64,000 bases of DNA from an archaeon. Lineage in GTDB: Archaea; EX4484-52; WAPT01. Positions 1 through 64,000 of the stretch are shown here, piece after piece. The position numbers and the translations under genes are program-made. Below the pieces are notes generated by a model, which had not been told where the DNA came from, made no database searches, and was given only the letters and a program-made list of their open reading frames with translations. How positions within the stretch are numbered: position 1 is the first letter of the stretch; the number at the start of each line of letters is the position of its first letter. Where the stretch lies: positions 1-64,000 of the forward strand of contig JAPDKB010000004.1 of assembly GCA_029258795.1 (NCBI GenBank), in the 5' to 3' direction.

Positions 1-155
1 TGTACCTCCTCATTCAATGATAAAAATATCATTTCAACTTCTTTTTTAGACAATTCCTTATCAATTTTCAAAAACCCCATTAAGGTATTCCTCGCAACAA
101 CTGATGGTCCGAGATAAGGTGTGGTTATATTTGGGGCTATCACTAAAACTTTCAT
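1..155 (-). CDS. Glycosyltransferase (probably GT4), 5' part only, runs off window
   Basis: Manual translation MKVLVIAPNITTPYLGPSVVARN...; ATG overlaps the TGA of the upstream GT (ATGA); typical GT-B N-terminus. Confidence 0.6.
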   Translation of the reverse strand, partial: MKVLVIAPNITTPYLGPSVVARNTLMGFLKIDKELSKKEVEMIFLSLNEEV

Positions 156-1315
156 TCAATCACCATGTTATAGACTTTTAAGATTTTTTTTGTGATGTTT
201 TCCCAAGTAAACTGTTTTGCATATTCTCTTATCTTTTCTCTGTCCCATTTTTTATCTAGTGCTCTTAAGATTTTCTCTGCTAGCTCTTTAGGATTTGCAG
301 GCTCACATAAAAACCCATAATCTTCTAAAGTTATCACCTCTGGGATCCCACCAACAGCAGTCCCTATAAATGGTAATCCAACTCCTAAGGCTTCGAACAT
401 GACTGTTGGATTTCCTTCACTCAAACTGGGCAACACAAATAAATCTGCTGCGTTCATCCAGTAGGCTACTTCATCATCTGGTACAAATCCAAGCAGTTTA
501 ACATGATTTTCTAACTTAAGTATTTTGATCTGCGTTTCTAATTTCCTTTTTAGTGGTCCGCTACCTCCGATAAAACAAACAACATCGTCTTGCTCTTTAA
601 TAACCAAAGACATAGCATCTATAAGATACTTATGCCCTTTGTAAGGGAATAACCCCGCAAGATTGAAAAGAATCTTGGAGTTGATCGGTAAGTCAAGATA
701 TTTTCTTGATGTCGATCTAGGAATGATTCGTATTCTATCTGGATTATACCCATTGAGAATATGGACAAACTTCACCGAAGGTACGATCTTCTTGAACCAA
801 GGAATATCTTTTTTATTGACTCTTATTATTGTATCTGCTCTTTTCCAAGTATTTATTATTAAAGGATCTCTATTCAGTAATCTAGGGTATAAACTAATGT
901 GTGTATGTTCTGTGATTACTACCGGGGTTTTAAATTTCTTTTTCAACTCAACAGCAACCACTCCACTCGGCCAAGTATAGTGTGCGTGAATTAAATCGAA
1001 TTTTAAATCATTATTTCGGATGAATTTTCGTAATGCTCTGTATTCGAACAATATCCGTTGTTTATTGAATTTTAAGTGAGATAATGGAAACATTGGATTA
1101 AAATATCTGAGAAACCATATATGTGTATTTGGAAGTAAATCGTAATTTCTGTATTTTATTTTTCTCTTAATTTCAATTCCTATTGGAATTGGAACGACAA
1201 CATTGATCTCATCCACAAATTTGGCGAGAGCCCTGACTTGTTCCTTGACGAATATGTTGGTGATATGAGAATTATTTTCGTTAGGAAAATCATTAACAAG
1301 CACCAAGATTCTCAT
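152..1315 (-). CDS. GT4 family glycosyltransferase (TuaC-like)
   Basis: DLIHAH, VITEH, LPSLSEGNPTVMFEA (EX7E) motifs. Confidence 0.9.
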   Translation of the reverse strand: MRILVLVNDFPNENNSHITNIFVKEQVRALAKFVDEINVVVPIPIGIEIKRKIKYRNYDLLPNTHIWFLRYFNPMFPLSHLKFNKQRILFEYRALRKFIRNNDLKFDLIHAHYTWPSGVVAVELKKKFKTPVVITEHTHISLYPRLLNRDPLIINTWKRADTIIRVNKKDIPWFKKIVPSVKFVHILNGYNPDRIRIIPRSTSRKYLDLPINSKILFNLAGLFPYKGHKYLIDAMSLVIKEQDDVVCFIGGSGPLKRKLETQIKILKLENHVKLLGFVPDDEVAYWMNAADLFVLPSLSEGNPTVMFEALGVGLPFIGTAVGGIPEVITLEDYGFLCEPANPKELAEKILRALDKKWDREKIREYAKQFTWENITKKILKVYNMVIE

Positions 1316-2954
1316 TTATATATTCACCTCCATAAGGTTTAGCAATTTCGAATCCCGCCATTTTTAAACACCAATATCCGATGATTTTATTAAATTCTGA
1401 AGGACGGTATCTTGTTTTGAGACTAGAAGCTATTGGGCCAGCAACCGCGCGCATGTTGACTTCTTCCTTGCGAACAATATTTTTTAAGGGTCTTTTGAGA
1501 AAAGATGGAAAGTATGTCTCAGCAAAATAACGAAGATATTTGAATGATCGCCATGAATGAAATACATTATAATAAAATTTTGTGCCAAACCCCCTAACCC
1601 ATTCTTTATGAGACAGAGAAATATTAAATTTATTAAAAATATTATTCCGAATCACATCATTGTACAGAATTTGATTATATTTATATTTTATGGGTAATTT
1701 TCTAAAAAATTCTACAATTTCAATATCCCATAATGGAATAATGTGCCTGTATCCAAAAAATTCGTAAGTTCTGTTGGAATTTACTATGTATTTTGCCTGT
1801 CTTTCTTTCATATTCCAGTTATCATCGATGGAGTATGGAAATGTTTCATTAGGATAGTTTTCTATGTATTCGCGAAGTTTTTGTATAATTTTTTTATTTA
1901 ATTTTATAGAGTCGTTTAAAATATAATGTTTTGCTAAGATTCTCGATACAACATTCTCTTTCCTTTTCGGTAATGGTAATTTTCTTAAATGACTCCCTGC
2001 AAGAAAGTCACCCGAATGTCCGGGAGCTATGATCGAGTTTTTAGGTAGTAATTTGTTTTCATGAAGATATTTAAAAACAAAGAAATCCTGTAAATGTGTT
2101 GCAGAAACATGGTTAAATGCATATTTGTAAAATTCAAAAAACCAATCGCTATCCGGATAAAAAGGGTCAACCAAAGCATCTGTTTGTTCTATAAAATACC
2201 AGTCATAACCTAACCTTTTTGCGACTTTTCTCGCTACGATCGCCTCACTGCTATTGGGTAATCCATAAGTGTAGCAAATAACATTTTCATATCCGTTTTT
2301 TTTGAGGAGTGCAGCAATGAGTCTCGAATCGTACCCTCCACTTAATGGTATAACTATTGTATTTTCTTTCGCAAAATAAAGGACTCTATCAATAATATGA
2401 TCAAATATTTTCAAAAGGTCGTCTTTGAGCTTATTATAATTTTTTGAATAGATTTCTTTTTTTGTTACAGTATAGTCATAATAAAATTCTTTTTTTATCT
2501 CACCTTTTTCCTTATCTATTGTCAAAATCTCACCCGCTTGGACCTGATATACTCCTTGCAAAATAGTTTCACTACCGGACGTATAACCGCATTTTAAAAA
2601 CTCTGCACATGAGAACGGATTTAATTTTGGTTTTAGACGGTTTTTAATATAGAAAGTATTGTCCGATATGATAATTTTATTATCATTAATAGTGTAAAAT
2701 AAGGGAAATGTTCGCGTAATATCTGTGATCAAATATAAAAAATTATCTCTTTCTAATATAGCTGCAAAAATTCCATGTAATTTTTTTAAAATTTCTTTTA
2801 ATTCATCAAATTCTTGTATTTTATCTAAAAAAATTGGGAGATATTTTTCATTATAAGTTTTTTCATTCTCTATTACATACCCTTTAGCATAATTTCCACG
2901 ATACTTATACCAAGGATATCCATAATTAAAATCCAATTTTATCTCAATTTCCAT
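1293..2954 (-). CDS. Asparagine synthetase-like (AsnB-type N-type ATP pyrophosphatase) glycan amidotransferase
   Basis: LSGGYDSR PP-loop, GHSGD, GIFAAI and TRTFPLFY Ntn-like segment; start taken at MEIEIK (alternative start 2987). Confidence 0.8.
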   Translation of the reverse strand: MEIEIKLDFNYGYPWYKYRGNYAKGYVIENEKTYNEKYLPIFLDKIQEFDELKEILKKLHGIFAAILERDNFLYLITDITRTFPLFYTINDNKIIISDNTFYIKNRLKPKLNPFSCAEFLKCGYTSGSETILQGVYQVQAGEILTIDKEKGEIKKEFYYDYTVTKKEIYSKNYNKLKDDLLKIFDHIIDRVLYFAKENTIVIPLSGGYDSRLIAALLKKNGYENVICYTYGLPNSSEAIVARKVAKRLGYDWYFIEQTDALVDPFYPDSDWFFEFYKYAFNHVSATHLQDFFVFKYLHENKLLPKNSIIAPGHSGDFLAGSHLRKLPLPKRKENVVSRILAKHYILNDSIKLNKKIIQKLREYIENYPNETFPYSIDDNWNMKERQAKYIVNSNRTYEFFGYRHIIPLWDIEIVEFFRKLPIKYKYNQILYNDVIRNNIFNKFNISLSHKEWVRGFGTKFYYNVFHSWRSFKYLRYFAETYFPSFLKRPLKNIVRKEEVNMRAVAGPIASSLKTRYRPSEFNKIIGYWCLKMAGFEIAKPYGGEYINENLGAC

Positions 2955-2994
2955 AATACCGCACCATATTAAACGTAAAAATTTCATATTTGAA

Positions 2995-4128
2995 TCATTT
3001 TTTAAAATTTTTGATCATGTCAAATTTTTTGAAACGATGTTTTTCTAAATCTTCATTCAATAATACGTCAATTATTCTGTCACTTGCACGCCCATCTCCG
3101 AATGGACATTCCTTTGCAATTTCTGGTGGATCAGCAACATGCTTGAGGATCAAATCTTCCTCCAAGCCCGCAAGCACGCACCCCTTCCCTAGCGCTTCAG
3201 GTCTTTCAGTGTTGTAACGGAGCACGATAACAGGAACTTTGAGCACGGTAGCTTCTTCCTGCAATCCTCCAGAATCTGTCATCACAAGCTTCGCATTTTT
3301 CATCAGAACTAAAAAATCCAAGTAACCTAAAGGTGGAATGATGTGTAAATTTTCTATTTTTCTAATTTTTTCAAATAAACCGTGAACTTTTAACAGGTTT
3401 TCTGTTCTAGGATGAATGGGAAAAACCACATTTTCATTTAGCTCTGAACAAATTTTTTTCAAAATACGAGTTATTTTTGAAAGCGCGTCCTTATTTGTGT
3501 TTTCATTTCTATGAAGTGTTAAAAGAATGTAGTTGTTGGGCTCTACATCTAGTTGTTCTAATACGGAAGATTTTTTCATTGCTATGGGTAAGTGTTCTTT
3601 CACCGCATCCACTACAGTATTGCCAGTAACATATATTCGGAAAGACTCGATATTTTCTTTGAGAAGATTATCTTTGGATACGTTGGTGGGCGCGAATAAA
3701 ATGTTGGAAATGTGGTCCGTCAACCTTCGATTTATTTCTTCAGGCATGGTCATGTCATAACTTCTAAGACCTGCCTCTACATGTCCGAACAAATAGCCAT
3801 TCTTCACTGCAGCAAGGGCTGTGGCAAGCACAGAATTTGTATCCCCTTGCGCAAGAACTATATCGGGAGATTCTTTATCCAAAACCTTTTCGATTAAAAG
3901 CATGCCCACTCCAATCTGAATTCCAGGACTTCCGGACCCAACACTTAAATTGTAATCGGGCATGGGTAGATTCAAATCATTCAGAATTTTTTCGAAAAGC
4001 AGGAAATCGTAATGCTGTCCTGTAGTGACAAAAACGTGTTCTACATTGTTTAGCTTAATCGCTTTTCTTATTATCGGAGCCATCTTTATTATTTCCGGGC
4101 GTGTGGAAACAACACTAAGTATCTTCAC
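2995..4128 (-). CDS. wecB: UDP-N-acetylglucosamine 2-epimerase (non-hydrolysing; WecB/WbpI)
   Basis: TRPEIIK, TGQHYD, QGDT, HVEAGLRS, PEEINR, DSGGLQEE. Confidence 0.95.
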   Translation of the reverse strand: MKILSVVSTRPEIIKMAPIIRKAIKLNNVEHVFVTTGQHYDFLLFEKILNDLNLPMPDYNLSVGSGSPGIQIGVGMLLIEKVLDKESPDIVLAQGDTNSVLATALAAVKNGYLFGHVEAGLRSYDMTMPEEINRRLTDHISNILFAPTNVSKDNLLKENIESFRIYVTGNTVVDAVKEHLPIAMKKSSVLEQLDVEPNNYILLTLHRNENTNKDALSKITRILKKICSELNENVVFPIHPRTENLLKVHGLFEKIRKIENLHIIPPLGYLDFLVLMKNAKLVMTDSGGLQEEATVLKVPVIVLRYNTERPEALGKGCVLAGLEEDLILKHVADPPEIAKECPFGDGRASDRIIDVLLNEDLEKHRFKKFDMIKNFKK

Positions 4129-5351
4129 ATTACATCCCCCCTCCCAATACCATAAAACTTAAACCCTTCTGGAGGTGTGGAGAAAAATCCTCTTCCATCA
4201 AAAAGCAGTTTAGGCTCTTCCATCATTTCGCTTATTCTATCCCATTCAATATCCTTAAAAGCGGAATGAGCCGTAGCAATCACTATAGCTTGTGAACCCT
4301 TAACAGAAGATTCTATATCGACATCATGAAACACAATTGGATCGTAAATCCTAACTTCCATTCCGTTTTTTTCTGCAAGTTCTTTTACTTTTAAGCTGGG
4401 GCTCTCCCTCACATCGTCCACATCAGGTTTGTAAGCCACGCCAAATATTGTTACCTTTTTCACGTCATGTGCAAGCAGCGTTTCGATAGCTTTAAGCGGC
4501 ATGGAATCGTTAATTTCTCTAGCAGTCGGAATAAGTTTTACGCTGTTATCAACCTCTACAAGGAACCAGGGGTCCACAGGAATACAATGCCCTCCCACCC
4601 CAATACCTGGCTGATGGATGTTCACGCGAGGATGTTTATTAGCAAGATTTATCGCTTCATACACGTTGATTCCTAATTTTTCTGCGAGATGTGCTAGTTC
4701 ATTAGCCAGAGCTATGTTAACATCACGATAAGTATTTTCTATTACTTTAACAAACTCTGCAGTAGTTACATCAGTAATGTAAAAGTCACCTTTGACAAAA
4801 GAGTATAAATGCTTGATAACGCCCTCCATACTTCTATCCATCACGCCTACAATTCGAGGATTGTGTATCATCTCATACAGCGCATTTCCCGGTATTGCGC
4901 GCTCTGGCACATAAGCAAGCTGAATATCCTCACCAACAGAAAGCCCTGAAATTTTTTCAAGAAGAGGTTTGATCAAGTTTAAAGTTGTTCCCGGCGTTAC
5001 AGTGGATTCCACGATTATTAATTGTCCTGACTTAGCAATCTTCCCTATTGATTCGAAAGCTGAAAGAAGGTAAGATGCGTCCATTTTCCTATTTTTTACG
5101 GGTGTTGGCACGCAAACCACAATTGCATCACACCCGGATAATTCAGAATATTCTGTAGTTGCCCTTAATTTTTTTCCAACTCTCTCGAGCAGTTCCTGGA
5201 CGCCTTTTTCCTTTATTGGAGTTTTACCTTGATTTATCATTTCTATTTTTTCCTTTACCAAATCCACGCCCACAACGTCATGACCTGCGTCTGCCATCAG
5301 AAGTGCGGTGGGTAGTCCAACATAACCCAATCCTACAACACCAACCCTCAT
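4125..5351 (-). CDS. wecC: UDP-N-acetyl-hexosamine 6-dehydrogenase (WecC/WbpA family)
   Basis: GLGYVG Rossmann motif, CVPTP, ESTV, GVGGHCIPVDP, DDVRESP. Confidence 0.92.
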   Translation of the reverse strand: MRVGVVGLGYVGLPTALLMADAGHDVVGVDLVKEKIEMINQGKTPIKEKGVQELLERVGKKLRATTEYSELSGCDAIVVCVPTPVKNRKMDASYLLSAFESIGKIAKSGQLIIVESTVTPGTTLNLIKPLLEKISGLSVGEDIQLAYVPERAIPGNALYEMIHNPRIVGVMDRSMEGVIKHLYSFVKGDFYITDVTTAEFVKVIENTYRDVNIALANELAHLAEKLGINVYEAINLANKHPRVNIHQPGIGVGGHCIPVDPWFLVEVDNSVKLIPTAREINDSMPLKAIETLLAHDVKKVTIFGVAYKPDVDDVRESPSLKVKELAEKNGMEVRIYDPIVFHDVDIESSVKGSQAIVIATAHSAFKDIEWDRISEMMEEPKLLFDGRGFFSTPPEGFKFYGIGRGDVM

Positions 5352-5357
5352 TTAAAA

Positions 5358-6356
5358 TCACCACACTTCAGAAAGTATTTTCTCTAATAGATTTTTAGGA
5401 TTTTCCATCAGTTCTCTGTGAACTTTTTTATGTGTGTTTTTTCTCACTCTTTCAATACGTTCCTTCACTTTTTCTTCATCGAGCTCATGAAACAAAATTC
5501 CTTTCCTTATTAAATATTTATCTACTGCCAAAAGTTCTTTACCGGGATACATGCTTATGGCCAGCGTGCCTAAAAGAGCGGCTTCCCTTGTCATTGTTCC
5601 TCCACCACTGACAACCGCATCACAATAATACTCCCATACAGGCCCATCTATAGGTAGTGGTGGTATGCGTACCGAGATTCCTTCACTTTTTAGAAGGAAC
5701 TCGCTTTTTTTCCTTGGTATCAGCAGGATATTAAATTGTGGATCAGTTCCCACTTCTTCAATGAATTTCAAGACAGGATCGGATTTTACATTTCTAAGAT
5801 AGTTAGCGCTTAAAGGTGTGGTTCTAACCAAGACATTTTTCTTTGAAGGGTCAAGAAGATCTGGTTTGGTGTACTTTTGTGGAAAGAAATTATAGAGATA
5901 GAGCCCCTCTTCCACACCTTTGTAGTGTATGGCGTTATGGGCGCTCAAGCCCATACACTCGGGGGTTACAATTAAGGTAGCGAGCTTCATGATCTTGTCA
6001 TTCAACATAGATTTTTCATTATCACTAAAGAATACGGATGGTATTCTGCACAACTTTGCCGATAATAATGAAGATGGATTTTTCGTGAAACAAAGATCTG
6101 GTTTCTCTCTCCTTAAGAAATTAAGAAGAGAAATTGTCCTAACTCCTGTTGCAAGAAATTTGAAAAATAATCCATCCTTATGTGACCCTATATGCACATA
6201 TTCTAGTTTTTCTTTCTTTAACAATTCTTCAGTTTGTGCGATATTTCTGCATGTTATTATAATTTTTGCATTTTCTCTCATAAAAAGGTTAATAAAGGGT
6301 TTAAATGTCATCACGTGTGGTGTATTGGTTATATCGAACCATACTTTCATGCACAT
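5358..6356 (-). CDS. DUF354-type GT-B fold protein (putative glycosyltransferase)
   Basis: VWFDITNTPHV N-terminus and GGGTMTREAALLG motif. Confidence 0.8.
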   Translation of the reverse strand: MCMKVWFDITNTPHVMTFKPFINLFMRENAKIIITCRNIAQTEELLKKEKLEYVHIGSHKDGLFFKFLATGVRTISLLNFLRREKPDLCFTKNPSSLLSAKLCRIPSVFFSDNEKSMLNDKIMKLATLIVTPECMGLSAHNAIHYKGVEEGLYLYNFFPQKYTKPDLLDPSKKNVLVRTTPLSANYLRNVKSDPVLKFIEEVGTDPQFNILLIPRKKSEFLLKSEGISVRIPPLPIDGPVWEYYCDAVVSGGGTMTREAALLGTLAISMYPGKELLAVDKYLIRKGILFHELDEEKVKERIERVRKNTHKKVHRELMENPKNLLEKILSEVW

Positions 6357-7426
6357 CGCCTTACCACATCAGCAACTTTTTCCAGCTCCTCCTCGCTCAG
6401 AGCTGGATGGACTGGGATGGAGATGACCTCATTAACGATTTTTTCCGTCACAGGCAATCTGGCTGTGAAGCCCAGCTTTTGCATCACCGGCTGCTGATGT
6501 ATTCCTGCTGGATAATAGATTCCGTAGCCCACCCCTTCCTTCCTGAAAGCTTCTATGAGCTTTTCCCTTTCCTTTACCCGGATGGTGTACTGATGATAAA
6601 CGTGCTTCACCTCCGGAATAACATAAGGAATCTCGACATTATCGATGGAGGAAAGCATCTCATCATAATATCTGGCGTTCTTCCTTCTTTTTTCGTTGAA
6701 CTTATCCAGCTTTTTTAACTGCTCTATTCCTATGGCTGCCTGTATGTTCGTCATTCGGTAATTCCAGCCGAGCTCCACATGCAAATACCTCTCTTTCTGG
6801 CCGTGATTCCTCAACATTCTTATCTTTTCAGCAATCTCATCATCATTTGTGGTTATCATTCCCCCCTCTCCGGTGGTCATGTTCTTGGTGGGGTAAAAGC
6901 TAAAACATGCAACATGCCCGATACTTCCCACCTTTCTACCTTTATATTCCGCTCCGTGAGCCTGACACGCATCCTCCACCACGAAAAGGTCATGCTCTTC
7001 AGCAAGTTCCATTATGGCGTCCATTTCACACGGCTGTCCGAAAAGATGCACGGGCATTACAGCCACAGCGTCCTTTGTTATCTTTTTTCTGGCATCTTCC
7101 ACATCCATGTTGAAAGTTCTTTCATCAATGTCAACAAAAACTGGCTTACCTCCGGCAGCTATGATGGATGTCGCGGAAGCTATGAAGGTGAATGAAGGAA
7201 CAAGCACCTCCTTACCTTCAACACCCAGAGCTTTAAGCGCAAGAATCAATGCCTGCGTGCCGTTTGTGGTGGATAGAGCGTGCTTAACCCCTATGTATGA
7301 CGCGAAAGCTTTCTCAAACTTTTCAACATATTCTCCCATGGCCAGCATGCCAGATTCAAGCACTTCAAGCACGGCCCTTTTCTCCTCCTCACCCACCACC
7401 GGCTTGGCTATCGGGATCATGATCAC
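6347..7426 (-). CDS. DegT/DnrJ/EryC1/StrS PLP-dependent sugar aminotransferase (WbpE-like)
   Basis: VEDACQAHGA, FSFYPTKNMTTGEGG (PLP lysine), GWNYRM. Confidence 0.95.
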   Translation of the reverse strand: MIMIPIAKPVVGEEEKRAVLEVLESGMLAMGEYVEKFEKAFASYIGVKHALSTTNGTQALILALKALGVEGKEVLVPSFTFIASATSIIAAGGKPVFVDIDERTFNMDVEDARKKITKDAVAVMPVHLFGQPCEMDAIMELAEEHDLFVVEDACQAHGAEYKGRKVGSIGHVACFSFYPTKNMTTGEGGMITTNDDEIAEKIRMLRNHGQKERYLHVELGWNYRMTNIQAAIGIEQLKKLDKFNEKRRKNARYYDEMLSSIDNVEIPYVIPEVKHVYHQYTIRVKEREKLIEAFRKEGVGYGIYYPAGIHQQPVMQKLGFTARLPVTEKIVNEVISIPVHPALSEEELEKVADVVRRCA

Positions 7427-8040
7427 ACCACCCGTTTCATTATCTCCTCGATGGCATTGTTTATCGTTTTAACAACAACATCAGCACCGCTTTTCTCAAG
7501 TTCTTCCGCATGGAAGTTCTCACTCTCAATCCCGATCACGAAACAACCAAGTTTCTTCGCCTCACTCACATCTTCTGGATGATCCGTGACCACGATACAG
7601 TCTTTTGGTGGCACACTCATCTTCTCGATAACAAACTTCAAATCCTTATCTTTCTTTCCGGCCTCAAAAAAATCTTCCCTGCCCAGAGCGAGATCAACCA
7701 CCACTCCCCCCAAAAACTTCTCAATAACTTTTCTGCTGTTTCTGCTCCATATGGCTATCTTGAATCCATATTCTTTCAAAATTTTGAATATTTCATCATT
7801 TACTTTCTCCTTAAGTCCTTCAATTTCTTTTTCCGTTAAAATATCGTTGACCTGATTCCATAACTCCATATCTTCCTGTCTGATGGCACGCAGGGTCTCA
7901 ATTATTCTCCCGAACTTTATGTGAAATACACCTTGCTTTTCCAGAAATTCGTTAAGCTCCTTTTTGAGTTCTACCCAATCAATCTTCAGTCGTGTTAGCG
8001 TTCCATCAAAATCGAAAACAACAAGCTTCATGAATATCAC
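7423..8040 (-). CDS. HAD-superfamily hydrolase/phosphatase
   Basis: VFDFDGT motif I, TDHPED motif IV, GADVVV C-terminus. Confidence 0.88.
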   Translation of the reverse strand: MIFMKLVVFDFDGTLTRLKIDWVELKKELNEFLEKQGVFHIKFGRIIETLRAIRQEDMELWNQVNDILTEKEIEGLKEKVNDEIFKILKEYGFKIAIWSRNSRKVIEKFLGGVVVDLALGREDFFEAGKKDKDLKFVIEKMSVPPKDCIVVTDHPEDVSEAKKLGCFVIGIESENFHAEELEKSGADVVVKTINNAIEEIMKRVV

Positions 8041-9119
8041 ACTGTTTTGCTGGTGAACTCTCCCTCCCTGATCAGTTTATGGCCTCCGTCAACAACCCTT
8101 ACCCAGTAATATCCTGCAGGAATTGGATTGTATTTTGGTAAAGGCGGTATTTCCTCTCCAAAAGCAAGCTTCACATGATAGTAGGGCATGTTCACCCCCG
8201 CCTCGCTGAAAAAGTTGCTTGTGGTGAAAAACCTGCCAGCATTTATCTCTGTGACGCACGGTACGCCATCCCTATTCTCCTTGATATCAACACAGAATAT
8301 TCCTGTGGCTTCCTTATCTATGGCCAGAACTGCTTTGGTGGCAACCTCATTCACAAGATCATTATGAACCGTTACAGCCACAGCAGGGGTTGATGTCTGT
8401 CCGCTCGGCGTTATGTGACCGAAGAGATATTCCAGTCTTTGCCTGGCTTGAGAGGTTATCAGCTCTCCATTGTCCCATATGCTTTGCCAAGCGTACTCCT
8501 TACCCGGAAGAAACTCACACAGCATGAAGTCGCTCCAGTCCAAACCTTTCATCTTGATCCAGTAGTCCATCCATGCTATGGCGTGTTCTACCTCCTTAAC
8601 AGGCAGAGCTGCTTTTGAGCCAGCCCCTTTTATAGCTCTGACCCACACCACCTCCTGTTCACATAGCTCCACCAGCTGGCTGAAGGCATCCTCAACATGA
8701 TCTCTGCTTTTGATCCTGATGGATTCCGGTACAGGAACTCCTGCTCTTTTTAAAATTTCTGCAGTTTTCTGCTTGTCCTGACAGATTCTTATTGTTTCTG
8801 TTTTTGGAAGTCTTGTTATCGCGTTTATTCTGTTTCTGTTCTCAGCAATAACCAACACCTCTATATCTGGCTGTGGGTGCACCATCTCAATTTCCTCTTT
8901 TTCTATGATCTCGTTCAGCTTGTCCACATAATCTTCAGCTGTAGCCTTTGGCACGATATAACGAGCATCTACGGGCGAGACCTCTATGTGAAACTTGTTT
9001 ACGTCTGTGCCAACGATGTAAAAACTATCTTCTTTGACCATTCGGAGCGATTTTATGAAGTTTATCGCTGCGGGTCCTCCAGCTCCGGTAACCAATATTC
9101 TTTTTGTCATCCCGTACAC
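8037..9119 (-). CDS. ATP-grasp ligase (carbamoyl-phosphate synthase large-subunit-like, sugar-locus type)
   Basis: ILVTGAGG, CQDK, GAGSK, EFLPGKEY, EINAGRF. Confidence 0.85.
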   Translation of the reverse strand: MYGMTKRILVTGAGGPAAINFIKSLRMVKEDSFYIVGTDVNKFHIEVSPVDARYIVPKATAEDYVDKLNEIIEKEEIEMVHPQPDIEVLVIAENRNRINAITRLPKTETIRICQDKQKTAEILKRAGVPVPESIRIKSRDHVEDAFSQLVELCEQEVVWVRAIKGAGSKAALPVKEVEHAIAWMDYWIKMKGLDWSDFMLCEFLPGKEYAWQSIWDNGELITSQARQRLEYLFGHITPSGQTSTPAVAVTVHNDLVNEVATKAVLAIDKEATGIFCVDIKENRDGVPCVTEINAGRFFTTSNFFSEAGVNMPYYHVKLAFGEEIPPLPKYNPIPAGYYWVRVVDGGHKLIREGEFTSKTV

Positions 9120-10054
9120 CCCTCCGCCTCTAACGCCACTCTCAAGGACTCCATTGCATCCTCTCCCGTTACGAGAGGTTCAGCGTTTTTCCTCACACAA
9201 TCCAGAAAGTGCGCAAGCTCTCTTTTTAACGGCTCCTCGAACTTCAGCTCTATGATCTTTGCAGGATGCCAGAGCAAGCGTGGATCAGGTTCCTCTTCGT
9301 TCGTGTAGATCTCCAAAGTTTGAGTTATGTAGTTAAGATGTATGAACGCCTTATCCAGCGTTACGTACATGTGTCTTATCTTGCGGGGAGAGACCCAGTT
9401 TGTAACTATTGATGCGGAACAATTCTCCAAACTCATCCAGATCTGGGCATGGTCCTCAACACCCCTTCCCAAAAGTTCCATGGTCTTCGCTCTAACCTCC
9501 AGAACATTCTCTCCCGTGAGATATCTGACTATGTCGATGTCGTGGATACCGAGGTCAACAACAACTCCCGTGGTTATCCCCGCTCTCGGAGCAGGTACCC
9601 CCACCCTCACAATGTTGAATGCCAGATACCTCGCCTTCTTCTTCTCGACCCAGTCCTTCAGGTATTCAACAGCGGGGTTGAACCTCTCTATATGACCAAT
9701 CATCAGAATGTTTCCGCTCTCTTCAGCTTTATCCACAAGCTTCCTCGCATTTTCCATCGTATCAGCTATGGGCTTTTCCACAAGAGCGTTCGTTTGTTCT
9801 AGCACTTTGCATCCAACGTCAGCATGCAGCTTGGTGGGGACAACCACGGAAACAGCATCTGGCTTCTCCTTCCTCAGCATCTCCTCAAAATCCCTGTAGG
9901 CATTACAGCCGTATTTGTCAGCAACCTCTTTTGCCTTTGAAAAATCAACATCAACGACGGCAACAAGCTCTGACCCCCTGAGCTCGGAGTACACCCTCAC
10001 ATGATTCCTACCCATCATTCCGGCGCCAATAACCGCTGTTCTCAAAGTTTCCAT
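9107..10054 (-). CDS. Gfo/Idh/MocA oxidoreductase (UDP-GlcNAc(A) 3-dehydrogenase, WbpB-like)
   Basis: GAGMMG, VEKP, GHIERFNPA, DLGIHDID; start at METLR with GAGGTG RBS upstream. Confidence 0.9.
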   Translation of the reverse strand: METLRTAVIGAGMMGRNHVRVYSELRGSELVAVVDVDFSKAKEVADKYGCNAYRDFEEMLRKEKPDAVSVVVPTKLHADVGCKVLEQTNALVEKPIADTMENARKLVDKAEESGNILMIGHIERFNPAVEYLKDWVEKKKARYLAFNIVRVGVPAPRAGITTGVVVDLGIHDIDIVRYLTGENVLEVRAKTMELLGRGVEDHAQIWMSLENCSASIVTNWVSPRKIRHMYVTLDKAFIHLNYITQTLEIYTNEEEPDPRLLWHPAKIIELKFEEPLKRELAHFLDCVRKNAEPLVTGEDAMESLRVALEAEGCTG

Positions 10055-10065
10055 GAAAATCCACC

Positions 10066-10404
10066 TCACTCACTCGCCTTCAACCTCATGATCGCTTCAG
10101 CTATGTCTCCATTGCATTCCTCCAGCGCTTTTCTCGCTTCCTCCATGCTGACATTGGCCTGCTGGGCAACGAGCTCAACATCTTCATCCTTTATGGCAAG
10201 TAATGGCTTTTCCTCCACCTCACCCTGAATCTGGAAGCTCTCAATACCCTGTACCCTTATCTTCTGCACCACAGGGTTCCTTATGATCAGCTCCTTGCTC
10301 TCGCACTTTATTATCACTTCAACGGCATCAACACTCTCAACATTCATGCCAAGCTTTCTCATCATCTTCTCCATCTCTCTAGGGTTAAAGCCGGCTGGCA
10401 GCAT
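10066..10404 (-). CDS. nac: Nascent polypeptide-associated complex protein (archaeal NAC)
   Basis: NPREMEKMMRKLGM N-terminus and UBA-like EDVELVAQQA...GDIAEAI. Confidence 0.95.
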   Translation of the reverse strand: MLPAGFNPREMEKMMRKLGMNVESVDAVEVIIKCESKELIIRNPVVQKIRVQGIESFQIQGEVEEKPLLAIKDEDVELVAQQANVSMEEARKALEECNGDIAEAIMRLKASE

Positions 10405-10443
10405 ATTATCAAACTTTTAAAGAGGGGGAACTCTTAAAAATCT

Positions 10444-11652
10444 ATGGCAGACATCACGATGGCTTTCCTTTTTCTGGCAGCAGTTTTTGCCGGTGTTGGA
10501 ATTGGAACTATAACCGGATTGGTGCCGGGGTTGCACGTGAACAATGCAGCGATACTTCTCTACTCCCTGATGGGTTTGAGCGGGATGGCAAGCGGCAACG
10601 TGTTCATCATCACTCTCATCATCTCAGCAGCCATAACCCACACCTTTGTGGATTTCATTCCATCCATTTTTGTGGGAGCTCCAGAGGAATCGACATCTCT
10701 ATCCGTGCTTCCGGGCCACAGGCTGATGCTCCGCGGCTTGGGTTATCAGGCTGTTGTTTACTCCGCTTGCGCTGGAGTTGCCGGAATCCTGCTATCCATT
10801 TTTTCGCTTCCCCTGCTCCTGAAGGCTGGAGCAGAGATGTATGGAAAGGTGAAAGCAGGGATGCCTTATCTGCTTGGCAGCATTCTGCTTTTCTTGGTGC
10901 TCACGGAAAAAAAGAAGAAGGATGCCATTCTCATCCTTTTCCTTTCATGCATGCTCGGCACGATAGTGCTGTCTTTACCCATGACGAGCTCAGAAACATT
11001 GACAAGCATGCTGACAGGACTTTTCGGCATAAGCACGATGGTGATGAGCATAACCACAAAGCCGAAGGTGAAAAAGCAGAGAATGAATGTGAGGATTGTA
11101 AAGAAGTGCCTGCTGAAGGACTCGCTGCTCGGCACCATGGCAGGCACGCTTTCCGGCCTGCTTCCGGGAGTAACATCAACCCAGACATCCATAATCATGG
11201 CCACGCTTTCCCGAATGAAAAACGAGCTGAGATTCATAAGCTTGTTAGGCGCTGCTAACACGGTGCATGCCTTCATTGCGGTCATGGCCCTTTTCATAAT
11301 CTCAAAGCCAAGGAGTGGTGTGGCTGTGCTGCTGCAGGAGATGAAGATTGAAACCATGATGACGCATATCATAGTGGCATCGATGCTGGCAAGTATGGCA
11401 GCATGCATTCTCACCGTAAAGCTAGCAAAGAAAATCGCAACAAGCTTGGAGCGTTTCAGATATGAAAGGATAAGCCTGGCTGTGCTTTTAATGCTCGTTA
11501 TCATGCTCTTCATCCAGACCTCATGGCTGGGCATGATGGTGGCGTTAACTTCATCATTGCTTGGCATACTGGCTTACAGAAAGAACGTGAAGAAGAGTTT
11601 ACTGATGGCCGCGCTCATTTTTCCCATAATCATCAACTATGTTGTGGTGTGA
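10444..11652 (+). CDS. Tripartite tricarboxylate transporter TctA-family permease (archaeal type)
   Basis: GTITGLVPGLHVN, FIPSIFVGAP, SVLPGH, repeated GLLPG; polytopic membrane protein. Confidence 0.85.
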   Translation: MADITMAFLFLAAVFAGVGIGTITGLVPGLHVNNAAILLYSLMGLSGMASGNVFIITLIISAAITHTFVDFIPSIFVGAPEESTSLSVLPGHRLMLRGLGYQAVVYSACAGVAGILLSIFSLPLLLKAGAEMYGKVKAGMPYLLGSILLFLVLTEKKKKDAILILFLSCMLGTIVLSLPMTSSETLTSMLTGLFGISTMVMSITTKPKVKKQRMNVRIVKKCLLKDSLLGTMAGTLSGLLPGVTSTQTSIIMATLSRMKNELRFISLLGAANTVHAFIAVMALFIISKPRSGVAVLLQEMKIETMMTHIIVASMLASMAACILTVKLAKKIATSLERFRYERISLAVLLMLVIMLFIQTSWLGMMVALTSSLLGILAYRKNVKKSLLMAALIFPIIINYVVV

Positions 11653-11660
11653 AGTTAACA

Positions 11661-11852
11661 CACCCCTTCATTTCATGTGGAAACAAACCGAAAATTTTAT
11701 AAAAATTATCGCAGGGTGGCGTGAATTTCCGCATTAACTTAACCCCCCTTCATTTCATGTGGAAATTTTGCGAATGTTAAGAAACGTTAAAACAATTAGC
11801 TGTTGTGAAAATTCGTAAAATTTGATTTGTTTTCCAAAAAATCACGTGAAAT
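11661..11852. promoter_or_regulatory. ORB (origin recognition box) cluster; putative replication origin or Cdc6 binding site
   Basis: Identical 21-mer ccccttcatttcatgtggaaa at 11663-11683 and 11745-11765 (reverse complement TTTCCACATGAAATGAAGGGG = ORB with G-string); AT-rich tract; inverted mini-ORB atcacgtgaaat at 11841-11852. Confidence 0.75.
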
Positions 11853-14800
11853 CATGAAGAATTGTTTGAGGCAACAGCAAACAAGCTTATCTGCCTGTCT
11901 TTCCTACCGAATAAATTATCTATATCTCTCTCCAGAAGCTTGAAGGTCTGGAGCACATAGCTTGAAACGCGGTAACGCTCAAGCAGCATTTTCGTTGGCT
12001 CGACGTACTTTCTTATGGCGCCTTCCGGCACAGTCAGCAGGAGTTTGCCACCACACTTCTCGCATTTACCGCTCAGAGGCACACGCCTGTACTTTTCGTT
12101 GCAGTCCACACATCTGAACGTCTGCTTGGAGAAGGTTCGCAAATTACCCTTTATGTCTCGCAGAAAGTGGTTAACTATTACAGCTTCCGCCACCTTGTTT
12201 TCATCGCAAGCCCTTATCAGCTCCGCTATCCTCAACTGCTCCTCTATCTTCTCCTCCATTTTCTTGAGCAGAACATACCTAGTTTTCAGCGGAGCGTCCA
12301 CTATGCTTGCCGTATCATGCGTGAACTTCATCCTTATTTCCTCCCGATCGAGCACATCCTCCACCACTCTCGGCCTTACCTCTATTTCAGTAGGCATGGC
12401 GTAATTCAGGGTTGCGTAGTAGAACTCGAGAGGGTAGCGCTCATCTATGTCTATGTTCCATGCTTCATCATCTATCTCTTCAGGATTCAGCTGCACGGTA
12501 AGGACAAGCGGCGCATCCATCGTGGAAGCACCTCTCGTTGCTGGCAGATATTTTCTAGAGAAGTTCAGCAAGGCATCCATTAAAAGCATTATAGAGTCCT
12601 CATCTCCATCCGCGTTGCGGCGTTTCGCAGCATGCCAGAAGGGGTGTGCAAAACACACCCTCGCTTTGGTAAAGCCGATTATCCTTCCAACTATGCCCGC
12701 TGATGTGTGCGGCGCTAACCCAATCACGAGCTTGCCTATCAGATCTTCCTTCTTCTTCACGTTGTAGTATGGCTTAAGTCCGTAGAACTTGACGAGAAGT
12801 TCATCCACGAACTTTGCCACCCTCACCAAATACTCGGCTGCTGAGCTCTCATCGTTATCAGAGATTATTATGTCCTGAGGCATCAGCTCAACTATCTGCT
12901 CATCACTAACGAGCTCCTTGCCATAAATATCGTGTGTGTAGCCCAGCTCCCTCAGCTTCTCAACACTCACCCCTATTTCCTTCGGCTTGAAATGTGTTAG
13001 AGGCACGTCCGTGCTGTCATATCTGATGGTGCCGTCCTTGTTAACATACAGACCATGCTTGACCCTCAGCAGACCCTTCTCAAGCCGTTCCATCGTTCTT
13101 TCAGCTCCGGAAACGCCGCGCACACCTTTGAAAAGATTGGGCAGCTCCTTCATTTGGAGGTTACGAAGAGCATCATTAACGAACTTCCTTATCTTCACGT
13201 TCATTTTGGCATAAGGTCTGGTTTCCATACCGCAGTGCTTCCTCTCCTTCACTATCCTGCCACACTTAACGCACTGGAAATAAAGTGTCGTCTCGCTCCC
13301 GCAGAGAGGGCAGACGGGATAAAAGACAAAATCGTTGCATTTCTCACACTTGTAGAGTGGGAATTCAGCTTCCACATATCCCTTGGAATAAGCCTCACTT
13401 ATGTTCCTCATCCTGCCTCCCTGCTGTCCGCACGGGAAGAGCACCTGAGGTCTGCCCTTCATCACCCGTTTATCAGCTTTCTCTGGCCTGCCCATCTTCG
13501 TGCCCAATCTTGTGGGGGCTTTCTTCATTATTTTTACGCCAGCCAGCTTCTCCAGAGCTTCCATCACATCGCTGCTGCTATCGATTTTTTCCAGTAAAGA
13601 GTTCACGTTAACTTCATCCGGCCTGCCCAGACAGTAATATGCTGCCAAGCTTTTTTCACGCAGGTGAATTTTGCCGTCCTTAACTTCACACGGCAGGCAT
13701 AACTCCTGCAAAATTGCATGAAGCTTCTCATCATAATCAAGCACAAACACACCATTTTCCATCCTGCCCTTAGAGAAGAAGCTAACGAGCTGCTTCAGCT
13801 GCTCCTTATCTATGTCGTGCCAGAAAAAATTATAGTAGGGGTGGAGCGGCACACCCAGCTCTTTTGAAATTGTAAAAGCTTCTTCCAGCGCTGGCGAGAC
13901 ATACGGTTTCCTAATGTACCTGCTGACATCAGCGCTGCACCTCTTTCCTTCCTTCAGTGCTTTCTCAACCTCAAGGACCCACCACTCCTCGCAATAACCA
14001 GCTGGCAGTAAAACGTGGTTGTTGGAGAGAAACTCACCGAAAGGCACGAGTATGTCTCCCAAACTAAGAATCTTCACAACGTTTCTCTTATGGTGTTCAA
14101 CATCCTCTTTGCTCTTCAGCTCAACTATACTTCCGTCTTTGAGCAGGACAACTGGCCCCTCAATAGCATCACAAACAGTGACCACCGTTGCTTTACCCGG
14201 AGCTTCGGTCGCCATCTGAGTGCCAATGGCAAGGAAATCAACAAGATGTGCTGTTGCAGGATGGATCGCTGTGGCTGCAAGTCCTGCTGTTCTTGCCCTC
14301 CCGTACCTCAATCTAAATCCTCCCTTTCTTGCTGGATGCGCTATTATGGGCCTTCCAGCAACAATCTTCTCCAGATACTTGGTGCTCGGGATGTATTTGG
14401 CTCCATCTCCCTCCTCCCTTTTTACATCCTTGGCAGCATGTATCCTGTGCTTCATTTCTATGAATTCCTCCAGCCACAACCAGTCCTCCAGACCAAACTC
14501 CTTACCGTACTTCTTTATTTTCTTCAAGAGCTTCTCTGCTTTCAATGGCAAACCATCGAGCAGAACAAGACACATCCCGCCTCTTATCCTGTTGGTCTCC
14601 ACCCTCTCCAGATCCTTGTAGTTGCTGACCTCCAGCTTTTCGGTTGGCTCTCCGGTCATCTCAACTGGCACGTTCTTTATTATGAACTCTATCTCCTCTT
14701 TGGTTGGATGGTACTGCTTCTTAGCAACACGATTGTAATAATCCTCTACCTCTGTGTAGTAACGCAGTATTTCCTTTTCCTCCGGCTTGTATCTATCCAG

Positions 14801-15319
14801 CCCCAGAGCACGCCTTATGTAATCTGCTGCCACCACAGACATGGCAGATGCTGTACCTCCCGCACTCCTTATCGGACCAGCGTAATAAACCGCAAGATAC
14901 TCCGTCCCATCATTGTTTTTCTTAATCCTCACCCTCGATATTCCTTCAAGTGGTGCAGTAACCACACCGAGAGTTAGATATGCGACAGCAACCCTAACAC
15001 CGGCTTCAGCCGCCTCCTCCCTGCTTTCAAAAGAGCAGAATTTACCGAGGGCTGTTTCCTTCCCCGCTATGAAAGCCACCCTCTCGTCATTCTTGTGGTA
15101 CTGGCCTTCCAGCTCCCTGATCCTCTCCTTCAAACCGGAATTGAAAATCTGCGGGAAGATGATTGAAACCAGTCCCTCCACCTTTGCCGCAAGGTCTTCC
15201 GCCACAGGTATTGCTACCTTTTTCTCAGGGTCATAACCTCTTGCCCTTGCCTGATTTGCTATGCTGTACGCTTTCTCACATTCCTCCTTTATCGCTGAGA
15301 AATAATCCTTCCATCGCAT
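11852..15319 (-). CDS. polC: DNA polymerase D large subunit DP2
   Basis: YYAGPIRSAGGT, GFRLRYGRAR, LAPHTSAG, RRNADGDED catalytic motif, Zn fingers; start moved to MRWKDYF because the longer ORF overlaps the + gene at 15377; no intein seen. Confidence 0.97.
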   Translation of the reverse strand: MRWKDYFSAIKEECEKAYSIANQARARGYDPEKKVAIPVAEDLAAKVEGLVSIIFPQIFNSGLKERIRELEGQYHKNDERVAFIAGKETALGKFCSFESREEAAEAGVRVAVAYLTLGVVTAPLEGISRVRIKKNNDGTEYLAVYYAGPIRSAGGTASAMSVVAADYIRRALGLDRYKPEEKEILRYYTEVEDYYNRVAKKQYHPTKEEIEFIIKNVPVEMTGEPTEKLEVSNYKDLERVETNRIRGGMCLVLLDGLPLKAEKLLKKIKKYGKEFGLEDWLWLEEFIEMKHRIHAAKDVKREEGDGAKYIPSTKYLEKIVAGRPIIAHPARKGGFRLRYGRARTAGLAATAIHPATAHLVDFLAIGTQMATEAPGKATVVTVCDAIEGPVVLLKDGSIVELKSKEDVEHHKRNVVKILSLGDILVPFGEFLSNNHVLLPAGYCEEWWVLEVEKALKEGKRCSADVSRYIRKPYVSPALEEAFTISKELGVPLHPYYNFFWHDIDKEQLKQLVSFFSKGRMENGVFVLDYDEKLHAILQELCLPCEVKDGKIHLREKSLAAYYCLGRPDEVNVNSLLEKIDSSSDVMEALEKLAGVKIMKKAPTRLGTKMGRPEKADKRVMKGRPQVLFPCGQQGGRMRNISEAYSKGYVEAEFPLYKCEKCNDFVFYPVCPLCGSETTLYFQCVKCGRIVKERKHCGMETRPYAKMNVKIRKFVNDALRNLQMKELPNLFKGVRGVSGAERTMERLEKGLLRVKHGLYVNKDGTIRYDSTDVPLTHFKPKEIGVSVEKLRELGYTHDIYGKELVSDEQIVELMPQDIIISDNDESSAAEYLVRVAKFVDELLVKFYGLKPYYNVKKKEDLIGKLVIGLAPHTSAGIVGRIIGFTKARVCFAHPFWHAAKRRNADGDEDSIMLLMDALLNFSRKYLPATRGASTMDAPLVLTVQLNPEEIDDEAWNIDIDERYPLEFYYATLNYAMPTEIEVRPRVVEDVLDREEIRMKFTHDTASIVDAPLKTRYVLLKKMEEKIEEQLRIAELIRACDENKVAEAVIVNHFLRDIKGNLRTFSKQTFRCVDCNEKYRRVPLSGKCEKCGGKLLLTVPEGAIRKYVEPTKMLLERYRVSSYVLQTFKLLERDIDNLFGRKDRQISLFAVASNNSS

Positions 15320-15376
15320 GGCAACAAATATTGATATATCAAAACTTTTATTTAATTTCAGAGCCAAAGAGTAAGC

Positions 15377-15964
15377 ATGGTGTTTGGCTTTCTTTTTGGA
15401 AAGAAGGAAAAGCAGAACAAAAAGGATGAGCTCGAGGAGATAAAGAACCGTGTTCTGAGCACGGAAAACGCGCTGCACCAGCTTTCTGCTTACACTCAGG
15501 AGGAAATAACGAAAATCTATTCCTACCTCCATCAGTTACACACAGACATAGATGGAATTGCAAGTGTTGTTGACGAGCTCAAAAATGGAAGAGGTAATGA
15601 TAGTGGTGCTGCTATTTCCATCCTTCAGCAGAGGGTTGAGAGCCTTGAAAGGATGGCCGATAACCTTTCTATAATAGGCAGGGTCGCGCTGAAAAATCAT
15701 GAGAGGATAAGCAAGCTGGAAAGCAGGATAAATGAGATGCTTCTTGCGATAGACAGGCTTGTGGATGAGGTCATAAAGAACAGCGCCCAAGCAATAAGTA
15801 CTGAGGAAAGGAAGAAAGAGAAAGCCGAAAAAAAGGAGGAGACAGAAGTGAAGGCTGAGGTGAAAAAGGAGGAGAAGAAAGGGAGGATGTCGAAGGAGAG
15901 GGAGTACCTTGCTGAACTTGCAAGATTGAGGAAAGAACTCGTGGAGCTAAAAACATTCAGCTAA
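15377..15964 (+). CDS. Coiled-coil protein with N-terminal amphipathic motif (MVFGFLFGKK)
   Basis: 195-aa ORF, heptad-like helical content, codon usage like its neighbours, divergent from DP2. Confidence 0.7.
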   Translation: MVFGFLFGKKEKQNKKDELEEIKNRVLSTENALHQLSAYTQEEITKIYSYLHQLHTDIDGIASVVDELKNGRGNDSGAAISILQQRVESLERMADNLSIIGRVALKNHERISKLESRINEMLLAIDRLVDEVIKNSAQAISTEERKKEKAEKKEETEVKAEVKKEEKKGRMSKEREYLAELARLRKELVELKTFS

Positions 15965-16029
15965 TGTCGAGTAAAATTGGGGATGGTGTAGGAAACATTT
16001 ATAAATGATGAAATTCGAACATACTTACT

Positions 16030-16290
16030 GAGGTAATTGCCATGGCGGCTACCCCGAAAACAAAACATTACAGGATGTTCTTTAAGAAGTGGGTAGCCGT
16101 TGGAATGTATCTAATTCCCGGATGCTCCACAGAATAAATCCGGGATGACTCCACATCTCTTCTCATGGGGTGTGGACGACCGGAGGAGGTTGGTGTGCTG
16201 ATCTTCTCGGATGGAATTGATTCGGAGGGTGGGGGTCTGGAGGAGAGAAGGTACACACCCCCCACCGTCCGAGCCCGATTTTCCTCTTTT
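16030..16290 (+). ncRNA. Unassigned structured RNA (five consecutive hairpins), possibly a structured small mRNA
   Basis: Stems ggcggctaccc/gggtagccgtt, tcccggat/atccggga, tccacatctc/ggggtgtgga, ccggaggaggttgg/ctgatcttctcgg, tcggagggtggggg/cccccaccgtccga; G-U pairs favour the + strand; TATA (tttataaa about 15998) upstream and a T-rich tract downstream. Confidence 0.55.
16042..16137 (+). CDS. Putative 31-aa small protein MAATPKTKHYRMFFKKWVAVGMYLIPGCSTE
   Basis: GAGGT RBS-like sequence about 7 nt upstream of ATG; lies downstream of the TATA box; ORF 5' part is sequestered in a stem. Confidence 0.35.
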   Translation: MAATPKTKHYRMFFKKWVAVGMYLIPGCSTE

Positions 16291-16416
16291 CCACATGTAG
16301 AAGTGGTGACCCTAATATTTTAGACAAACCTACATATAAATTTTTCGGTTAATGGGAAAAATTTCCTAAAATGAAAAAAGAAAAGCTTAAATAAGTTGGA
16401 AGGAATCTCAAACCTT

Positions 16417-16647
16417 ATGCGCGTGTCGATGGTTGAGCTGATTGTGGATGCCAAAATGGAAGATGTGGAAAACGCTTTGAAAAACAGCGAGTTTGTGGAT
16501 GATTTTGAAATAGAACCTCTTGACAAGGAAGACGTGCGAAAAAGCGTGCTGATAGTTTTCAAGGAACTGGTGGATTCCAAATACCTTGATGAGGTTCTGC
16601 GCAAAATCTTTCCGTTTGAGGAGATAAAGAAGGGCTTGGAAGAATGA
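16417..16647 (+). CDS. Small acidic hypothetical protein
   Basis: ORF preceded by BRE/TATA-like gaaaagcttaaata at leaderless spacing; converges with DP1. Confidence 0.6.
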   Translation: MRVSMVELIVDAKMEDVENALKNSEFVDDFEIEPLDKEDVRKSVLIVFKELVDSKYLDEVLRKIFPFEEIKKGLEE

Positions 16648-16649
16648 AC

Positions 16650-18122
16650 TCAGTTGTAAAAGTCCAGAACCCTCACTTCTCTCGTGTTTAGCTCGACCAC
16701 AGTCACCTTTCCAGGATTGGCAACATGCCCAACCCTGTCCATAAAGCTGGTTTGTGCCTGGAAGGTTGATGAGCTGATGAGAGTTATGCCCTTGTAGTTA
16801 TCAACACAGTGTGAGTGCAGATCACCTGTATGGAATATATCTGGAACCTTATCTATAACCAGCTGATCATGTTCGTGTGGTGCCTGAATTATACATCCGT
16901 ACGCTGGAGCAAGATGCCTCTTCTTCAGCACTTCCTTCATGACGTATTGTGGGTTTGTGGTGCCGTACTTCCTTATAGGAGTTATCATATCTATAAGGGA
17001 GGTGAAGCTATAGCCGTGATACATTAAAACAAGTATGCCTTTTTCCCCGTCTTTTCTGTGTATTCTGACGTAAGCAGGATTCGTGGCCAGAAAAACGTTG
17101 TTCAGGTGGTAGAGTTCTGGAACAAGCTCTTTGGGTAGAGGTGGTTGTGGCTCCGCGCTCCTCACAGCGTCGTGGTTTCCGGGGCAGAGCACAATAGCTA
17201 TGTGTTCTGGAATCTTTTCCACAAACCTTTCGAGGAGCTCGTACTGCTTATATATGTCCTTCACAACCAAATCATCCTCCTGTTCAGGATATATTCCTAT
17301 GCCATCCACAAGGTCTCCCGCAATGAATAGGTATTTGACAGAAGATGCTATCTTGTCATCCTTATCGTTTATCCATTTCAAAAACCTCCTTTCAATATCC
17401 ACTATGAACTCCTTGCTTCCGAAGTGGAGATCTGAGATGAAAACCGCGGAAACGGGATCACTCACCTTATTTATGTCTGTGGGCAGCGGAACATCGGGAA
17501 AAACTATGTTCGATGCGTAAAAGAAATTTCCATTATAATTACCCCTTAAGCCAATAACCTCATCCTCCAGAACATAATCTCCCAGTTTGGTGGCATCATC
17601 TTTCAAAAAAACATTAACCACGCCTGTCGTGTCCTCCAGTTCAAGAATGTAATTTCCATTTTTGGTTTTCGTTTTTTCACGCACAACCCCGATTATAGCG
17701 GTTTCACCATTCCCCTTAATATCCTTTAACTTTCCTATGGAAACTGCATTCCTCAGTTCTGCGCGCTGCATCAAAATATCTCTTATTTTTTCGTATCTAT
17801 CCTTGAACATCTCAACGAAAAGTTCAACACCTTTTTGGGAAATATTTCCATTTGAGGTGTCTCTGTTCTCAACCTCCACAAAGAAATCATACTCCTCCGC
17901 TTTAACCCTTTTAACCGGCCTTATGACTTCAACCCTCTCTTCATTTCTCACCTCTTCAACCAACGGCTCGAGGTGCTTTCTTGTGAGTACACCCTCCTCT
18001 ATCTCCAAAGAATATATTTTCTCAACAGGAATTCCATGCTCCTTTATGAAATCGAAAGCTGATGGCTCAATGAGAATTCCACGTTCCATCAACTCAAAGA
18101 TCAGCTTCTGTACAGATTCCAT
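16650..18122 (-). CDS. polB: DNA polymerase D small subunit DP1 (proofreading exonuclease)
   Basis: OB fold (LEDTTG) and calcineurin-like motifs ISDLHFG, AGDLVDG, PGNHD, YHG, HTGDLH. Confidence 0.96.
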   Translation of the reverse strand: MESVQKLIFELMERGILIEPSAFDFIKEHGIPVEKIYSLEIEEGVLTRKHLEPLVEEVRNEERVEVIRPVKRVKAEEYDFFVEVENRDTSNGNISQKGVELFVEMFKDRYEKIRDILMQRAELRNAVSIGKLKDIKGNGETAIIGVVREKTKTKNGNYILELEDTTGVVNVFLKDDATKLGDYVLEDEVIGLRGNYNGNFFYASNIVFPDVPLPTDINKVSDPVSAVFISDLHFGSKEFIVDIERRFLKWINDKDDKIASSVKYLFIAGDLVDGIGIYPEQEDDLVVKDIYKQYELLERFVEKIPEHIAIVLCPGNHDAVRSAEPQPPLPKELVPELYHLNNVFLATNPAYVRIHRKDGEKGILVLMYHGYSFTSLIDMITPIRKYGTTNPQYVMKEVLKKRHLAPAYGCIIQAPHEHDQLVIDKVPDIFHTGDLHSHCVDNYKGITLISSSTFQAQTSFMDRVGHVANPGKVTVVELNTREVRVLDFYN

Positions 18123-18146
18123 AAGGATTTTGATTATGGTGGAATG

Positions 18147-19385
18147 TTATAAATCTAATTCCTGCTTGAGTAAGAGAAGTATTTTGTCGTGTGTTGTTTT
18201 TGAGATGGAGAGTGAGATCTCTCTTGTCCTCCCATACCTGCCTTTAGAGATGACGCTCGCGTTTATTAAGCCCTGGATGTCGAGCTCCGCTATTATGTCT
18301 GAGACACGTCTTTGTGTTAAGGGTCTCAACCCCATCTGCGCACACAACAACTCGTAGCTTTTCTGTATGTCTCCCGTGAGCACGCACTTCTTTCTTTTGA
18401 GCACGGTTAGAATTGCGAAAAGCACCAATTTCGAGTGTTTGGGTAGCACACGTGCTGCTTCAGTCATCCTGTCAAGATCAAGTTTCTCTTCCGCCATATC
18501 TATGTGCTTTTCCTCCACCCTATCATCATTATTCCTTTCAGCGATCTCACCCGCTATCCTTAATAGGTCAAGAGCCCTTCTCGCATCACCATGTTCCTGC
18601 GCTGCCAGAGCAGCACATTTGTTTATGGCTGCTTCATCTATCTTCCCTTCATTGAAAGCAAGCATGGCCCTATCAAAAAGTATGTCCTTAAGCTGTTCAT
18701 AATTATAAGGTGGAAATATGATCTCCTCTTCAGAAAGTGATGATTTGACTCTGGCATCAAGACAATCTATGAATGAAAGGTCGTTTGATATCCCAATTAT
18801 AGATACGTTCACATCGTTTGTTGTTTCACACATCCTTGTGAAATTGTAAAGAAGCTCGTCCCCAACCTTTTTCACAAGAGCGTCAATCTCATCCAGAACA
18901 AGAATGACGTTTCCACCCACTCTTTCCAGCGCGTTATAAAACCTCCTGTAAACTTCATCAGTAGGGAGGCCGGTTGTTGGTATCTCCTCCCCCAACAAAT
19001 TTGCGAGATGTGCTAAAAGCCTGTACTCTGTGTCGGCAACCTTTTTCATCTTGCAGTTGGCAAAGAGAACCCTCAATTTTATATTATGTTTCTCAGCAAA
19101 AGCTTCCAAATTCGAAGTAACGTAAGTTGTTACTAAGGTTTTACCCGTACCAGTCAACCCGTAAATAAATATATTGGATGGCTTTTCATTTCTGAGGACG
19201 GGAGCTAAAATTCTACTAAGTGTGTTGATCTGCTCATCTCTGTGGTAGATCTTCTCTGGTCGGTATTTGATGGAGAGCGCGTCCTTGTTTTTAAAAATAG
19301 ATTCTTTCTTCATGAAATCTTCAAAGAGGTTTTCCAAGGTTTTTTGTGTTGGAGTTGTGTAATGAGATAGTGTTCTCTCCTCCAT
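18147..19385 (-). CDS. cdc6: Orc1/Cdc6 replication initiator
   Basis: HRDEQI, GLTGTGKT Walker A, VLDEID Walker B, HGDARRALDLLR, SKGRYGRTR winged helix; start taken at MEERT. Confidence 0.97.
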   Translation of the reverse strand: MEERTLSHYTTPTQKTLENLFEDFMKKESIFKNKDALSIKYRPEKIYHRDEQINTLSRILAPVLRNEKPSNIFIYGLTGTGKTLVTTYVTSNLEAFAEKHNIKLRVLFANCKMKKVADTEYRLLAHLANLLGEEIPTTGLPTDEVYRRFYNALERVGGNVILVLDEIDALVKKVGDELLYNFTRMCETTNDVNVSIIGISNDLSFIDCLDARVKSSLSEEEIIFPPYNYEQLKDILFDRAMLAFNEGKIDEAAINKCAALAAQEHGDARRALDLLRIAGEIAERNNDDRVEEKHIDMAEEKLDLDRMTEAARVLPKHSKLVLFAILTVLKRKKCVLTGDIQKSYELLCAQMGLRPLTQRRVSDIIAELDIQGLINASVISKGRYGRTREISLSISKTTHDKILLLLKQELDL

Positions 19386-19388
19386 AAG

Positions 19389-19600
19389 CATCACATGAAA
19401 TATAGGAAGTGTAGGTGTATTGTAACATCTCAATTAAAAAATTTAAAATAATGGTTTGGGTTGGTGTGAGAGACACTCCTTCATTTCTCATGGAATAGAT
19501 AATTATATTAAGCGATTTTTTATAACAATGTTATATTAAAAAACACATCTAAATACCATTCCATTTGAAATCAAGGGGGCACTCCACTAGAAATGATAAG
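19389..19600. promoter_or_regulatory. Replication origin (oriC): inverted ORBs flanking an AT-rich DUE upstream of cdc6
   Basis: ORB(-) cactccttcatttctcatggaata 19474-19497; AT-rich 19498-19557; ORB(+) attccatttgaaatcaaggggg 19558-19579; mini-ORBs at about 19390 and 19582. Confidence 0.85.
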
Positions 19601-19610
19601 AAGTTAATGT

Positions 19611-20343
19611 TCAATCCAATGTTTTCAATCGTTTTATCATCACTTCAACATCTTTTATTTTAGAAATAATGACTGGGATTTTCTCAACTTCAGCTATCCT
19701 TCTACCAATATTATCTAAATCGTCAATTTCATGAAATACAACCACACCCGGCCTCAAGTTAGTAACTTTTATTGCTATAAACGGTGACCTTCCATGGGAA
19801 ATGTTGGTGAAGATGAGTGCTCTTTCCGTTGTTAGACCATACATCTTAACCAACTCCGCTGGAGAAAGTTCTATTATGGCGCGTACAGAATCAATAATAG
19901 TGTATCCAAAAATATACTTCTCTATATCTTCACCCACAACGATTTCTCCATCAATAACTTTGGCGAATTCCTTAAGTGGTATTGGTTTTTCAAATTCCTT
20001 CATACTGAGTATGACATCACTTATCTTCTCCTCTGGGAAGAGGGAAGAGTATTCTTTTATTATCTCACCACCTCTTCTTTCATCAATCTCAAGCATGGCG
20101 GTAACCAACTTCTTTATGAACTTCACTCCAGGGGATTTCCTTCTACCACTTTCATAATCAGAAATCACAGAAGGCATGATATTTAGTTCTTGCGCGAGCT
20201 TTCTCTGTGGGATTTTGAAGATACTGCGCCATTTCTGTATCACAACACCAGGATCATTGGAGAGAACAATCTCCCCGGCTATTTGTATTGAGAGCATTTT
20301 TTTTGCCTTTTCGAAGGGTGTGTAGTTCTCCAAAACATCCATA
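19611..20343 (-). CDS. XRE-HTH transcriptional regulator with DRTGG-like C-terminal domain (COG1709-like)
   Basis: IAGEIVLS, SVISDYESGRRKSPG, ERALIFTNISHGRSP. Confidence 0.85.
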
Positions 20344-20405
20344 CCAATCAAAATATTATAATGTGAGCACACTATTTAAAAATTTGTTTACCATCTCGTA
20401 TTCAC

Positions 20406-20585
20406 ATGGGGTTCAGAGCGTATTTGAGAGATATTCTTGTGTTTTACACAGCCATCCATACCTACAGCTTGGCGATCAACTCCAAAGAAATTGATGTTAA
20501 ATTGATAATAACTATAACACTTCTTTTCATCATAACTCTCTGGTTTTTGCTGGAGCGTGTAGGCATCCTCCCCAAAATCGGCTGA
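20406..20585 (+). CDS. Small 59-aa membrane protein (below ORF-track cutoff)
   Basis: Manual translation MGFRAYLRDILVFYTAIHTYSLAINSKEIDVKLIITITLLFIITLWFLLERVGILPKIG; TATA tttaaaaa about 25 nt upstream; stop abuts the hjc stop. Confidence 0.65.
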   Translation: MGFRAYLRDILVFYTAIHTYSLAINSKEIDVKLIITITLLFIITLWFLLERVGILPKIG

Positions 20586-20587
20586 GA

Positions 20588-20935
20588 TCAACTAAACTTA
20601 TTTTCAAGTTTTTCAAAATCAATCACGAAACTCTCCCCTAGCTCCTCCATATCATCTAGAGTTACGAAGAAAAACCCTTTATTTTTCTTTTTTACAAGAA
20701 AAAACGGCTTAGCATTAAACATATCCGCCACAAATAATAGGTTTTTCACCTCATCTTTAGATATGTAAAGTTTGTTTTTTGAGGTGTATTTACACTCTAT
20801 CACCAACACTTCATAACCCTTTCCAGCAATTATGTCTGGTTTTTTACTTCCAGCAGAACGTATAACATAATATCCCCGCTCTTCCAGAAACTTCCTGACC
20901 TCCCACTCAAACTTGTAACCCTTTCTGTAAGACAT
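20588..20935 (-). CDS. hjc: Holliday junction resolvase Hjc
   Basis: YRKGYKFE, RSAGS..PDIIA, IECK PD-(D/E)xK motif. Confidence 0.9.
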   Translation of the reverse strand: MSYRKGYKFEWEVRKFLEERGYYVIRSAGSKKPDIIAGKGYEVLVIECKYTSKNKLYISKDEVKNLLFVADMFNAKPFFLVKKKNKGFFFVTLDDMEELGESFVIDFEKLENKFS

Positions 20936-21000
20936 TATGTTGCACCAAAAACCATAATTTATTAATAGATTATGCTGCTCATGAGTTATTAAAACTTTGT

Positions 21001-21567
21001 ATGGTGGTGGGTATGTTTAGAGAGTATAAAGTTAAAGACATCATGGATAAGGATTTTGTTAAAGTCAAACCAGACGACACCATAATGGATGTTGCCAAAA
21101 AAATGAAAAAAGCAAAAGCGTCTGAAGCAATCGTGGTTGATGGAAAGGAAGTGATGGGGATCGTGACATTACGTGACATAGTTTATGGAATGGCTGCTGG
21201 CAAAAAACTGGAGGATGAAGTGCTGGAAGTGATGAGCTCTGAGCTCATCGTGGGAGAGGAAGGCGAAAGCGTGATGGATGCGCTCAAAAAAATGAGGAAA
21301 TACAACATAGGAAGGTTGCCGGTCATTGACAAGAACAATAAACTAATTGGTATAATTACAGAAAAGACGATAATAAACACATTCCCTTCCATTTTAGAAG
21401 TGATGGAGGAAGAAGCCAAAATCAATGAGGGTGGTGAAGAAAGCGCTTCCCAAGAAGAAGAGATAATGGAAGGAGTGTGTGAGAGCTGCGGAAATTATTC
21501 AGAAACGCTGCGCAACAAGGACGGATCTTGGTTGTGTGAGGAATGTTACAAAGAGGAAGGTGATTAA
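21001..21567 (+). CDS. CBS-pair protein with C-terminal Zn ribbon
   Basis: Two CBS repeats (GIVTLRD, GRLPV...GIITE) and GVCESCG...LCEEC. Confidence 0.9.
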   Translation: MVVGMFREYKVKDIMDKDFVKVKPDDTIMDVAKKMKKAKASEAIVVDGKEVMGIVTLRDIVYGMAAGKKLEDEVLEVMSSELIVGEEGESVMDALKKMRKYNIGRLPVIDKNNKLIGIITEKTIINTFPSILEVMEEEAKINEGGEESASQEEEIMEGVCESCGNYSETLRNKDGSWLCEECYKEEGD

Positions 21568-21605
21568 AAGTAATTAATTTAAAAGTCCAGCAACAATTTT
21601 CAGCA

Positions 21606-21677
21606 GGCCCACACCCGTCAGCAGCCAGAGCAAAGCCTCTGGCTTGCGATGAAGTGCTGTGTTACGTGTGGGCCACA
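21606..21677 (+). ncRNA. H/ACA pseudouridylation guide sRNA, predicted target 23S rRNA helix 69 (U1915 equivalent)
   Basis: 9-bp basal stem ggcccacac/gtgtgggcc immediately followed by ACA; pocket strands ccgtca and gttac fit GUAAC-U-N-UGACGG; 14 nt from pocket top to ACA; box-C-like cgatga. Confidence 0.75.
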
Positions 21678-21682
21678 CTCCT

Positions 21683-21778
21683 CCAACCCAGAAGCATCAT
21701 GCTCACCATCATCACACACCACTATAAGGGAAAACGCGGTGTGAAGGGAAAATAGTAATCTTACTGCTTCTGGGTTGG
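21683..21778. other. Long stem-loop with 14-bp perfect terminal inverted repeat; possible second sRNA
   Basis: ccaacccagaagca / tgcttctgggttgg plus an inner hairpin. Confidence 0.5.
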
Positions 21779-21824
21779 GTGTTTAGCAAACTATAGAAAA
21801 TCTTAACACTGAGGTGATGTTCAT

Positions 21825-23075
21825 ATGGCAAAACTGGCTCAAACATCTGTGAAGTATTTGGTGAAGGCTAAATTCGAAGCTTCGGGGTATGTGGAGAGGC
21901 CTGATGTTATAGGTGCTATATTTGGACAGACAGAGGGGTTGCTTGGTCCCGAACTCGATTTGAGGGAGCTGCAACGCACCGGTAGAATGGGAAGGATAGA
22001 GGTCGAGATAAATTATGATAAAGGAAAGTCGACAGGAGTGATAATCATTCCAACAAGCCTGGATATAACAGAAACGGTGCTGATAGCAGCTTCTCTGGAA
22101 ACCATAGAGAGGATAGGACCCTGCAACGCTAAAATACGCGTCACCAGTGTGGAGGATTTGAGGACTGTGAAAAGAAAATACATAATAGATAGAGCTAAAG
22201 AACTATTACAACAAGCACTCTCTCAAATACCCGAACCATCTCAAATAACAGAAGACCTCATGCAATCGGTGAGAGCCAACGAGATAACCGAGTACAGAGG
22301 GCTCCCTGCAGGACCCGCTGTTTTGGAATCAGATAAGATAATTGTGGTTGAGGGAAGGGCTGATGTCATAAACCTCCTGAAACACGGTATAAGAAATGCA
22401 ATAGCGATAGAGGGAACGAGCGTACCGGAAGCCATAGTGGAACTATCCAAACAGAAAGAAGTCACAGCGCTTTTGGATGGAGATCGGGGTGGTGATCTAA
22501 TATTGAAAGAACTTCTCACAAAAGCGGACATAGATTACGTTGCCAGAGCCCCCAGAGGCAAGGAGGTGGAGGAACTCACAAGAAAAGAACTGTACAAATG
22601 TTTGAGAGAGGCGATTCCAGCAGAAGAGGTCAGAAACCAGTTACACATAGAACAGGAGGGAATTTTTACACCTGAACCCAAAAGATACGAGAAGCTCGTG
22701 AAGGAAGATATTGGGGAAAGAAGAGCCGAGAGAAAGAGAAAGGATGAAGGAGAAAAGAGAAAAACAGAGAAGAAGGAAGAGGTAGTCAGCAAAGAAACCA
22801 AAGAGCTCTTTAAAAAAGAGATGGAAGAGATTTTGGGTACGAGAGCGGCATCAATATTCAACGATAAGATGGAGTTCGTGGGCAGGGTTCCGATAAAAGA
22901 GCTGGAAAAGGCGCTCACACAGGTTGAGAATGCGAGGGCAGTGGTTATAGATGGAGATATCACAGATGATATTCTTAAAATAGGAAAGAAAGGAATAACC
23001 ATCATCGTGGGCAGAGAGGTCAAAACAAAAAGGAAGACACCAACTTTACTGCTGGGACAGAAGGATCTGGAATGA
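21825..23075 (+). CDS. dnaG: Archaeal DnaG (TOPRIM; exosome-associated)
   Basis: DVIGAIFGQTEGLLG, VVEGRADV, DGDRGG. Confidence 0.97.
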   Translation: MAKLAQTSVKYLVKAKFEASGYVERPDVIGAIFGQTEGLLGPELDLRELQRTGRMGRIEVEINYDKGKSTGVIIIPTSLDITETVLIAASLETIERIGPCNAKIRVTSVEDLRTVKRKYIIDRAKELLQQALSQIPEPSQITEDLMQSVRANEITEYRGLPAGPAVLESDKIIVVEGRADVINLLKHGIRNAIAIEGTSVPEAIVELSKQKEVTALLDGDRGGDLILKELLTKADIDYVARAPRGKEVEELTRKELYKCLREAIPAEEVRNQLHIEQEGIFTPEPKRYEKLVKEDIGERRAERKRKDEGEKRKTEKKEEVVSKETKELFKKEMEEILGTRAASIFNDKMEFVGRVPIKELEKALTQVENARAVVIDGDITDDILKIGKKGITIIVGREVKTKRKTPTLLLGQKDLE

Positions 23076-23080
23076 TTCAA

Positions 23081-24124
23081 TCATTTCAGCGAGAAAAGTG
23101 GTGTGGCTTTGCTCTTCCCAATCAGAAACATCCATTCAACACGAACACCAAACTTACCTTTGAAATAGGCAGCGGGCTCCACAGCAACGACCATATTTTT
23201 CTTGAGGTTGCCGCCTTCCTTAATCAGGGTTGGCGCTTCGTGAACCTCAAGTCCAACACCGTGCCCAAGCGCGTGAAAGTTATGGTATGCTTCTTCCCCA
23301 AACCCACACTCTTTCATCAAGCTTTCAGCATGCTCGCAAAGAGATTTGATCGGCACACCTTCCTTGGCAATTCTTCCCACACTCTCAACCACATGAATTA
23401 AAGAGCTCTTAATCTTCTCAACCTTTTCATCAAGCACAAAAGTGGTGGTGGCATCACTGCAATACCTATCCACCACAACTCCCAAATCGAAAAGCGCAAC
23501 TTTTTTGCAAGTTCTGCCATCCATCTTGCCATGTATGATTGCGCTATTCTCATCATAACACACCAGCGGATTGAAAGCGGGCTCAACCTTCTGCTCTGCC
23601 ATCCATCTCTTTATGGTGTAATAAGCATCCTTATCCTTATACTCCCATAATCGCTCCATTTCAACACTTTTGAAAATTTTTTCAAGGGCTTTACACGCTT
23701 TCTTTATTTTTTTGATCTCACCTTCATCTTTAACCGCTCTTAATTCAGAGAGAATGGGGTTGATGTCAGCACACTTTTTCACACCAAACTTTTTCTTCAC
23801 TTCCATAAACCTGCCGTGGCTCATCGAAAAATCGAGTCCCACAATTTTTGCGCTTTTTACAATCCTCTTTATTGTTTCTAAGCCATCTTTACCCCATCTT
23901 CTGACTTCCCATGGAAAGGATGCTGGCACAGCATCTTCACTTGTGCAAAACAGAACAACGCTATCGCTAGCATAATCCACAAGAAGAGCAGAGTTGAAAT
24001 CAACAGTGTTCGTTAGATAGAACATGTTTGCATCAAAATCATTTGCCAGCAGCACAGCACACTCAATCCCTTTTTCACGCATCTCTGCCATGAATTTTTC
24101 CATTCTGGTTTTTAGGAAATTCAT
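23081..24124 (-). CDS. M24 Xaa-Pro aminopeptidase/prolidase
   Basis: LRAVKDEGEI, DLG...YCSD, HALGHGVGLEVHE, VEP, GVRVE. Confidence 0.92.
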   Translation of the reverse strand: MNFLKTRMEKFMAEMREKGIECAVLLANDFDANMFYLTNTVDFNSALLVDYASDSVVLFCTSEDAVPASFPWEVRRWGKDGLETIKRIVKSAKIVGLDFSMSHGRFMEVKKKFGVKKCADINPILSELRAVKDEGEIKKIKKACKALEKIFKSVEMERLWEYKDKDAYYTIKRWMAEQKVEPAFNPLVCYDENSAIIHGKMDGRTCKKVALFDLGVVVDRYCSDATTTFVLDEKVEKIKSSLIHVVESVGRIAKEGVPIKSLCEHAESLMKECGFGEEAYHNFHALGHGVGLEVHEAPTLIKEGGNLKKNMVVAVEPAAYFKGKFGVRVEWMFLIGKSKATPLFSLK

Positions 24125-24135
24125 CCTAATTACCT

Positions 24136-25500
24136 CTACTCATGTTTTTTGAGCTCCTTCTCTATTATCCTCACCATCTCATCCAGCAAATCTTGATGAA
24201 TGAGCACATCCTTCCTACCCTCATCCTTCAATTTTTTGTAGAGTTTGTGATCAACACAATCCACAACTCTCACACCAACATTTTTGGCAGCGTCCATGAG
24301 GGCTTTATAGGAAAGGGAGTCCGGCTTCAAATATGCAAAGAAAACCTTATACCTCTTCTTCTTTTCCCTCAAATAATTTTCCAGCCTTTCTCTCGTTACT
24401 TCATAATATTCCTTCTGAATCTCCTCCGTCTCTCTCCACTCTTCCCAATCGTAGCTGGTGAACGGATACTCGTTCTCAAACTCACGGGGTATGACTCCTG
24501 CATTGGATATCATGATCTGATGAATCTTAGCGTAATCTTTTAGGCGCATCAACCTGCTTATTATTGCCCTGTGTGTTTTGGATTTGGAGTAGGGCTTTCT
24601 GTACGCACACGGTAGAAAGAGCGCGTATTTTTTAATAGAGGGTGGCTGGTAAACCTTGACTATGTAGTCGTGCCACACATTGAAGTAGGGGTGCACCAAA
24701 TATTCTTTGCCCACACCCTTCAGAAAAACACGATCCTTCTTTGGTATGCGTGGAGGGCACACATAATCATAGTAATACAGTTCAACATCTTCCATCTTCA
24801 TCCCCGTTTGCTTTAACGCTTTCCTCACGATCTCTTCAAACTCTTTTTTTGATAGCGGATGCCACCTGCCCTCCAACCACAGCCTGAAGAGTTCTGTGTT
24901 GGGCCTGGCATACGTGTTCAGTATGGCGATGCTGTCAGCATGTTCTTTACAGAAAAGCAGGGATTTGGCAAGCATTCCTGCTTGATCCTCCACAAAAGGC
25001 AAATTCACCATGATGTATGCGCGCACCCTCCCGCCAAACTTCCTTATGATTTTAGAAGCTTCAACGAACTCCTTTGTTCTGAATGGCTTGTTGATCTTTG
25101 CCATTATTTTATCATCAGCAACCTCCAGCCCTATGGCAAAACTGACCTCAACTCCCTTTTCTTTAGCATAATTTAGAAGTTCCACAACCTCCTTCTCTTT
25201 CATCACAACATGTTGTGGCAGTACCTCAACCACCACCTCCCTAATGCCCGTTTCCGCTGCAATATCTATCATCTTCGTCCTGAACTCTTTAGGTATCTGG
25301 TTTTCATCCAGAAAACTACCTGAATTGAAGAACTTAAGCACTTCAGCATCACTCACTCTTTCAACTTTTTCCCTGACCTCTTTCTCAAGCTCTTCACAGC
25401 TTTTCTTTCTACTCTCCTTCCACCCAAAAGGACAGAAAATACACCTTCCCCAAGAGCACTTACCGCTTGTCGTTATCACCACAATTTCCTTTTTCTTCAT
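24136..25500 (-). CDS. Fusion of radical-SAM RaSEA-like domain and ArcS-like (DUF5591) domain; archaeosine synthesis
   Basis: N-terminal CSWGRCIFC with FNSGSFLD and IGLE; C-terminal LPCAYRKPYSKSKTH and GVIPREFE..YPFTSYDW; divergent from tgtA. Confidence 0.8.
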   Translation of the reverse strand: MKKKEIVVITTSGKCSWGRCIFCPFGWKESRKKSCEELEKEVREKVERVSDAEVLKFFNSGSFLDENQIPKEFRTKMIDIAAETGIREVVVEVLPQHVVMKEKEVVELLNYAKEKGVEVSFAIGLEVADDKIMAKINKPFRTKEFVEASKIIRKFGGRVRAYIMVNLPFVEDQAGMLAKSLLFCKEHADSIAILNTYARPNTELFRLWLEGRWHPLSKKEFEEIVRKALKQTGMKMEDVELYYYDYVCPPRIPKKDRVFLKGVGKEYLVHPYFNVWHDYIVKVYQPPSIKKYALFLPCAYRKPYSKSKTHRAIISRLMRLKDYAKIHQIMISNAGVIPREFENEYPFTSYDWEEWRETEEIQKEYYEVTRERLENYLREKKKRYKVFFAYLKPDSLSYKALMDAAKNVGVRVVDCVDHKLYKKLKDEGRKDVLIHQDLLDEMVRIIEKELKKHE

Positions 25501-25553
25501 GCATTATCGCTTTTCACCAAACCTTTAATAATTTCCTGAGAAAAACCAACCTT

Positions 25554-27284
25554 ATGTTCGAGATAAAGGAGAGGGAAGGGCTGGCAAGAATTGGAAAGTT
25601 CAGGGTCAACGGAAAAACGCTGGAAACACCAACCATCTTTGTGGTGTACAATCCGAACATTCCAACGGTAAAGCCCGAGGAAATAAAAAAACTCGGGTTA
25701 CCTCTCATCACCAGCTCCTACATTCTGTGGAAAACAAGGAAAGAGGAGGTTGAAAAAAAAGGCCTACACAACTTTCTTAACTTCGATGGTGTGGTGATGA
25801 CGGATAGTGGAGCATTTCAAGCATTTCAGTACGGAGACGTTGACCTAACAAACGAAAGCGTCATAGAGTTCCAGAAAAGAATAGGATCTGACATAGGAGT
25901 CATTCTTGACCTAATAGTCGGGATGGAGGAGGATGTTGAAAAAGCGAGGGGTATGGTTGAGGAAACCATAAGGAGAGCAAGAGAACTCTTCGAGCTCGGA
26001 AAGGGCAAAACTTTGTGGGCCGGTCCAATTCAGGGTGGAAAACACACCGAGCTAATCAAACTTTGTGCCAGAGAAATGGAAAAAATGGATTTTGACCTTT
26101 TTTGCATAGGGAGTGTTGTTCCCGCATTGGATAATTATTGGTTTGATATCGTGGTCAACCAGATTCTCACAGCGAAACAACACTTACCCTTTAACAAGCC
26201 AGTCCACCTCTTTGGCGCGGGACATCCGATAATCTTCAGCTTGGCTGTTCTGCTCGGCATAGACCTTTTCGATAGCGCTTACTACGCTCTTGCGGCAAAA
26301 CGTGGAAAGTATCTTCTTCAGTCAGGCCAGGTTCTGGACGTTAGCTCCATGAGTGACGTTGCATGCACATGCCCGATATGCACCTCCCACTCCATAAAAG
26401 AGTTTGGAGAGAAGGAGCTTGCGCTTCACAACCTTCACGTTATAGCTGAAGAGATGAAGACGATCAAGCAGGCGATACGTGAAGAGAGGTTGTGGGAGCT
26501 CGTGGAACAGAGGATAAGAGCACACCCCTCAATGGTAAAAGCATACGTGGAGTTAAGAAACTACAAAAAGTTCTTGGATAAGTTTGAACCTGCATCACGA
26601 AAACGCGGAACCTTCTATTTCGATAGGCTTAGCGAGATAAGACCTGTTTTCAGAGTGGCAGCCTCTCGTTTAAAACGGGTGGAAAGCAAAAAGAAGTTCA
26701 GATGGCTAAGGTGGGATGTGCCAGCAGAACTTAAACACACCTATCCGTTCGGACAGACGGTGTTCCCCCACACGATGATAGGGAAGGATGATGAAGCTAA
26801 AGCCATATCCCAGACAGAAGCCAGAAACATTGTGGTAAAAATTGTGCAATACCAATATGGAATTGATACCACATCCATTCTCAATTCTGAAGATGTGAAT
26901 GTGGAGATCTCAAAATCAACAGGTAGGATAAGGAGGGTTTACAAATCCTCCAAATTGCTGGGCACGATAAGAGCTCAGGACGGACTCTTCATCCCAACAC
27001 TCGAATTTTTCAAACTGACCAAAGAGTTGTTCAACAACACCTATTCGATATGGGTTGATAAAGAAGCCGAAGAGTTCGTGAAATCAGGCAGGAATGTCTT
27101 TGCAAAGTTTGTGGTGAAAGCATCCTCAAACATAAGGGTCGGGGATGAAGTCATGGTGCTGAACAAAAATGACGAGCTGATAGCTTGCGGCACAGCTCTG
27201 ATGACTCCCTTAGAAATGTCACAGTTCAAAAGAGGCGCTGCCGTTAACGTCAGGGATTACCTTCACAAGGATAGAGCTTCTTGA
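25554..27284 (+). CDS. tgtA: Archaeosine tRNA-guanine(15) transglycosylase with PUA domain
   Basis: MTDSGAFQ, PIQGG, PVHLFGAGHP, DLFDSA, CTCPIC Zn site, C-terminal PUA; start at MFEIKER. Confidence 0.95.
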   Translation: MFEIKEREGLARIGKFRVNGKTLETPTIFVVYNPNIPTVKPEEIKKLGLPLITSSYILWKTRKEEVEKKGLHNFLNFDGVVMTDSGAFQAFQYGDVDLTNESVIEFQKRIGSDIGVILDLIVGMEEDVEKARGMVEETIRRARELFELGKGKTLWAGPIQGGKHTELIKLCAREMEKMDFDLFCIGSVVPALDNYWFDIVVNQILTAKQHLPFNKPVHLFGAGHPIIFSLAVLLGIDLFDSAYYALAAKRGKYLLQSGQVLDVSSMSDVACTCPICTSHSIKEFGEKELALHNLHVIAEEMKTIKQAIREERLWELVEQRIRAHPSMVKAYVELRNYKKFLDKFEPASRKRGTFYFDRLSEIRPVFRVAASRLKRVESKKKFRWLRWDVPAELKHTYPFGQTVFPHTMIGKDDEAKAISQTEARNIVVKIVQYQYGIDTTSILNSEDVNVEISKSTGRIRRVYKSSKLLGTIRAQDGLFIPTLEFFKLTKELFNNTYSIWVDKEAEEFVKSGRNVFAKFVVKASSNIRVGDEVMVLNKNDELIACGTALMTPLEMSQFKRGAAVNVRDYLHKDRAS

Positions 27285-27606
27285 TTATCATCTCCCCATC
27301 ATAACTCACTTCTCCTTCTGCACAAATACAAACTACATCCATATTGCCTGCATCCACTTTTGAAAAAACAACACCTTCCAAACAGCGCGAACCATTACCG
27401 AAAAACACGATTCTTGAATATCTCGAATAAGCATAAACTTTTGCTTCACCACACACCTTTATGTAATTCTCTCTGCGCTCCTCAGCGAGATCACATGGCT
27501 TCATAACCTCAACTTTCATGAATTCACCAACCAGAACGAGCATCACACATAAAATAAGGAAGATGATCACGATGGTTTTATCCGTGAAGTTCACGTTAAC
27601 CTTCAC
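27250..27606 (-). CDS. Small membrane-anchored protein, probable OB-fold
   Basis: N-terminal hydrophobic helix, then beta-rich IKVCG...EGEV..YDG; overlaps the thpR stop. Confidence 0.55.
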   Translation of the reverse strand: MKVNVNFTDKTIVIIFLILCVMLVLVGEFMKVEVMKPCDLAEERRENYIKVCGEAKVYAYSRYSRIVFFGNGSRCLEGVVFSKVDAGNMDVVCICAEGEVSYDGEMIIKKLYPCEGNP

Positions 27607-28183
27607 GTTTATCTACCTGCCCACCCAATTTGTATTCGTGGAGTTTAACGTAAACCGGACCATCGTGCTTCAAAATGCTTTCGTAAAGCGAAGCGTTGTT
27701 TATAGTGAATTTGAGCTTCGGTATCTCAACCCCCTTAATTAGTTCAGCTAACTTTTCCCTATCATTAACGCTTTTCACTCTCGCCAAAGTTATGTGAGGT
27801 ATGTAACTTCTTTCTTTACTGAACCCCAATTTGGTCATGTTCACGTCAACTTCACGCATCAACTCTTCAATCATGTTATTCGATTCTATGCCTATCCAGA
27901 CAACTCTCACGTACTTTTCATTAGGGAACACTCCGAGCTTTGCGTGAAGTTCACATGAAATTTCACGTTTATTTGAGAATAGGGTTGTTAGTTCTTCATG
28001 AATCTTTAGGATGCTGCTCTCACCCACGTTGCCCAGAAATTTCAGGGTTACGTGCATGTTGTCTTTTTTCACGAACTTCACGTTTCCTACACGATTAACT
28101 TCACGTGTAAAATTTCTTACAGCACCCACAATGCTCTCCTTCACATCCTCCGGAATATCCAGAGCTATGAAGCACCTCTTCAT
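27596..28183 (-). CDS. thpR: RNA 2',3'-cyclic phosphodiesterase (2H family)
   Basis: RCFIA, HVTLKFLG and PHITLARVK 2H motifs. Confidence 0.95.
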   Translation of the reverse strand: MKRCFIALDIPEDVKESIVGAVRNFTREVNRVGNVKFVKKDNMHVTLKFLGNVGESSILKIHEELTTLFSNKREISCELHAKLGVFPNEKYVRVVWIGIESNNMIEELMREVDVNMTKLGFSKERSYIPHITLARVKSVNDREKLAELIKGVEIPKLKFTINNASLYESILKHDGPVYVKLHEYKLGGQVDKREG

Positions 28184-28273
28184 GAACAGAGCAAAACCTT
28201 TTCAAAAATTTAAATCTTTCTGCTGCTTAATATCCATACTTCTACCTTTACGTGAACTTAACATTAACTTCAG

Positions 28274-29341
28274 GTGAAATTCATGAGTGATGCTAGGGCA
28301 TCATGGTACTCTCGGTTTGGGTGGAGCAGGAACCCATTCACTCTTGAGATAAAACCCCATCTTTTCGTGGGTCACAGGAAGGAGATAGAGGAGCTCGTTT
28401 CTGCCATAAACGATGGTGAGAAGTTCATCTTGGTCACAGGACCCACAGGAGCGGGCAAAACAACACTGTTGAAATGGTTGAGCACACAGCATTTCTCCCT
28501 TTATTTTCCCAAACCCCCCTCAAACAAAGACGAGCTGGTTGATGTGTTCAGGGAGAATGTTCTTAAACCATCCTTATTGGAGAGGATTTTCAGAAAAAAC
28601 ACGCTGAACATATACAACCTTCCGGAGAAATTCATGAAGAAACACAAGAACAAGAAGTTTCTCTTGCTGGTGGACGAAGCTCACGAATCCGAAGTCTCCA
28701 TAATGGAATGGTTGAGGAGCATAGGCGATCAGATAGATAATTGCGTTACAATCTTCGCAGGACTACCAAAACTCAGAGAAACAACACTGAAACAACTCGA
28801 AACCCTGAACCAGCGATTCACGATGGAGATGGAACTCAGCACCTTGACCAAAGATGAGATGATAGAGCTTGTGCGCAAAAGGATAGAGGATGCGGGTGGT
28901 AAAGGAATCGAACCGTTCACTTATGAGGCGCTCGAGCTAATTTACAAACACACAGGTGGATTTCCGAGAGAAGTTCTTAAACTATGTAATCAATTGATAA
29001 ATGAGGCGATAAAGCGCAACTCATATGTCATAGATGGGAGCTTCTTCAAGTTTGATGCTGAGGAGGAAGAGAAGATAAACCCGTCTTTGGAACTTGAAAG
29101 CTTGACCGACAAACAGAGAGAAATTGTGGAGCTCATAGCAAGAAATGATGGATTAACACCGACAGACATAGTTGAGATGATAGACACCACATCTTACAAA
29201 ACCAAGATGCACGCTTTACGTGCCGTAAACAACATTCTCAGGCGGCTGGAGAGAGATGGGATGGTGGTGAGGAGAAAAAAGGGCAGGACTTATGTGTACG
29301 AGGTGACACCAAAAATAAAGAGTTTGTTTGTCGAATCGTGA
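28274..29341 (+). CDS. AAA+ ATPase (ExeA/GspA-like) with C-terminal winged-helix domain
   Basis: NPF N-terminal motif, GPTGAGKTT, LLVDEAH, TGGFPREV, C-terminal LRRLERDGMV...Y wHTH. Confidence 0.8.
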   Translation: MKFMSDARASWYSRFGWSRNPFTLEIKPHLFVGHRKEIEELVSAINDGEKFILVTGPTGAGKTTLLKWLSTQHFSLYFPKPPSNKDELVDVFRENVLKPSLLERIFRKNTLNIYNLPEKFMKKHKNKKFLLLVDEAHESEVSIMEWLRSIGDQIDNCVTIFAGLPKLRETTLKQLETLNQRFTMEMELSTLTKDEMIELVRKRIEDAGGKGIEPFTYEALELIYKHTGGFPREVLKLCNQLINEAIKRNSYVIDGSFFKFDAEEEEKINPSLELESLTDKQREIVELIARNDGLTPTDIVEMIDTTSYKTKMHALRAVNNILRRLERDGMVVRRKKGRTYVYEVTPKIKSLFVES

Positions 29342-30024
29342 TGGGTGGTGTCATGCTGCTCTTTTTTGTGTCATTGCTTTTCGTTGCCATTCTATCCATC
29401 ATAACTCTCAAAAAGAAGGCCTTTGATTACATCGCTGTGCTGATTTCCGCGCTTTTTGGTGTTATTGTGATAAATTTGCGTGGAGTGCGATGGTTTTCAG
29501 TGATGCTCATTTTTTTGGTGGTTGCGCTGTATGCAACCTATTTTGGTAAAGCGAAAAAGGACATGAACCATGAAAAGAAGAGAGGAGCTGACAACGTAAT
29601 ATCCAACGGGTTGGTTGCATTCGTGGCCGCAATTCTTAACCTACCCTACATGTTTGCCGGCAGTTTGGCTGCCGCTCTCTCAGACACGATGAGCTCCGAG
29701 ATAGGAATCCTATCCAAATCTGATCCCATGCTCATAATCAATCCACGAAAGAGAGTGCCGAAAGGCACGAATGGTGGGGTTAGTCCTCTGGGCTTGCTTG
29801 CGGGAGCGGTTGGTGCATTACTCATGGGTATTGCTTCCTCCATCTTAATCCTGAACGGAGACCCAACTACCACCATCCTAATCTCTTTTGCTGGGTTTTC
29901 GGGGAATATACTGGATAGTTTGCTGGGTTTGGTGGAGAATAAGGGCAAACTTTCAAACGGCAGCGTTAACTTCTTAGCAACCCTGTTTGGAGGGGTGGTG
30001 GCGACGTTTACATCATATTATTAA
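29338..30024 (+). CDS. DUF92/TMEM19 family membrane protein
   Basis: NVISNG, DTMSSEIG, GTNGGVSPLG, DSLLG, VNFLAT. Confidence 0.9.
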   Translation: MMGGVMLLFFVSLLFVAILSIITLKKKAFDYIAVLISALFGVIVINLRGVRWFSVMLIFLVVALYATYFGKAKKDMNHEKKRGADNVISNGLVAFVAAILNLPYMFAGSLAAALSDTMSSEIGILSKSDPMLIINPRKRVPKGTNGGVSPLGLLAGAVGALLMGIASSILILNGDPTTTILISFAGFSGNILDSLLGLVENKGKLSNGSVNFLATLFGGVVATFTSYY

Positions 30025-30061
30025 ATTTTTGGAATCAAAAGTGATAAGAGGTGATGAGGTT

Positions 30062-30328
30062 ATGTTCAAGGAGCAGAGGTTGAGAGGTAGGGACATAATA
30101 GGTAAGGTTGTGGTTAGTGATGAGACAGGCAGCAAATTTGGCATAGTGGAGGATGTAACATTCATAGCGGAGACGGGAGAGCTACTTAATCTATTGCTGG
30201 TTGAACCCACAAAATCCGCGAGAGAAGCCAACATTCAGCAGGATGAGAATGGTAGGTACATAATTCCATTTTCAGCAGTTAAAAGTGTTGGCGACTTTGT
30301 CATAGTCAGCGAGAAAGACCTTTTCTGA
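30062..30328 (+). CDS. PRC-barrel domain protein (CdpB-like)
   Basis: IIGKVVVS..G.KFGIVED, IPFSAVKSVGDFVIV; GAGGT RBS. Confidence 0.85.
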   Translation: MFKEQRLRGRDIIGKVVVSDETGSKFGIVEDVTFIAETGELLNLLLVEPTKSAREANIQQDENGRYIIPFSAVKSVGDFVIVSEKDLF

Positions 30329-30330
30329 CT

Positions 30331-31281
30331 TCATCTTATACCTTCAGGAGTCACCCTGAAAACAGCTTCACCATCTGGCAAGTATGGTGAGTCCACAAGC
30401 TTTGCTATTCTCTTGTCTCCTTTACTCTTTCTCAGATAGATTCTGAATGTGGCCGCATGGTATAAAACATGACCTCCCACAGCTTCTGTTGGATCACCGA
30501 ACAACACATCTGGCTTAGCCATGACTTGATTGGTTATGTACACCACACAGTTGTATGTGTCCGCTATCCTTTGCAGTGTGTGGAGATGCTGATTCAGTTT
30601 TTGCTGTCTCGTTGCAAGAGCACCCCGCCCAACATACTCTGAACGGAAGTGGGAGGTGAGGGAGTCAACCACAACAAGCTTTATGTTGTACTCCTTTATC
30701 ACATCCTTGGCTTTCTCAACCAGCAGTATCTGGTGGTCTGAATTGTAAGCCCTACCCACAAATATGTTCTCCAGCGTTTTTTTCGGATCAAGACCCAGAG
30801 CATTTGCCATCTGCTCTATTCTCTCAGGCCTGAACGTGTTTTCCGTATCTATGAAGAGAGCATTTCCGTTAAGCCCACCCTTCTCTTTTGGAAGTTGAAC
30901 GTTGACCGCAAGCTGATGAGCCAGCTGTGTTTTCCCGCTTCCATAAGCGCCATAACATTCTGTTATTGCCTGCGTTTCCAACCCACCATGGAACAGAGCG
31001 TCAAGCTCTTTGCTTCCAGTGGTTAACTTATTCACACTCTTCCTCTTTTCGAGAACATTCAGCCCTGTTTCAAAACCCATATCTAAAGCATTTCTGGCGG
31101 CAGCTATTATTCTGGATGCAACACCCTCTCCAATTTCAGCAACTGCAGCTATTTCAGCTGGAGATGCTGTAGCTATTACCATCAAATCATTGTATCCAGC
31201 TTCCGCAAGTTTCTCAGCTATCTTTGGGCCGACGCCCGGCAAATCCTCCACATTTTTTATTTTGTTTTCCGCCACATTCAT
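30331..31281 (-). CDS. radA: DNA repair and recombination protein RadA
   Basis: HhH N-domain [33 protein letters not shown]. Confidence 0.98.
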
Positions 31282-32315
31282 CCACCCACTTCAACGGCTT
31301 TTTCCACCTCCTCCAGCACCTTTTTCAGCAATGATGTGTAATTCACATCATCAACCCTGGTCACCACAAGCTCCACAAAATCGTTGATATCGCTTTCTTT
31401 TAACAAACCTCTAACCACAACCTCCTTTCCTATCAATCTCACGACGTGCTCTTCAAAAAATCTTTTCTCACCCATGATTTTAATTTTTTCCTCAATTTCA
31501 TCCACACTCATGTTGAGCAGTGCTTCGACATTCTTTCTGAAAGCCACAAAATTGACAGCAGCAGTACCATCGTCCACAACACCACTTAAAACGAGGAATC
31601 TATCTGGCTTAACTTCACCATGATTTTCACACTTGCCTTCATTGAGCTTGGTTTTACATGTGGGACACAGGTAATGGAGCACAGGCCTTTCAAACACCAA
31701 TGAAATTGCACATCTGCACGTTACGGCATCACCAACTTTTGCATCAATCAAATCAACTTCCTTATACTCTCTTTTTTTGGGCTCTTCTCCATCCCTAACA
31801 TACCCTTCAGGCACGGAAATGTCCACACCTTCAACCTTCCTTATATTACCCTGTCTGCCAACTCTAACCTCCACTCCAGCAAAATCATCCTCGCGAGTGT
31901 AACCATTCAAAATCTCAATCACATCCCCCTCATTAATGTTGTTGAGAAGCTCAACCTTTTCATTCCACACGGAGACGCGCACCACCCCACTATCATCTCC
32001 AACAAGCAGATTAACAACTTTGCCCGCTCCACCATTCTTCTTGTTGAATTCATGTGAAGAATAGATTCTGATGACTTTCACCCTCAAGTTCACCTGATTC
32101 AGGCCGGGTATCAAATTCTCAACCTTGAGAATTTTCGGCTTTTTCTCCACCAAATCCACACCAAGCTCCTTACCCACGATTATTATCGCTCCAGCCCTTG
32201 ACACCAGCCCTCCAAATTCTTCCAGTTTCTCTTCCACTTTTTTGAGAAGCTCCTCTCTGCTGATCTGGGCGTTCTCCACTATTTTGTTTATCATTTCTTC
32301 CTCGCTCAACTCCAT
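31278..32315 (-). CDS. Replication protein A-like OB-fold ssDNA-binding protein with Zn finger
   Basis: DUF2240-like N-terminus, GDDSG..RVSVW, CPTC...CENHG, DDGT. Confidence 0.88.
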
Positions 32316-32381
32316 GCTGATGAAAAATTACTCCACTATATTTAAATCCCTACCCATATCCCTGCCGATAGAAAAACGCAA

Positions 32382-35075
32382 CTATCCGAAATATCCCAGC
32401 TCTTCTGGTTTGTGGAGACTCTTCACCTTCTCCAGCTTTTTCTTGAACGCCTCAATCTCTGACTTCGTTAAGGACGGTTTTATTATCTTCAACGCTTCTT
32501 CAAAATGCTTCATTGTCACCTTTTTAGCGTTTATGTTCTCGCGCAGAGCTATTATTGCTGCCTCCCTACACAGAGCTTCCAGATCCGCTCCACTGTAATT
32601 CTCTGTCTTCTCAGCAACATTCTTCAGATCAACATCTTTGGCAAGAGGCATGTTTTTGGTGTGCACTTTCAGAATCTGAAGTCTGGCTTCCATATCTGGC
32701 ATCGGCACGTAGATGTGTCTGTCAAATCTACCGGGCCTCATTAAAGCAGGATCGAGAGCATCAGGTCTGTTCGTTGCGCCAATAACAACCACACCTTCCA
32801 ACCCTTCCAGCCCATCCATCTCTGAAAGCAGCTGTGTAACAACCCTTTCTGTCACATTGGTGTCCATACCAATCCCTCTTCTCGGGGCCACAGCATCAAT
32901 CTCATCTATGAAAATTATGGAGGGTGCAACCTGTCTGGCTTTCCTGAATATCTCCCTTATCTTCTTCTCACTCTCTCCAACCCATTTGGAAAAGATTTCA
33001 GGCCCCTTGATGTAGATGAAGTTAGCCTCACTCTCATTAGCAACAGCTTTAGCAAGCAAAGTTTTTCCCGTACCCGGCGGACCATAAAGAAGCACACCCT
33101 TGGGTGGCTTGATTCCCATTCTTTTAAACGCTTCCGGATGTTTGAGAGGCCATTCCACCATCTCTCTCAGCTGCTGCTTCTGCTTCTCAAGCCCTCCAAT
33201 ATCACCCCACTTAACTTTAGGCACCTCTATCATCACTTCTCTCATGGCTGACGGCTCCACGACCATCAGCGCGTTCTTGAAATCCTCCATGGTAACCTGC
33301 AGCTTTTCAAGAACCTCTGGAGATATGTCCTCGTCAAGGTTTATTTCTGGCAGGATTCTGCGCAGAGCAGACATTGCCGCTTCCTTAACCAAAGCAGCGA
33401 GATCAGCTCCAACGTAACCATGAGTGCTATTTGCTATCCTCTCCAACATTATATCAATAGCTTTTTTACTCTTTTTCATTTCAGCTATGGCTTCAGGAGT
33501 GATAAGCTCAGTAGATATAGCTAAACGTACGATGTCGGATTTTGCCTTTTCAATATTTTCCTTATAAAATATGTTTCTTGGATCATACGCTTCTCTTAAA
33601 GACAACAATCTTTCATTTTCAAGTATGAATTTTATTAATTCGTCTATTTTTTCTTTAGTTTTTATCGCTTTCTTCAATTTATTTAGTTCTTCAACTTTTT
33701 TTTCAATATTGAATAATTTGTTCTTTATCTGATTTATGACATTTTTCTCCTCTAAACCATGTTCATATTCTCTAATTTTAGATTCGAGTTGTTCTTTCTT
33801 TACTTTTAACTTCTCTAGCTTTTCTTCTATCTTTTCCTCCAAGTATGTTCGTATTACTTCTGGATATAATTCTGCTTCTAGAGGCATGTTTCTGGTGTGG
33901 ATCTGCAGAATTTCAAGCCTCCCGTTCCTATCAGGAACGCCAATCTCAATCTCCCTGTCGAACCTGCCCGGCCTGCGCAAAGCAGGATCCAAGGCGTCAG
34001 GCCTGTTGGTCGCGCCAATAACTATCACTTGCCCTCTGCTCTCCAGTCCATCCATTGAAGCTAGGAGCTGAGCGACTATCCTCCTTTCCACCTCTCCAGT
34101 AACATCCTCTCTCTTAGGAGCTATCGCATCAATCTCATCTATGAAGATGATTGAAGGAGCGTTTTCCTGCGCTTCCTTGAATATCTCCCTTATCTTCTTC
34201 TCACTCTCACCATACCACTTGCTTGTTATTTCAGGACCGTTTATGGAGATGAAGTGCGCACCACTCTCATTAGCAACAGCCTTGGCCAGCAACGTCTTCC
34301 CAGTGCCTGGCGGACCATAAAGAAGCACACCCTTGGGTGGCTCTATACCCAAACGCTCGAAAAGCTCAGGGTGCTTCAGCGGGAGCTCTATCATCTCCCT
34401 TACCTTTCTAACTACCTCCTTCAATCCACCTATATCCTCGTAAGTTACGACAGGCACACCTTCCTCTTCCTTAACCTCAACCATGTGGCTGAGCACTTCA
34501 ACTTCAGTCCTTTCAGTTATCATCACTATGTCCTTGGGCTCGGTTTTGACAACCCTGAAAAGCATCTCCCCAAAGCCAAGAGCAAAAATTTCATCTATGC
34601 CCATGCCTGTGAGGAATTCAGGGTAGAAAGGCGCGTTTCTTTTGCGTGGTGTGGGCACAATTATATCTCCCTTAACCATCACCCTTCCCATCAAAATCCT
34701 CTTGATGTGCTCTCCAGGAATGTGCACCACAACACCCTTCTGAGCTGGAGCGAGCACGACCTTCTTCGCTTCCTTTATTTCTGCTTTTCTAACTATGACT
34801 GTCTCTCCAACAGAAACGTTAGCATTCCTTCTTGTATAGCCATCCATCCTTATTATACCCAATCCCGCATCTGAAGGATAGGAGCGCACAGCAATGGCTG
34901 CAGTTTTTCTCCTTCCCTCTATCTCAACTGGCTGTCCTTCCTTCACCCCTATTTCCGCAAGCTTTTTCAGATCAATTCTGACTATACCCACTCCTATATC
35001 TGACTGAGCACTGCTGGGTATTTCCCCGACCTTCAACTTTATCTCCTTCTTCCGTTTGGGCTCTCCATCCACCAT
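32382..35075 (-). CDS. cdc48: CDC48/VCP AAA ATPase with large D1 insertion
   Basis: N domain and two AAA modules ([21 protein letters not shown]). Confidence 0.97.
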
Positions 35076-35119
35076 AAGCCATCACATAAACAACAAATTA
35101 TGTCTGGCTTAAAATTTAA

Positions 35120-35851
35120 ATGTTGGAGCATAAAACTTCGCACATGAAAAATGTACTCAAGCTGAGGTGGGAACAGCTAAATAACTTTCTTGGAGGAGGG
35201 CTGGAAAAGGGAATAATCACCAACGTCTATGGTGTGGCTGGAGCAGGCAAAACCAACTTTGCTCTTGAGACCGTTATAGCCGCATTACTCGATGATAAAA
35301 AAGCAATCTTTGTGGACACAGAAAGGAATTTTTCTCCGGAGAGGTTTCTCCAGATGCATCCGAAAGAGGAGGATCTTGAAAGAGTCATTATCTTTGAACC
35401 GTTCTCATTTCAGGAGCAGCACGAGGTGATAACCAAAAAGCTCCCTCTGATTTTGGAAGAGGAAAAAAGCAAGATCGGTGTGGTTGTCGTTGATTCGATG
35501 GTATCCCTCTACAGGCTGGAGATGAAGCATGAGAAAGCCCAAGAAATAAACGCTATGCTGAGCGAGCAGTTCGTCATGCTGGCAAAAATAGCCAAACATC
35601 ACAGCATACCTGTACTTGTTACCTGCCAGGTTTACACACCTTTTGACAGCGATGAGCTCGAAATAGTAGGGAGAGATATCCCGAAATACTCCTCAAAATG
35701 CATGATTTTGCTGGAAAAGAAGGACTATGGGATCAGAAAAGCAACGCTCATCAAACACCGCTACATGCCAGAAGGTACGAATATAGAACTTAAAATTACT
35801 AATAAAGGACTTGAACCTTCGGAATCGAGAAAATTCAGCATATTTAAATGA
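35120..35851 (+). CDS. radB: DNA repair protein RadB
   Basis: GAGKTN, DTERNFSPER, VDS, conserved KHR basic patch; no N-terminal HhH domain. Confidence 0.9.
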   Translation: MLEHKTSHMKNVLKLRWEQLNNFLGGGLEKGIITNVYGVAGAGKTNFALETVIAALLDDKKAIFVDTERNFSPERFLQMHPKEEDLERVIIFEPFSFQEQHEVITKKLPLILEEEKSKIGVVVVDSMVSLYRLEMKHEKAQEINAMLSEQFVMLAKIAKHHSIPVLVTCQVYTPFDSDELEIVGRDIPKYSSKCMILLEKKDYGIRKATLIKHRYMPEGTNIELKITNKGLEPSESRKFSIFK

Positions 35852-35869
35852 TGCTCTCCAAAAAATATA

Positions 35870-36460
35870 ATGGGTGTGGTCTGGATGGTGTCACTGTTCG
35901 ACATATTCAACATGTCAAACGTGATTAAGATAGGAAAGTACAAGATATACAAGAATCTGGAATCCAACATCTATTTCGATGTTTCCGAAATTCTGAACAA
36001 CCCGCGCAACTTTGACATTCTAACTGACATGCTTGCCGATGAAGCCATGGCCTTGAACCCAGCCAGAATTGCAGGGGCTTACACATCAGGAATTCCTCTG
36101 GCCACTGCCATCTCCTTGAAAACGAACATCCCCATGGTGTTCATAAGAAGAGAGCCAAAGGAGTATGGTATGCACACACAGATAGAGGGTAGGATAAATG
36201 AGGGAGATCATGTCGTGCTGGTGGATGATATGTTCACATTTTATGAATACAACGTTCCGTTCATAGAAGCAATAGAGGATGCTGGTGGAATAGTGACTCA
36301 CATGCTCGTAATAGTTGATTTTGGAATAGAAGAAGAGCGGAAAAAACTTGCAAGAAGGGGTATTGAGCTTGTTTCTCTCACAACGGTTAGAGAAGTTGTG
36401 AGTAAATTGAAGAAGAGAGGCATAGTTCCTGAAGATTTCAAGATCGAGCTTGAGTATTAG
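35870..36460 (+). CDS. Orotate phosphoribosyltransferase-like type I PRTase (divergent)
   Basis: GIPLATA, RREPKEYG flexible loop, VVLVDD; PRPP loop atypical. Confidence 0.7.
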   Translation: MGVVWMVSLFDIFNMSNVIKIGKYKIYKNLESNIYFDVSEILNNPRNFDILTDMLADEAMALNPARIAGAYTSGIPLATAISLKTNIPMVFIRREPKEYGMHTQIEGRINEGDHVVLVDDMFTFYEYNVPFIEAIEDAGGIVTHMLVIVDFGIEEERKKLARRGIELVSLTTVREVVSKLKKRGIVPEDFKIELEY

Positions 36461-38486
36461 CTTTCTTTTTCTTGCATTCGGGGTCCAAACACAGGAGCCA
36501 TGGTTTCTTATTTCGCATAATGATCTTGACTATTGGCGTGCCACACTCCTCGCAAACCTTACCAGTAGCTTCTACTTTACCTTTTGAAGGTAGGGGGTAT
36601 ATCTTCCTGCACTTAGGGTACGTGTCACATGACACAAATCTCTTCCCGTTCTTACTCTTTTTTATGATGAGGTTGCCTCCGCACTCACACTTTCCAACAA
36701 CGTTATTCATTTTTTCGGTTTCTTGGATGGAGTTAAGAAGCATTGAACCCACTTTAGATTCTCTGTTCTTGAACTCCTCGAGCACAACAGTTAAAGACTC
36801 CTTAGCTTCCTCAATGACATCTTCGCTTTCCACAGCATCCTTCGCTATTTTTTCAAGTTTTTCTTCAAATTCTCTGGTGAGCTTTTCATCCACTATTTTC
36901 TCAGCGTTATCCATGAGGACTTTAACAACCATCTCTCCAAGCGGAGTTATTTCAATTTTTCTTCCTTTTATGTAGCCTCTATCATACAAACTCTGCACTA
37001 TCTCCGCCCTGGTTGCCTTTGTGCCAAGATTTCTTTTCTCCATCTCTCTGACGAGAGAAGCAGGAGTGTATCTTTCAGGTGGAGATGTCATCTTCTTTTC
37101 GAGCTTAACCCGTTCAATATTTCGTAGTTCCCCAACACGGAATTGAGGAAGTTCTGTGTCCCTTATCCTTAAATACGGCTTGTAAGCTTCATACCACCCT
37201 TCCTTCAAAGTTGTTGTTCCGGTTGCCACGAATTTTATGCCAGATGCATTGAAAACAGCCTTTACCGTTTTCTTTTCTGCGGGCTCCATGAAGCATGAGA
37301 GGAAGCGCCTAACGATCAGATCATAAACTCTTGCCTCATTCCTGCTCAAGCCGTTGGGGAGCTCTCCTGTTGGATGTATCGCTGGATGTGCTTCGTCCTC
37401 TTTTTTTCCTTCAGCCGGAATCAGCATTCTTTTTTGGAGAAGAGTGCCAGCAATCTTCTTATATGGCTCAGATTTTGCGAGTTTCCCCATTATATTCCTG
37501 AAATCTATGGTTCTCGGGAGTTTCTGGGAGCTTGTTCTCGGATAGGATATGAGTGACATCTCGTAAAGCTTTTGCGCTATTTCCTGTGTTTGCTTTGGCG
37601 TTAGCTTAAAAAGAGCATATGCTTCCGATTGCAAATCGTTAAGGTTAAAGGGTGCTGGGGGATTATGCTTGTAGGTTTTTTCGGAAACGTCCTCCACAAC
37701 ACAGGTTTTTTGCCTGCTCACAATCTCCTTAAGCTTCTTTCCCTCATCCTCACTCTCAATCTTCCCTTTTTCGTATTCAGCGTTAATGCCATCCACAACT
37801 ATACTCAGCTTCCAGTAGGGTGTGGGTACAAAATCCCTTATCTCAAGCTCCCTCTCGTAAACTATTCTTAAAGCTGGCCCCTGCACCCTCCCACTGCTCA
37901 AAATGTAATGCCTTCCCGCTTTTTTCACGGAGCTCATAAGGGCTCTGCTTACATTTATCCCCCAGAAATAATCCAGTATGTGTCGCGTGACACCAGCTTC
38001 TGCCAAACCCTTCAAAATGGTGGACTTGGCATTTTCATAAGCTTTAACCAGATCTTCTTTGGTGAGTGCGGAAAACAGCATTCTTTTGGCATTCTTTCTA
38101 TTACATATAAAGCGGAGGATGTTGTATCCTATCGCTTCCCCCTCTATATCATAATCCGTCGCGATTATTATCTCTTTAGCATCTTTGCTCAGCTTTCTTA
38201 TTAGGTTTATGTAATCTTTTGTGTAAGAAGCGCTTCTGCTTATAGCATATAGTGGTTTCCACTCCACCTCAAAAACAGGGTAATGATTGAATGCCACCTT
38301 TTTCTTCTCAGCAACTCCAAAAAGGTGGCCAGCTGCGCCAACCACAACAATCTTTTTTCCTTTCCTTTCAATCTCAAAGTATGGCACTCGTCCATACTTT
38401 CTGGTTTTAACCCTGCTCTCTGCAAGCGCTTGCGCTATCTTCCTTGCGCTAGAAGGTTTCTCAGCGATTATAAGCTCGTCCAACAT
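36438..38486 (-). CDS. topA: DNA topoisomerase I (type IA)
   Basis: IIAEKPS, ATDYDIEGE, SSGRVQ, ISYPRT (catalytic Tyr), EAHPAIHPT, Zn ribbons. Confidence 0.97.
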   Translation of the reverse strand: MLDELIIAEKPSSARKIAQALAESRVKTRKYGRVPYFEIERKGKKIVVVGAAGHLFGVAEKKKVAFNHYPVFEVEWKPLYAISRSASYTKDYINLIRKLSKDAKEIIIATDYDIEGEAIGYNILRFICNRKNAKRMLFSALTKEDLVKAYENAKSTILKGLAEAGVTRHILDYFWGINVSRALMSSVKKAGRHYILSSGRVQGPALRIVYERELEIRDFVPTPYWKLSIVVDGINAEYEKGKIESEDEGKKLKEIVSRQKTCVVEDVSEKTYKHNPPAPFNLNDLQSEAYALFKLTPKQTQEIAQKLYEMSLISYPRTSSQKLPRTIDFRNIMGKLAKSEPYKKIAGTLLQKRMLIPAEGKKEDEAHPAIHPTGELPNGLSRNEARVYDLIVRRFLSCFMEPAEKKTVKAVFNASGIKFVATGTTTLKEGWYEAYKPYLRIRDTELPQFRVGELRNIERVKLEKKMTSPPERYTPASLVREMEKRNLGTKATRAEIVQSLYDRGYIKGRKIEITPLGEMVVKVLMDNAEKIVDEKLTREFEEKLEKIAKDAVESEDVIEEAKESLTVVLEEFKNRESKVGSMLLNSIQETEKMNNVVGKCECGGNLIIKKSKNGKRFVSCDTYPKCRKIYPLPSKGKVEATGKVCEECGTPIVKIIMRNKKPWLLCLDPECKKKKANTQARS

Positions 38487-38490
38487 CCTT

Positions 38491-39786
38491 TTACCTCTTG
38501 GTCTTCGGTTCTATCTTCTTTATCCCGTTCATATATGGCCACAGAACCTTGGGTATGTCCACACTACCATCCTCGTTCTGGTAGTTTTCAAGAATTGCGC
38601 ACATGGTTCTTTCCGTCGCTATTCCCGTGCAGTTCAGTATGTGAACATAGCCCTTTGGCTTATCCCCTTCTTTCTCCCTCCACTTTATGTTCAGCTTTCT
38701 TGCCTGATAATCCGTGCAGTTGCTCCCGCTGACCACCTCTCGGTATTTCTGCTGTGCTGGAAACCACACCTCTATATCGTACTTTTTGGCAGCGTTATCG
38801 TTCATCTCTCCCGAGCATATGTTCACAACTCTGTAAGGCAAGCCAAGCTCCTGATAGAACTCTTCAGCATTCCTTATCATTTTTTCATGCCAGTCCCAGC
38901 TTTCCTCAGGCAGACAGAACACTATCTGCTCCACCTTGTCGAACTGATGCACCCTGAATATGCCTTTTGTATCCTTACCATGGCTCCCTGCTTCCCTCCT
39001 GAAATTGGTTGAAAAGCCAACGTATTTTAGGGGGAGGTCATCCTTCAGAAAGGTCTCATCCATGTGGTATGCTAAAATGGATTGCTCAGCAGTAGCTATA
39101 AGGTAAGCATCCATACCCTCCACTTTGTAAAGCGTGTCCTGAAAATCAGCCAGTTCTGAAGCCCCCTTCATGGCTTTGCCACTTATCATATATGGCGTCC
39201 ATAATGGAATGAACCCCTTGGCAACGAGCTTCTCAAAGCCATATCTTATCAGCGCCAAATTCAGGAGCACGAGCTCATTTTTCAAATAATAAAACCTAGA
39301 GCCTATCACTTTTGCAGCTCTTTGGACATCGGCAACATCAAGCATCTCCACCAGGTCAGCATGACCCCTTGGCTTAAACTCAAAGCTTTTCGGCTCACCC
39401 CAGGTGCGCACAATCTCGTTATGCTTTTCCTCATCGTCCCCTACAGGCACGCTCTCATGCAATATATTCCCTATCCTGTAGCGCAGCTCATCCCTCTTCT
39501 GAAGAAATTCCTCCACCTTCCTTTCAAGTTCCGCAATCTCTTCCTTCAATTTCTTCATCTTCTCCACAATCTCGGCTGGAACTTCCCTGCCTTCTCTTTT
39601 TAGCTTCGCAACTTCCTGCAGAATTCTGTTTCTTTCCTCCCTTTTCTTCTGCACTTCCTGTAAGCATTCGCGCCATTTAACATCATACTCCAGAACCTTA
39701 TCCACGATGCTGGGGTCCTTGAACCTCTTGCGTTCAGATTCCTTAACAACATCGGGATGTTCCCGTATGAATTCCATGTCCAGCAT
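38491..39786 (-). CDS. serS: Seryl-tRNA synthetase
   Basis: N-terminal coiled coil, ATAEQ, FRREAG, GIFRVHQFDKVE, SNCTDYQAR. Confidence 0.97.
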   Translation of the reverse strand: MLDMEFIREHPDVVKESERKRFKDPSIVDKVLEYDVKWRECLQEVQKKREERNRILQEVAKLKREGREVPAEIVEKMKKLKEEIAELERKVEEFLQKRDELRYRIGNILHESVPVGDDEEKHNEIVRTWGEPKSFEFKPRGHADLVEMLDVADVQRAAKVIGSRFYYLKNELVLLNLALIRYGFEKLVAKGFIPLWTPYMISGKAMKGASELADFQDTLYKVEGMDAYLIATAEQSILAYHMDETFLKDDLPLKYVGFSTNFRREAGSHGKDTKGIFRVHQFDKVEQIVFCLPEESWDWHEKMIRNAEEFYQELGLPYRVVNICSGEMNDNAAKKYDIEVWFPAQQKYREVVSGSNCTDYQARKLNIKWREKEGDKPKGYVHILNCTGIATERTMCAILENYQNEDGSVDIPKVLWPYMNGIKKIEPKTKR

Positions 39787-39834
39787 GAGCGATCACCACA
39801 AAACCTTTTATAATTCACCTAGTGTTAAATTTTT

Positions 39835-40458
39835 ATGGGTTTGCTCTCCTTCCTTTTTGGAAATAAAAAAGTGGAGAAAGACGTAGAAGAACTTAAAAAT
39901 TCTATGGAATCTTTTAAAGATGACATCAAAAATTTTGCTTTCTCGCTCGCAAAGATGAACGAAAAGATAGTTGAGTTAAATGAAAAGTTTGATGATGAGA
40001 TTGAACAGATTTACGAGAGAATTTCTGAAATTGAAGAAAAAATTAGCATATTGGCTAAATCCACTCGTGTTGGTGTGGAGGCAAAGAAAGAGCTGAAGGA
40101 AGTGAGGGAACAGCTGAGCAAGCTGATTCAAAAGAAAAAGGAAATTAAGAGGGAAAAGCCCGTTCAAGAGATTAATACGGAGGAAACAAGTAAAGTGCAG
40201 GAAATACATGCCTCTGTGAAAGAGGAAATGAGAATGCTGTCTCCTGCTGAAAGAGAAATCCTTTCCGCCTTGCTTTCTTCCGAAATTCCTCTGAGCTACG
40301 AAGAAATAGCCCAGCTTACGGGTAAATCCACAAGTACTGTTAGAGACCATATGAACAACATAAGGAAAAAAACAAATTTGCTGGAAGTGGTAGAAACTCC
40401 GGACAGAAAGAAGCTGTTTAGGATAGCGGTCAAAGCGAAGCAGGAGATCATATTGTAG
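39835..40458 (+). CDS. Coiled-coil protein with N-terminal amphipathic motif and C-terminal winged HTH
   Basis: MGLLSFLFGNKK, long heptad region, LSPAEREIL...LSYEEIAQLTGKSTSTVRDHMNNI HTH. Confidence 0.8.
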   Translation: MGLLSFLFGNKKVEKDVEELKNSMESFKDDIKNFAFSLAKMNEKIVELNEKFDDEIEQIYERISEIEEKISILAKSTRVGVEAKKELKEVREQLSKLIQKKKEIKREKPVQEINTEETSKVQEIHASVKEEMRMLSPAEREILSALLSSEIPLSYEEIAQLTGKSTSTVRDHMNNIRKKTNLLEVVETPDRKKLFRIAVKAKQEIIL

Positions 40459-40463
40459 TTCTA

Positions 40464-40650
40464 TCGAAATTTTCGACACATCTTCGACAGACATTCGACA
40501 CATCTTCGACACTGTCGAAATTTTCGACACATAAAAAAGCACAAGCAAAAGATGCTTTGCACATCTGTGTCGAATAACTGTCGAAATTTTCGACACATCT
40601 TCGACAGACATTCGACACATCTTCGACAGACATTCGACACATCTTCGACA
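40464..40650. repeat. Phased 11-bp direct-repeat array (core TTCGACA) with palindromic junctions
   Basis: TTCGACA at 40472, 40483, 40494, 40505, 40523, 40589, 40600, 40611, 40622, 40633, 40644; inverted TGTCGAA at 40513, 40568, 40579. Confidence 0.95.
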
Positions 40651-40718
40651 CTCAAACACAGCCATTTCCTATTAACGTACATATAAGTCCGAATTAGAAA
40701 CAAGGAAGTTCGTTAAAA

Positions 40719-41807
40719 TTACCTTGTGATTTCAACATTCTTTATGAACTCGTAAAGCTCCCTTGCTTTCTTGTTCTTTTCGAAGTGCTCTCTTATCGGT
40801 TTTATGAGCTTTTCCAGATGCGCTGCCACAGCCATCTTCAGATCAAGCGGGTGGAGCTTGCCCTCTCTATAATCCCCTTCAACCTCCTCGTACGAGCCAT
40901 AAACAACGTCTCCTCCGAACTTCTCCGGACGCTCAACCTTGAACTCATCAAACGCTCTGAAAATTATGTGCTTGACGTAATCCATAATCGGATTGTCCTC
41001 AACAACCTTTTCAGGACAGTACGCCTTCCTTATCTTTCTCACGATCTCCTCGCAGCTATCATGAACAAATATGGCTGAATCGGGCTTGCTCTTGCTCATT
41101 TTGGAAGAAATTTCCTTATCTATTTTCTTGTTTTCATCATACCCTTCTCCCTCCTTTGGCCCTTCCAGCCCCATCAGGATATGGTGGCTGACAACTACTG
41201 GCTTTTTCCACCCAAGCTTATCAGCCATCTCCCTTGCAAGCATGTTCACTTTCCTCTGATCCATCCCAAGCTGGCATATGTCAACATCAAGATGGAACAC
41301 GTCAGCACACTGCATTGAAGGATAGAATAGGAATGCCGTCGGATTGTTCTCTCTCCCAACTCTTCCCGCCACCGTCAAACATCTCATGCCCCGCTGAATT
41401 GTGTGGTTTTTCGCTATTAAAATAACCTTTTTCCAGTATTCTGGATCATCAAAATGCTCTTTATGCCACACAACATCAACCTTATTCATGTCAACTCCCG
41501 CAGCTTTCCATACCTCCAGAAAGTATTCTCCACACTTCCTTATTTTTTCAATATCTCCTCCCAGCTTGTTGTTTATCCATGCAAAGCTGTCCGCAAGCAA
41601 AAGCTTGAAGTGCACACCCGCCTTCATGAGATCCCTGAGCAGAAGGGGTCGAAAAACACCAACAGGCAGATGCGCTATACCACTCGGCTCAAAACCATCA
41701 TAAGCCACAATCCTATCTTTCGTTTCAACAAGCTCCCTGAGCTCTTTTTCCGTCACAATCTCTTCTCCCACGCCCGCTATGAGCTGGAAGCGCGTCTCCG
41801 CATCCAT
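40719..41807 (-). CDS. tyrS: Tyrosyl-tRNA synthetase (archaeal/eukaryotic type)
   Basis: YDGFEPSG, YPSMQCAD, GMDQRKV, KMSKS, LHPLDLK; start at MDAET. Confidence 0.96.
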   Translation of the reverse strand: MDAETRFQLIAGVGEEIVTEKELRELVETKDRIVAYDGFEPSGIAHLPVGVFRPLLLRDLMKAGVHFKLLLADSFAWINNKLGGDIEKIRKCGEYFLEVWKAAGVDMNKVDVVWHKEHFDDPEYWKKVILIAKNHTIQRGMRCLTVAGRVGRENNPTAFLFYPSMQCADVFHLDVDICQLGMDQRKVNMLAREMADKLGWKKPVVVSHHILMGLEGPKEGEGYDENKKIDKEISSKMSKSKPDSAIFVHDSCEEIVRKIRKAYCPEKVVEDNPIMDYVKHIIFRAFDEFKVERPEKFGGDVVYGSYEEVEGDYREGKLHPLDLKMAVAAHLEKLIKPIREHFEKNKKARELYEFIKNVEITR

Positions 41808-41847
41808 AAGGTTATGGTTAAGTACTTTACACTTTAAATTTGTTGTC

Positions 41848-42873
41848 ATGATCGAGATTGACGGGAGTTATGGTGAGGGCGGAGGCCAGATAGTTCGGGC
41901 TGCCATGGCTTATTCCTGCCTTACGGGCCAGCCCACAAGAATATTTAACATACGGGCTAAGCGTTCCAATCCCGGGTTAAGGAAGCAACACGCAACAGCG
42001 ATAAAAGTGCTCGCAAATTTATTCAAGGCGGAGGTTGAGGGAGTAAGCGTTGGAAGCAAGGAGGTGACTTTCAAACCCGGGAGTGAGGTGAGGAGTGGTA
42101 ACTTCACTTTTGAAATAGGTAGTGCGGGCTCAATAACTCTGGTTCTTCAGAGCGTTACCTTCGCTTTGATAGGAAGAAAGTGCAAAATAACTCTCACAAT
42201 CAAGGGAGGTACAGATGTGCCCTTCTCCCCAACCTTTGATTATTTCAAGCACTGCTATCTAGCATTACTCTCACGTTTTGGGTACGAGGCAAGCGCTGAA
42301 GTGGCGAGGCGCGGCTATTATCCGGAAGGCGGAGGGGAAGTGAAGTTCACGTTTAGGAAGCATGAACCCCAGCCAATATTGATGAACGATTGTGAAGAAG
42401 ATTTAAAGGTATTCCGCGTGCTCGCTTCCGCTTCCAGCAACCTGCAGAAAGGCAGAGTATGTGAGAGAACGATAAATTCCGCTATTCACCACATCCTGAA
42501 GAACTTTGGAGAGGTGAAGGTTGAGACATGCAGACACTACTCTCAAACCCGATCCACTGGAGCAGCACTTTGTATAGTCGGTTCCGGCGGGGAAAGAATG
42601 ATCGGCGTTGATTTGCTCGGGAAGAGAGGTCTCCCCTCAGAAGAAATCGGGAAGAGGTGTGTTGAACTCATAAAAAATGAAAGTAAAAGTGGGGCATGTG
42701 TGGATTTTCATCTTGCTGACCATCTGGTTCCTTTTCTAGCAACTTGTGGTGGAGAAATAAAAACTTCTCATATAACGGAGCACACCAAGACGATGGTCTG
42801 GCTTGCCAACAGATTCATGGATGGATGCTTGAAAATAGAGGGGAACTTGATAAAATCATTAAATAAGGGTTAG
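41848..42873 (+). CDS. rtcA: RNA 3'-terminal phosphate cyclase
   Basis: IDGSYGEGGGQIVR, PGLRKQH, GGTDV, RGYYPEGGG, DFHLADH. Confidence 0.95.
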   Translation: MIEIDGSYGEGGGQIVRAAMAYSCLTGQPTRIFNIRAKRSNPGLRKQHATAIKVLANLFKAEVEGVSVGSKEVTFKPGSEVRSGNFTFEIGSAGSITLVLQSVTFALIGRKCKITLTIKGGTDVPFSPTFDYFKHCYLALLSRFGYEASAEVARRGYYPEGGGEVKFTFRKHEPQPILMNDCEEDLKVFRVLASASSNLQKGRVCERTINSAIHHILKNFGEVKVETCRHYSQTRSTGAALCIVGSGGERMIGVDLLGKRGLPSEEIGKRCVELIKNESKSGACVDFHLADHLVPFLATCGGEIKTSHITEHTKTMVWLANRFMDGCLKIEGNLIKSLNKG

Positions 42874-42889
42874 CATCAAAATTAAGAAC

Positions 42890-45800
42890 ATGAGGTTAAG
42901 AATGATCTTGCTTTTCACAGTAAGTATCCTCATGCTTTTTATTTGGTCACAGGCATCTCTGGCTATCAACCCAACCCTAATTAAATCACTATCGTCCAAT
43001 CCCAAAGTACATGGTTTGGAGAATCTGGATGTGCTGATGAAAGCCATCTCCAATAATCACAGAAAAGCTAACGGAATTCCCCTCATTCTTAAATTGAATG
43101 GCAACGTGGATGAAAACCTCCTGAAAAGAAAGGGAATAATCGTGAAGAGACGCATACCAAAATTGAATGTTCTGATTGTTGAGGCACCACCAGAAGCATT
43201 GGAATACCTCACATCACTACCTGAAATAAACGCGGTCCGCATACCACGACAGATACCTCTCACCTTACACGAGAGCGTGCCTTTAATTCGGGCCGACAAA
43301 TTATGGAACGTCCAACTAAACGGAATGAATCTAACGGGAAAAGGAATTACCGTCTGTGTTATTGATAGCGGTATTGATTACACACATCCTGCTCTCAGCA
43401 ATTGCACCACAGCATATCAGCCGGAAAATGATAGCGTAACCGTTGTGCCATATACCCTTAACATAACCCCAACAGCCACGCCCTTAATTCAAAATCACAC
43501 AATCGAAATAGAGAATTTCTCCGCATACTCCATTCACATAAAGGAGCTGCATCTTGGTTGGGATGACTATCTCTACATCTATGATGAGAACGGCACAGTT
43601 GTTCGGGAATATAACTGGGAAGACGATGTGGATGTTTGGACTCCACCAATAACAGGCAGGAACGTGACGGTGGGGGTGGTGATAAACGATAGCGATTCCA
43701 GCGTTTACATAGATATGGTGGCCAACGGCACAATGATCCCCAACATAAGCGTATGTCCAAGAATCGTTGCGGGTTACGATTTCGTTAATGACGACCCATT
43801 ACCCTATGATGATGTCGATCACGGAACCATGGTGGCAGGAATAATAGGGGCTAACGGCACGATAAAAGGTGTTGCTCCTGACGTCAATTTTGTGATAATA
43901 AAGGCTTGTTATCCTTTTCTATGGCTGGGGGTGTGCGATGAAGCAGCCATCATAAATGGAATATATTATTGTGTTGAAAACGCAACAAAGTATAACATCT
44001 CGGTCATTTCCATGAGTTTGGGGGGAGGATCTTTCTCAACTTATTGTGATGATTACAGCGAGGAGATGACTCAAGCCATAAGAGATGCGTTAAAAAACAA
44101 CATAACTGTGGTTGTTGCTGCAGGAAATGATGGGTATGCTACCAACATTTCTCATCCTGCATGCATCAACGGCACAATTCCTGTAGGGGCAACAACGAAA
44201 ACTGACGAGATAGCTTATTTTTCCTCCAGATCTCCAAACTTCGAATACTTTGTTTTTGCCCCAGGACAGGACATTTTAACCACAACCCCTACCTATCACA
44301 CAACAGGTTATTATGGAAAGGGAGACGGAACTTCCTTTGCAACTCCACACGTGAGTGGTGTCGTTGCTCTAATGTATCAGTTTTACCGTCTGCTTTACTC
44401 AACCTTACCCACCCCACAATTAATTAGGAGAAAGCTCGTTGAGACGGGCGTGCCAATAATGGATAGTGCTACCTCACACGTTTATCCAAGGGTGGACGCA
44501 TACGCAGCGGTCATGTCACTAGACACAATACCACCAACAGTGTCAATCATAGAACCACCAAAAGATATTGTTACAAACAACACCAATCTAACGTTTTTTG
44601 TGAAGCTAACGGATAATTTTGCGCTGAAAAATGCCTCCGCACACTTACTCTTCAACGGAACCCGCACCGAGCTTAAGAACTGGAATTTTGAGGAGAACAT
44701 CAACAGCACGACCATAAATTTTACTGTGGAGTTTACATCTGATGGAACACGCATAATCAACGTGTCAGCGTGTGACTATTCTTCCTGCACATCTTCATTA
44801 CGCACAGTGGTGGTGGACACAACACCTCCAGCAATACATCTCAACATGTCTAATGGCACTACCATCAACACCTCGACTGTGGTTGTCAGCGTTAAATGCA
44901 CGGATTTAACCCCCATAACCAGTATGGAATACTGTCTGGATGAATACTGCACACCGTTAACCTGTACCAACGGAAACGCGCAATTCGTCCTTAACAATCT
45001 AACAGACGGGAATCACCAGCTTGTCATGCGCGCGGAAGACTTTATAGGGAACAGCAACACGATCAACATAACCTTCAGGGTTAAGGTACCTCCCTACATT
45101 CTTGTTTACATTAATGAGAGCGAAAGCATCATACCAACCAATAACGTTTCAGTGTTCATTGAGGGTTCAGACAACACAGAAATCAAAGATATGGTTTTGG
45201 TTGTGGATAACAGCACGTATGAACACATTTTAATTAACGCAAGCAGCGTGAATTTAAATTACACTTTTTCATTGCCGGATGGAGGGCACAACATAACCGT
45301 GTGTGTTAATGACAGCGTGAATTTGTCTAGCTGTTCATTTTTAGAGGTGAAGGTGGATGGCAATCCCCCAGTTATCTTGCTCGTGTCTCCTCAGAACACC
45401 ACTTACACCAACTCAACCGCCATCCCACTACAATTCCAAGTTAGCGACCGACCATTTAACATCATAAACTGCAATTCAACCATCGAAAGATTCAATGGAA
45501 GTGGTTGGGTCGTGCAACACAAATTTTCCTTGAGCTCAAATGAAACGCCAATAAATTATAGCGATACCTTAACGATGGGTGATGGCATCTTTAACCTCAC
45601 AATAAGTTGTGTGGATCCCGCAACACACATTACCTCCATCAAAGCCAACTTCACCATCGACACCCTTCCTCCATCGATCAGCATCTCCTGGAAGAAAGGA
45701 AATTTGGTGGAGCACACACTGTACTTGAATGAGAGTGAACTTGAGTTTAACTTGAGCGTTAACGATCATGGTACTGGCATTAAAGAAGTAGAGATTGTTA

Positions 45801-47038
45801 AACTTGCTGGAAATTCAACGGAAGCAATAATCAACGACACATATCACAATTTAACCACGGAGAAGCGTTACAATTTATCTTTGATGGTGGAGCAGGAAAA
45901 CACAAGTTTAACGGTGGTTGTGAAGGATAGCATCAGATCCGTGAACGAGAGCTTTTACATCGTAACGGATACTTTGCCCCCACAAATCGTTATGCTTAGT
46001 GTGCCCTCAAAAGTTGCTTTAAATTCGGATATAGAAAGGCTGGCAACATGTGAGGCAGAAGATAACGAAACAGGTATATTTTTGGTTGAGATTTATGGAG
46101 ATACAACCACTACAGGCAACAAAACATTGGTGTGCTGTGCTTACGATTACGCCCTAAACCGCGTGTGTAACGAAACCTATTATTACGTTTATGCACCTAA
46201 ACCCAAAAAATCCAGTTCAACCACCCTCACCACGAGCTCCACTACCACAACCATTCAGATTGTTGAAGAGGAAGAGGAAAAGGAGGAGGTTCTGATTTTG
46301 GAAGATGCAGTTGTCATTGACATTTCAACAAAAGGAAGTGAAAAGGAAATCGATCTTTCGAATCAATCAATCCTGCCGTTCATCAAAAAATTAAGAGTGA
46401 AATCAGAAAAAGGAGTTGAACTCGAGATAGCTCCTGTGCAAGTTCAAAACGAAAGTGTGATTGAGGCTTTTGTTATCAACGCTTCCGGTTCTTCCGAGAT
46501 AACAAGTATCAATCTAACACTCTCTCTTCAAGAACTTCTTGAAGAGGGGGGAGATGTTATAATAGTTGTGAATGAGAAGGAAAATCACAAGGAATTGAAT
46601 GTTGATGCTGACACGCATTCAACAGTAGGTCTGGAAGTTGTTCCTCCAGCCACCATCACCATCCTCAAGAAAAAAACCACACAACTCACATATTATGGAG
46701 AGGAAGTGCAACCCGTGGAAGAGCAGTCCGAGATAAAAACAACCCAAACCAGACCCGATGATGAGGAACAACAACCCTCCAATTCCATTCTCTGGCTGTT
46801 AATGTTGGTTTGTTTTGTTTCCACACTTGTTCTTATAAAATTGTGGTCGCGCCATCTGAAAGAAAAACAGAAAAAACAGATTATTCGTGATATGGAAAGG
46901 ATCAACCTCCTTCGTGCAAAGATGGAGGAATTGCTGAGCTCGAAAGATATAGCTGAGGAGGATCGTAAAAGACTGGAGAGTTTAAGGAATGAAACAGAGA
47001 AGTTGTACAAATTCATGAAAAAGTCATTAGATAAATGA
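42890..47038 (+). CDS. Large secreted, membrane-anchored S8 subtilisin-like serine protease with Ig-like repeats
   Basis: Signal peptide, VIDSGID / HGTMVAG / GTSFATPHV triad, DTTPP Ig-like linkers, many N-X-S/T sequons, C-terminal TM helix. Confidence 0.92.
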   Translation: MRLRMILLFTVSILMLFIWSQASLAINPTLIKSLSSNPKVHGLENLDVLMKAISNNHRKANGIPLILKLNGNVDENLLKRKGIIVKRRIPKLNVLIVEAPPEALEYLTSLPEINAVRIPRQIPLTLHESVPLIRADKLWNVQLNGMNLTGKGITVCVIDSGIDYTHPALSNCTTAYQPENDSVTVVPYTLNITPTATPLIQNHTIEIENFSAYSIHIKELHLGWDDYLYIYDENGTVVREYNWEDDVDVWTPPITGRNVTVGVVINDSDSSVYIDMVANGTMIPNISVCPRIVAGYDFVNDDPLPYDDVDHGTMVAGIIGANGTIKGVAPDVNFVIIKACYPFLWLGVCDEAAIINGIYYCVENATKYNISVISMSLGGGSFSTYCDDYSEEMTQAIRDALKNNITVVVAAGNDGYATNISHPACINGTIPVGATTKTDEIAYFSSRSPNFEYFVFAPGQDILTTTPTYHTTGYYGKGDGTSFATPHVSGVVALMYQFYRLLYSTLPTPQLIRRKLVETGVPIMDSATSHVYPRVDAYAAVMSLDTIPPTVSIIEPPKDIVTNNTNLTFFVKLTDNFALKNASAHLLFNGTRTELKNWNFEENINSTTINFTVEFTSDGTRIINVSACDYSSCTSSLRTVVVDTTPPAIHLNMSNGTTINTSTVVVSVKCTDLTPITSMEYCLDEYCTPLTCTNGNAQFVLNNLTDGNHQLVMRAEDFIGNSNTINITFRVKVPPYILVYINESESIIPTNNVSVFIEGSDNTEIKDMVLVVDNSTYEHILINASSVNLNYTFSLPDGGHNITVCVNDSVNLSSCSFLEVKVDGNPPVILLVSPQNTTYTNSTAIPLQFQVSDRPFNIINCNSTIERFNGSGWVVQHKFSLSSNETPINYSDTLTMGDGIFNLTISCVDPATHITSIKANFTIDTLPPSISISWKKGNLVEHTLYLNESELEFNLSVNDHGTGIKEVEIVKLAGNSTEAIINDTYHNLTTEKRYNLSLMVEQENTSLTVVVKDSIRSVNESFYIVTDTLPPQIVMLSVPSKVALNSDIERLATCEAEDNETGIFLVEIYGDTTTTGNKTLVCCAYDYALNRVCNETYYYVYAPKPKKSSSTTLTTSSTTTTIQIVEEEEEKEEVLILEDAVVIDISTKGSEKEIDLSNQSILPFIKKLRVKSEKGVELEIAPVQVQNESVIEAFVINASGSSEITSINLTLSLQELLEEGGDVIIVVNEKENHKELNVDADTHSTVGLEVVPPATITILKKKTTQLTYYGEEVQPVEEQSEIKTTQTRPDDEEQQPSNSILWLLMLVCFVSTLVLIKLWSRHLKEKQKKQIIRDMERINLLRAKMEELLSSKDIAEEDRKRLESLRNETEKLYKFMKKSLDK

Positions 47039-47992
47039 ATCCAGTATCACTTCACCTATTTCCTTTGTGGACTGAGAAATTCTGCTCAAATTTTCCGTTA
47101 TGTTGGCTATGTCAGATCTAATGTCCGCTGGCACAACACTTAAATTTTCTCTCAGGTTTTCCAGATCAACTTTGGAATATCTTGTGCTTTCATCCACAAC
47201 ATAGTTGGCAAGGTTTCTGTCGTTTTCGCCAAGGGCAAGCGGAATTTTCTTTATTATCTCCGCCAACCTGTTGAGCGGTTGTTGCAGAAGATGGGAGAGT
47301 TCCGCCTTTTCCATAATCTGTATGGTGTGGGTGGCTATGCTCTCAAGACAATCTCCAACACTTTCCAGTTTTTGCAGAACAGAACTGTAACCAAACAGTT
47401 TGATGAATGTTCTCATGCTCGGAAAGCTCTCATATCCCTTGATATTTAGCTGTCTTCTCGCCAAAAGAACCATTTTATCCAGATCATCATCCCGTTGGAC
47501 AACATCTCGTAAGAGAGATGCGTCATTCTTTATTATCGCTTCAATGAGGGAAGATATCATCCAGAGAATGGATGCGCAACACCTAGAGATCATATCCTCA
47601 AGATTCATTTTTTCTGGCCCGACCATAACCTTTATGATCAGCTTATTATTTTCCTCCAGCAGATCTATCCCGAAAAGTATGGACTCCACACTGCTCTTGA
47701 TCTTTTTCAGCACATCCCACGAATCAAGGCCGGTAACCTCTATTTTATCGTATCCTTGAACGTATTTCGCAACTATTTCCCTTACCACCCATTCCACATT
47801 TCTGTCAAATTTAACAAAACACTCCCTCACCATCTTTCTGTCCTTTCTAACAACAACATGCTCGCTTTCTGGCGTGTAGTTTACCACCAACATGTCCCCA
47901 TTCTTTATTCCATGGCTATCCACCCATTCTTTTGGAAGAGAAACGACCAGTGTTGTTCTTCCAAGCTTCTGCACCTTTCTTCTTTCCTCCAT
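47027..47992 (-). CDS. AbrB-PhoU phosphate uptake regulator
   Basis: RKVQ.LG.TTLVVSLPKEW AbrB domain, YVQGYD, RDDDLDK, LESVGD. Confidence 0.88.
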   Translation of the reverse strand: MEERRKVQKLGRTTLVVSLPKEWVDSHGIKNGDMLVVNYTPESEHVVVRKDRKMVRECFVKFDRNVEWVVREIVAKYVQGYDKIEVTGLDSWDVLKKIKSSVESILFGIDLLEENNKLIIKVMVGPEKMNLEDMISRCCASILWMISSLIEAIIKNDASLLRDVVQRDDDLDKMVLLARRQLNIKGYESFPSMRTFIKLFGYSSVLQKLESVGDCLESIATHTIQIMEKAELSHLLQQPLNRLAEIIKKIPLALGENDRNLANYVVDESTRYSKVDLENLRENLSVVPADIRSDIANITENLSRISQSTKEIGEVILDSFI

Positions 47993-48094
47993 ACTACCCC
48001 TTCGGTATATGTTTGTATATACCACTCTTAATTAACTTTAAATATTTAACTTGGATTAGTGATTTTGTCTTTCCACCCCGTTCTTTGGTGATTT

Positions 48095-48415
48095 GTGATG
48101 GAGGACACGATAGTTAAGATAAAGGAAGCCGAGGAGAAGGCAAAACAAATCATCGAAAATGCGGAGAAGAAGAAGGAAAAAATAATTCTTGAAGCCAGAG
48201 AAAAGGCGGAAATGCTGTTGGTCGAGACCCAAGAAAGATTGAAAAAGGAGAGAGAGCAGGAATTAAAAAAACTTGAAAGAAAATTGAAGAATAAAAAACA
48301 GAAGTTGCTGAAAGAAGCGGAAAAACAGGCAGAAGCGCTACGCAAAACATACGAAGCACAGAAGGGAAGGCTGGTTAAAAAGGCGGTCGAGCACTTTCTA
48401 AAGGTTTATGCGTGA
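48095..48415 (+). CDS. atpH: A-type ATP synthase subunit H
   Basis: IKEAEEKAKQIIE charged helix at the head of the operon. Confidence 0.8.
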   Translation: MMEDTIVKIKEAEEKAKQIIENAEKKKEKIILEAREKAEMLLVETQERLKKEREQELKKLERKLKNKKQKLLKEAEKQAEALRKTYEAQKGRLVKKAVEHFLKVYA

Positions 48416-48421
48416 AGGGCC

Positions 48422-50290
48422 ATGCTCAGAACAGAAAGAATGTACAAGCTGACGGTTATAGGAGCGAAAAAGTATTTGGAAGAGGTAGTGGATGCTCTAT
48501 ATGATCTTGGAGCGGTGCATATAAAAGAATATGAAAAAAGTGATGAGTTCTTCGACATAGGAAAGCCGTTTGAGAAATCGGAAAGAATCTCCAAACTTTT
48601 AATGAAGGTAAGAGCAATACTATCCTTACTCCCCAAAGATGTTGAGGTGGATGGAAAGCGGGCTGGCAGCTTCAAAAAATTTGATGAGCTGGAAGCTTGG
48701 TGTATCGAAATCCATGAAAAATTGGAAAAACTGCATGATGCTCTGAGAAAATATACCGAGACACAAGAAAAACTAAAAACAAAAGCGGAGCATCTCAAAA
48801 TGCTTGAGAAGCTCAACCTCAAACCAGAACTGCTGACAGAATATTCCACAATTCAGTGGAAAATCATTTTGACAAAGAATGATGATTTGGTTAAGAAGTT
48901 GGAATCGAAAGCCAAGGATGTGTGTGAATTTCGCGTTGCTGAGTATGATGGAGGGAAATTGATTGCTGTGTTTTATAGAAAGGATGCGGAGAAAAAAGTG
49001 AATGAGATCATGAGTAATTATGAACATGCAGTCGTTGAACTTAAAGAGCTGGAAGGGATGGAAGGCTCACCCACCATCCTGAAAAAAGAGGTCGAAAAAG
49101 AGCTCGTAAAGGTGGAGAAGGAGATTGAAAAGCTTCAGGAAAAAATAAAAGAGATTGCAAAAAGGGTAAAGCCAATTCTCCTCTACTGGCAGGAGGTTCT
49201 GGAGGAGGAAGCTGAGAAAGCTGAAGCCCCGCTAAAATTTGCCACAAGCCCCAACGTCTTCATGCTCAAGGGATGGGTTCCGAAGAAAAATGCGGAAAAG
49301 GTCAAGAAAACGCTGGAAAAAATAACCAACAAAACCATCTATCTGAAGTTTGAAGAGGTGGATGAGAAGAAAGAAAATGCTCCTGTCAAATTCGCTCATC
49401 CCAAAGGTGTGGATAATTTCCAGTACTTCATGGAAATGTATTCCCTGCCAAGATACAGCGAGATAGACCCAACACTCTTTGTTGCGCTCACATTCCCCGT
49501 CTATTTTGGCTTCATTCTGGGTGATGTTGGATACGGACTTACGAGCTTGATAGCGTTCCTCCTTCTCCGTCAAAAGTTCCCGAATCTGAAAAAGCTCATG
49601 AACATATTCATTTTCAGCGCGATAATGACCATAGTGTTTGGATTTGTTTATGGGGAGTTCTTCGGGCTTAATGAGATAGCTGGAATCAAGATGCCTGTGC
49701 TGATTCACAGGGTTCATGAAACAATGGACCTACTTTTAATCTCGGTTGCCATCGGAATAATACACGTTAACTTAGGATTTATTCTGGGCATAATAAACGA
49801 GTGGAAGCTCCACGGATTCAAGAAAGCATTATTTGAAAAAGCGAGCTGGCTGATAATTGAGGGAGGTGTGGTGATGTATTATTTAGCATCAAAGAGCTAC
49901 ATAGCCATTCCAAAAGAAACGGGTATAGCAGTTACGCTTGCAGGCGTTGTCATGCTCGCGAAAGGAGAAGGTATAAAGGGTGTGGTTGAACTCCCCACAC
50001 TGTTGAGTCACACTTTATCATATGCGCGATTGATGGGTGCCGGAATAGCTTCAGCAGGGCTAGCGATGGTGATAGATTCCATAGCTGGGCAGCTGATGGC
50101 AAAAGGTTCCGTGTTCGTTCTTTTTGCTATATTGCTCGTGATAATGGGTCATGTTATGAACATCATGCTTGGCATAATGGAAGGATTTCTCCACTCCCTC
50201 AGGCTTAATTATGTTGAATTTTTCACAAAGTTTTTCATAGGTGGAGGTTTTCCTTACAATCCTTTCGGCAAAAAATCAAAAATGAGGTGA
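48422..50290 (+). CDS. atpI: A-type ATP synthase subunit I (a)
   Basis: EIDPT, GDVGYG, SYARL, HSLRLNYVEFF. Confidence 0.96.
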   Translation: MLRTERMYKLTVIGAKKYLEEVVDALYDLGAVHIKEYEKSDEFFDIGKPFEKSERISKLLMKVRAILSLLPKDVEVDGKRAGSFKKFDELEAWCIEIHEKLEKLHDALRKYTETQEKLKTKAEHLKMLEKLNLKPELLTEYSTIQWKIILTKNDDLVKKLESKAKDVCEFRVAEYDGGKLIAVFYRKDAEKKVNEIMSNYEHAVVELKELEGMEGSPTILKKEVEKELVKVEKEIEKLQEKIKEIAKRVKPILLYWQEVLEEEAEKAEAPLKFATSPNVFMLKGWVPKKNAEKVKKTLEKITNKTIYLKFEEVDEKKENAPVKFAHPKGVDNFQYFMEMYSLPRYSEIDPTLFVALTFPVYFGFILGDVGYGLTSLIAFLLLRQKFPNLKKLMNIFIFSAIMTIVFGFVYGEFFGLNEIAGIKMPVLIHRVHETMDLLLISVAIGIIHVNLGFILGIINEWKLHGFKKALFEKASWLIIEGGVVMYYLASKSYIAIPKETGIAVTLAGVVMLAKGEGIKGVVELPTLLSHTLSYARLMGAGIASAGLAMVIDSIAGQLMAKGSVFVLFAILLVIMGHVMNIMLGIMEGFLHSLRLNYVEFFTKFFIGGGFPYNPFGKKSKMR

Positions 50291-50296
50291 GGAAAA

Positions 50297-50521
50297 ATGG
50301 CAGGAGATGTTGGCCTGATAGCAATCGGAGCCGGACTGGCTATTGGTTTGGGAGCGATCGGAGCCGGACTCGCTGAAGCATCCATAGGAGCTGCAGCAGT
50401 TGGTGCATTCACAGAAAAAGAGGAGCTCTTTGGAAAGGGTTTGATCATGACAGTGATTCCAGAAACCCTCGTGATATTCGGTATGGTTATAGCCATAATG
50501 CTGATGCAGCTCGCACACTAA
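50297..50521 (+). CDS. atpK: A-type ATP synthase subunit K (c, proteolipid), single hairpin
   Basis: Gly/Ala-rich TM1 and VIPETLVIFG with the ion-binding Glu. Confidence 0.95.
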   Translation: MAGDVGLIAIGAGLAIGLGAIGAGLAEASIGAAAVGAFTEKEELFGKGLIMTVIPETLVIFGMVIAIMLMQLAH

Positions 50522-50544
50522 AATCTTATACAAAGAGGTGAAGA

Positions 50545-51105
50545 ATGGCATTGGATGAAGTGGTAGAGGAAGTTATCAGTAGCGCCAAGAACGAAGCCAA
50601 AAGAATAACGGAGGAAGGAAAAAAAGAAGCTAAAAAAATACTGAGTAAAGCGGAGAAGGAAGCAAAGGAGTATGAAGAGCGTTTCAGGAAGGAGACAGAG
50701 AAGATGCTGGAAGCGCTGGAGAAAAAAACAATGGCATCAGCAGAACTGGAGGCCACAAAAATTATCATGGAAGCAAGAAAAACGATCATGGAGGATTTCG
50801 TCAAAAGCTTGTTGGAAACCCTATCCAAACTCGACAAGAAAAAGAAGGAAAAATTGTTAGGGTCTTTGGCGGAGATGGTCAGGAATGAAATGAAGGTTCA
50901 CACCATTTATTGCAATAAGAACGAGGAAAACATCATCAAACAACTCTTTAAAAACGTCAAAATCAAGCACATCGATTGTGCAGGAGGGTTCATCGCAGAG
51001 AACAAGGAAGGAGATTTATCCATGGATTTGACATACGAAACTCTCGTAAATAGAATAAAGCTCGATCTCCTCAAGATCCTCGATTCCGGGCTCAAGAGCA
51101 AGTAA
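50545..51105 (+). CDS. atpE: A-type ATP synthase subunit E
   Basis: Helical N-terminus, GGFIAE...DLTYE. Confidence 0.9.
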   Translation: MALDEVVEEVISSAKNEAKRITEEGKKEAKKILSKAEKEAKEYEERFRKETEKMLEALEKKTMASAELEATKIIMEARKTIMEDFVKSLLETLSKLDKKKKEKLLGSLAEMVRNEMKVHTIYCNKNEENIIKQLFKNVKIKHIDCAGGFIAENKEGDLSMDLTYETLVNRIKLDLLKILDSGLKSK

Positions 51106-51107
51106 GC

Positions 51108-52187
51108 GTGAACACCATGCCCGCAATGGACATACTTGGAAAGATAAGCTTTGGAAAGTATCCATATCTAGCGGCACGGATGCGTGCCATGAAGAGTAAG
51201 TTGATGACTAGAATGGACTACGAAAAAATGCTTAAGATGGACATATACACCATGACCAAGTATCTGTATGAACACAGCTTCCCGATTCAGGAAGAATTGA
51301 TGAAAGAAGGTATAAAACCAGAGGATGTCATAGAGATGGCAGTAAATAAAAGCTTAGAGGAGTGCTTCAGAAAACTCCTGTTCATAACCGCAGGTAACAC
51401 CAGAAAAATCATCGTCGCATACGCTTACAGATACGACATAGAAAACTTGAAGGTTCTGGTTCGAGCAAGGATAAGTAACGAGCCCCTCGATCTCGTGGAA
51501 AAGCTGTGGGTGTGCGCCGGAACTCTGACCAAGGAAAAACTCCGAGAGCTTTATCAGCTTGAGAGTTTGGAAGATGTGATGAAAAAAGCAAGGATATTCA
51601 AGGTGGATAAGAAAATGAAGCAAGCCACAGAAGTTGCCGAAAAAGAAGGTAACCCAGCGGTAATAGAAAACCTTTTTGACAAGCGTTACTATACTTTCTT
51701 GGTTAAGTACACCAAAAGATTTGGTAGGGAAGCAGAACCGATCTCAAAACTGATAAAACTTCGTTTTGATATCATGAACCTGCGCACGCTTTACAGGCTT
51801 AAGAGGGAAGGTGTTTCCAAAGAAGAAATTCTCAAGTGGATCCACCTCACCGGAGGTTATCGACTCAAGAAAAAGGAGTTGGAACAATTGGCATCCGCAT
51901 CAAACCTCAGAGAACTTCACGAGAAGGTTAAAAACACTTACTATGGAAGCATTATCGGAAGTGTGGATATTTCAACCACACTCATAGACCTCGAGCTCAA
52001 GCTGAGTCAGTACTTTTTGGGCTTCGCATCCACCCTCATGCATGCTCATCCTTTATCCATAGTGCCGGTAATAGCATTCATGATGATGAAGGAGGTGGAA
52101 GCTAACAATATAAAGCTTATAGCAAGAGGTAAGGCAAAGGGTGTGGATGAAAACTTCATTAGAAACAATCTGGTGGTGTATGCATGA
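51108..52187 (+). CDS. atpC: A-type ATP synthase subunit C
   Basis: YPYLAARMRAMKSKL, DIENLK, EVEANNIKLIARGK. Confidence 0.93.
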   Translation: MNTMPAMDILGKISFGKYPYLAARMRAMKSKLMTRMDYEKMLKMDIYTMTKYLYEHSFPIQEELMKEGIKPEDVIEMAVNKSLEECFRKLLFITAGNTRKIIVAYAYRYDIENLKVLVRARISNEPLDLVEKLWVCAGTLTKEKLRELYQLESLEDVMKKARIFKVDKKMKQATEVAEKEGNPAVIENLFDKRYYTFLVKYTKRFGREAEPISKLIKLRFDIMNLRTLYRLKREGVSKEEILKWIHLTGGYRLKKKELEQLASASNLRELHEKVKNTYYGSIIGSVDISTTLIDLELKLSQYFLGFASTLMHAHPLSIVPVIAFMMMKEVEANNIKLIARGKAKGVDENFIRNNLVVYA

Positions 52188-52504
52188 AGCAAAAGAAGGT
52201 ATGGGTTGTTGGCAGCTATGATTTCACGCTTGGGTTCAGGCTTGCAGGAGTGAAGGATGTGGTTGAAGTGAGACATGGTGATATACAAACTCTTGAGAAA
52301 AAACTGGATGAAGTTGTGGAGAGGGATGATGTGGGAATAATCATAGTTAGGGAGGATGAGTTCAAACAGCTGCCAAAGAGAAAAAGAGCCGTGCTTGAAA
52401 ATCTGACCGAGCCAATCATAATCCCTCTTTCAGAAAAAATGGAAGGGAGTGATGTTTTGAGAAGCAAGATAATTCAGGCAGTTGGTGTTGATCTGTTAAA
52501 ATGA
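52184..52504 (+). CDS. atpF: A-type ATP synthase subunit F
   Basis: GFRLAGV, DVGIII, AVGVDL. Confidence 0.95.
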   Translation: MKQKKVWVVGSYDFTLGFRLAGVKDVVEVRHGDIQTLEKKLDEVVERDDVGIIIVREDEFKQLPKRKRAVLENLTEPIIIPLSEKMEGSDVLRSKIIQAVGVDLLK

Positions 52505-52513
52505 TGATGCGAG

Positions 52514-54268
52514 GTGAAAAATATGGCAAAGGATGTCGGCAAGATATACCGAATTGCTGGTCCGGTCGTGGTGGCAAAAGGTATCCATGCTAAAATGTAT
52601 GATGTTGTTAGAGTTGGACACGAAAAGTTGATGGGTGAAGTGATTCAGATAGACGGAGATAAAACCATAATACAGGTTTATGAAGACACAACAGGACTTA
52701 AGCCGGGAGAGCCCGTGGAAAACACAGGAAAACCTCTCACAGTTACCCTTGGTCCCGGTTTGCTCGCGAACATTTACGACGGTGTGCAGCGCCCGCTTAG
52801 CATGCTGAAAGAAAAGTCCGGAGATTTTATAGCCAGAGGTATAGAAGCTTTTGCACTTGATGAAAAGAAGAAGTGGGAGTTCGTTGCCACAAAGAAGAAA
52901 GGGGATTATGTTAGGGGTGGAGATGTGATTGGATACGTGATGGAGTTCAACACCAAACACCACATCATGGTTCCTCCCGACGTCAAGGGAGGAAAAATAA
53001 AATCCATCTCATCCGGAAATTTCACGGTCAGGGATGTTGTCTGCACGTTAGAAGATGGAACGGAAATAAAGCTCAGCCACGAGTGGCCAATAAGAAAGCC
53101 ACGCCCCTACAGGAAGAAGTTGAAGCCCGAAGTTCCATTAACCACAGGGCAGAGAATTCTGGATGCGCTTTTCCCAATCGCAAAGGGAGGTACAGCCGCC
53201 ATACCGGGTCCATTCGGTGCAGGTAAAACGGTAACGCAGCAGACACTTGCCAAGTTCAGTGATGCTGATATTGTGGTTTATATTGGCTGTGGTGAGCGCG
53301 GCAATGAGATGACCGAAGTTCTGGAGGAGTTCCCAGAGCTTGATGACCCAAGGACAGGCAACCCTCTCATGAACAGAACTGTTTTGATAGCTAACACCTC
53401 CAACATGCCTGTGGCAGCGAGAGAGGCATCCATCTATACGGGCATAACCATAGCTGAATACTACAGAGACATGGGTTATGATGTCGCATTGATGGCTGAC
53501 TCCACATCCAGATGGGCTGAGGCGATGCGTGAAATTTCAAGCAGGCTGGAGGAGATGCCCGGAGAGGAGGGCTATCCCGCTTACCTCCCAACCAAGCTTG
53601 CGGAATTTTACGAGAGAGCTGGAAGAGTTCTGCCTCTGGGAGTTGAGGATATAGGATCTGTCACCATCATAGGAGCTGTCTCTCCACCCGGTGGAGATTT
53701 CAGCGAGCCGGTAACGCAGAACACGCTGCGCGTTGTTAAGGTGTTCTGGGCTCTCGATGCCAAACTTGCACACAGGAGGCATTTCCCCGCAATAAACTGG
53801 CTGACCTCCTACTCTCTTTACCTTGACACGCTTGAGCCGTGGTTTGCAGAGAATGTCGCAAGTGATTGGATAGAAAAGGTCAGGAAAGCGATGGAAATTT
53901 TACAGGAAGAGGAGAAGCTGCAGGAGATAGTGCAGCTTGTGGGTAGCGATGCCCTCCCACCAAAGGAGAGGATAACGCTTGAAGTGGCAAGGATGCTCAG
54001 AGAGTTCTTCCTGCAGCAGAACGCTTTCCATGAGGTGGACAGATACTGCCCTCTGGACAAAACATACCTCCTGCTTGACCTCATATTGAAATATGAGGTG
54101 TTTGCAAGAGAGGCACTTGCAAACAATGTTGCGCTTGAGGACATACTCAACATCAAATCCAAGAAGAAGATAGCGGAACTCAAGTTTATTGAGGACTACA
54201 AGAAGGAGATAGAAAAGATAGAGAAAGAGATGGAGAATGAATTCAAAGCTCTTGTGAGGGGTGAGTGA
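52514..54268 (+). CDS. atpA: A-type ATP synthase subunit A (catalytic)
   Basis: [29 protein letters not shown]; no intein. Confidence 0.98.
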
Positions 54269-55677
54269 AGATGGCAATGAAGGAAGCTCATAAGTTTAAG
54301 GAGTACAAAACCATTGAAAGGATAGCAGGTCCACTGGTTTTTGTAAAGAAAGTTAAGGATGTTGCATACGGAGAGGTGGTTGAGGTCATTCTTTCCAATG
54401 GAGAGAGAAGAATGGGTCAGGTGCTTGACAGCTCGGAAGATATAGTTGTGGTGCAGATATTTGAGGGAACGAGCGGAATAGACAAGGAGAACACAAAGAT
54501 AAAGTTTACGGGAGAAGTGATAAAGCTTCCCGTCTCCCTTGACATGCTGGGCAGGATATTCAATGGGAGAGGCGAGCCCATTGATGGAGGCCCAGAAATC
54601 GTGCCTGAAAAGGAGATGGATATAATCGGTAGCGCTATCAATCCATACAGCAGAGCTCCACCTTCCGAGTTCATCCAGACGGGAATTTCAGCGATAGATG
54701 GTATGAACACGCTTGTTAGGGGGCAAAAGTTGCCCATATTCTCCGGCTCTGGCTTGCCTCACAACGAGATAGCGCTGCAGATAGCAAGACAGGCAAAGGT
54801 TGTTGGAAAGGATGAGAAGTTTGCGGTGGTCTTTGCAGCCATGGGTATAACTCATGAGGAGGCGCAGCGCTTCATAGATGATTTTGAGGAGACAGGCGCT
54901 CTTGAAAGAGCCGTTGTCTTCCTCAACCTTGCTGATGACCCTGCTGTGGAAAGGTTGATCACCCCAAGACTTGCGCTCACAACAGCGGAATATCTTGCCT
55001 TTGACAAGGACATGCATGTGCTTGTTATCCTTACGGACATGACTAACTACTGTGAGAGCTTGAGAGAGATAGCTGCAGCAAGAGAGGAGGTGCCCGGAAG
55101 AAGAGGTTATCCCGGTTACATGTATACGGACCTTGCAACAATTTACGAGAGAGCTGGAAGGATAAAGGGCAAGAAGGGAAGCATAACACAGATACCGATC
55201 CTCACCATGCCCGGAGATGATATAACACACCCGATTCCGGACTTGACGGGTTACATAACAGAAGGGCAGATAGTGCTGAGCAGAGAGCTTCACCGCAAAG
55301 GTCTTTACCCCCCAATAGATGTCCTGCCCTCACTTTCTAGGTTGATGAACGCTGGTATTGGTAAGGGTAAAACCAGAGAGGATCACAAACAGGTTTCTGA
55401 TCAGCTTTATGCACTTTATGCAGAGGGTAGGGATTTGAGAGGGCTTGTCGCCATAGTTGGAGAGGAAGCTTTATCTGAGAGAGACAAGCTCGTGTTGAAG
55501 TTCGCTGATAGGTTTGAGAAGGAGTTCGTGCAGCAGGGAAGGAAGGAGGACAGGAGCATAGAGGAAACCCTGAAAATAGCATGGAACCTGCTTTCAATGT
55601 TGCCTGAAGAGGAACTGACCAGAATCTCTCCAGAGTTCAGAAAGAAGTACTACAAAAAAGATGAGAAAAAAGAGTGA
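54265..55677 (+). CDS. atpB: A-type ATP synthase subunit B
   Basis: [28 protein letters not shown]. Confidence 0.98.
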
Positions 55678-55686
55678 AGCCGGTGG

Positions 55687-56310
55687 ATGCACGTGATGGA
55701 TGTTAAACCCACAAGATCAGAACTGTTGAACTTGAAGAAGAAAATACAGCTGGCAAAATCAGGACACAAACTGCTGAAGAAGAAGAGAGACGGACTGATC
55801 ATGGAGTTCTTCGAAATTTTGAAAGAAGCCAAACGGGTGATGGATGAGACCAGCAATCTTTATGAAGTGGCCAAGCAAAGGCTGGTTATTGCAGAGATAA
55901 CGGAAGGTGCGACAAAACTCAGATCAGTAGCGATGGGGGTGGCGCCATTCCCCTCCATAAACTTCACCACAGCAAACCTCATGGGTGTGAAAGTGCCAAA
56001 GGTGGAGGTGGAAGGAAGCGAGCTACATTTGCTTGAGAGAGGTCTCGGTCTTTTAAGCACCGATGCGAGGATAGATGAGGCATCCTACTATTACCGACTT
56101 CTGGTTGAAAAGCTGGTGAAGTATGCAGAGATAATAGCGACTCTTTACAAAATGCTGGATGAGATAGAAAAAACCAAGAGAAAGGTCAATGCTCTCGAAT
56201 TTGAAGTAATTCCAAAGCTGGAGGAAGCCTCAAAGTTTATAACCCAAAGACTGGAAGAAATGGAAAGAGAAAACATATTCAGGCTTAAAAGAATCAAGAA
56301 AAAGAAGTGA
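55687..56310 (+). CDS. atpD: A-type ATP synthase subunit D
   Basis: PTRSEL, GHKLLKKKRD, KTKRKVNALE. Confidence 0.96.
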   Translation: MHVMDVKPTRSELLNLKKKIQLAKSGHKLLKKKRDGLIMEFFEILKEAKRVMDETSNLYEVAKQRLVIAEITEGATKLRSVAMGVAPFPSINFTTANLMGVKVPKVEVEGSELHLLERGLGLLSTDARIDEASYYYRLLVEKLVKYAEIIATLYKMLDEIEKTKRKVNALEFEVIPKLEEASKFITQRLEEMERENIFRLKRIKKKK

Positions 56311-56526
56311 TCATTTCTTTTTCAGCTTCCAGTAGACCTTCTTACTCTCCCCAATTCTCGCTATCCTGTACTCGCAATCTATCTTACCCTCGTCCTTCAA
56401 TCTATAACAGTGTGTATTTGCCGTGCTCCAGCTTATTCCCAGCTTCTTAGCTATTTGATATGTGGTCAGGGGTTCTTTCGCTTCTTTAAGCACCTTAAGT
56501 ATTGCCTCAGCAACGCTTTTGGTCAT
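56311..56526 (-). CDS. Small winged-HTH DNA-binding protein
   Basis: PLTTYQIAKKLGISWSTANTHCYRL; start MTKSV with GAGGT RBS. Confidence 0.8.
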   Translation of the reverse strand: MTKSVAEAILKVLKEAKEPLTTYQIAKKLGISWSTANTHCYRLKDEGKIDCEYRIARIGESKKVYWKLKKK

Positions 56527-56693
56527 GAAAGCACCTCTCGAGGTATCAAGATACAGATTTATTATTTCAATTAAAGCCCAAACTCCTATATAAAAATTTC
56601 GTTTTTCCAAAACCGCATTTTCCATTATTTACAAAATTTCACATTAAAAAGAGAAAAGGAGGTAGTTCTTAGTTTATTTTTACTCGGGGGAAA

Positions 56694-57314
56694 TTACTCT
56701 CCTTCCATTGCCTGCCTTATCTGGTGCAAAAGCTCTGCTGGAGTTTTTATCGGATACCTGAGTTTGTCCAGAATATCCTCGATTCTCTTGCCCTTTATCA
56801 CCATACCCTCCAGCTTTCTCTGCAGAGTGTCTTTTTCAACAGGGAAATCAGTACCCTTAAGCTTTGCGAGCACATGCACTGCCCAGTCAGCACCCAAACT
56901 CTTAACGGCCTGCTTTGTTATCTCTATGGCAAGGTTGATTTCATCCCTTCCGGCGAGAATCTCCTGATAGGCAAGCTTTGCGAGAGCTCCAGCTGTATGA
57001 GTCCTCTTCTCCTCATCCTTCTCTCCAGCAACATCATCCAGCTTGGATTTTATCGCTTCAGGATCAGCCCTCAACATGTTCTGCACTGTCTGCTTTGTCA
57101 CACCCAGTACGGATGCTATGTGCTCAGCACTGTAGTTCTTCTCCTTTGCATAAACTATGGCATAGCTTGCAGCCATCAAACTCGGAAGCCACGTCAAGTT
57201 GCGGTGCTCAACCAGCTTTCTTGGACCGCCAAGAATCTCTATGGACTTGAGAAATACTCTCATGGCTTTGGCATCAACATCATCCTCAACCGGCTTGACC
57301 TCTATCACCATCAT
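56694..57314 (-). CDS. KaiC-associated regulatory HTH protein
   Basis: LGGPRKL, LTWLPSL, IASVLGVTKQTV HTH, HTAGALAKLAY; coupled to the KaiC gene. Confidence 0.8.
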   Translation of the reverse strand: MMVIEVKPVEDDVDAKAMRVFLKSIEILGGPRKLVEHRNLTWLPSLMAASYAIVYAKEKNYSAEHIASVLGVTKQTVQNMLRADPEAIKSKLDDVAGEKDEEKRTHTAGALAKLAYQEILAGRDEINLAIEITKQAVKSLGADWAVHVLAKLKGTDFPVEKDTLQRKLEGMVIKGKRIEDILDKLRYPIKTPAELLHQIRQAMEGE

Positions 57315-58225
57315 TCACCACCTCCTGAATAGGATTTCAAACCTACCTGACTTGATTCCTTCATTAACTCTTCAAGTGGAGGTCCAACCTTTACCAAGCC
57401 CGTCTCTGTTATTTCGAAAACATGAGTCCTTGTGTCGTGACCGCACATCCTGCAACCATCAATTCTTATAAGCCGCACCACCGAACCTACGGGTTTCTTG
57501 TAAAGGCTTGCAGCATACCTGCTCATTATCAGCTCCTTTGAGAGCACGATAGAACAATCCACTATGTGGCTTACTGCATAACCGCCAGCCGCTTCAGCTG
57601 TCAGCTCTTCATGTCCGCTCCTCTTTTGAGATACGAATATCGCTGTCTGATGGTGCAGCTTCATGAAATTGAACAGCTTCCTGACTATACTCCTTGCCAT
57701 CATTTCTTTTGCTTCGTAAAGTCCGGTAACAGAATCTATGACTACCGACTTAGTATCATAATTGTCTATCGCGTATTCCAGAGTGTTAAGCAAGCTTGAG
57801 ATATCCTCTCTCAACACAGAATGAGTTGCTGCATCAACCATCACAATGTTGTTCTCTATATCATCCCATTTTATGCCCATAGCTCTGGCTCTTTCTCTTA
57901 ATCCCACACTCACAAAAGCTGAAGGCGATTCCACAGTTACAAAGCAAACTCTGTAACCTCTCGATGCTTGAGTTACTGCAAACTGCTCCACCATCAAGCT
58001 CTTCCCCGTATCGGAAACGCCTGTTAGGTTAACCACAGCCAGATATGGAATTCCACCGAGCGGAACCCTCTTCACTTTACCTCCTTCAATCTTCGTGGTG
58101 AAGAACATCTCATCAAGTCCTTCCACACCCGTAGGTATGCCGAAGAGTTTTGGAGCCCTCTTCCCCGCTTCTTCCAGCGTTTCCACCGCTTCTTTCACAA
58201 CCTTTTCCCGTACTTCCTCGCGCAT
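57311..58225 (-). CDS. Single-domain KaiC-family ATPase (AF_0795-like)
   Basis: GVSDTGKS Walker A, VIDSVTG, AEAAGGYAVSHIVD, DGCRMCGH. Confidence 0.88.
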   Translation of the reverse strand: MREEVREKVVKEAVETLEEAGKRAPKLFGIPTGVEGLDEMFFTTKIEGGKVKRVPLGGIPYLAVVNLTGVSDTGKSLMVEQFAVTQASRGYRVCFVTVESPSAFVSVGLRERARAMGIKWDDIENNIVMVDAATHSVLREDISSLLNTLEYAIDNYDTKSVVIDSVTGLYEAKEMMARSIVRKLFNFMKLHHQTAIFVSQKRSGHEELTAEAAGGYAVSHIVDCSIVLSKELIMSRYAASLYKKPVGSVVRLIRIDGCRMCGHDTRTHVFEITETGLVKVGPPLEELMKESSQVGLKSYSGGGE

Positions 58226-58300
58226 AGTAATATTTTTGTTATCGAAACTTTTTAACTCATAATCAAAATCTTTATATGCAAGTTAAAAGAACCAAATATT

Positions 58301-58960
58301 ATGTTCTTGCGCAAGAAAAAATTGAATGTAATCGTGGTTGGTGGAGGGAAAATAGGGGAGCACGTGTCCAAGCTCTTTGAAACAAGAGGTCATAGTGTGT
58401 GCGTTATTGAAAAGGATGAAGAGCTGGCAAAAGAACTCTCCACCAGAATAGGAAGCACTGTTATAAATGGGGATGGAACAGACATGCTTGTGTTGAAGGA
58501 TGCTGGCATAACCAATGCTGATGTGTTCATCGCCCTCACCGGAGATGACAAAGTTAACCTCATGGCATGTGAGATTGCAAAGAGCTTCAACGTGCCAAAA
58601 ATAATAAGCATAGTTAATAAACCTGGCAATGAGGAGCTATTTCTCAAGCTGGGTGTAAATGACATAGTGGCGGTAACGCAGCAAGTTGCAAATGCCGTTG
58701 AGAACATGATAATGAAGGGGGGTAGCAGGGTTATTGGAGAGGTGGCGGATGGATCAGTCAAGGTTGTTGAGCTGCTCATAGGCGAGAATTCAAAATATGT
58801 TGGGAAGATGAAGGACGAGGTGAAGGATTTTCTGCTTGCAGGAATATGGAGAAACGGAGCTTTCATTTTTCCACACAATCACGTTAAAATCAATGCGGGA
58901 GACCTCATTCTTGCGGTGGTGAGAACCAAGGATCTGGACAAGGTAATGTCTAGGCTGTGA
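58301..58960 (+). CDS. trkA: TrkA potassium uptake RCK subunit
   Basis: GGGKIG, GDGTD, ALTGDDKVN, TrkA-C domain. Confidence 0.92.
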   Translation: MFLRKKKLNVIVVGGGKIGEHVSKLFETRGHSVCVIEKDEELAKELSTRIGSTVINGDGTDMLVLKDAGITNADVFIALTGDDKVNLMACEIAKSFNVPKIISIVNKPGNEELFLKLGVNDIVAVTQQVANAVENMIMKGGSRVIGEVADGSVKVVELLIGENSKYVGKMKDEVKDFLLAGIWRNGAFIFPHNHVKINAGDLILAVVRTKDLDKVMSRL

Positions 58961-58966
58961 TGCGAC

Positions 58967-60331
58967 ATGAGAAGTGTGCTTGGTTATTTAGGCGTGCTGC
59001 TTCAGATAATAGCAGTGTTCTCTCTGATTCCTGGGATTGCAGCTTTGATATGGAACGAGTTTGCCTACGCATTCTACATGATGTCGCTGGTTTTCGTGTT
59101 TTTGGGCATAATTCTGGAAAAGTATTTCGGGACTAAGGACGAGTTGACCATATCTGACGGTTTGAAACTCACAGCCATATCTTTTGTTGTGGTCCCCGTA
59201 ATTGCCACCATCCCTTACTTAACCCTGCTTAAAAATTCAATAACTTTTACGGATGCACTTTTCGAAAGCATTTCAGGGTTTACAACCACTGGGCTAACAG
59301 TATTTGATGACCCCTCTACACTTCCCAAATCGTTGCTGCTGTGGAGAAGCATGACTCAGTGGATAGGAGGGATTGGAATAGTGGTGGTTTTCCTCGGATT
59401 TTTGAGAAACGCATCAACCTCAGCGCTCAACATATTCTCCGCACAGAACATCGAAAAGAAGGTTGGATACGACATAATCAGGCTTGCTCGCAGAATCTTT
59501 CAAATATACCTCATGCTTACATTTACAGGATTTCTTCTATTTTTCATCGCGAGTAAAAGCGTTTTCACATCCATCAATTATGCACTGACCTCCATATCCA
59601 CTGGAGGTTTTCAAGTGGGTGCGCAGTTTCCATCAAGCCATGGAATGATGCTTGTAGCCATCATCATGATGATTGCAGGAGCCACAAGCTTCCTACTTCA
59701 TGACGAGCTGTTGAGGAGAAGGATAAAAAATGTAATTAAATCAGTGCCTTTTATGGGTATGATATCTTATCTTACTGTTTTCGTTCTGTACTCGTTTATA
59801 AATACTGGAAGCCTGGAATTTTCAGTGTTTCAGGTTGTCTCGGCGCTCACCACAACGGGATATCAGGTGGTGGATATAGCGTCGTTGCCTCTCCACCTCT
59901 TTTTCATACTTCTTATAGGGATGATCATTGGGGGGAACACGAACTCCACAGCAGGAGGCATAAAGACGGAGAGGGTATGTTTAAGCTTAGCATCCATACC
60001 ATGGATGGTGAAAAAACTATCCTCTCCAAGGAGGGCGGTCATACCCCTTAAGCTTGGAAAAAAAGTGGTGAGTGATGAGGAAGCTAAACTTGCATTTGTG
60101 TTCATTGGAGCCTACTTTATATTCGGAGTTGCTTCAGCGTTCTTCATAGCTTCATTTGGTGTGGGGTTTGAACACGCGCTCTTCCAATCCTTCTCAGCTA
60201 TAGGTACTGTGGGTCTGAGCACGCAGTCGTTAGCTTCATATCCTTTTTTAGCCAAGCTGAACCTCATGGTGCTCATGTTGATGGGGAGATTGGAGATATT
60301 TCCGCTGTTGATACTGCTGAAAAGAGAATGA
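58967..60331 (+). CDS. trkH: TrkH potassium uptake membrane subunit
   Basis: FESISGFTTTG, QWIGGIG, STGGF, STAGGIK, GRLEIFP. Confidence 0.95.
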   Translation: MRSVLGYLGVLLQIIAVFSLIPGIAALIWNEFAYAFYMMSLVFVFLGIILEKYFGTKDELTISDGLKLTAISFVVVPVIATIPYLTLLKNSITFTDALFESISGFTTTGLTVFDDPSTLPKSLLLWRSMTQWIGGIGIVVVFLGFLRNASTSALNIFSAQNIEKKVGYDIIRLARRIFQIYLMLTFTGFLLFFIASKSVFTSINYALTSISTGGFQVGAQFPSSHGMMLVAIIMMIAGATSFLLHDELLRRRIKNVIKSVPFMGMISYLTVFVLYSFINTGSLEFSVFQVVSALTTTGYQVVDIASLPLHLFFILLIGMIIGGNTNSTAGGIKTERVCLSLASIPWMVKKLSSPRRAVIPLKLGKKVVSDEEAKLAFVFIGAYFIFGVASAFFIASFGVGFEHALFQSFSAIGTVGLSTQSLASYPFLAKLNLMVLMLMGRLEIFPLLILLKRE

Positions 60332-60346
60332 AGAGAGGTGTGGTCC

Positions 60347-61849
60347 ATGCTGAAGCTCAGAACGAAGCAAATGGATGTGGAATCAAACAGCAATCTGGTT
60401 GTGTTGAACGAGAAGGATGCTTACAGGCTGGGGGCGCATGCAGGAGATAGAGTTGCGGTGCGTTATGGTGTGCAGGAAGCTTGTGCCATCGTTGAAACAA
60501 CCAAAGAATTGGTGGATGAAGGTACCATAGGACTTTCCAAAGAACTTGTGGGGTGTGGTGTGAAGGATGGATGTGTTGTTGAGGTTGTGCCAGTATCAAA
60601 GCCAAGATCAATAGATTTCATAAAAAAGAAGCTTAGCGGAGAGGAGCTGGACGAGAAGGAGATAAAAGAGATAATGAAAGACGTAGCTTCTGGCATGCTT
60701 TCGGACATGGAAATAGCAGCTTTCATATCTGCAGTTTATGTTTACGATTACACAGAAAATGAGATAACCGCCGTAATAAACGAGATGGTTAATGCCGGAC
60801 TCACCATCGAATGGAAGAAGAAATACGTGGCTAACAAGCACAGCATAGGTGGTGTGCCAGGAAATAGAGTCTCACCCATAGTCATTCCAATAGTTGCGGC
60901 TGCAGGAATAACAATTCCCAAATCATCATCAAGGGCGATAACCTCTCCGGCAGGCACTGCAGACACGATGGAAGTGATATGTGACGTTAGCTTCAGTGTG
61001 GATGAGATAAAAAGGATTGTGAGGAAGACGAACGGCTGCCTTGTGTGGGGTGGAGCGCTGGATCTAGCGCCCATAGACGATAAGCTGGTGAGGATAGAAA
61101 GACCACTTTCCCTTGACCCTCGCGGTCAGGTTTTAGCATCCGTACTGTCCAAAAAGAAAGCCATGGGTGCAAAACAGGTGGTGATAGACATACCTGTGGG
61201 AAGTGAAGCAAAAGTGAGGAGCATGGATGGCGCGTTGTCTCTTGCGAGAAGGTTCAAAAGCATAGGTGCAAAGCTGGGCATGCAGATTGAGTGCACCATA
61301 ACGAGAGGGGATGAGCCGATAGGGAGAGGAATCGGTCCCGTGCTCGAGATGATAGATATAATGAAGGTGTTGAGCAACAGATCAAAAGGACTTGAGGACT
61401 TGAAATCGAAATCAATCATGCTTGCTGGCAAGCTGTTGAAAATGTGTAATGCTGGAGATGAGTCCACAGCCAGAAAGATTCTGGAAAGCGGGAAAGCTCT
61501 CAAGAAGTTCAAGGAGATTGTGGAAGCCCAAAATGGCAGCATAGATGTAAAGCTGGAAGAGATGCTGGCTCAACATCATTACGATTTTGTGGCTGAGAAG
61601 GATGGAGTTGTGCTTGACGTAAGCATAAAGAGCATAGCAGGTATAGCGAGACGTGCTGGCGCTCCCATGGATAAAGGAGCGGGCATCTATATGTTCGTGA
61701 AGAAGGGTGAGCACGTAAAGAAAGGACAACCCCTTTTCAGAATTCACGCATCCACCTCCACCAAACTCAGAAGCGCTTTGAAATACGCGAGAGAAACCAA
61801 TCCAGTTATGATAGGCAGGAGGGAGGATTTGCTGTTGAGGACGTTATGA
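60347..61849 (+). CDS. deoA: AMP phosphorylase (thymidine phosphorylase family)
   Basis: N-terminal double-psi barrel, KHSIGGVPGN, KSSSRAITSPAGTAD, ARRAGAP.DKGAG. Confidence 0.93.
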   Translation: MLKLRTKQMDVESNSNLVVLNEKDAYRLGAHAGDRVAVRYGVQEACAIVETTKELVDEGTIGLSKELVGCGVKDGCVVEVVPVSKPRSIDFIKKKLSGEELDEKEIKEIMKDVASGMLSDMEIAAFISAVYVYDYTENEITAVINEMVNAGLTIEWKKKYVANKHSIGGVPGNRVSPIVIPIVAAAGITIPKSSSRAITSPAGTADTMEVICDVSFSVDEIKRIVRKTNGCLVWGGALDLAPIDDKLVRIERPLSLDPRGQVLASVLSKKKAMGAKQVVIDIPVGSEAKVRSMDGALSLARRFKSIGAKLGMQIECTITRGDEPIGRGIGPVLEMIDIMKVLSNRSKGLEDLKSKSIMLAGKLLKMCNAGDESTARKILESGKALKKFKEIVEAQNGSIDVKLEEMLAQHHYDFVAEKDGVVLDVSIKSIAGIARRAGAPMDKGAGIYMFVKKGEHVKKGQPLFRIHASTSTKLRSALKYARETNPVMIGRREDLLLRTL

Positions 61850-63058
61850 TTATTCCACGATCTTCTCCTTTCCAATGATGTTGAGGATTTCATGCATCAA
61901 ATCCTTTGCATGAATTCTGGCAAGCATACCGTTCTGACAGTCCCTCTCTCCAAACCTGTAACAGCCATCAACCCTAACACCATCCCCACTTATGAGGAGG
62001 GGGACATCATCTCCGCTGTGGTCCTTCAAGCAGCACGGTGTTGAGTGATCTCCCGTCACAACCTTCAGGCATTTTGTGTTTTCAAGCTTAGAAAACGCAT
62101 CGTCAAACTTCTCTATGAACCTCTTTTTTCCAATGGCATCGCCATCATGCCCGAAGAGATCGGTGGCTTTAACATGCAGGAAAACAAAATCGTATTTTTT
62201 GAGGGCTCTTTTTGCTGCTTCAACCTTCGCACAAACATCCGTTTCCTTTGTGCCTGTAGCGCCCCTCACCTCCAGAACATTCATGCCAAGGAACCTTGCT
62301 ATACCTTTGTAAAGCCCCGTCCCCGCTATACAGCAGGCTTTCAGCCCGTACCTCTCCTTGAAACTTTCAACATGTTTATGTTGAGCAGCACCCCTTATCA
62401 AAATGTAATTTGCAGGGAGCAGACCCTTTCTGATGCGCTCTTTGTTCACCTCATGCCTCTCCAGAATCTCATGCACCTTTTTTACATACTCTTCCAGCAG
62501 CTTTGCAAGATTCCTTGCCCCACTCTCCTTACTCACAGCCCTGATTTTTCTAGGTTTGACACCAGTCTTGTGCGGGTCATTCCCCTTCACATTTTTGCTT
62601 ATGTTTTCACCTCTGACCACAAGCACAGCCCTGTGCTCCACTCCCGCCTTCAGAATGAACTTCACACCACCAATCTCCATGGTGAGGTCCTTTTCAAAAA
62701 CACTCACATCCTTTATCCTCCCAGCTCTTCTATCCACAATCTTTCCGTCCTTCATCGTTGCGAAGTTGACGCGGAATGCGACATCTCCTTCCTTCAGCTT
62801 GAAGTTAACACCGAGAGCTTCAGGCACCCCCCTGCCCGGATAAAACTTTTCTAATGGATGGTAGCCAAAAAGCTCGAAATGCGCCGGTCCAGATTCCACC
62901 ACCACACCCGGCTCAATGGGAGTGTGGAACCCACACATCCCCTCTCTTGCAAGAAAATCCAGAAATGGTGTGGAAGCAGCTTCCAAGGGTGTCTCGCCAT
63001 AAAGCTCCTTGCAGGGCCTGTCTCCCAATCCATCCAGAATGGTGAAGAGAATTTTCAT
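61850..63058 (-). CDS. apgM: 2,3-bisphosphoglycerate-independent phosphoglycerate mutase (archaeal)
   Basis: LDGLGDRP, TPLEAA, DRRAGRI, HVKATDLFGHDG, TGDHSTP. Confidence 0.95.
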   Translation of the reverse strand: MKILFTILDGLGDRPCKELYGETPLEAASTPFLDFLAREGMCGFHTPIEPGVVVESGPAHFELFGYHPLEKFYPGRGVPEALGVNFKLKEGDVAFRVNFATMKDGKIVDRRAGRIKDVSVFEKDLTMEIGGVKFILKAGVEHRAVLVVRGENISKNVKGNDPHKTGVKPRKIRAVSKESGARNLAKLLEEYVKKVHEILERHEVNKERIRKGLLPANYILIRGAAQHKHVESFKERYGLKACCIAGTGLYKGIARFLGMNVLEVRGATGTKETDVCAKVEAAKRALKKYDFVFLHVKATDLFGHDGDAIGKKRFIEKFDDAFSKLENTKCLKVVTGDHSTPCCLKDHSGDDVPLLISGDGVRVDGCYRFGERDCQNGMLARIHAKDLMHEILNIIGKEKIVE

Positions 63059-63101
63059 GATAAAAAAAGTTATTCTTTTTTTATATTAAGTTTTCTGTTT
63101 A

Positions 63102-63428
63102 TCAGCTACACTTACACTTTAGTGTTGCATCTCCTAATAAAACATCCTTACATGTGTCCTTTACTCCACTCACAGAACAACTAATTCCTTTGTTTTCACA
63201 TAGATTTTTACACTCACCCTTTGCTATATCGCTTGGATCTGCATTCGGACTGGTAGAACACGCTCCCAACACACAGGTTTTACATGCTTGTAGTTCCTCT
63301 TGAGGCACAGTATTTTGAAGGGGCTGCATCCCTCCACCAAAAATACCTATAAGAACCATGGCAACCACTATCAGAACTACAGCAGCTATAACCAAGGTTA
63401 GTGGTGCAGATAAAGCCCTCCTAGCCAT
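63102..63428 (-). CDS. Class III signal peptide (pilin-like) Cys-rich small protein
   Basis: MARRA followed by hydrophobic LSAPLTLVIAAVVLIVVAMVLIGIF; 9 Cys in the C-terminal part. Confidence 0.7.
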   Translation of the reverse strand: MARRALSAPLTLVIAAVVLIVVAMVLIGIFGGGMQPLQNTVPQEELQACKTCVLGACSTSPNADPSDIAKGECKNLCENKGISCSVSGVKDTCKDVLLGDATLKCKCS

Positions 63429-63496
63429 ACCCTTCTATTAGAGCGGAGGTTATATATAAAAATTTCGTTGATAATATGATGTTGTCTTGGGTTCTT

Positions 63497-63601
63497 GGGG
63501 CCGTAGTGTAGCTTGGTTATCACTCCAGCCCGGGGCGCTGGCAACCCCGGTTCAAAAGCTAGGTTAAAGCGGTAAAGCTGAAAATCCGGGCGGCCCCACC
63601 A
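63497..63601 (+). tRNA. tRNA-Pro(GGG) with a 28-nt intron at position 59/60 (63557-63584); CCA encoded
   Basis: Acceptor ggggccg/cggcccc-A-CCA, anticodon stem ccagc/gctgg with loop CCGGGGC, T stem cccgg/ccggg; BHB with helix ttca/tgaa and bulges aaa and aat. Confidence 0.93.
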
Positions 63602-63604
63602 AAT

Positions 63605-63841
63605 TCAAAATCCTTTTTTCATTCCAACCTTCTCACTCTTCCATCTTTCAACATGCCCCTCCTCATCCAGCAGAAGGAGCTCAACCCCATCATCATTTAT
63701 CATCAGCTTGCAGCTTATCCTGCCGTTCGTTATCTTTATGGCTCCAGCTACGGGATGGGGTAAGAGTATCTTGTGCTTTACAACATCATAATTATCATCA
63801 AAACAGTTGGCTTCTATCAGCAAAGCTTTTCTGGCCATCAC
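63605..63841 (-). CDS. Small hypothetical protein
   Basis: 78-aa ORF with GGTGG RBS-like sequence and upstream TATA tttaaattt. Confidence 0.55.
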   Translation of the reverse strand: MMARKALLIEANCFDDNYDVVKHKILLPHPVAGAIKITNGRISCKLMINDDGVELLLLDEEGHVERWKSEKVGMKKGF

Positions 63842-63931
63842 CCCACCTTTTCACCAATTTTGTTACTTATTAATAATAACACCTTAAATTTAAAAACCTT
63901 CTCAACACCCGCCACAATTCAACTTTTTGGT

Positions 63932-64000
63932 TTACAGCTCAACAGAAACGAACTTACTGGCTTTTTTCACTCCTTCCACCGTGTTCACGCGAAACAGAAT
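63932..64000 (-). CDS. C-terminal end of an unidentified protein entering from outside the window
   Basis: Open frame ...ILFRVNTVEGVKKASKFVSVEL-stop. Confidence 0.35.
   Translation of the reverse strand: MLFRVNTVEGVKKASKFVSVEL

Follow-up and report, generated by a model that had tools for sequence, protein, structure and literature searches.

What is encoded in the gap that separates the two DNA polymerase D (PolD) genes of an uncultured hot-vent archaeon? Within our window, the whole 64,000-nucleotide stretch of DNA that was analysed, this locus sits between PolD DP2 (11852-15320) and DP1 (16650-18122) with cdc6 (18147-19433). An earlier note, drawn from the sequence alone, had described here an unassigned multi-hairpin RNA with an embedded 31-aa ORF and an opposing promoter, and had proposed either a novel non-coding RNA or a translationally sequestered small-protein mRNA with an antisense RNA of the type I toxin-antitoxin or replication-control kind. 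To our knowledge, almost nothing is known of regulatory RNAs in DPANN-type archaea, since these organisms are uncultured and lack transcriptomes; a literature search, not made by sequence motif, found no paper on RNAs of this lineage. We compared the genome under study (G000) with the two other genomes of its genus (G001 and G002) and with a set of 42 genomes from the phylum-level group, spanning eight families, in which the genus belongs to f1 and a second informative family is f6. Our best reading of these sequences, which we consider to have about an even chance of being correct, is that the gap holds two convergent, overlapping non-coding RNA genes in sense/antisense arrangement, the plus-strand product probably being bound by L7Ae.

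The stretch is kept at 70-73% identity with the same neighbours in 2/2 other genus genomes and thus exceeds chance. The structured island has a GC content of 55-59%, against 42% locally, and carries the following plus-strand features:

15998 to 16005, plus strand: TATA box TTTATAAA, preceded by GAAACA; the RNA-A promoter as read from the sequence
16023 to 16285, plus strand: RNA-A, structured, about 260 nt, with a predicted 5′ end and a 3′ end at the T-runs
16042 to 16137, plus strand: 31-codon ORF MAATPKTKHYRMFFKKWVAVGMYLIPGCSTE, with GAGGT (16030-16034) 8 nt upstream
16044 to 16101, plus strand: hairpin 1, core CGGCTACCC / GGGTAGCCG with a variable loop
16116 to 16145, plus strand: hairpin 2, TCCCGGAT / ATCCGGGA, containing the ORF end and stop codon
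16184 to 16210, plus strand: hairpin 4, sequence-variable, G.U-rich on this strand in G000
16279 to 16294, plus strand: T-runs (TTTT CC TC TTTT), presumed RNA-A terminator

Folding the plus strand of 16020-16300 gave a minimum free energy of -106.2 kcal/mol (z -2.89), a value reached by 2/200 shuffles, versus -83.9 (z -0.66) for the minus strand. The five consecutive hairpins of the earlier note therefore stand, as do its TATA box near 15998 and its T-rich tract. Sense/antisense stabilities across 3/3 RNA-A orthologues were -103.3/-79.9, -105.6/-91.0 and -102.3/-95.5. A paralogue, RNA-B (C4:93456-93700), lies on the same contig and shares with RNA-A the K-turn module and the 24 nt of 3′ arm and tail; sense folds beat antisense folds in 6/6 A and B copies, and alifold consensus energies agree (A, -80.4 versus -74.6; B, -65.4 versus -55.3). 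At the promoter, AAAATTTATAAA is kept in 3/3 genus genomes and the next 20-25 nt are variable. RNA-A itself is conserved in 3/3, and its conserved block begins near the start at about 16023-27 predicted from the usual archaeal promoter-to-start spacing. Oligo-T serves as an archaeal transcription terminator, and T-runs follow hairpin 5 in 6/6 copies. Together, these data support RNA-A as a structured RNA that is conserved and falls outside the described families, as judged from sequence.

Individual hairpins differ in how they are preserved. The loop of hairpin 1 is rewritten between species around an 8-bp core that is invariant in 3/3 genomes and hence uninformative on covariation. Hairpin 2 competes with the C-stem of the K-turn described below; it is mismatched when columns are fixed by the MAFFT alignment, and read by eye it adopts a shifted register, CCGGGAT/ATCCCGG, in G001 and G002. 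Hairpin 4 is rewritten in G001, G002 and a strain variant from run X2, the variant detailed among those in DNA contigs of four runs; judged by reading the listed changes, the X2 form is still able to make a hairpin of 6 bp. Among the seven sequencing runs listed, none was an RNA run that contains this DNA.

The next question is whether any part of RNA-A carries a recognizable motif. Unseen in the earlier note, a canonical K-turn underlies hairpin 3:

16139 to 16184, plus strand: K-turn module closing hairpin 3
16139-43 with 16180-84, plus strand: C-stem
16144-46, plus strand: bulge GAU
16147-48 with 16178-79, plus strand: core pairs G.A/A.G
C16149 with C16177, plus strand: C.C pair after the core
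16150-55 with 16171-76, plus strand: NC stem

A strict K-turn descriptor with 4-bp stems is passed by 3/3 RNA-A orthologues, and the RNA-B K-turn is found in 3/3 copies with a 3-bp NC stem. Throughout the genome the strict descriptor yields 139 matches in 2.34 Mb of strand versus 72-87 in shuffles, an expectation of about 0.015 per 260 nt. The G.A/A.G pairs are invariant, and the GAU bulge and both stems are kept, in 6/6 A and B copies. Between species the C-stem changes from U-A to C-G in A and from C-G to U.G in B, and the NC stem changes from A-U to G.U in both A_G002 and B_G002. In the X2 variant C16149>T accompanies C16177>T, turning C.C into U.U at the 3b.3n position, and A16184>G turns U-A into U.G. 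Four wobble changes in the module pair on the plus strand only and would be A.C mismatches on the other. Covariation in RNA-A and RNA-B rests on few events, because only three species have these RNAs and two of the three are closely related. MAFFT did not line up A with B correctly, which precluded a joint model of the K-turn domain. The genome has two L7Ae-family genes above cut-off, with the L7Ae gene at C1:48294-48572, and from its sequence the RNA-A K-turn should bind L7Ae.

These observations bear on the idea that the minus-strand small RNA alone is functional in G000, the plus-strand features being by-products of a long minus transcript or of GC-rich sequence. We consider this quite improbable: the K-turn consensus in 6/6 copies with four wobble changes that pair on the plus strand alone, the better sense folds in 6/6 and the conserved sense promoter of RNA-B, which lacks a conserved antisense one, all speak against it, even though hairpin 5 and its promoter are the sole parts common to two families and two changes in A_G001 are wobbles on the minus strand and mismatches on the plus strand.

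What, then, does the opposing promoter serve? The relevant elements are:

16221 to 16273, no strand assigned: hairpin 5, common to RNA-A, its paralogue B and the minus-strand small RNA of f6
16259 to 16282, no strand assigned: 24-mer CCCCCACCGTCCGAGCCCGATTTT, which is 3′ arm and tail on the plus strand and the 5′ part of the minus-strand RNA
16200 to 16316, minus strand: minus-strand RNA, comprising 5′ leader and hairpin 5, predicted by homology with f6
16334 to 16348, minus strand: BRE/TATA CCGAAAAATTTATAT, putative promoter of the minus-strand RNA, with a predicted start at about 16316-16313

The opposing element is real in the sense of being conserved: CCGAAAAATTTATAT, read from 16348 to 16334, is near-invariant in 3/3 genus genomes, as is TTAGGGTCA at the predicted start. 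In line with the earlier note, it has no conserved ORF to serve, no antisense frame being open in all three genus genomes. In 3/3 genus and 9/9 f6 genomes a CGAAA-type BRE flanks the promoter on the side that directs it at the hairpin. In the nine aligned f6 genomes, CG(A/T)TAA..T(A/T)TAAAT is found on the minus strand about 45 nt upstream of the hairpin (9/9), invariance begins at the predicted minus-strand start, TTCTGGAAAACTTGGGCTCGGATGGGTGGAAG (9/9), and a T-run of at least 4 occurs within about 15 nt of the hairpin (8/9). The putative opposing promoter is the most widely conserved feature of the locus.

Searching the 42 genomes disclosed the hairpin motif in 15, namely f1 3/3 and f6 12/16 (two of the eight families), versus 0 matches for a reversed-control motif; one further match, in G007, lies inside a coding region and appears to be fortuitous. 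Model R1, which represents the 3′ hairpin, scored 77-87 bits in the six genus copies and found nothing outside the genus among the 42 genomes; the wider family was reached via synteny and a degenerate pattern, the f6 link consisting of synteny and a 15-18-nt motif. The 24-mer is identical in 6/6 genus copies. Exact 18-mer scans returned 45 loci in genome contigs and 52 in metagenome contigs, of which filtering left 4, from the two same-genus MAGs; the others were GC-rich bacterial chance matches.

Compensatory changes distinguish hairpin 5 between families (GGGGG/CCCCC versus GGAAG/CTTCC). On the f6 minus strand 94.4% of cells pair, 5/6 apical pairs are changed on both sides and the covariation score was reached by 0/500 shuffles, with the structure behind these counts derived from the same alignment and a tool warning that they are inflated. 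Within helix 1, 31/144 cells are G.U or U.G on the minus strand and would be A.C or C.A on the plus strand; alifold energies are -17.9 on the minus strand versus -4.6 on the plus strand, and single folds favour the minus strand in 9/9. Single-hairpin z-scores did not settle the strand, two f6 minus/plus values favouring minus (-0.95/-0.18 and -2.02/-0.75) and one plus (-1.68/-2.07). In genus g6 the distance from the stop codon of the preceding plus-strand gene to the hairpin is 4-26 nt in 4/4 genomes with that flank on the contig, and 4-6 nt in two of them, which leaves no room for a plus-strand promoter. The G.U pairs, the location of the promoter and the boundaries of conservation all assign the f6 RNA to the minus strand.

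Within the genus, hairpin 5 is Watson-Crick in 5/6 copies and therefore says little on strand; A_G001 alone, with C.A and A.C on the plus strand and wobbles on the minus strand, points to the latter. In G000 the hairpin is about equal on both strands (-29.3 versus -26.4), the fold of the minus-strand RNA (z -0.22) is no better than shuffles, and no T-run directly follows the hairpin on the minus strand, the next one being complementary to 16057-16066. The claim that the G-U pairs work only on the plus strand accordingly holds for the K-turn domain and hairpin 4 and fails for hairpin 5, in which every pair is Watson-Crick in G000 and pairing in the related family is much better on the minus strand. 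From sequence, we infer that the minus-strand promoter and hairpin 5 form a compact small RNA gene. The antisense partner suggested in the earlier note becomes plausible because this promoter heads a conserved minus-strand RNA in 15/42 genomes. With promoters facing each other at 15998 (plus) and 16340 (minus), predicted starts about 290 nt apart, an overlap between the predicted products, and strand-specific structure signs for each strand, the locus has the appearance of a convergent cis-antisense pair.

Could the plus strand alone be expressed, the opposing promoter belonging to the control region of the neighbouring gene as a symmetric TATA or operator, and hairpin 5 being a 3′ stem-loop or terminator of plus transcripts, in f6 part of the 3′ UTR of the gene that precedes it? 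In favour, the sense strand folds better in 6/6 genus copies, RNA-B has the hairpin without a conserved antisense promoter, T-runs follow the hairpin on the plus strand in all copies, the f6 hairpin comes just after a plus-strand stop codon, and TATA boxes are nearly symmetric. Against this stand the 31/144 f6 helix 1 cells that would mismatch, the fall of the alifold energy to -4.6, the BRE on the hairpin-pointing side in both families and the f6 conservation that begins at the predicted minus-strand start. The neighbouring gene, moreover, has its own TATA. We regard a plus-strand-only locus as unlikely.

16353 to 16366, no strand assigned: palindrome GGGAAAAATTTCC, between the two back-to-back promoters
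16417 to 16647, plus strand: leaderless gene for a 76-aa protein, with TATA at 16388-16395

The 76-aa gene is divergent from the minus-strand RNA promoter, and its TATA lies 25-32 nt before the AUG. Part of the palindrome, GGAAAATTTTCC, is kept in G001 and G002, making it a possible operator. The predicted structure of the 76-aa protein has a beta-alpha-beta-beta-alpha-beta fold (pLDDT 82.6) whose best matches among solved structures, none of them reaching E <= 0.001, are ferredoxin-like proteins of a generic kind (S6, ACT, PII). Its close relatives carry no product name, and neither it nor the 195-aa coiled-coil neighbour matched a Pfam or NCBIfam family. Outside f1 and f6, a hairpin upstream of the 76-aa gene was found at 0/14 loci examined.

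The position of the locus also raises the prospect of a DNA-level element of the replication cassette, such as a binding site, a cruciform near cdc6/PolD or a two-way terminator. In both families the hairpin lies between DP1 and DP2 beside cdc6, flanked by T-runs on both sides; G.U-type variation and compensatory changes nevertheless indicate selection on RNA pairing, RNA-B is far from any replication gene, and a promoter firing into a mere terminator would seem pointless. No repeat family was found at the locus, no ORB-like repeat was seen there against the known ORB consensus, and GC skew gave no origin signal on the contig. Such an element is, in our judgement, very improbable. The candidate role of a replication-control RNA, put forward in the earlier note, is suggested only by the place of the locus in the PolD/cdc6 cassette.

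Does the 31-codon ORF make RNA-A a messenger? The GAGGT-preceded frame with its 5′ part in hairpin 1 was confirmed, the AUG lying within the 5′ arm. It is open in 3/3 orthologues (31, 30 and 30 aa; the 3-nt indel keeps the frame) and, by reading, across the differences listed for the X2 variant (2 silent and 4 replacement codon changes); GAGGT precedes the AUG by 8-10 nt in 3/3 genomes, and changes in an M-Y-L/I-I-P stretch are silent or conservative (TAT/TAC, CTA/ATT, ATT/ATC, CCC/CCG). The stop codon has an equivalent position in A and B, its UAA lying 1-2 nt ahead of the K-turn C-stem. Each of these favours RNA-A as a messenger that encodes a 30-31-aa protein and has a long, structured 3′ UTR, its start codon hidden by hairpin 1 and its translation or stability controlled by L7Ae or the antisense RNA, a form of the small-protein reading in the earlier note. 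We find this account doubtful: residues 5-15 of the product differ almost completely among species, the conserved codons coincide with RNA stems, RNA-B keeps the RNA domains with an ORF of only 8 codons, the ORF is absent from the 12 f6 genomes that have hairpin and opposing promoter, and by a rough estimate a frame would stay open by chance at about 0.1, given in effect two independent lineages. The ORF is better preserved than expected from a purely non-coding reading. Stop-codon read-through was rejected, the frame being open in G000 and G002 but broken in G001 and B.

The type I toxin-antitoxin proposal is not supported. Its hallmark would be a small hydrophobic membrane toxin conserved as a protein; the predicted peptide is basic, with KK within its sole apolar stretch and no membrane-spanning hydrophobic stretch, its N-terminal half is not conserved, and the RNA domains of RNA-B and the 12 f6 genomes again dispense with the full ORF.

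In both paralogues a competitor of the K-turn is made by the last ORF codons: in A as hairpin 2, in B as GGCACCAGGGU paired to ACCCUGUGCC. The 24-mer invariance in RNA-B needs another cause than the antisense gene, because a conserved antisense promoter was not found there. A blastn-short search of A and B against the genome returned two partial 3′-arm copies (15 and 14 nt); these occur in G000 only and, being absent from G001 and G002, are not conserved targets, so a guide/target role was set aside.

Membership of a described RNA class was then considered. The Rfam scan that the earlier note had proposed matched no family at gathering score in the window and five related loci, and at E <= 10 the window gave seven chance-level rows, the best at E 0.53 and all far below cut-offs. 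No tRNA or tmRNA was found in the window, and nothing in it matches RNase P RNA (RF00373) or SRP RNA (RF01857), which this genome has at C5:23597-23919 (133.6 bits) and C2:91079-91355 (139.4 bits). Box C/D sRNAs, judged by a RUGAUGA C box, a CUGA D box, C′/D′ boxes and 10-12-nt guides, do not accommodate RNA-A: it has 260 nt versus 50-70 nt, its GGGAUGA is only C-like, its sole CUGA (16198-16201) has two changes in the X2 variant, 16199 T>A and 16200 G>C, and is missing in G001 and G002, and the Rfam C/D rows are chance-level (sR40, 17.9 bits versus a cut-off of 50). H/ACA sRNAs, judged by an ACA box 3′ of a hairpin and, beneath a K-turn or K-loop, a pocket for pseudouridylation, do not fit either, with no ACA 3′ of any hairpin on either strand (GCCCGA on plus; ACU, AUU or GCU on minus) and internal loops, by inspection, of 1x1 to 2x5.

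How might the two RNAs work? The minus-strand gene may be the older, its f6 form being compact, about 100-115 nt of promoter, hairpin and T-run, placed in the DP1/DP2 gap back to back with the promoter of the ferredoxin-like protein gene. BRE/TATA 16334-16348 would drive a small minus RNA whose invariant 5′ part (...AAAAUCGGGCUCGGACGGUGGGGG...) is the 5′ arm of the long hairpin. RNA-A, restricted to this genus, would be a 260-nt plus RNA transcribed after the TATA at 15998, with a K-turn for L7Ae, ending in the mirror image of hairpin 5 and then T-runs. If both strands are transcribed, their overlap of at least about 70 nt should let the two RNAs base-pair or make each interfere with transcription of the other, and RNA-B could pair in trans with the minus-strand RNA via the shared 24-mer. 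Conservation, structure, the K-turn signature and the strand signal of each part are observed in the sequences; transcription of either strand, L7Ae binding, RNA-RNA pairing and any biological target are inferences from them.

An extended form of this scheme is a speculative proposal that we think improbable: an RNA switch gated by translation or by L7Ae and linked to an antisense toggle. Here formation of the K-turn would depend on a ribosome or on L7Ae and would set the stability of the plus RNA, whose 3′ domain would be the exact complement of the conserved minus-strand small RNA; the latter would be made back to back with a small protein gene found phylum-wide, inside the Cdc6/PolD cassette. 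Were it true, the two would make up a novel pair of regulatory RNA families in archaea, perhaps linked to replication-gene expression. A true sense/antisense switch would be among the few conserved archaeal pairs in which both partners are structured non-coding RNAs, and would offer a handle on gene regulation in such small genomes. PolD genes are usually contiguous, and the facing small RNA, kept across two families, always lies in the gap that splits them. The locus offers two testable candidate RNA genes with a clear anatomy and, even if not expressed, a clean example of comparative data correcting a single-sequence strand call.

Among known systems, type I toxin-antitoxin loci pair a short toxin ORF, whose product has a hydrophobic helix, with an overlapping antisense RNA. 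The locus resembles them in a short ORF that starts in a hairpin and a putative promoter for an antisense RNA that would overlap; it differs in that the antisense RNA would overlap the 3′ domain and not the ORF start, that the antisense gene is present without the ORF in 12 genomes and that the peptide is basic. HgcC, HgcE, HgcF and HgcG are GC-rich Rfam non-coding RNAs of AT-rich hyperthermophiles with function unassigned. Like them, the locus is a GC-rich structured island with its own predicted promoter in an AT-richer genome; unlike them, it has no Rfam match beyond chance rows (E <= 10).

In Pyrobaculum (PMC3388794), convergent small RNA genes overlap the 3′ ends of protein genes, dual-strand small RNA loci occur, and 87% of the conserved cases are C/D or H/ACA-like guides. 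Our locus shares a small RNA with its own putative promoter aimed at the 3′ end of a convergent unit, such that the strands would overlap; it differs in that the minus-strand RNA lacks both box sets and in that its plus partner in this genus would itself be a structured non-coding RNA with a K-turn. RIP-Seq in Sulfolobus acidocaldarius recovered L7Ae-bound K-turn RNAs that include small RNAs without known function and mRNA leaders (PMC5539422, PMC6298567). Set beside these, RNA-A is alike in that ...CCGG-GAU-GA... faces ...GA-CCGG..., with C and NC stems like Kt-b/Kt-n, and in that an upstream segment is able to pair with one K-turn strand, as in the L7Ae leader; its K-turn may for that reason need protein to form, as has been proposed for that leader (PMC5539422). 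Relative to the RNAs described there, RNA-A is neither a guide, RNase P RNA, SRP RNA nor the leader of an L7Ae gene; its L7Ae binding is predicted, and it would be an independent transcript of 260 nt that has a conserved hairpin at its 3′ end, besides a paralogue and a partner convergent with it.

The window (contig C4:1–64000) belongs to an archaeal genome of 1.17 Mb (96% complete), and the best-matching run for the locus DNA is a hydrothermal-vent metagenome. The RNA locus lies between a 195-aa coiled-coil ORF and a 76-aa ORF, in the following gene order:

start ATG at 15320, not 15532, - strand: PolD large subunit DP2 (MRWKDYF...)
15377–15964, + strand: 195-aa coiled-coil ORF
16417–16647, + strand: 76-aa ORF
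16650–18122, - strand: DP1
18147–19433, - strand: cdc6

The long DP2 ORF starting at 15532 overshoots the true start; MRWKDYFSAIKEE begins at 15320 (window 15233–15532). DP2 and the 195-aa gene therefore do not overlap, and the two share a 56-nt divergent promoter region.

Between 16020 and 16300, the + strand folds into the five consecutive hairpins described in the earlier note (−106.2 kcal/mol, z −2.89); the same stretch on the - strand gives −83.9 kcal/mol (z −0.66). The signals placed around this predicted RNA (RNA-A) are likewise present: an upstream TATA box (TTTATAAA, 15998–16005), an ORF (16042–16137) preceded by GAGGT (16030–34, 8 nt upstream of the AUG), a T-rich tract of T-runs at 16279–94, and an opposing BRE/TATA (CCGAAAAATTTATAT) from 16348 to 16334 on the - strand. 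Its reported lack of resemblance to tRNA, SRP RNA or complete RNase P RNA was borne out, with no tRNA gene found in the 64-kb window (ARAGORN, a standard scan that can overlook intron-riddled genes) and the genome's RNase P RNA (133.6 bits) and SRP RNA (139.4 bits) both sited outside the locus. An Rfam scan returned no family at the gathering score and chance rows alone at E ≤ 10. The locus is retained at 70–73% identity, with neighbours unchanged, in 2/2 other genomes of the genus. The reading as a novel ncRNA with an antisense RNA stands, and we regard this as a genuine RNA locus, conserved and apparently undescribed.

The last 46 nt of the RNA-A locus match C4:93461–93508 (- strand) on the same contig. 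This paralogue, RNA-B, is ~190 nt long, has a conserved BRE/TATA of its own and T-runs, and also occurs in both sister genomes. Across all six copies of the full RNAs, the sense strand comes out ahead. A and B have in common a 3' hairpin, whose 24-nt 3' arm and tail (CCCCCACCGTCCGAGCCCGATTTT) are identical in 6/6 copies, and a module AUAA-N-CGG-GAU-GA. This module has the signature of a kink-turn (K-turn), with these elements in RNA-A:

16139–43 with 16180–84, + strand: C-stem
GAU, + strand: K-turn bulge
G16147–A16148 opposite G16178–A16179, + strand: tandem G·A pairs
C16149·C16177, + strand: position after the G·A pairs
16150–55 with 16171–76, + strand: NC stem, closing hairpin 3

The tandem G·A pairs are invariant across the six copies. 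The C-stem shows U-A to C-G among A orthologues and C-G to U·G in the RNA-B copy of sister genome G001; in the NC stem, A-U becomes G·U in both copies of the other sister, G002. A strain variant in one DNA run (X2) has both C16149 and C16177 changed to T (C·C to U·U), A16184 changed to G (U-A to U·G), and hairpin 4 rewritten as a different hairpin, a fold read by eye from the listed changes. The K-turn wobble pairs arising from these changes are possible on the + strand only. A strict K-turn descriptor matches 3/3 A orthologues and finds 139 motifs in the whole genome versus 72–87 in shuffles; RNA-B passes with a 3-bp NC stem. The genome has two L7Ae-family genes. Because the CCGG of the C-stem is also used by hairpin 2 in RNA-A, and an upstream GGCACCAGGGU is able to pair with the NC strand in RNA-B, the upstream strand is predicted to compete with the K-turn in both RNAs. 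Before 16031, where the X2 variant has a loose end, its TATA-to-RNA stretch reads ...GTCGGGCTC, complementary to the 3' tail GAGCCCGA; this pairing could form an 8-bp stem closing the whole RNA in that variant only.

A coding role for the 31-codon ORF was also weighed. In 3/3 species its frame is open (31, 30 and 30 aa, the indel being in-frame), as it is across the listed differences of the X2 variant, and changes in its M-Y-L/I-I-P stretch are all silent or conservative. This reading is weakened because residues 5–15 are rewritten from species to species, conserved codons coincide with RNA stems, the peptide is basic and not membrane-like, the RNA-B ORF is just MAPGLDRA, and family f6, a second family with the hairpin, has no ORF at all. 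The peptide's character and its unconserved residues 5–15 likewise leave the type I toxin reading proposed earlier unsupported. Conservation does not extend to stop-codon read-through, and none of the antisense frames is open throughout in all three genomes. A 19/20 match to GGATGCTCCACAGAATAAAT (ORF end plus stop codon) occurs at C2:102722–102741 (-) of the same genome, next to an intron-bearing tRNA gene; preceded by a TATA-like box, it reads ATG GGA TGC TCC ACA AAA TAA.

The R1 model of the 3' hairpin had no match outside the genus, and two large collections scanned for exact 18-mers returned sister MAGs only. By synteny, inspecting the gap after DP1 at DP1 loci from 30 genomes, a homologous hairpin was found in genera g11 and g13 of f6, in the same place and orientation. 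The comparison set of 42 genomes in 8 families is the whole phylum, class and order of the organism in the genome collection. A degenerate pattern detects the hairpin in 15/42 genomes, comprising 3/3 of the host family (f1), 12/16 of f6 and 0/23 in the other six families; its reversed control gave 0 matches. In an incomplete genome, no match does not equal absence. Each f6 genome has one copy.

All nine aligned f6 genomes carry a BRE/TATA (CG(A/T)TAA..T(A/T)TAAAT) on the - strand; downstream come ~20 bases of variable sequence, then an invariant block TTCTGGAAA(A)ACTTGGGCTCGGATGGGTGGAAG, whose start should be the transcription start, and lastly the hairpin. A T-run of at least 4 lies within ~15 nt after the hairpin in 8/9, G007 being the one without. 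In genus g6, the hairpin starts 4–26 nt past the stop codon of a peptidase-like gene on the + strand in all 4 genomes with the upstream flank on the contig (4–6 nt in two), which therefore leaves no space for a + promoter. On the - strand, 94.4% of f6 alignment cells are paired and the covariation score is matched by 0/500 shuffles. Apical pairs are altered on both sides in 5/6 cases, and helix 1 has G·U or U·G in 31/144 cells, mismatched if read on the + strand. All these counts are flattering, as the structure was derived from that very alignment. RNAalifold gives −17.9 for the - strand versus −4.6 for the + strand, and single folds are better on the - strand in 9/9; single-sequence z-scores are mixed as to strand. 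In f6, then, the RNA and the "opposing" promoter are predicted to share a strand.

Within the genus, all three genomes retain this promoter, along with a conserved TTAGGGTCA where its transcript is predicted to start. The predicted minus-strand RNA of the genome under study has a fold no more stable than those of its shuffles (z −0.22) and is without a nearby T-run. The genus hairpin is all Watson–Crick in 5/6 copies; two changes in the G001 copy of RNA-A give wobble pairs on the - strand and mismatches on the + strand. Exact 15- and 14-nt copies of the hairpin 3' arm (CCACCGTCCGAGCCC, CCGTCCGAGCCCGA) occur at C1:277416–277430 and C1:20399–20412, two intergenic or 3' UTR places, oriented complementary to the minus-strand RNA; neither sister genome has them.

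A palindrome GGGAAAAATTTCC separates the back-to-back promoters of the 76-aa gene and the minus-strand RNA. The 76-aa protein is acidic with a ferredoxin-like fold (predicted model pLDDT 82.6); fold comparison gave generic matches only, with none at E ≤ 0.001, and it belongs to no known family, its relatives all being unnamed. It is found in 35/42 genomes and all 8 families, with a second, partly broken gene copy in genus g3, and adjoins the hairpin in f1 and f6 only (0/14 loci examined elsewhere). A ~35-nt repeat AATGGGAAAAATTTCCTAAAATGAAAAA with palindrome GGGAAAWATTTCC occupies five AT-rich intergenic places in the genome (window 16350–16384; C4:67491–67524 (-); C3:62357–62398; C3:64470–64503; C3:39911–39965 (-)) and may be an operator or small repeat element.

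The locus is best explained as two ncRNA genes that converge and overlap. The older would be the minus-strand hairpin sRNA, and its genus-specific partner a + strand K-turn RNA whose end is the complement of that hairpin. RNA-A and the minus-strand RNA might act by mutual pairing or transcriptional interference, and RNA-B could potentially meet the minus-strand RNA in trans. A literature search returned nothing on RNAs of this lineage. The locus RNA differs from both C/D and H/ACA guides, being a member of neither; its closest known counterparts are functionally unassigned K-turn RNAs bound by L7Ae (PMC5539422) and convergent sRNA genes at gene 3' ends in Pyrobaculum (PMC3388794).

Follow-up and report, generated by a model that had tools for sequence, protein, structure and literature searches.

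A candidate centromere-like or anchoring module formed by a stalked winged-helix protein and an adjacent array of TTCGACA sites in an archaeon

Why should the gene for a 207-residue archaeal protein end 3 nt before a palindrome that opens a tightly packed array of short repeated sites, and what might the two elements do together? The question arises from a single stretch of archaeal DNA, 64,000 nt in length, that we call the window. A sequence-only reading of this window had suggested that the protein occupies the array along a single DNA face and tethers the locus to the membrane or divisome, thereby forming a segregation or anchoring system that operates without ParA. Little is known about the organization and segregation of chromosomes in archaea, and we found nothing in the literature on chromosome segregation in the ultra-small, mostly uncultured DPANN lineages.

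The array itself is as the sequence-only reading had described it. Fourteen TTCGACA cores fall within 40472-40650, of which 11 are direct (runs of four and six plus one single copy, mostly 11 bp apart) and three are inverted (Table 1). The two perfect 17-bp palindromes TGTCGAAATTTTCGACA that had been reported at 40513 and 40579 are likewise present, and a third copy with one mismatch occurs at 40462. The four leading direct cores of block 1 keep an exact 11-bp spacing, and the single direct core falls inside the perfect palindrome of that block. The six direct cores of block 2 hold the same spacing and correspond to 2.8 copies of a 22-bp unit, TTCGACACATCTTCGACAGACA, that TRF reports at 100% identity.

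Table 1. Features of the locus and its surroundings, followed by the array cores found beside related genes
Feature	Position	Strand	Basis or remark
orc1/cdc6 gene	18147-19433	-	TIGR02928, 430 bits
Intergenic region with ORB-like elements TTCCATTTGAAATCAAGGGGG and CTCCACTAGAAAT	19434-19610		Adjoins orc1/cdc6 (-); read from sequence
TATA-like box TTTTATAA	39806..39813	+	Read from sequence, 22 bp before ATG
Gene for the 207-aa protein	39835..40458	+	ORF, stop codon included
N-terminal hydrophobic-basic peptide MGLLSFLFGNKK, residues 1-12	39835..39870	+	AF2 helix at residues 3-7
Single long alpha-helix (coiled-coil stalk), residues 10-105	39862..40149	+	AF2, block pLDDT 90-97
C-terminal winged helix-turn-helix, residues 126-206	40210..40452	+	AF2, Foldseek, Pfam
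Array block 1	40462..40529	.	Degenerate palindrome 40462-40478, four direct cores, perfect palindrome 40513-40529
Spacer between blocks	40530..40565	.	36 bp, poorly conserved between G000 and G001
Array block 2	40566..40650	.	Inverted core 40568, perfect palindrome 40579-40595, six direct cores 40589-40650
Direct TTCGACA cores	40472, 40483, 40494, 40505, 40523, 40589, 40600, 40611, 40622, 40633, 40644	+
Inverted TTCGACA cores	40513, 40568, 40579	-
Class-I Trp/Tyr-tRNA synthetase gene	40719..41849	-	Convergent neighbor of the 207-aa gene
Array core, g1			TTCGACA
Array core, g6			GATAGTATCG
Array core, g8			TTAATCGA
Array core, g3/g10/g12			TGTT(AT/GC/GT)AACA
Array core, g4			AAACATAACTA
Array core, A3			CATT(AT/GC)AATG
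Array core, A5			C(A/G)TTATAA
Array core, A4			GCTGTTTAAACAGC

This clustering is unique in the genome. The window contains 21 copies of TTCGACA against 6.98 expected (100 shuffles gave at most 17), and the seven copies outside the array are at chance level. The whole assembly (G000; 23 contigs, 1,168,407 bp) holds 103 cores, with three or more per 100 bp at the array alone, and the scan for further clusters that had been proposed as a check thus returned none elsewhere in these 1.17 Mb. The array is also the top-scoring 400-bp repeat window among 5807, and just six paired sites (at most 1+1 mismatches) occur outside it, each with one or two mismatches. The genes on either side are convergent and leave the array between two 3' ends, so that in G000 it does not serve as a promoter operator, which bears out the earlier doubt on that point. 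An RNA gene in the array or spacer was also considered and dropped, since an Rfam scan of 39500-41000 gave no match at E<=1 and the spacer diverges between congeners.

Short-read contigs break within the array, and some of its parts have no contig cover. Identical array pieces were nevertheless recovered among contigs of four sequencing runs from two studies, and therefore the array is not an assembly artifact. In one run (X1), a contig joins 40536 to 40684, which indicates a strain variant without the spacer and block 2.

The architecture proposed for the protein (N-terminal motif, long coiled coil, C-terminal HTH) agrees with its AF2 model (m5034d2799f92) and, for the HTH, with Foldseek. The model places a helix of about 95 residues next to a disordered linker that leads to the winged HTH domain (wHTH), and it contains no globular N-terminal domain. 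Residues 166-179 form the putative recognition helix and residues 183-197 the wing. Foldseek matches are to wHTH domains of the MarR/ArsR/SmtB/Lrs14 type, including MepR bound to DNA (4lll) at 1.1e-4, and those to MepR, SmtB, NolR, and ST1889 (E 1e-4 to 1e-3) cover the C-terminal 85-100 residues alone. Pfam reports Sigma70_r4_2 at 8.4e-6 as well as HTH_20, HTH_5, and HTH_24, with the MarR and HTH_5 scores lying below or near their cut-offs. At E<=1 the Pfam scan returned HTH and coiled-coil models alone, without ParBc, and the protein falls outside every curated Pfam and NCBIfam family, the generic HTH models matching near cut-offs. A PDB sequence search gave generic coiled-coil and HTH matches alone, and the ESM Atlas matches are unnamed Nanobdellota clusters. 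A homodimer prediction scored 0.12 against a mark of 0.42. An ESCRT-III/PspA-like hairpin was rejected for the N-terminal half, where AF2 draws one continuous helix and where neither Foldseek nor Pfam produced such a match.

Among 142 full-length representatives of the family, 97 carry the N-terminal motif, defined as at least four hydrophobic residues and at least one aromatic residue at positions 2-10 together with at least two K/R at positions 6-16. The consensus is M-G-[FL]-[LF]-D-x-[FL]-x-K-K, and its composition marks the peptide as a putative membrane- or partner-binding motif. The helical hydrophobic moment of this peptide in the 207-aa protein is low (0.17), and so short a segment with a low moment could instead be a protein-contact peptide. 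Upstream of the ORF, the TATA-like box has a similar T/A counterpart at the same place in two congeners; as a putative promoter, it would give rise to a near-leaderless transcript.

These congeners (G001 and G002) encode homologs found at E 1e-47 in the same synteny. Although their proteins are just 50% identical to the 207-aa protein, the downstream arrays keep identical TTCGACA(C/G) cores and the layout of palindromes plus 11-bp repeats, whereas the spacer has diverged. The G002 array is cut off by the end of its contig. Block 1 of G001 aligns almost base for base with that of G000, and block 2 is conserved too. The trinucleotide between cores is homogenized within each species (ATC versus AAC).

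More distant loci were gathered with alignments of the subfamilies A3 (Woesearchaeota), A4 (Pacearchaeota), and A5, since the 207-aa protein as sole query found two unrelated HTH matches. Of the 38 loci of the phylum and A3 that could be assessed, 31 have an 8-mer repeated at least four times in the 400 bp downstream from the gene, and one of 41 has such a repeat upstream. All seven A5 loci have such a repeat downstream and none of the seven has one upstream. The arrangement is reversed in the Pacearchaeota, where 53 of 79 loci carry the repeat upstream (60-330 bp before the start codon) and 15 of 80 downstream. Background rates for the criterion were 40/5807 windows in G000, 70/9193 in G042 (the complete 1.84-Mb chromosome of the A3 lineage), and 4/367 for other windows in the loci. 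Two loci (L059 and L020) have the gene without an array. In G042 there is again a single cluster of sites, and CATTNNAATG totals 34 copies against 37 expected.

The expectation that homologs would have neighboring arrays was therefore correct, and the core differs between lineages with different recognition helices (Table 1). In A3 the HTH is nearly invariant and one motif is used, even though the proteins are just 32-67% identical. The sequence CATTGCAATG belongs to the array of a subfamily other than that of G000. Helical phasing, as had been claimed, holds in part: most spacings are near one or two turns (11 bp in g1; 10, 12, and 20-22 bp in A3, A5, and A4), those near a single turn being common, but units of 8 bp in g8 and 9 bp in g6 do not fit binding on one face. 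A candidate universal spacer motif, CTCAC(A/T)T, was discarded because it is enriched in the Pacearchaeota subfamily alone (3.67 versus 0.51 per kb), with 0.64 versus 0.50 per kb in the phylum of G000. As judged from sequence, comparison shows that gene and array are linked, that the array is unique, and that its core covaries with lineage, and it supports the array as a selected and conserved partner of the adjacent HTH gene.

The family is large. A search of 1.84 billion proteins yielded 569 representatives at E<=1e-3, and one subfamily alone has 501 encoded relatives among 185,579 species genomes. Five plus 18 further genomes that were checked each have a single full-length copy, and searches of viral contigs, phages, and plasmids found no relatives. 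The family profile matched 20 of 42 genomes of the phylum, eight of 10 high-quality ones among them, and thus the gene may not be universal. No published description of the family or its arrays was found. A preprint on Nanobdellota (10.64898/2026.05.13.725050), which reports 208 complete genomes, mentions in the part available to us OG0000296, a "winged-HTH regulator" of the single-copy core, which may correspond to the family described here.

In G000 the gene lies between those for SerRS and Trp/TyrRS, and the SerRS synteny is kept in two families of the phylum. The module is also often close to orc1/cdc6. Positions 18147..19610 are a probable oriC, 20.4 kb from the 207-aa gene, and in 18 of 29 genomes a distance of 2.3-20.5 kb separates the module from the best orc1/cdc6 match (G000, 15 of 16 A4 genomes, which are kin, and two of two A5 genomes). 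The distance is 92-402 kb in three of the 29: 92 kb in G011, and in the A3 lineage 402 and 241 kb in the complete G042 and 209 and 71 kb in G045. In eight of the 29, including three other A3 genomes, the two genes are on different contigs, and such fragmentation favors short distances in this count. The comparisons nevertheless show, at the level of genome sequence, a module that is present once per genome, chromosomal rather than mobile, and frequently near orc1.

We infer from these findings that protein and array form a cognate pair, the array very probably being where this protein loads onto the chromosome. The most likely role of the complex on present analysis is that of a centromere-like or membrane-anchoring assembly. 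The fuller proposal, in which an adaptor protein and its cis loading site anchor the locus, is held tentatively, at a little under an even chance. The wHTH domains would bind TTCGACA half-sites, probably paired through the long helix. Each palindrome would take two inverted half-sites and the 11-bp direct repeats would set successive proteins on one face of the DNA, so that at most about 14 half-sites could be filled side by side to yield one large nucleoprotein complex per chromosome. Helical stalks of ~14 nm would hold the hydrophobic-basic peptides away from the DNA, where each might bind weakly by itself and become multivalent in the array. Through these contacts the complex could fix the locus, which is often near the origin, at the cell membrane or on a partner associated with it, and the locus would act as a centromere-like or anchoring element comparable to RicO/ricS, Noc/NBS, RacA/ram, TubR/tubC, and ParR/parC. 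Binding, oligomerization, membrane contact of the N-terminus, and anchoring or segregation are all inferential steps. A more specific version, a one-protein DPANN centromere in which a single-copy core adaptor on a unique array near oriC ties the chromosome directly to the membrane without a motor ATPase, is possible but somewhat unlikely.

Might the protein simply be a transcription factor with a repetitive operator, its stalk serving oligomerization as in the autoregulator KfrA? The MarR/ArsR type of its wHTH is compatible with such a function, and 53 of 79 Pacearchaeota loci have the array at the promoter of the gene itself, as plain autoregulation would have it; because of this position, autoregulation is likely part of the picture in that subfamily. 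KfrA, according to the available part of its description, recognizes a set of five 9-bp direct repeats in the promoter of its own gene (PMC7783346). Yet elsewhere the arrays follow the stop codon (31/38 and 7/7 downstream versus 1/41 and 0/7 upstream), that of G000 sits between two 3' ends, and the genes downstream from the module differ (TrpRS, NUDIX, DUF373, Xer-like recombinase, PGM). The lack of other paired sites in G000 leaves no regulon, and a pure self-regulator would hardly persist as a single-copy conserved gene across phyla. We therefore consider this explanation unlikely. A neutral tandem repeat (VNTR) or assembly artifact without function is so improbable as to be nearly negligible. 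Broken contigs, the strain variant without block 2, and the repeat turnover visible in the species-wise homogenized trinucleotide would suit it, but it is already contradicted by the comparative data, in which the same cores persist at 50% protein identity, lineage-specific arrays accompany the homologous gene in two phyla, and identical array pieces recur in four runs of two studies.

Two other explanations keep a role for the locus in chromosome maintenance. In known systems, centromere-binding proteins stimulate ParA ATPases through basic N-terminal peptides, and the array could be a centromere served by an unlinked ParA/MinD-type ATPase, with the peptide activating that enzyme rather than binding membrane. 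Four AAA_31 (ParA/MinD-like) proteins are encoded in G000, three of ~260 aa and one of 298 aa, all on contigs other than that of the module (C5, C1, C6, and C2). The available text on the archaeal proteins HpaB and SegB likewise has them working with ParA-like partners (PMC13722703, PMC12139799). Against this, G000 has no adjacent gene for a Walker-type NTPase such as ParA, nor for the tubulin-like GTPase TubZ. The scan of neighbors, which took in the phylum, A3, and two A4 loci, found no ParA-like protein among 65 ORFs (phylum and A3) or 12 ORFs (two A4 loci), and no TubZ among the 65. At 11 of 21 A3 loci a small AAA_18 NTPase is encoded upstream, but it belongs to the adenylate-kinase-like type and is not a ParA. 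We regard an unlinked ATPase as quite unlikely, but the description of the system as free of ParA stands only in its local sense: no NTPase gene is adjacent, whereas G000 has genes for at least three ParA/MinD-like ATPases at other places, which leave the wider claim unproven. A replication element, whether a second, Orc-independent iteron origin with its initiator or an oriC-near locus for titration or sequestration, is decidedly unlikely. Two repeat blocks around a spacer beside a wHTH gene, the ~150-bp T-rich spacer of A3, and the frequent proximity to orc1 recall such elements. However, the spacer of G000 is short (36 bp) and not conserved, no plasmid or virus relatives were found, and no ORB-like element was evident on reading the array and its flanks (40459-40718), such elements adjoining orc1 instead. 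In both G046 and G052, orc1 is set apart from the module by three genes and by a separate intergenic region of 0.8 kb, very AT-rich, that adjoins orc1. As evidence, GC skew is weak in archaea, and on contig C4 it mostly tracks gene strand, which makes it uninformative there, but in the complete G042 its cumulative curve has a maximum at ~130-170 kb and a minimum at ~990 kb beside an orc1 paralog, with the module (734 kb) on the slope. Because the ORB-like elements are elsewhere and the skew of this relative turns elsewhere, origin function is unsupported.

Whatever its role, an unannotated protein family has been defined that has a predictable DNA target beside each gene, with one copy and one cluster per genome, and the protein-DNA pair can be tested directly without culturing the organisms. 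If the anchoring reading is true, archaea would have in this module an equivalent to RicO, a bacterial system described recently. If the one-protein centromere is true, a chromosome would be segregated or positioned by attachment to the envelope, a living case of the membrane attachment of the replicon model, and the module would be the first candidate segregation device for the DPANN superphylum. Should anchoring fail, the family would still offer a clean set of natural wHTH-site pairs whose specificities diverge.

Comparison with known systems helps to place the module. TubR/tubC (type III) and ParR/parC of plasmid R1 (type II) each have the gene for a small centromere-binding protein beside an array of 11-12 bp direct repeats in two blocks that are bound cooperatively. 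The known examples are carried on plasmids, each with a filament-forming NTPase (TubZ or ParM) encoded alongside, whereas the module described here is chromosomal, single-copy, and without one. The blocks of four and six direct cores at 11-bp spacing around a 36-bp spacer resemble parC, although ParR is a ribbon-helix-helix protein and the domain here is a winged HTH. TubR is a winged-HTH protein and shares with our protein the combination of wHTH and iteron array; the likeness is one of fold class only, and no TubR-specific similarity appears among the Foldseek matches listed. TubR and ParR are not known to have a long stalk or a hydrophobic N-terminal peptide. ParB/parS (type I) differs further, as Pfam and AF2 reveal no ParBc/CTPase domain and ParA is not adjacent.

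Iteron-type plasmid replicons pair a Rep gene with iterons, and like Orc1-ORB origins they resemble the module in repeats of ~11- or 22-bp register, two blocks around a spacer, and an adjacent winged-helix gene. The 207-aa protein has no Rep-like double winged helix, AAA+ domain, or helicase loader, and its gene is single-copy and chromosomal, with SerRS synteny kept and no mobile relatives found. The ORB-like elements expected of an Orc1/Cdc6 origin lie 20 kb from the array, next to orc1. MarR/ArsR factors share the wHTH fold but are compact dimers at promoter operators, unlike a protein with a ~95-residue stalk and N-terminal peptide whose sites in G000 follow the stop codon. The available text on archaeal centromere-binding proteins describes SegB as binding a centromeric sequence adjacent to its own operon (PMC12139799) and HpaB as likely binding DNA through a ribbon-helix-helix motif (PMC13722703); both are in operons with a ParA-like ATPase and differ from the 207-aa protein in architecture. 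As far as the excerpted source on KfrA of plasmid RA3 extends, that protein has a very long alpha-helical tail in addition to its HTH and binds direct repeats beside its own gene, and this DNA binding is required for the plasmid to be stably inherited (PMC7783346). The same excerpt gives KfrA an N-terminal HTH, an operator overlapping its promoter, a plasmid location, and ParA/ParB (IncC/KorB) as partners, with no terminal hydrophobic peptide (PMC7783346).

Systems that attach chromosomes to the cell envelope offer the remaining parallels. Noc/NBS and RacA/ram of Bacillus subtilis rely on proteins that bind DNA and attach chromosomal sites at the membrane or the cell pole. RacA consists of an HTH and a coiled coil, and Noc, a ParB-family protein, has an N-terminal amphipathic helix whose weak binding is made effective by multimerization on DNA. 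Both use many dispersed sites, whereas here one array lies beside the gene, and the Pfam scan found no ParB-like domain of the Noc kind in the 207-aa protein. The likeness to RicO/ricS of Staphylococcus aureus is in the three-part plan: a specific DNA-binding domain, a coiled coil, and a terminal helix, with membrane binding putative in the archaeal protein. As the accessible part of the RicO report has it, an amphipathic helix completes that protein, its sites are origin-proximal, and the model is one of DNA-membrane bridging without a dedicated NTPase (10.64898/2026.03.06.710092). By the same account, the domain order of RicO is reversed (DNA-binding domain N-terminal, helix C-terminal), and its nine 18-bp sites are spread over ~700 kb rather than packed into one array beside the gene. 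RicO is bacterial (Firmicutes) and the 207-aa protein archaeal; the likeness is one of architecture, and no sequence relationship is expected.

The TTCGACA motif occurs 21 times in the window, compared with 6.98 expected copies and a maximum of 17 among 100 shuffled sequences. Fourteen copies fall within 40472-40650, with 11 on the + strand and three on the − strand, and the remaining seven are at chance level. The direct copies form runs of four and six at exact 11-bp spacing plus one lone copy, and block 2 of the array is a 22-bp unit, TTCGACACATCTTCGACAGACA, repeated 2.8 times in perfect copies. Also present is a 17-bp palindrome, TGTCGAAATTTTCGACA, whose one-mismatch copy opens the array 3 nt past the stop codon of the gene for the 207-aa protein. 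The cores, 11-bp runs, and palindromes are thus as the sequence-only reading described them. That reading also called for read support and for a scan for further clusters, and both favor the array: its pieces are identical across contigs of four runs from two studies, and nowhere else in the assembly of the source genome, G000 (23 contigs, 1,168,407 bp), are there at least three TTCGACA cores per 100 bp. On this assembly, the window corresponds to C4:1-64000. The array window has the top repeat score among 5807 G000 windows, and each of the six paired sites outside the array carries one or two mismatches. A contig of sequencing run X1 joins 40536 to 40684 via 19 other letters that replace the spacer and block 2. 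Therefore, a strain variant without these parts exists, and the number of array blocks differs among natural strains. Outside the window, contig C1 of G000 holds at ~300,200-302,000 a run of 400-bp windows, each with an 8-mer present six times (GTTTGAGA and others), which is probably a CRISPR array.

Features of the window and of the 207-aa protein (residue positions are from the AlphaFold2 model)
Feature	Position	Strand	Basis or remark
orc1/cdc6 gene	18147-19433	-	TIGR02928, 430 bits
ORB-like elements with G-string	19434-19610		177-bp intergenic region adjoining orc1/cdc6
Probable oriC of G000	18147-19610		orc1/cdc6 plus ORB-like region
Gene for 207-aa protein	39835-40458	+	ORF
One-mismatch palindrome copy	40462		Array start
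Perfect palindrome copies	40513 and 40579		17 bp
Short helix	residues 3-7		
Single continuous helix	residues 10-105		
Disordered linker	residues 106-120		
Winged HTH	residues 126-206		

The phylum of G000 comprises 42 species genomes in a single order, and the family profile finds a match in 20 of them, including 8 of the 10 of high quality. In two congeners, G001 and G002, the protein is 50% identical to the query and the order SerRS-gene-array-TrpRS is retained. The G001 array has the palindrome and 11-bp cores of G000 in two blocks, and the G002 contig stops 44 bp inside its array. When window positions 40472-40650 are aligned with 2160-2360 of the G001 locus (L003), the cores match exactly and the spacer differs. 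The trinucleotide between cores is ATC throughout G000 versus AAC throughout G001, indicating that concerted evolution under constraint has made the repeats uniform within each species. In further genera, arrays again begin immediately after the stop codon with cores unlike TTCGACA: GATAGTATCG with GGTTACC in genus g6, TTAATCGA in g8, AAACATAACTA in g4, and TGTTATAACA, TGTTGCAACA, and TGTTGTAACA in g3, g10, and g12. At locus L020 (G041:C33, a genome with 8% contamination), a truncated second gene copy encoding only the HTH part lies ~480 bp downstream, with no array there.

Searching 1.84 billion representative proteins with the family profile gave 569 hits at E<=1e-3, of which 117 reached E<=1e-10; most of the matches listed are ~180-310 aa long and share the three-part organization. 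Loci were then retrieved from species genomes with alignments of three subfamilies: A3 (23 loci labeled Woesearchaeota or Nanobdellota), A5 (seven loci), and A4 (the best 80 of 501 encoded relatives, labeled Pacearchaeota, Woesearchaeota, or Nanoarchaeota). Each 400-bp flank was scored by the highest count of any strand-collapsed 8-mer, with a score of at least 4 called an array and loci with <200 bp of flank excluded. Arrays lie downstream at 31 of 38 loci of the phylum plus A3 (upstream at 1 of 41) and at all seven A5 loci (upstream at 0 of 7), and among the best 80 A4 relatives they are mostly upstream (53/79; downstream, 15/80); these are counts rather than probabilities because related genomes are not independent. 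The background at this score is 40 of 5807 windows in G000, 70 of 9193 in the A3 genome G042, and, at the loci themselves, 4 of 367 other windows. The expectation that homologues have neighboring arrays is therefore borne out at most loci, but L059 and L020 have the gene with no array found.

The cores are CATT(AT/GC)AATG in A3, C(A/G)TTATAA in A5, and GCTGTTTAAACAGC in A4. Helical phasing, which had also been anticipated for homologues, largely holds, with most cores on one strand 10, 11, or 12 bp or 20-22 bp apart; the spacing is 8 bp in g8, 9 bp in g6, and 27 bp in g3. By eye only, a second short palindrome resembling TTTATCGTCGA was seen inside or beside the GCTGTTTAAACAGC upstream arrays of four A4 loci (L176, L213, L242, and L245). 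Separately, the 80 A4 loci (L172-L251) contain 175 copies of a strand-specific motif, (GG)AAAAGTGAGAGTTA, within 600 bp downstream from the gene, in an A-rich stretch (3.67 per kb, compared with 0.51 per kb in the rest of these loci); no enrichment of it was found in the phylum of G000.

Full-length copies of the gene number one per genome in five and then 18 further genomes. On the complete 1.84-Mb chromosome of G042 (locus L061), CATTNNAATG occurs 34 times compared with 37 expected, and the sole cluster is at the module of gene plus array. Searches of viral contigs with A3 and A4, and of phage and plasmid collections with the 207-aa protein, found no relatives. In G000 the gene is flanked on one side by a seryl-tRNA synthetase gene, divergently oriented, and on the other by a class-I Trp/Tyr-tRNA synthetase gene that converges on it. 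Two families of the phylum have SerRS as the upstream neighbor. In 11 of the 21 A3 loci scanned, the gene is immediately preceded, in the same orientation, by one for a small AAA_18 NTPase (adenylate-kinase-like), and downstream genes vary locus by locus. Because neighbors vary, the array travels with the gene and not with a neighboring gene. A Xer-like tyrosine recombinase and a NUDIX hydrolase each recur across phyla in four loci (L019, L022, L023, L270; L014, L073, L074, L271).

We consider it very likely that the adjacent protein loads on the array, because cores are kept at 50% protein identity, arrays lie beside the gene in two phyla, cores shift with lineage and HTH, and other sites are absent. 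A protein that acts purely as an autoregulator would also bind beside its own gene, and the upstream arrays of A4 favor this explanation; autoregulation probably does occur there. However, pure autoregulation is hard to reconcile with sites placed past the stop codon and between convergent genes. Thus, the earlier doubt that the array is a promoter operator stands for G000 but not for A4.

That the array might instead be a replication origin lacks support. A distance of 20.4 kb separates the gene from the probable oriC of G000, and reading the array revealed no ORB-like element. When orc1 was looked up in 28 other genomes (selected because a long contig carries the module or because they rank among the phylum's better genomes), the module was 2.3-20.5 kb away in 18 of 29, G000 included. 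These are G000, 15 of 16 A4 genomes (2.3-13.4 kb; G047 has the two on different contigs), and both A5 genomes (10.6 kb each). Elsewhere in the phylum the distance is 92 kb (G011) or the two are on different contigs (G001, G002, G004, G009), and no A3 genome of the five counts as close (G042, 402 and 241 kb; G045, 209 and 71 kb; three on different contigs). This proximity is suggestive but not decisive, because short distances are more readily seen in fragmented assemblies and the A4 genomes are related to one another. In G046 and G052, orc1 is separated from the module first by an intergenic region of its own (0.8 kb, very AT-rich) and then by three genes, and the cumulative GC skew of G042 has its maximum at ~130-170 kb and its minimum at ~990 kb beside an orc1 paralogue, with the module on the slope at 734 kb. 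An Orc1 origin at the array was therefore rejected, and orc1 position, ORB reading, and G042 skew give no sign that the array is an origin of any kind.

No family in Pfam or NCBIfam covers the whole protein, and the matches are to generic HTH models near cut-offs (Sigma70_r4_2, 8.4e-6; HTH_20; HTH_5; HTH_24). The AlphaFold2 model, built from a 63-sequence alignment, has a mean pLDDT of 89.5. Its Foldseek matches, to MarR/ArsR/SmtB/Lrs14-type proteins, are limited to the C-terminal domain, and a PDB sequence search and the ESM Atlas yielded nothing further except unnamed Nanobdellota clusters. Of 142 full-length representatives, 97 have at least four hydrophobic residues and at least one aromatic in residues 2-10, followed by at least two K/R. 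Judged by these sequences, what is conserved in the N-terminal peptide is its type and not its sequence; the helical hydrophobic moment of the peptide in the 207-aa protein is low (0.17). The predicted architecture suggests a tether, because a terminal hydrophobic-basic peptide would be held by a ~14-nm stalk away from a DNA-binding domain, with many proteins loaded side by side on the array. The peptide could contact a ParA/MinD-like ATPase rather than the membrane. Such ATPases are encoded elsewhere in G000, so the system cannot be called ParA-free.

The literature searched holds no description of this protein family or its arrays. OG0000296, described as a single-copy core “winged-HTH regulator,” appears in the part of a Nanobdellota preprint available to us (10.64898/2026.05.13.725050) and may correspond to this protein. 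The module is a candidate chromosome anchor or centromere complex, made up of a cis site and its site-specific binding protein, and the protein's family and architecture are new; the same literature describes no system of this kind in the superphylum. A dedicated binder whose targets form a single cluster on each chromosome is reminiscent of centromeres, origins, and membrane or pole tethers. TubR/tubC, ParR/parC, and Noc serve as comparators. The closest experimental precedent found for a tether, as far as the accessible part of its preprint goes, is RicO of Staphylococcus aureus, which combines a DNA-binding domain with a coiled coil and an amphipathic helix at its C terminus, and targets nine origin-proximal ricS sites; polar origin positioning and normal segregation need both its DNA-binding domain and its helix (bioRxiv 10.64898/2026.03.06.710092). 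KfrA (PMC7783346), SegB (PMC12139799), and HpaB (PMC13722703), in the portions of these papers available, offer further comparisons.
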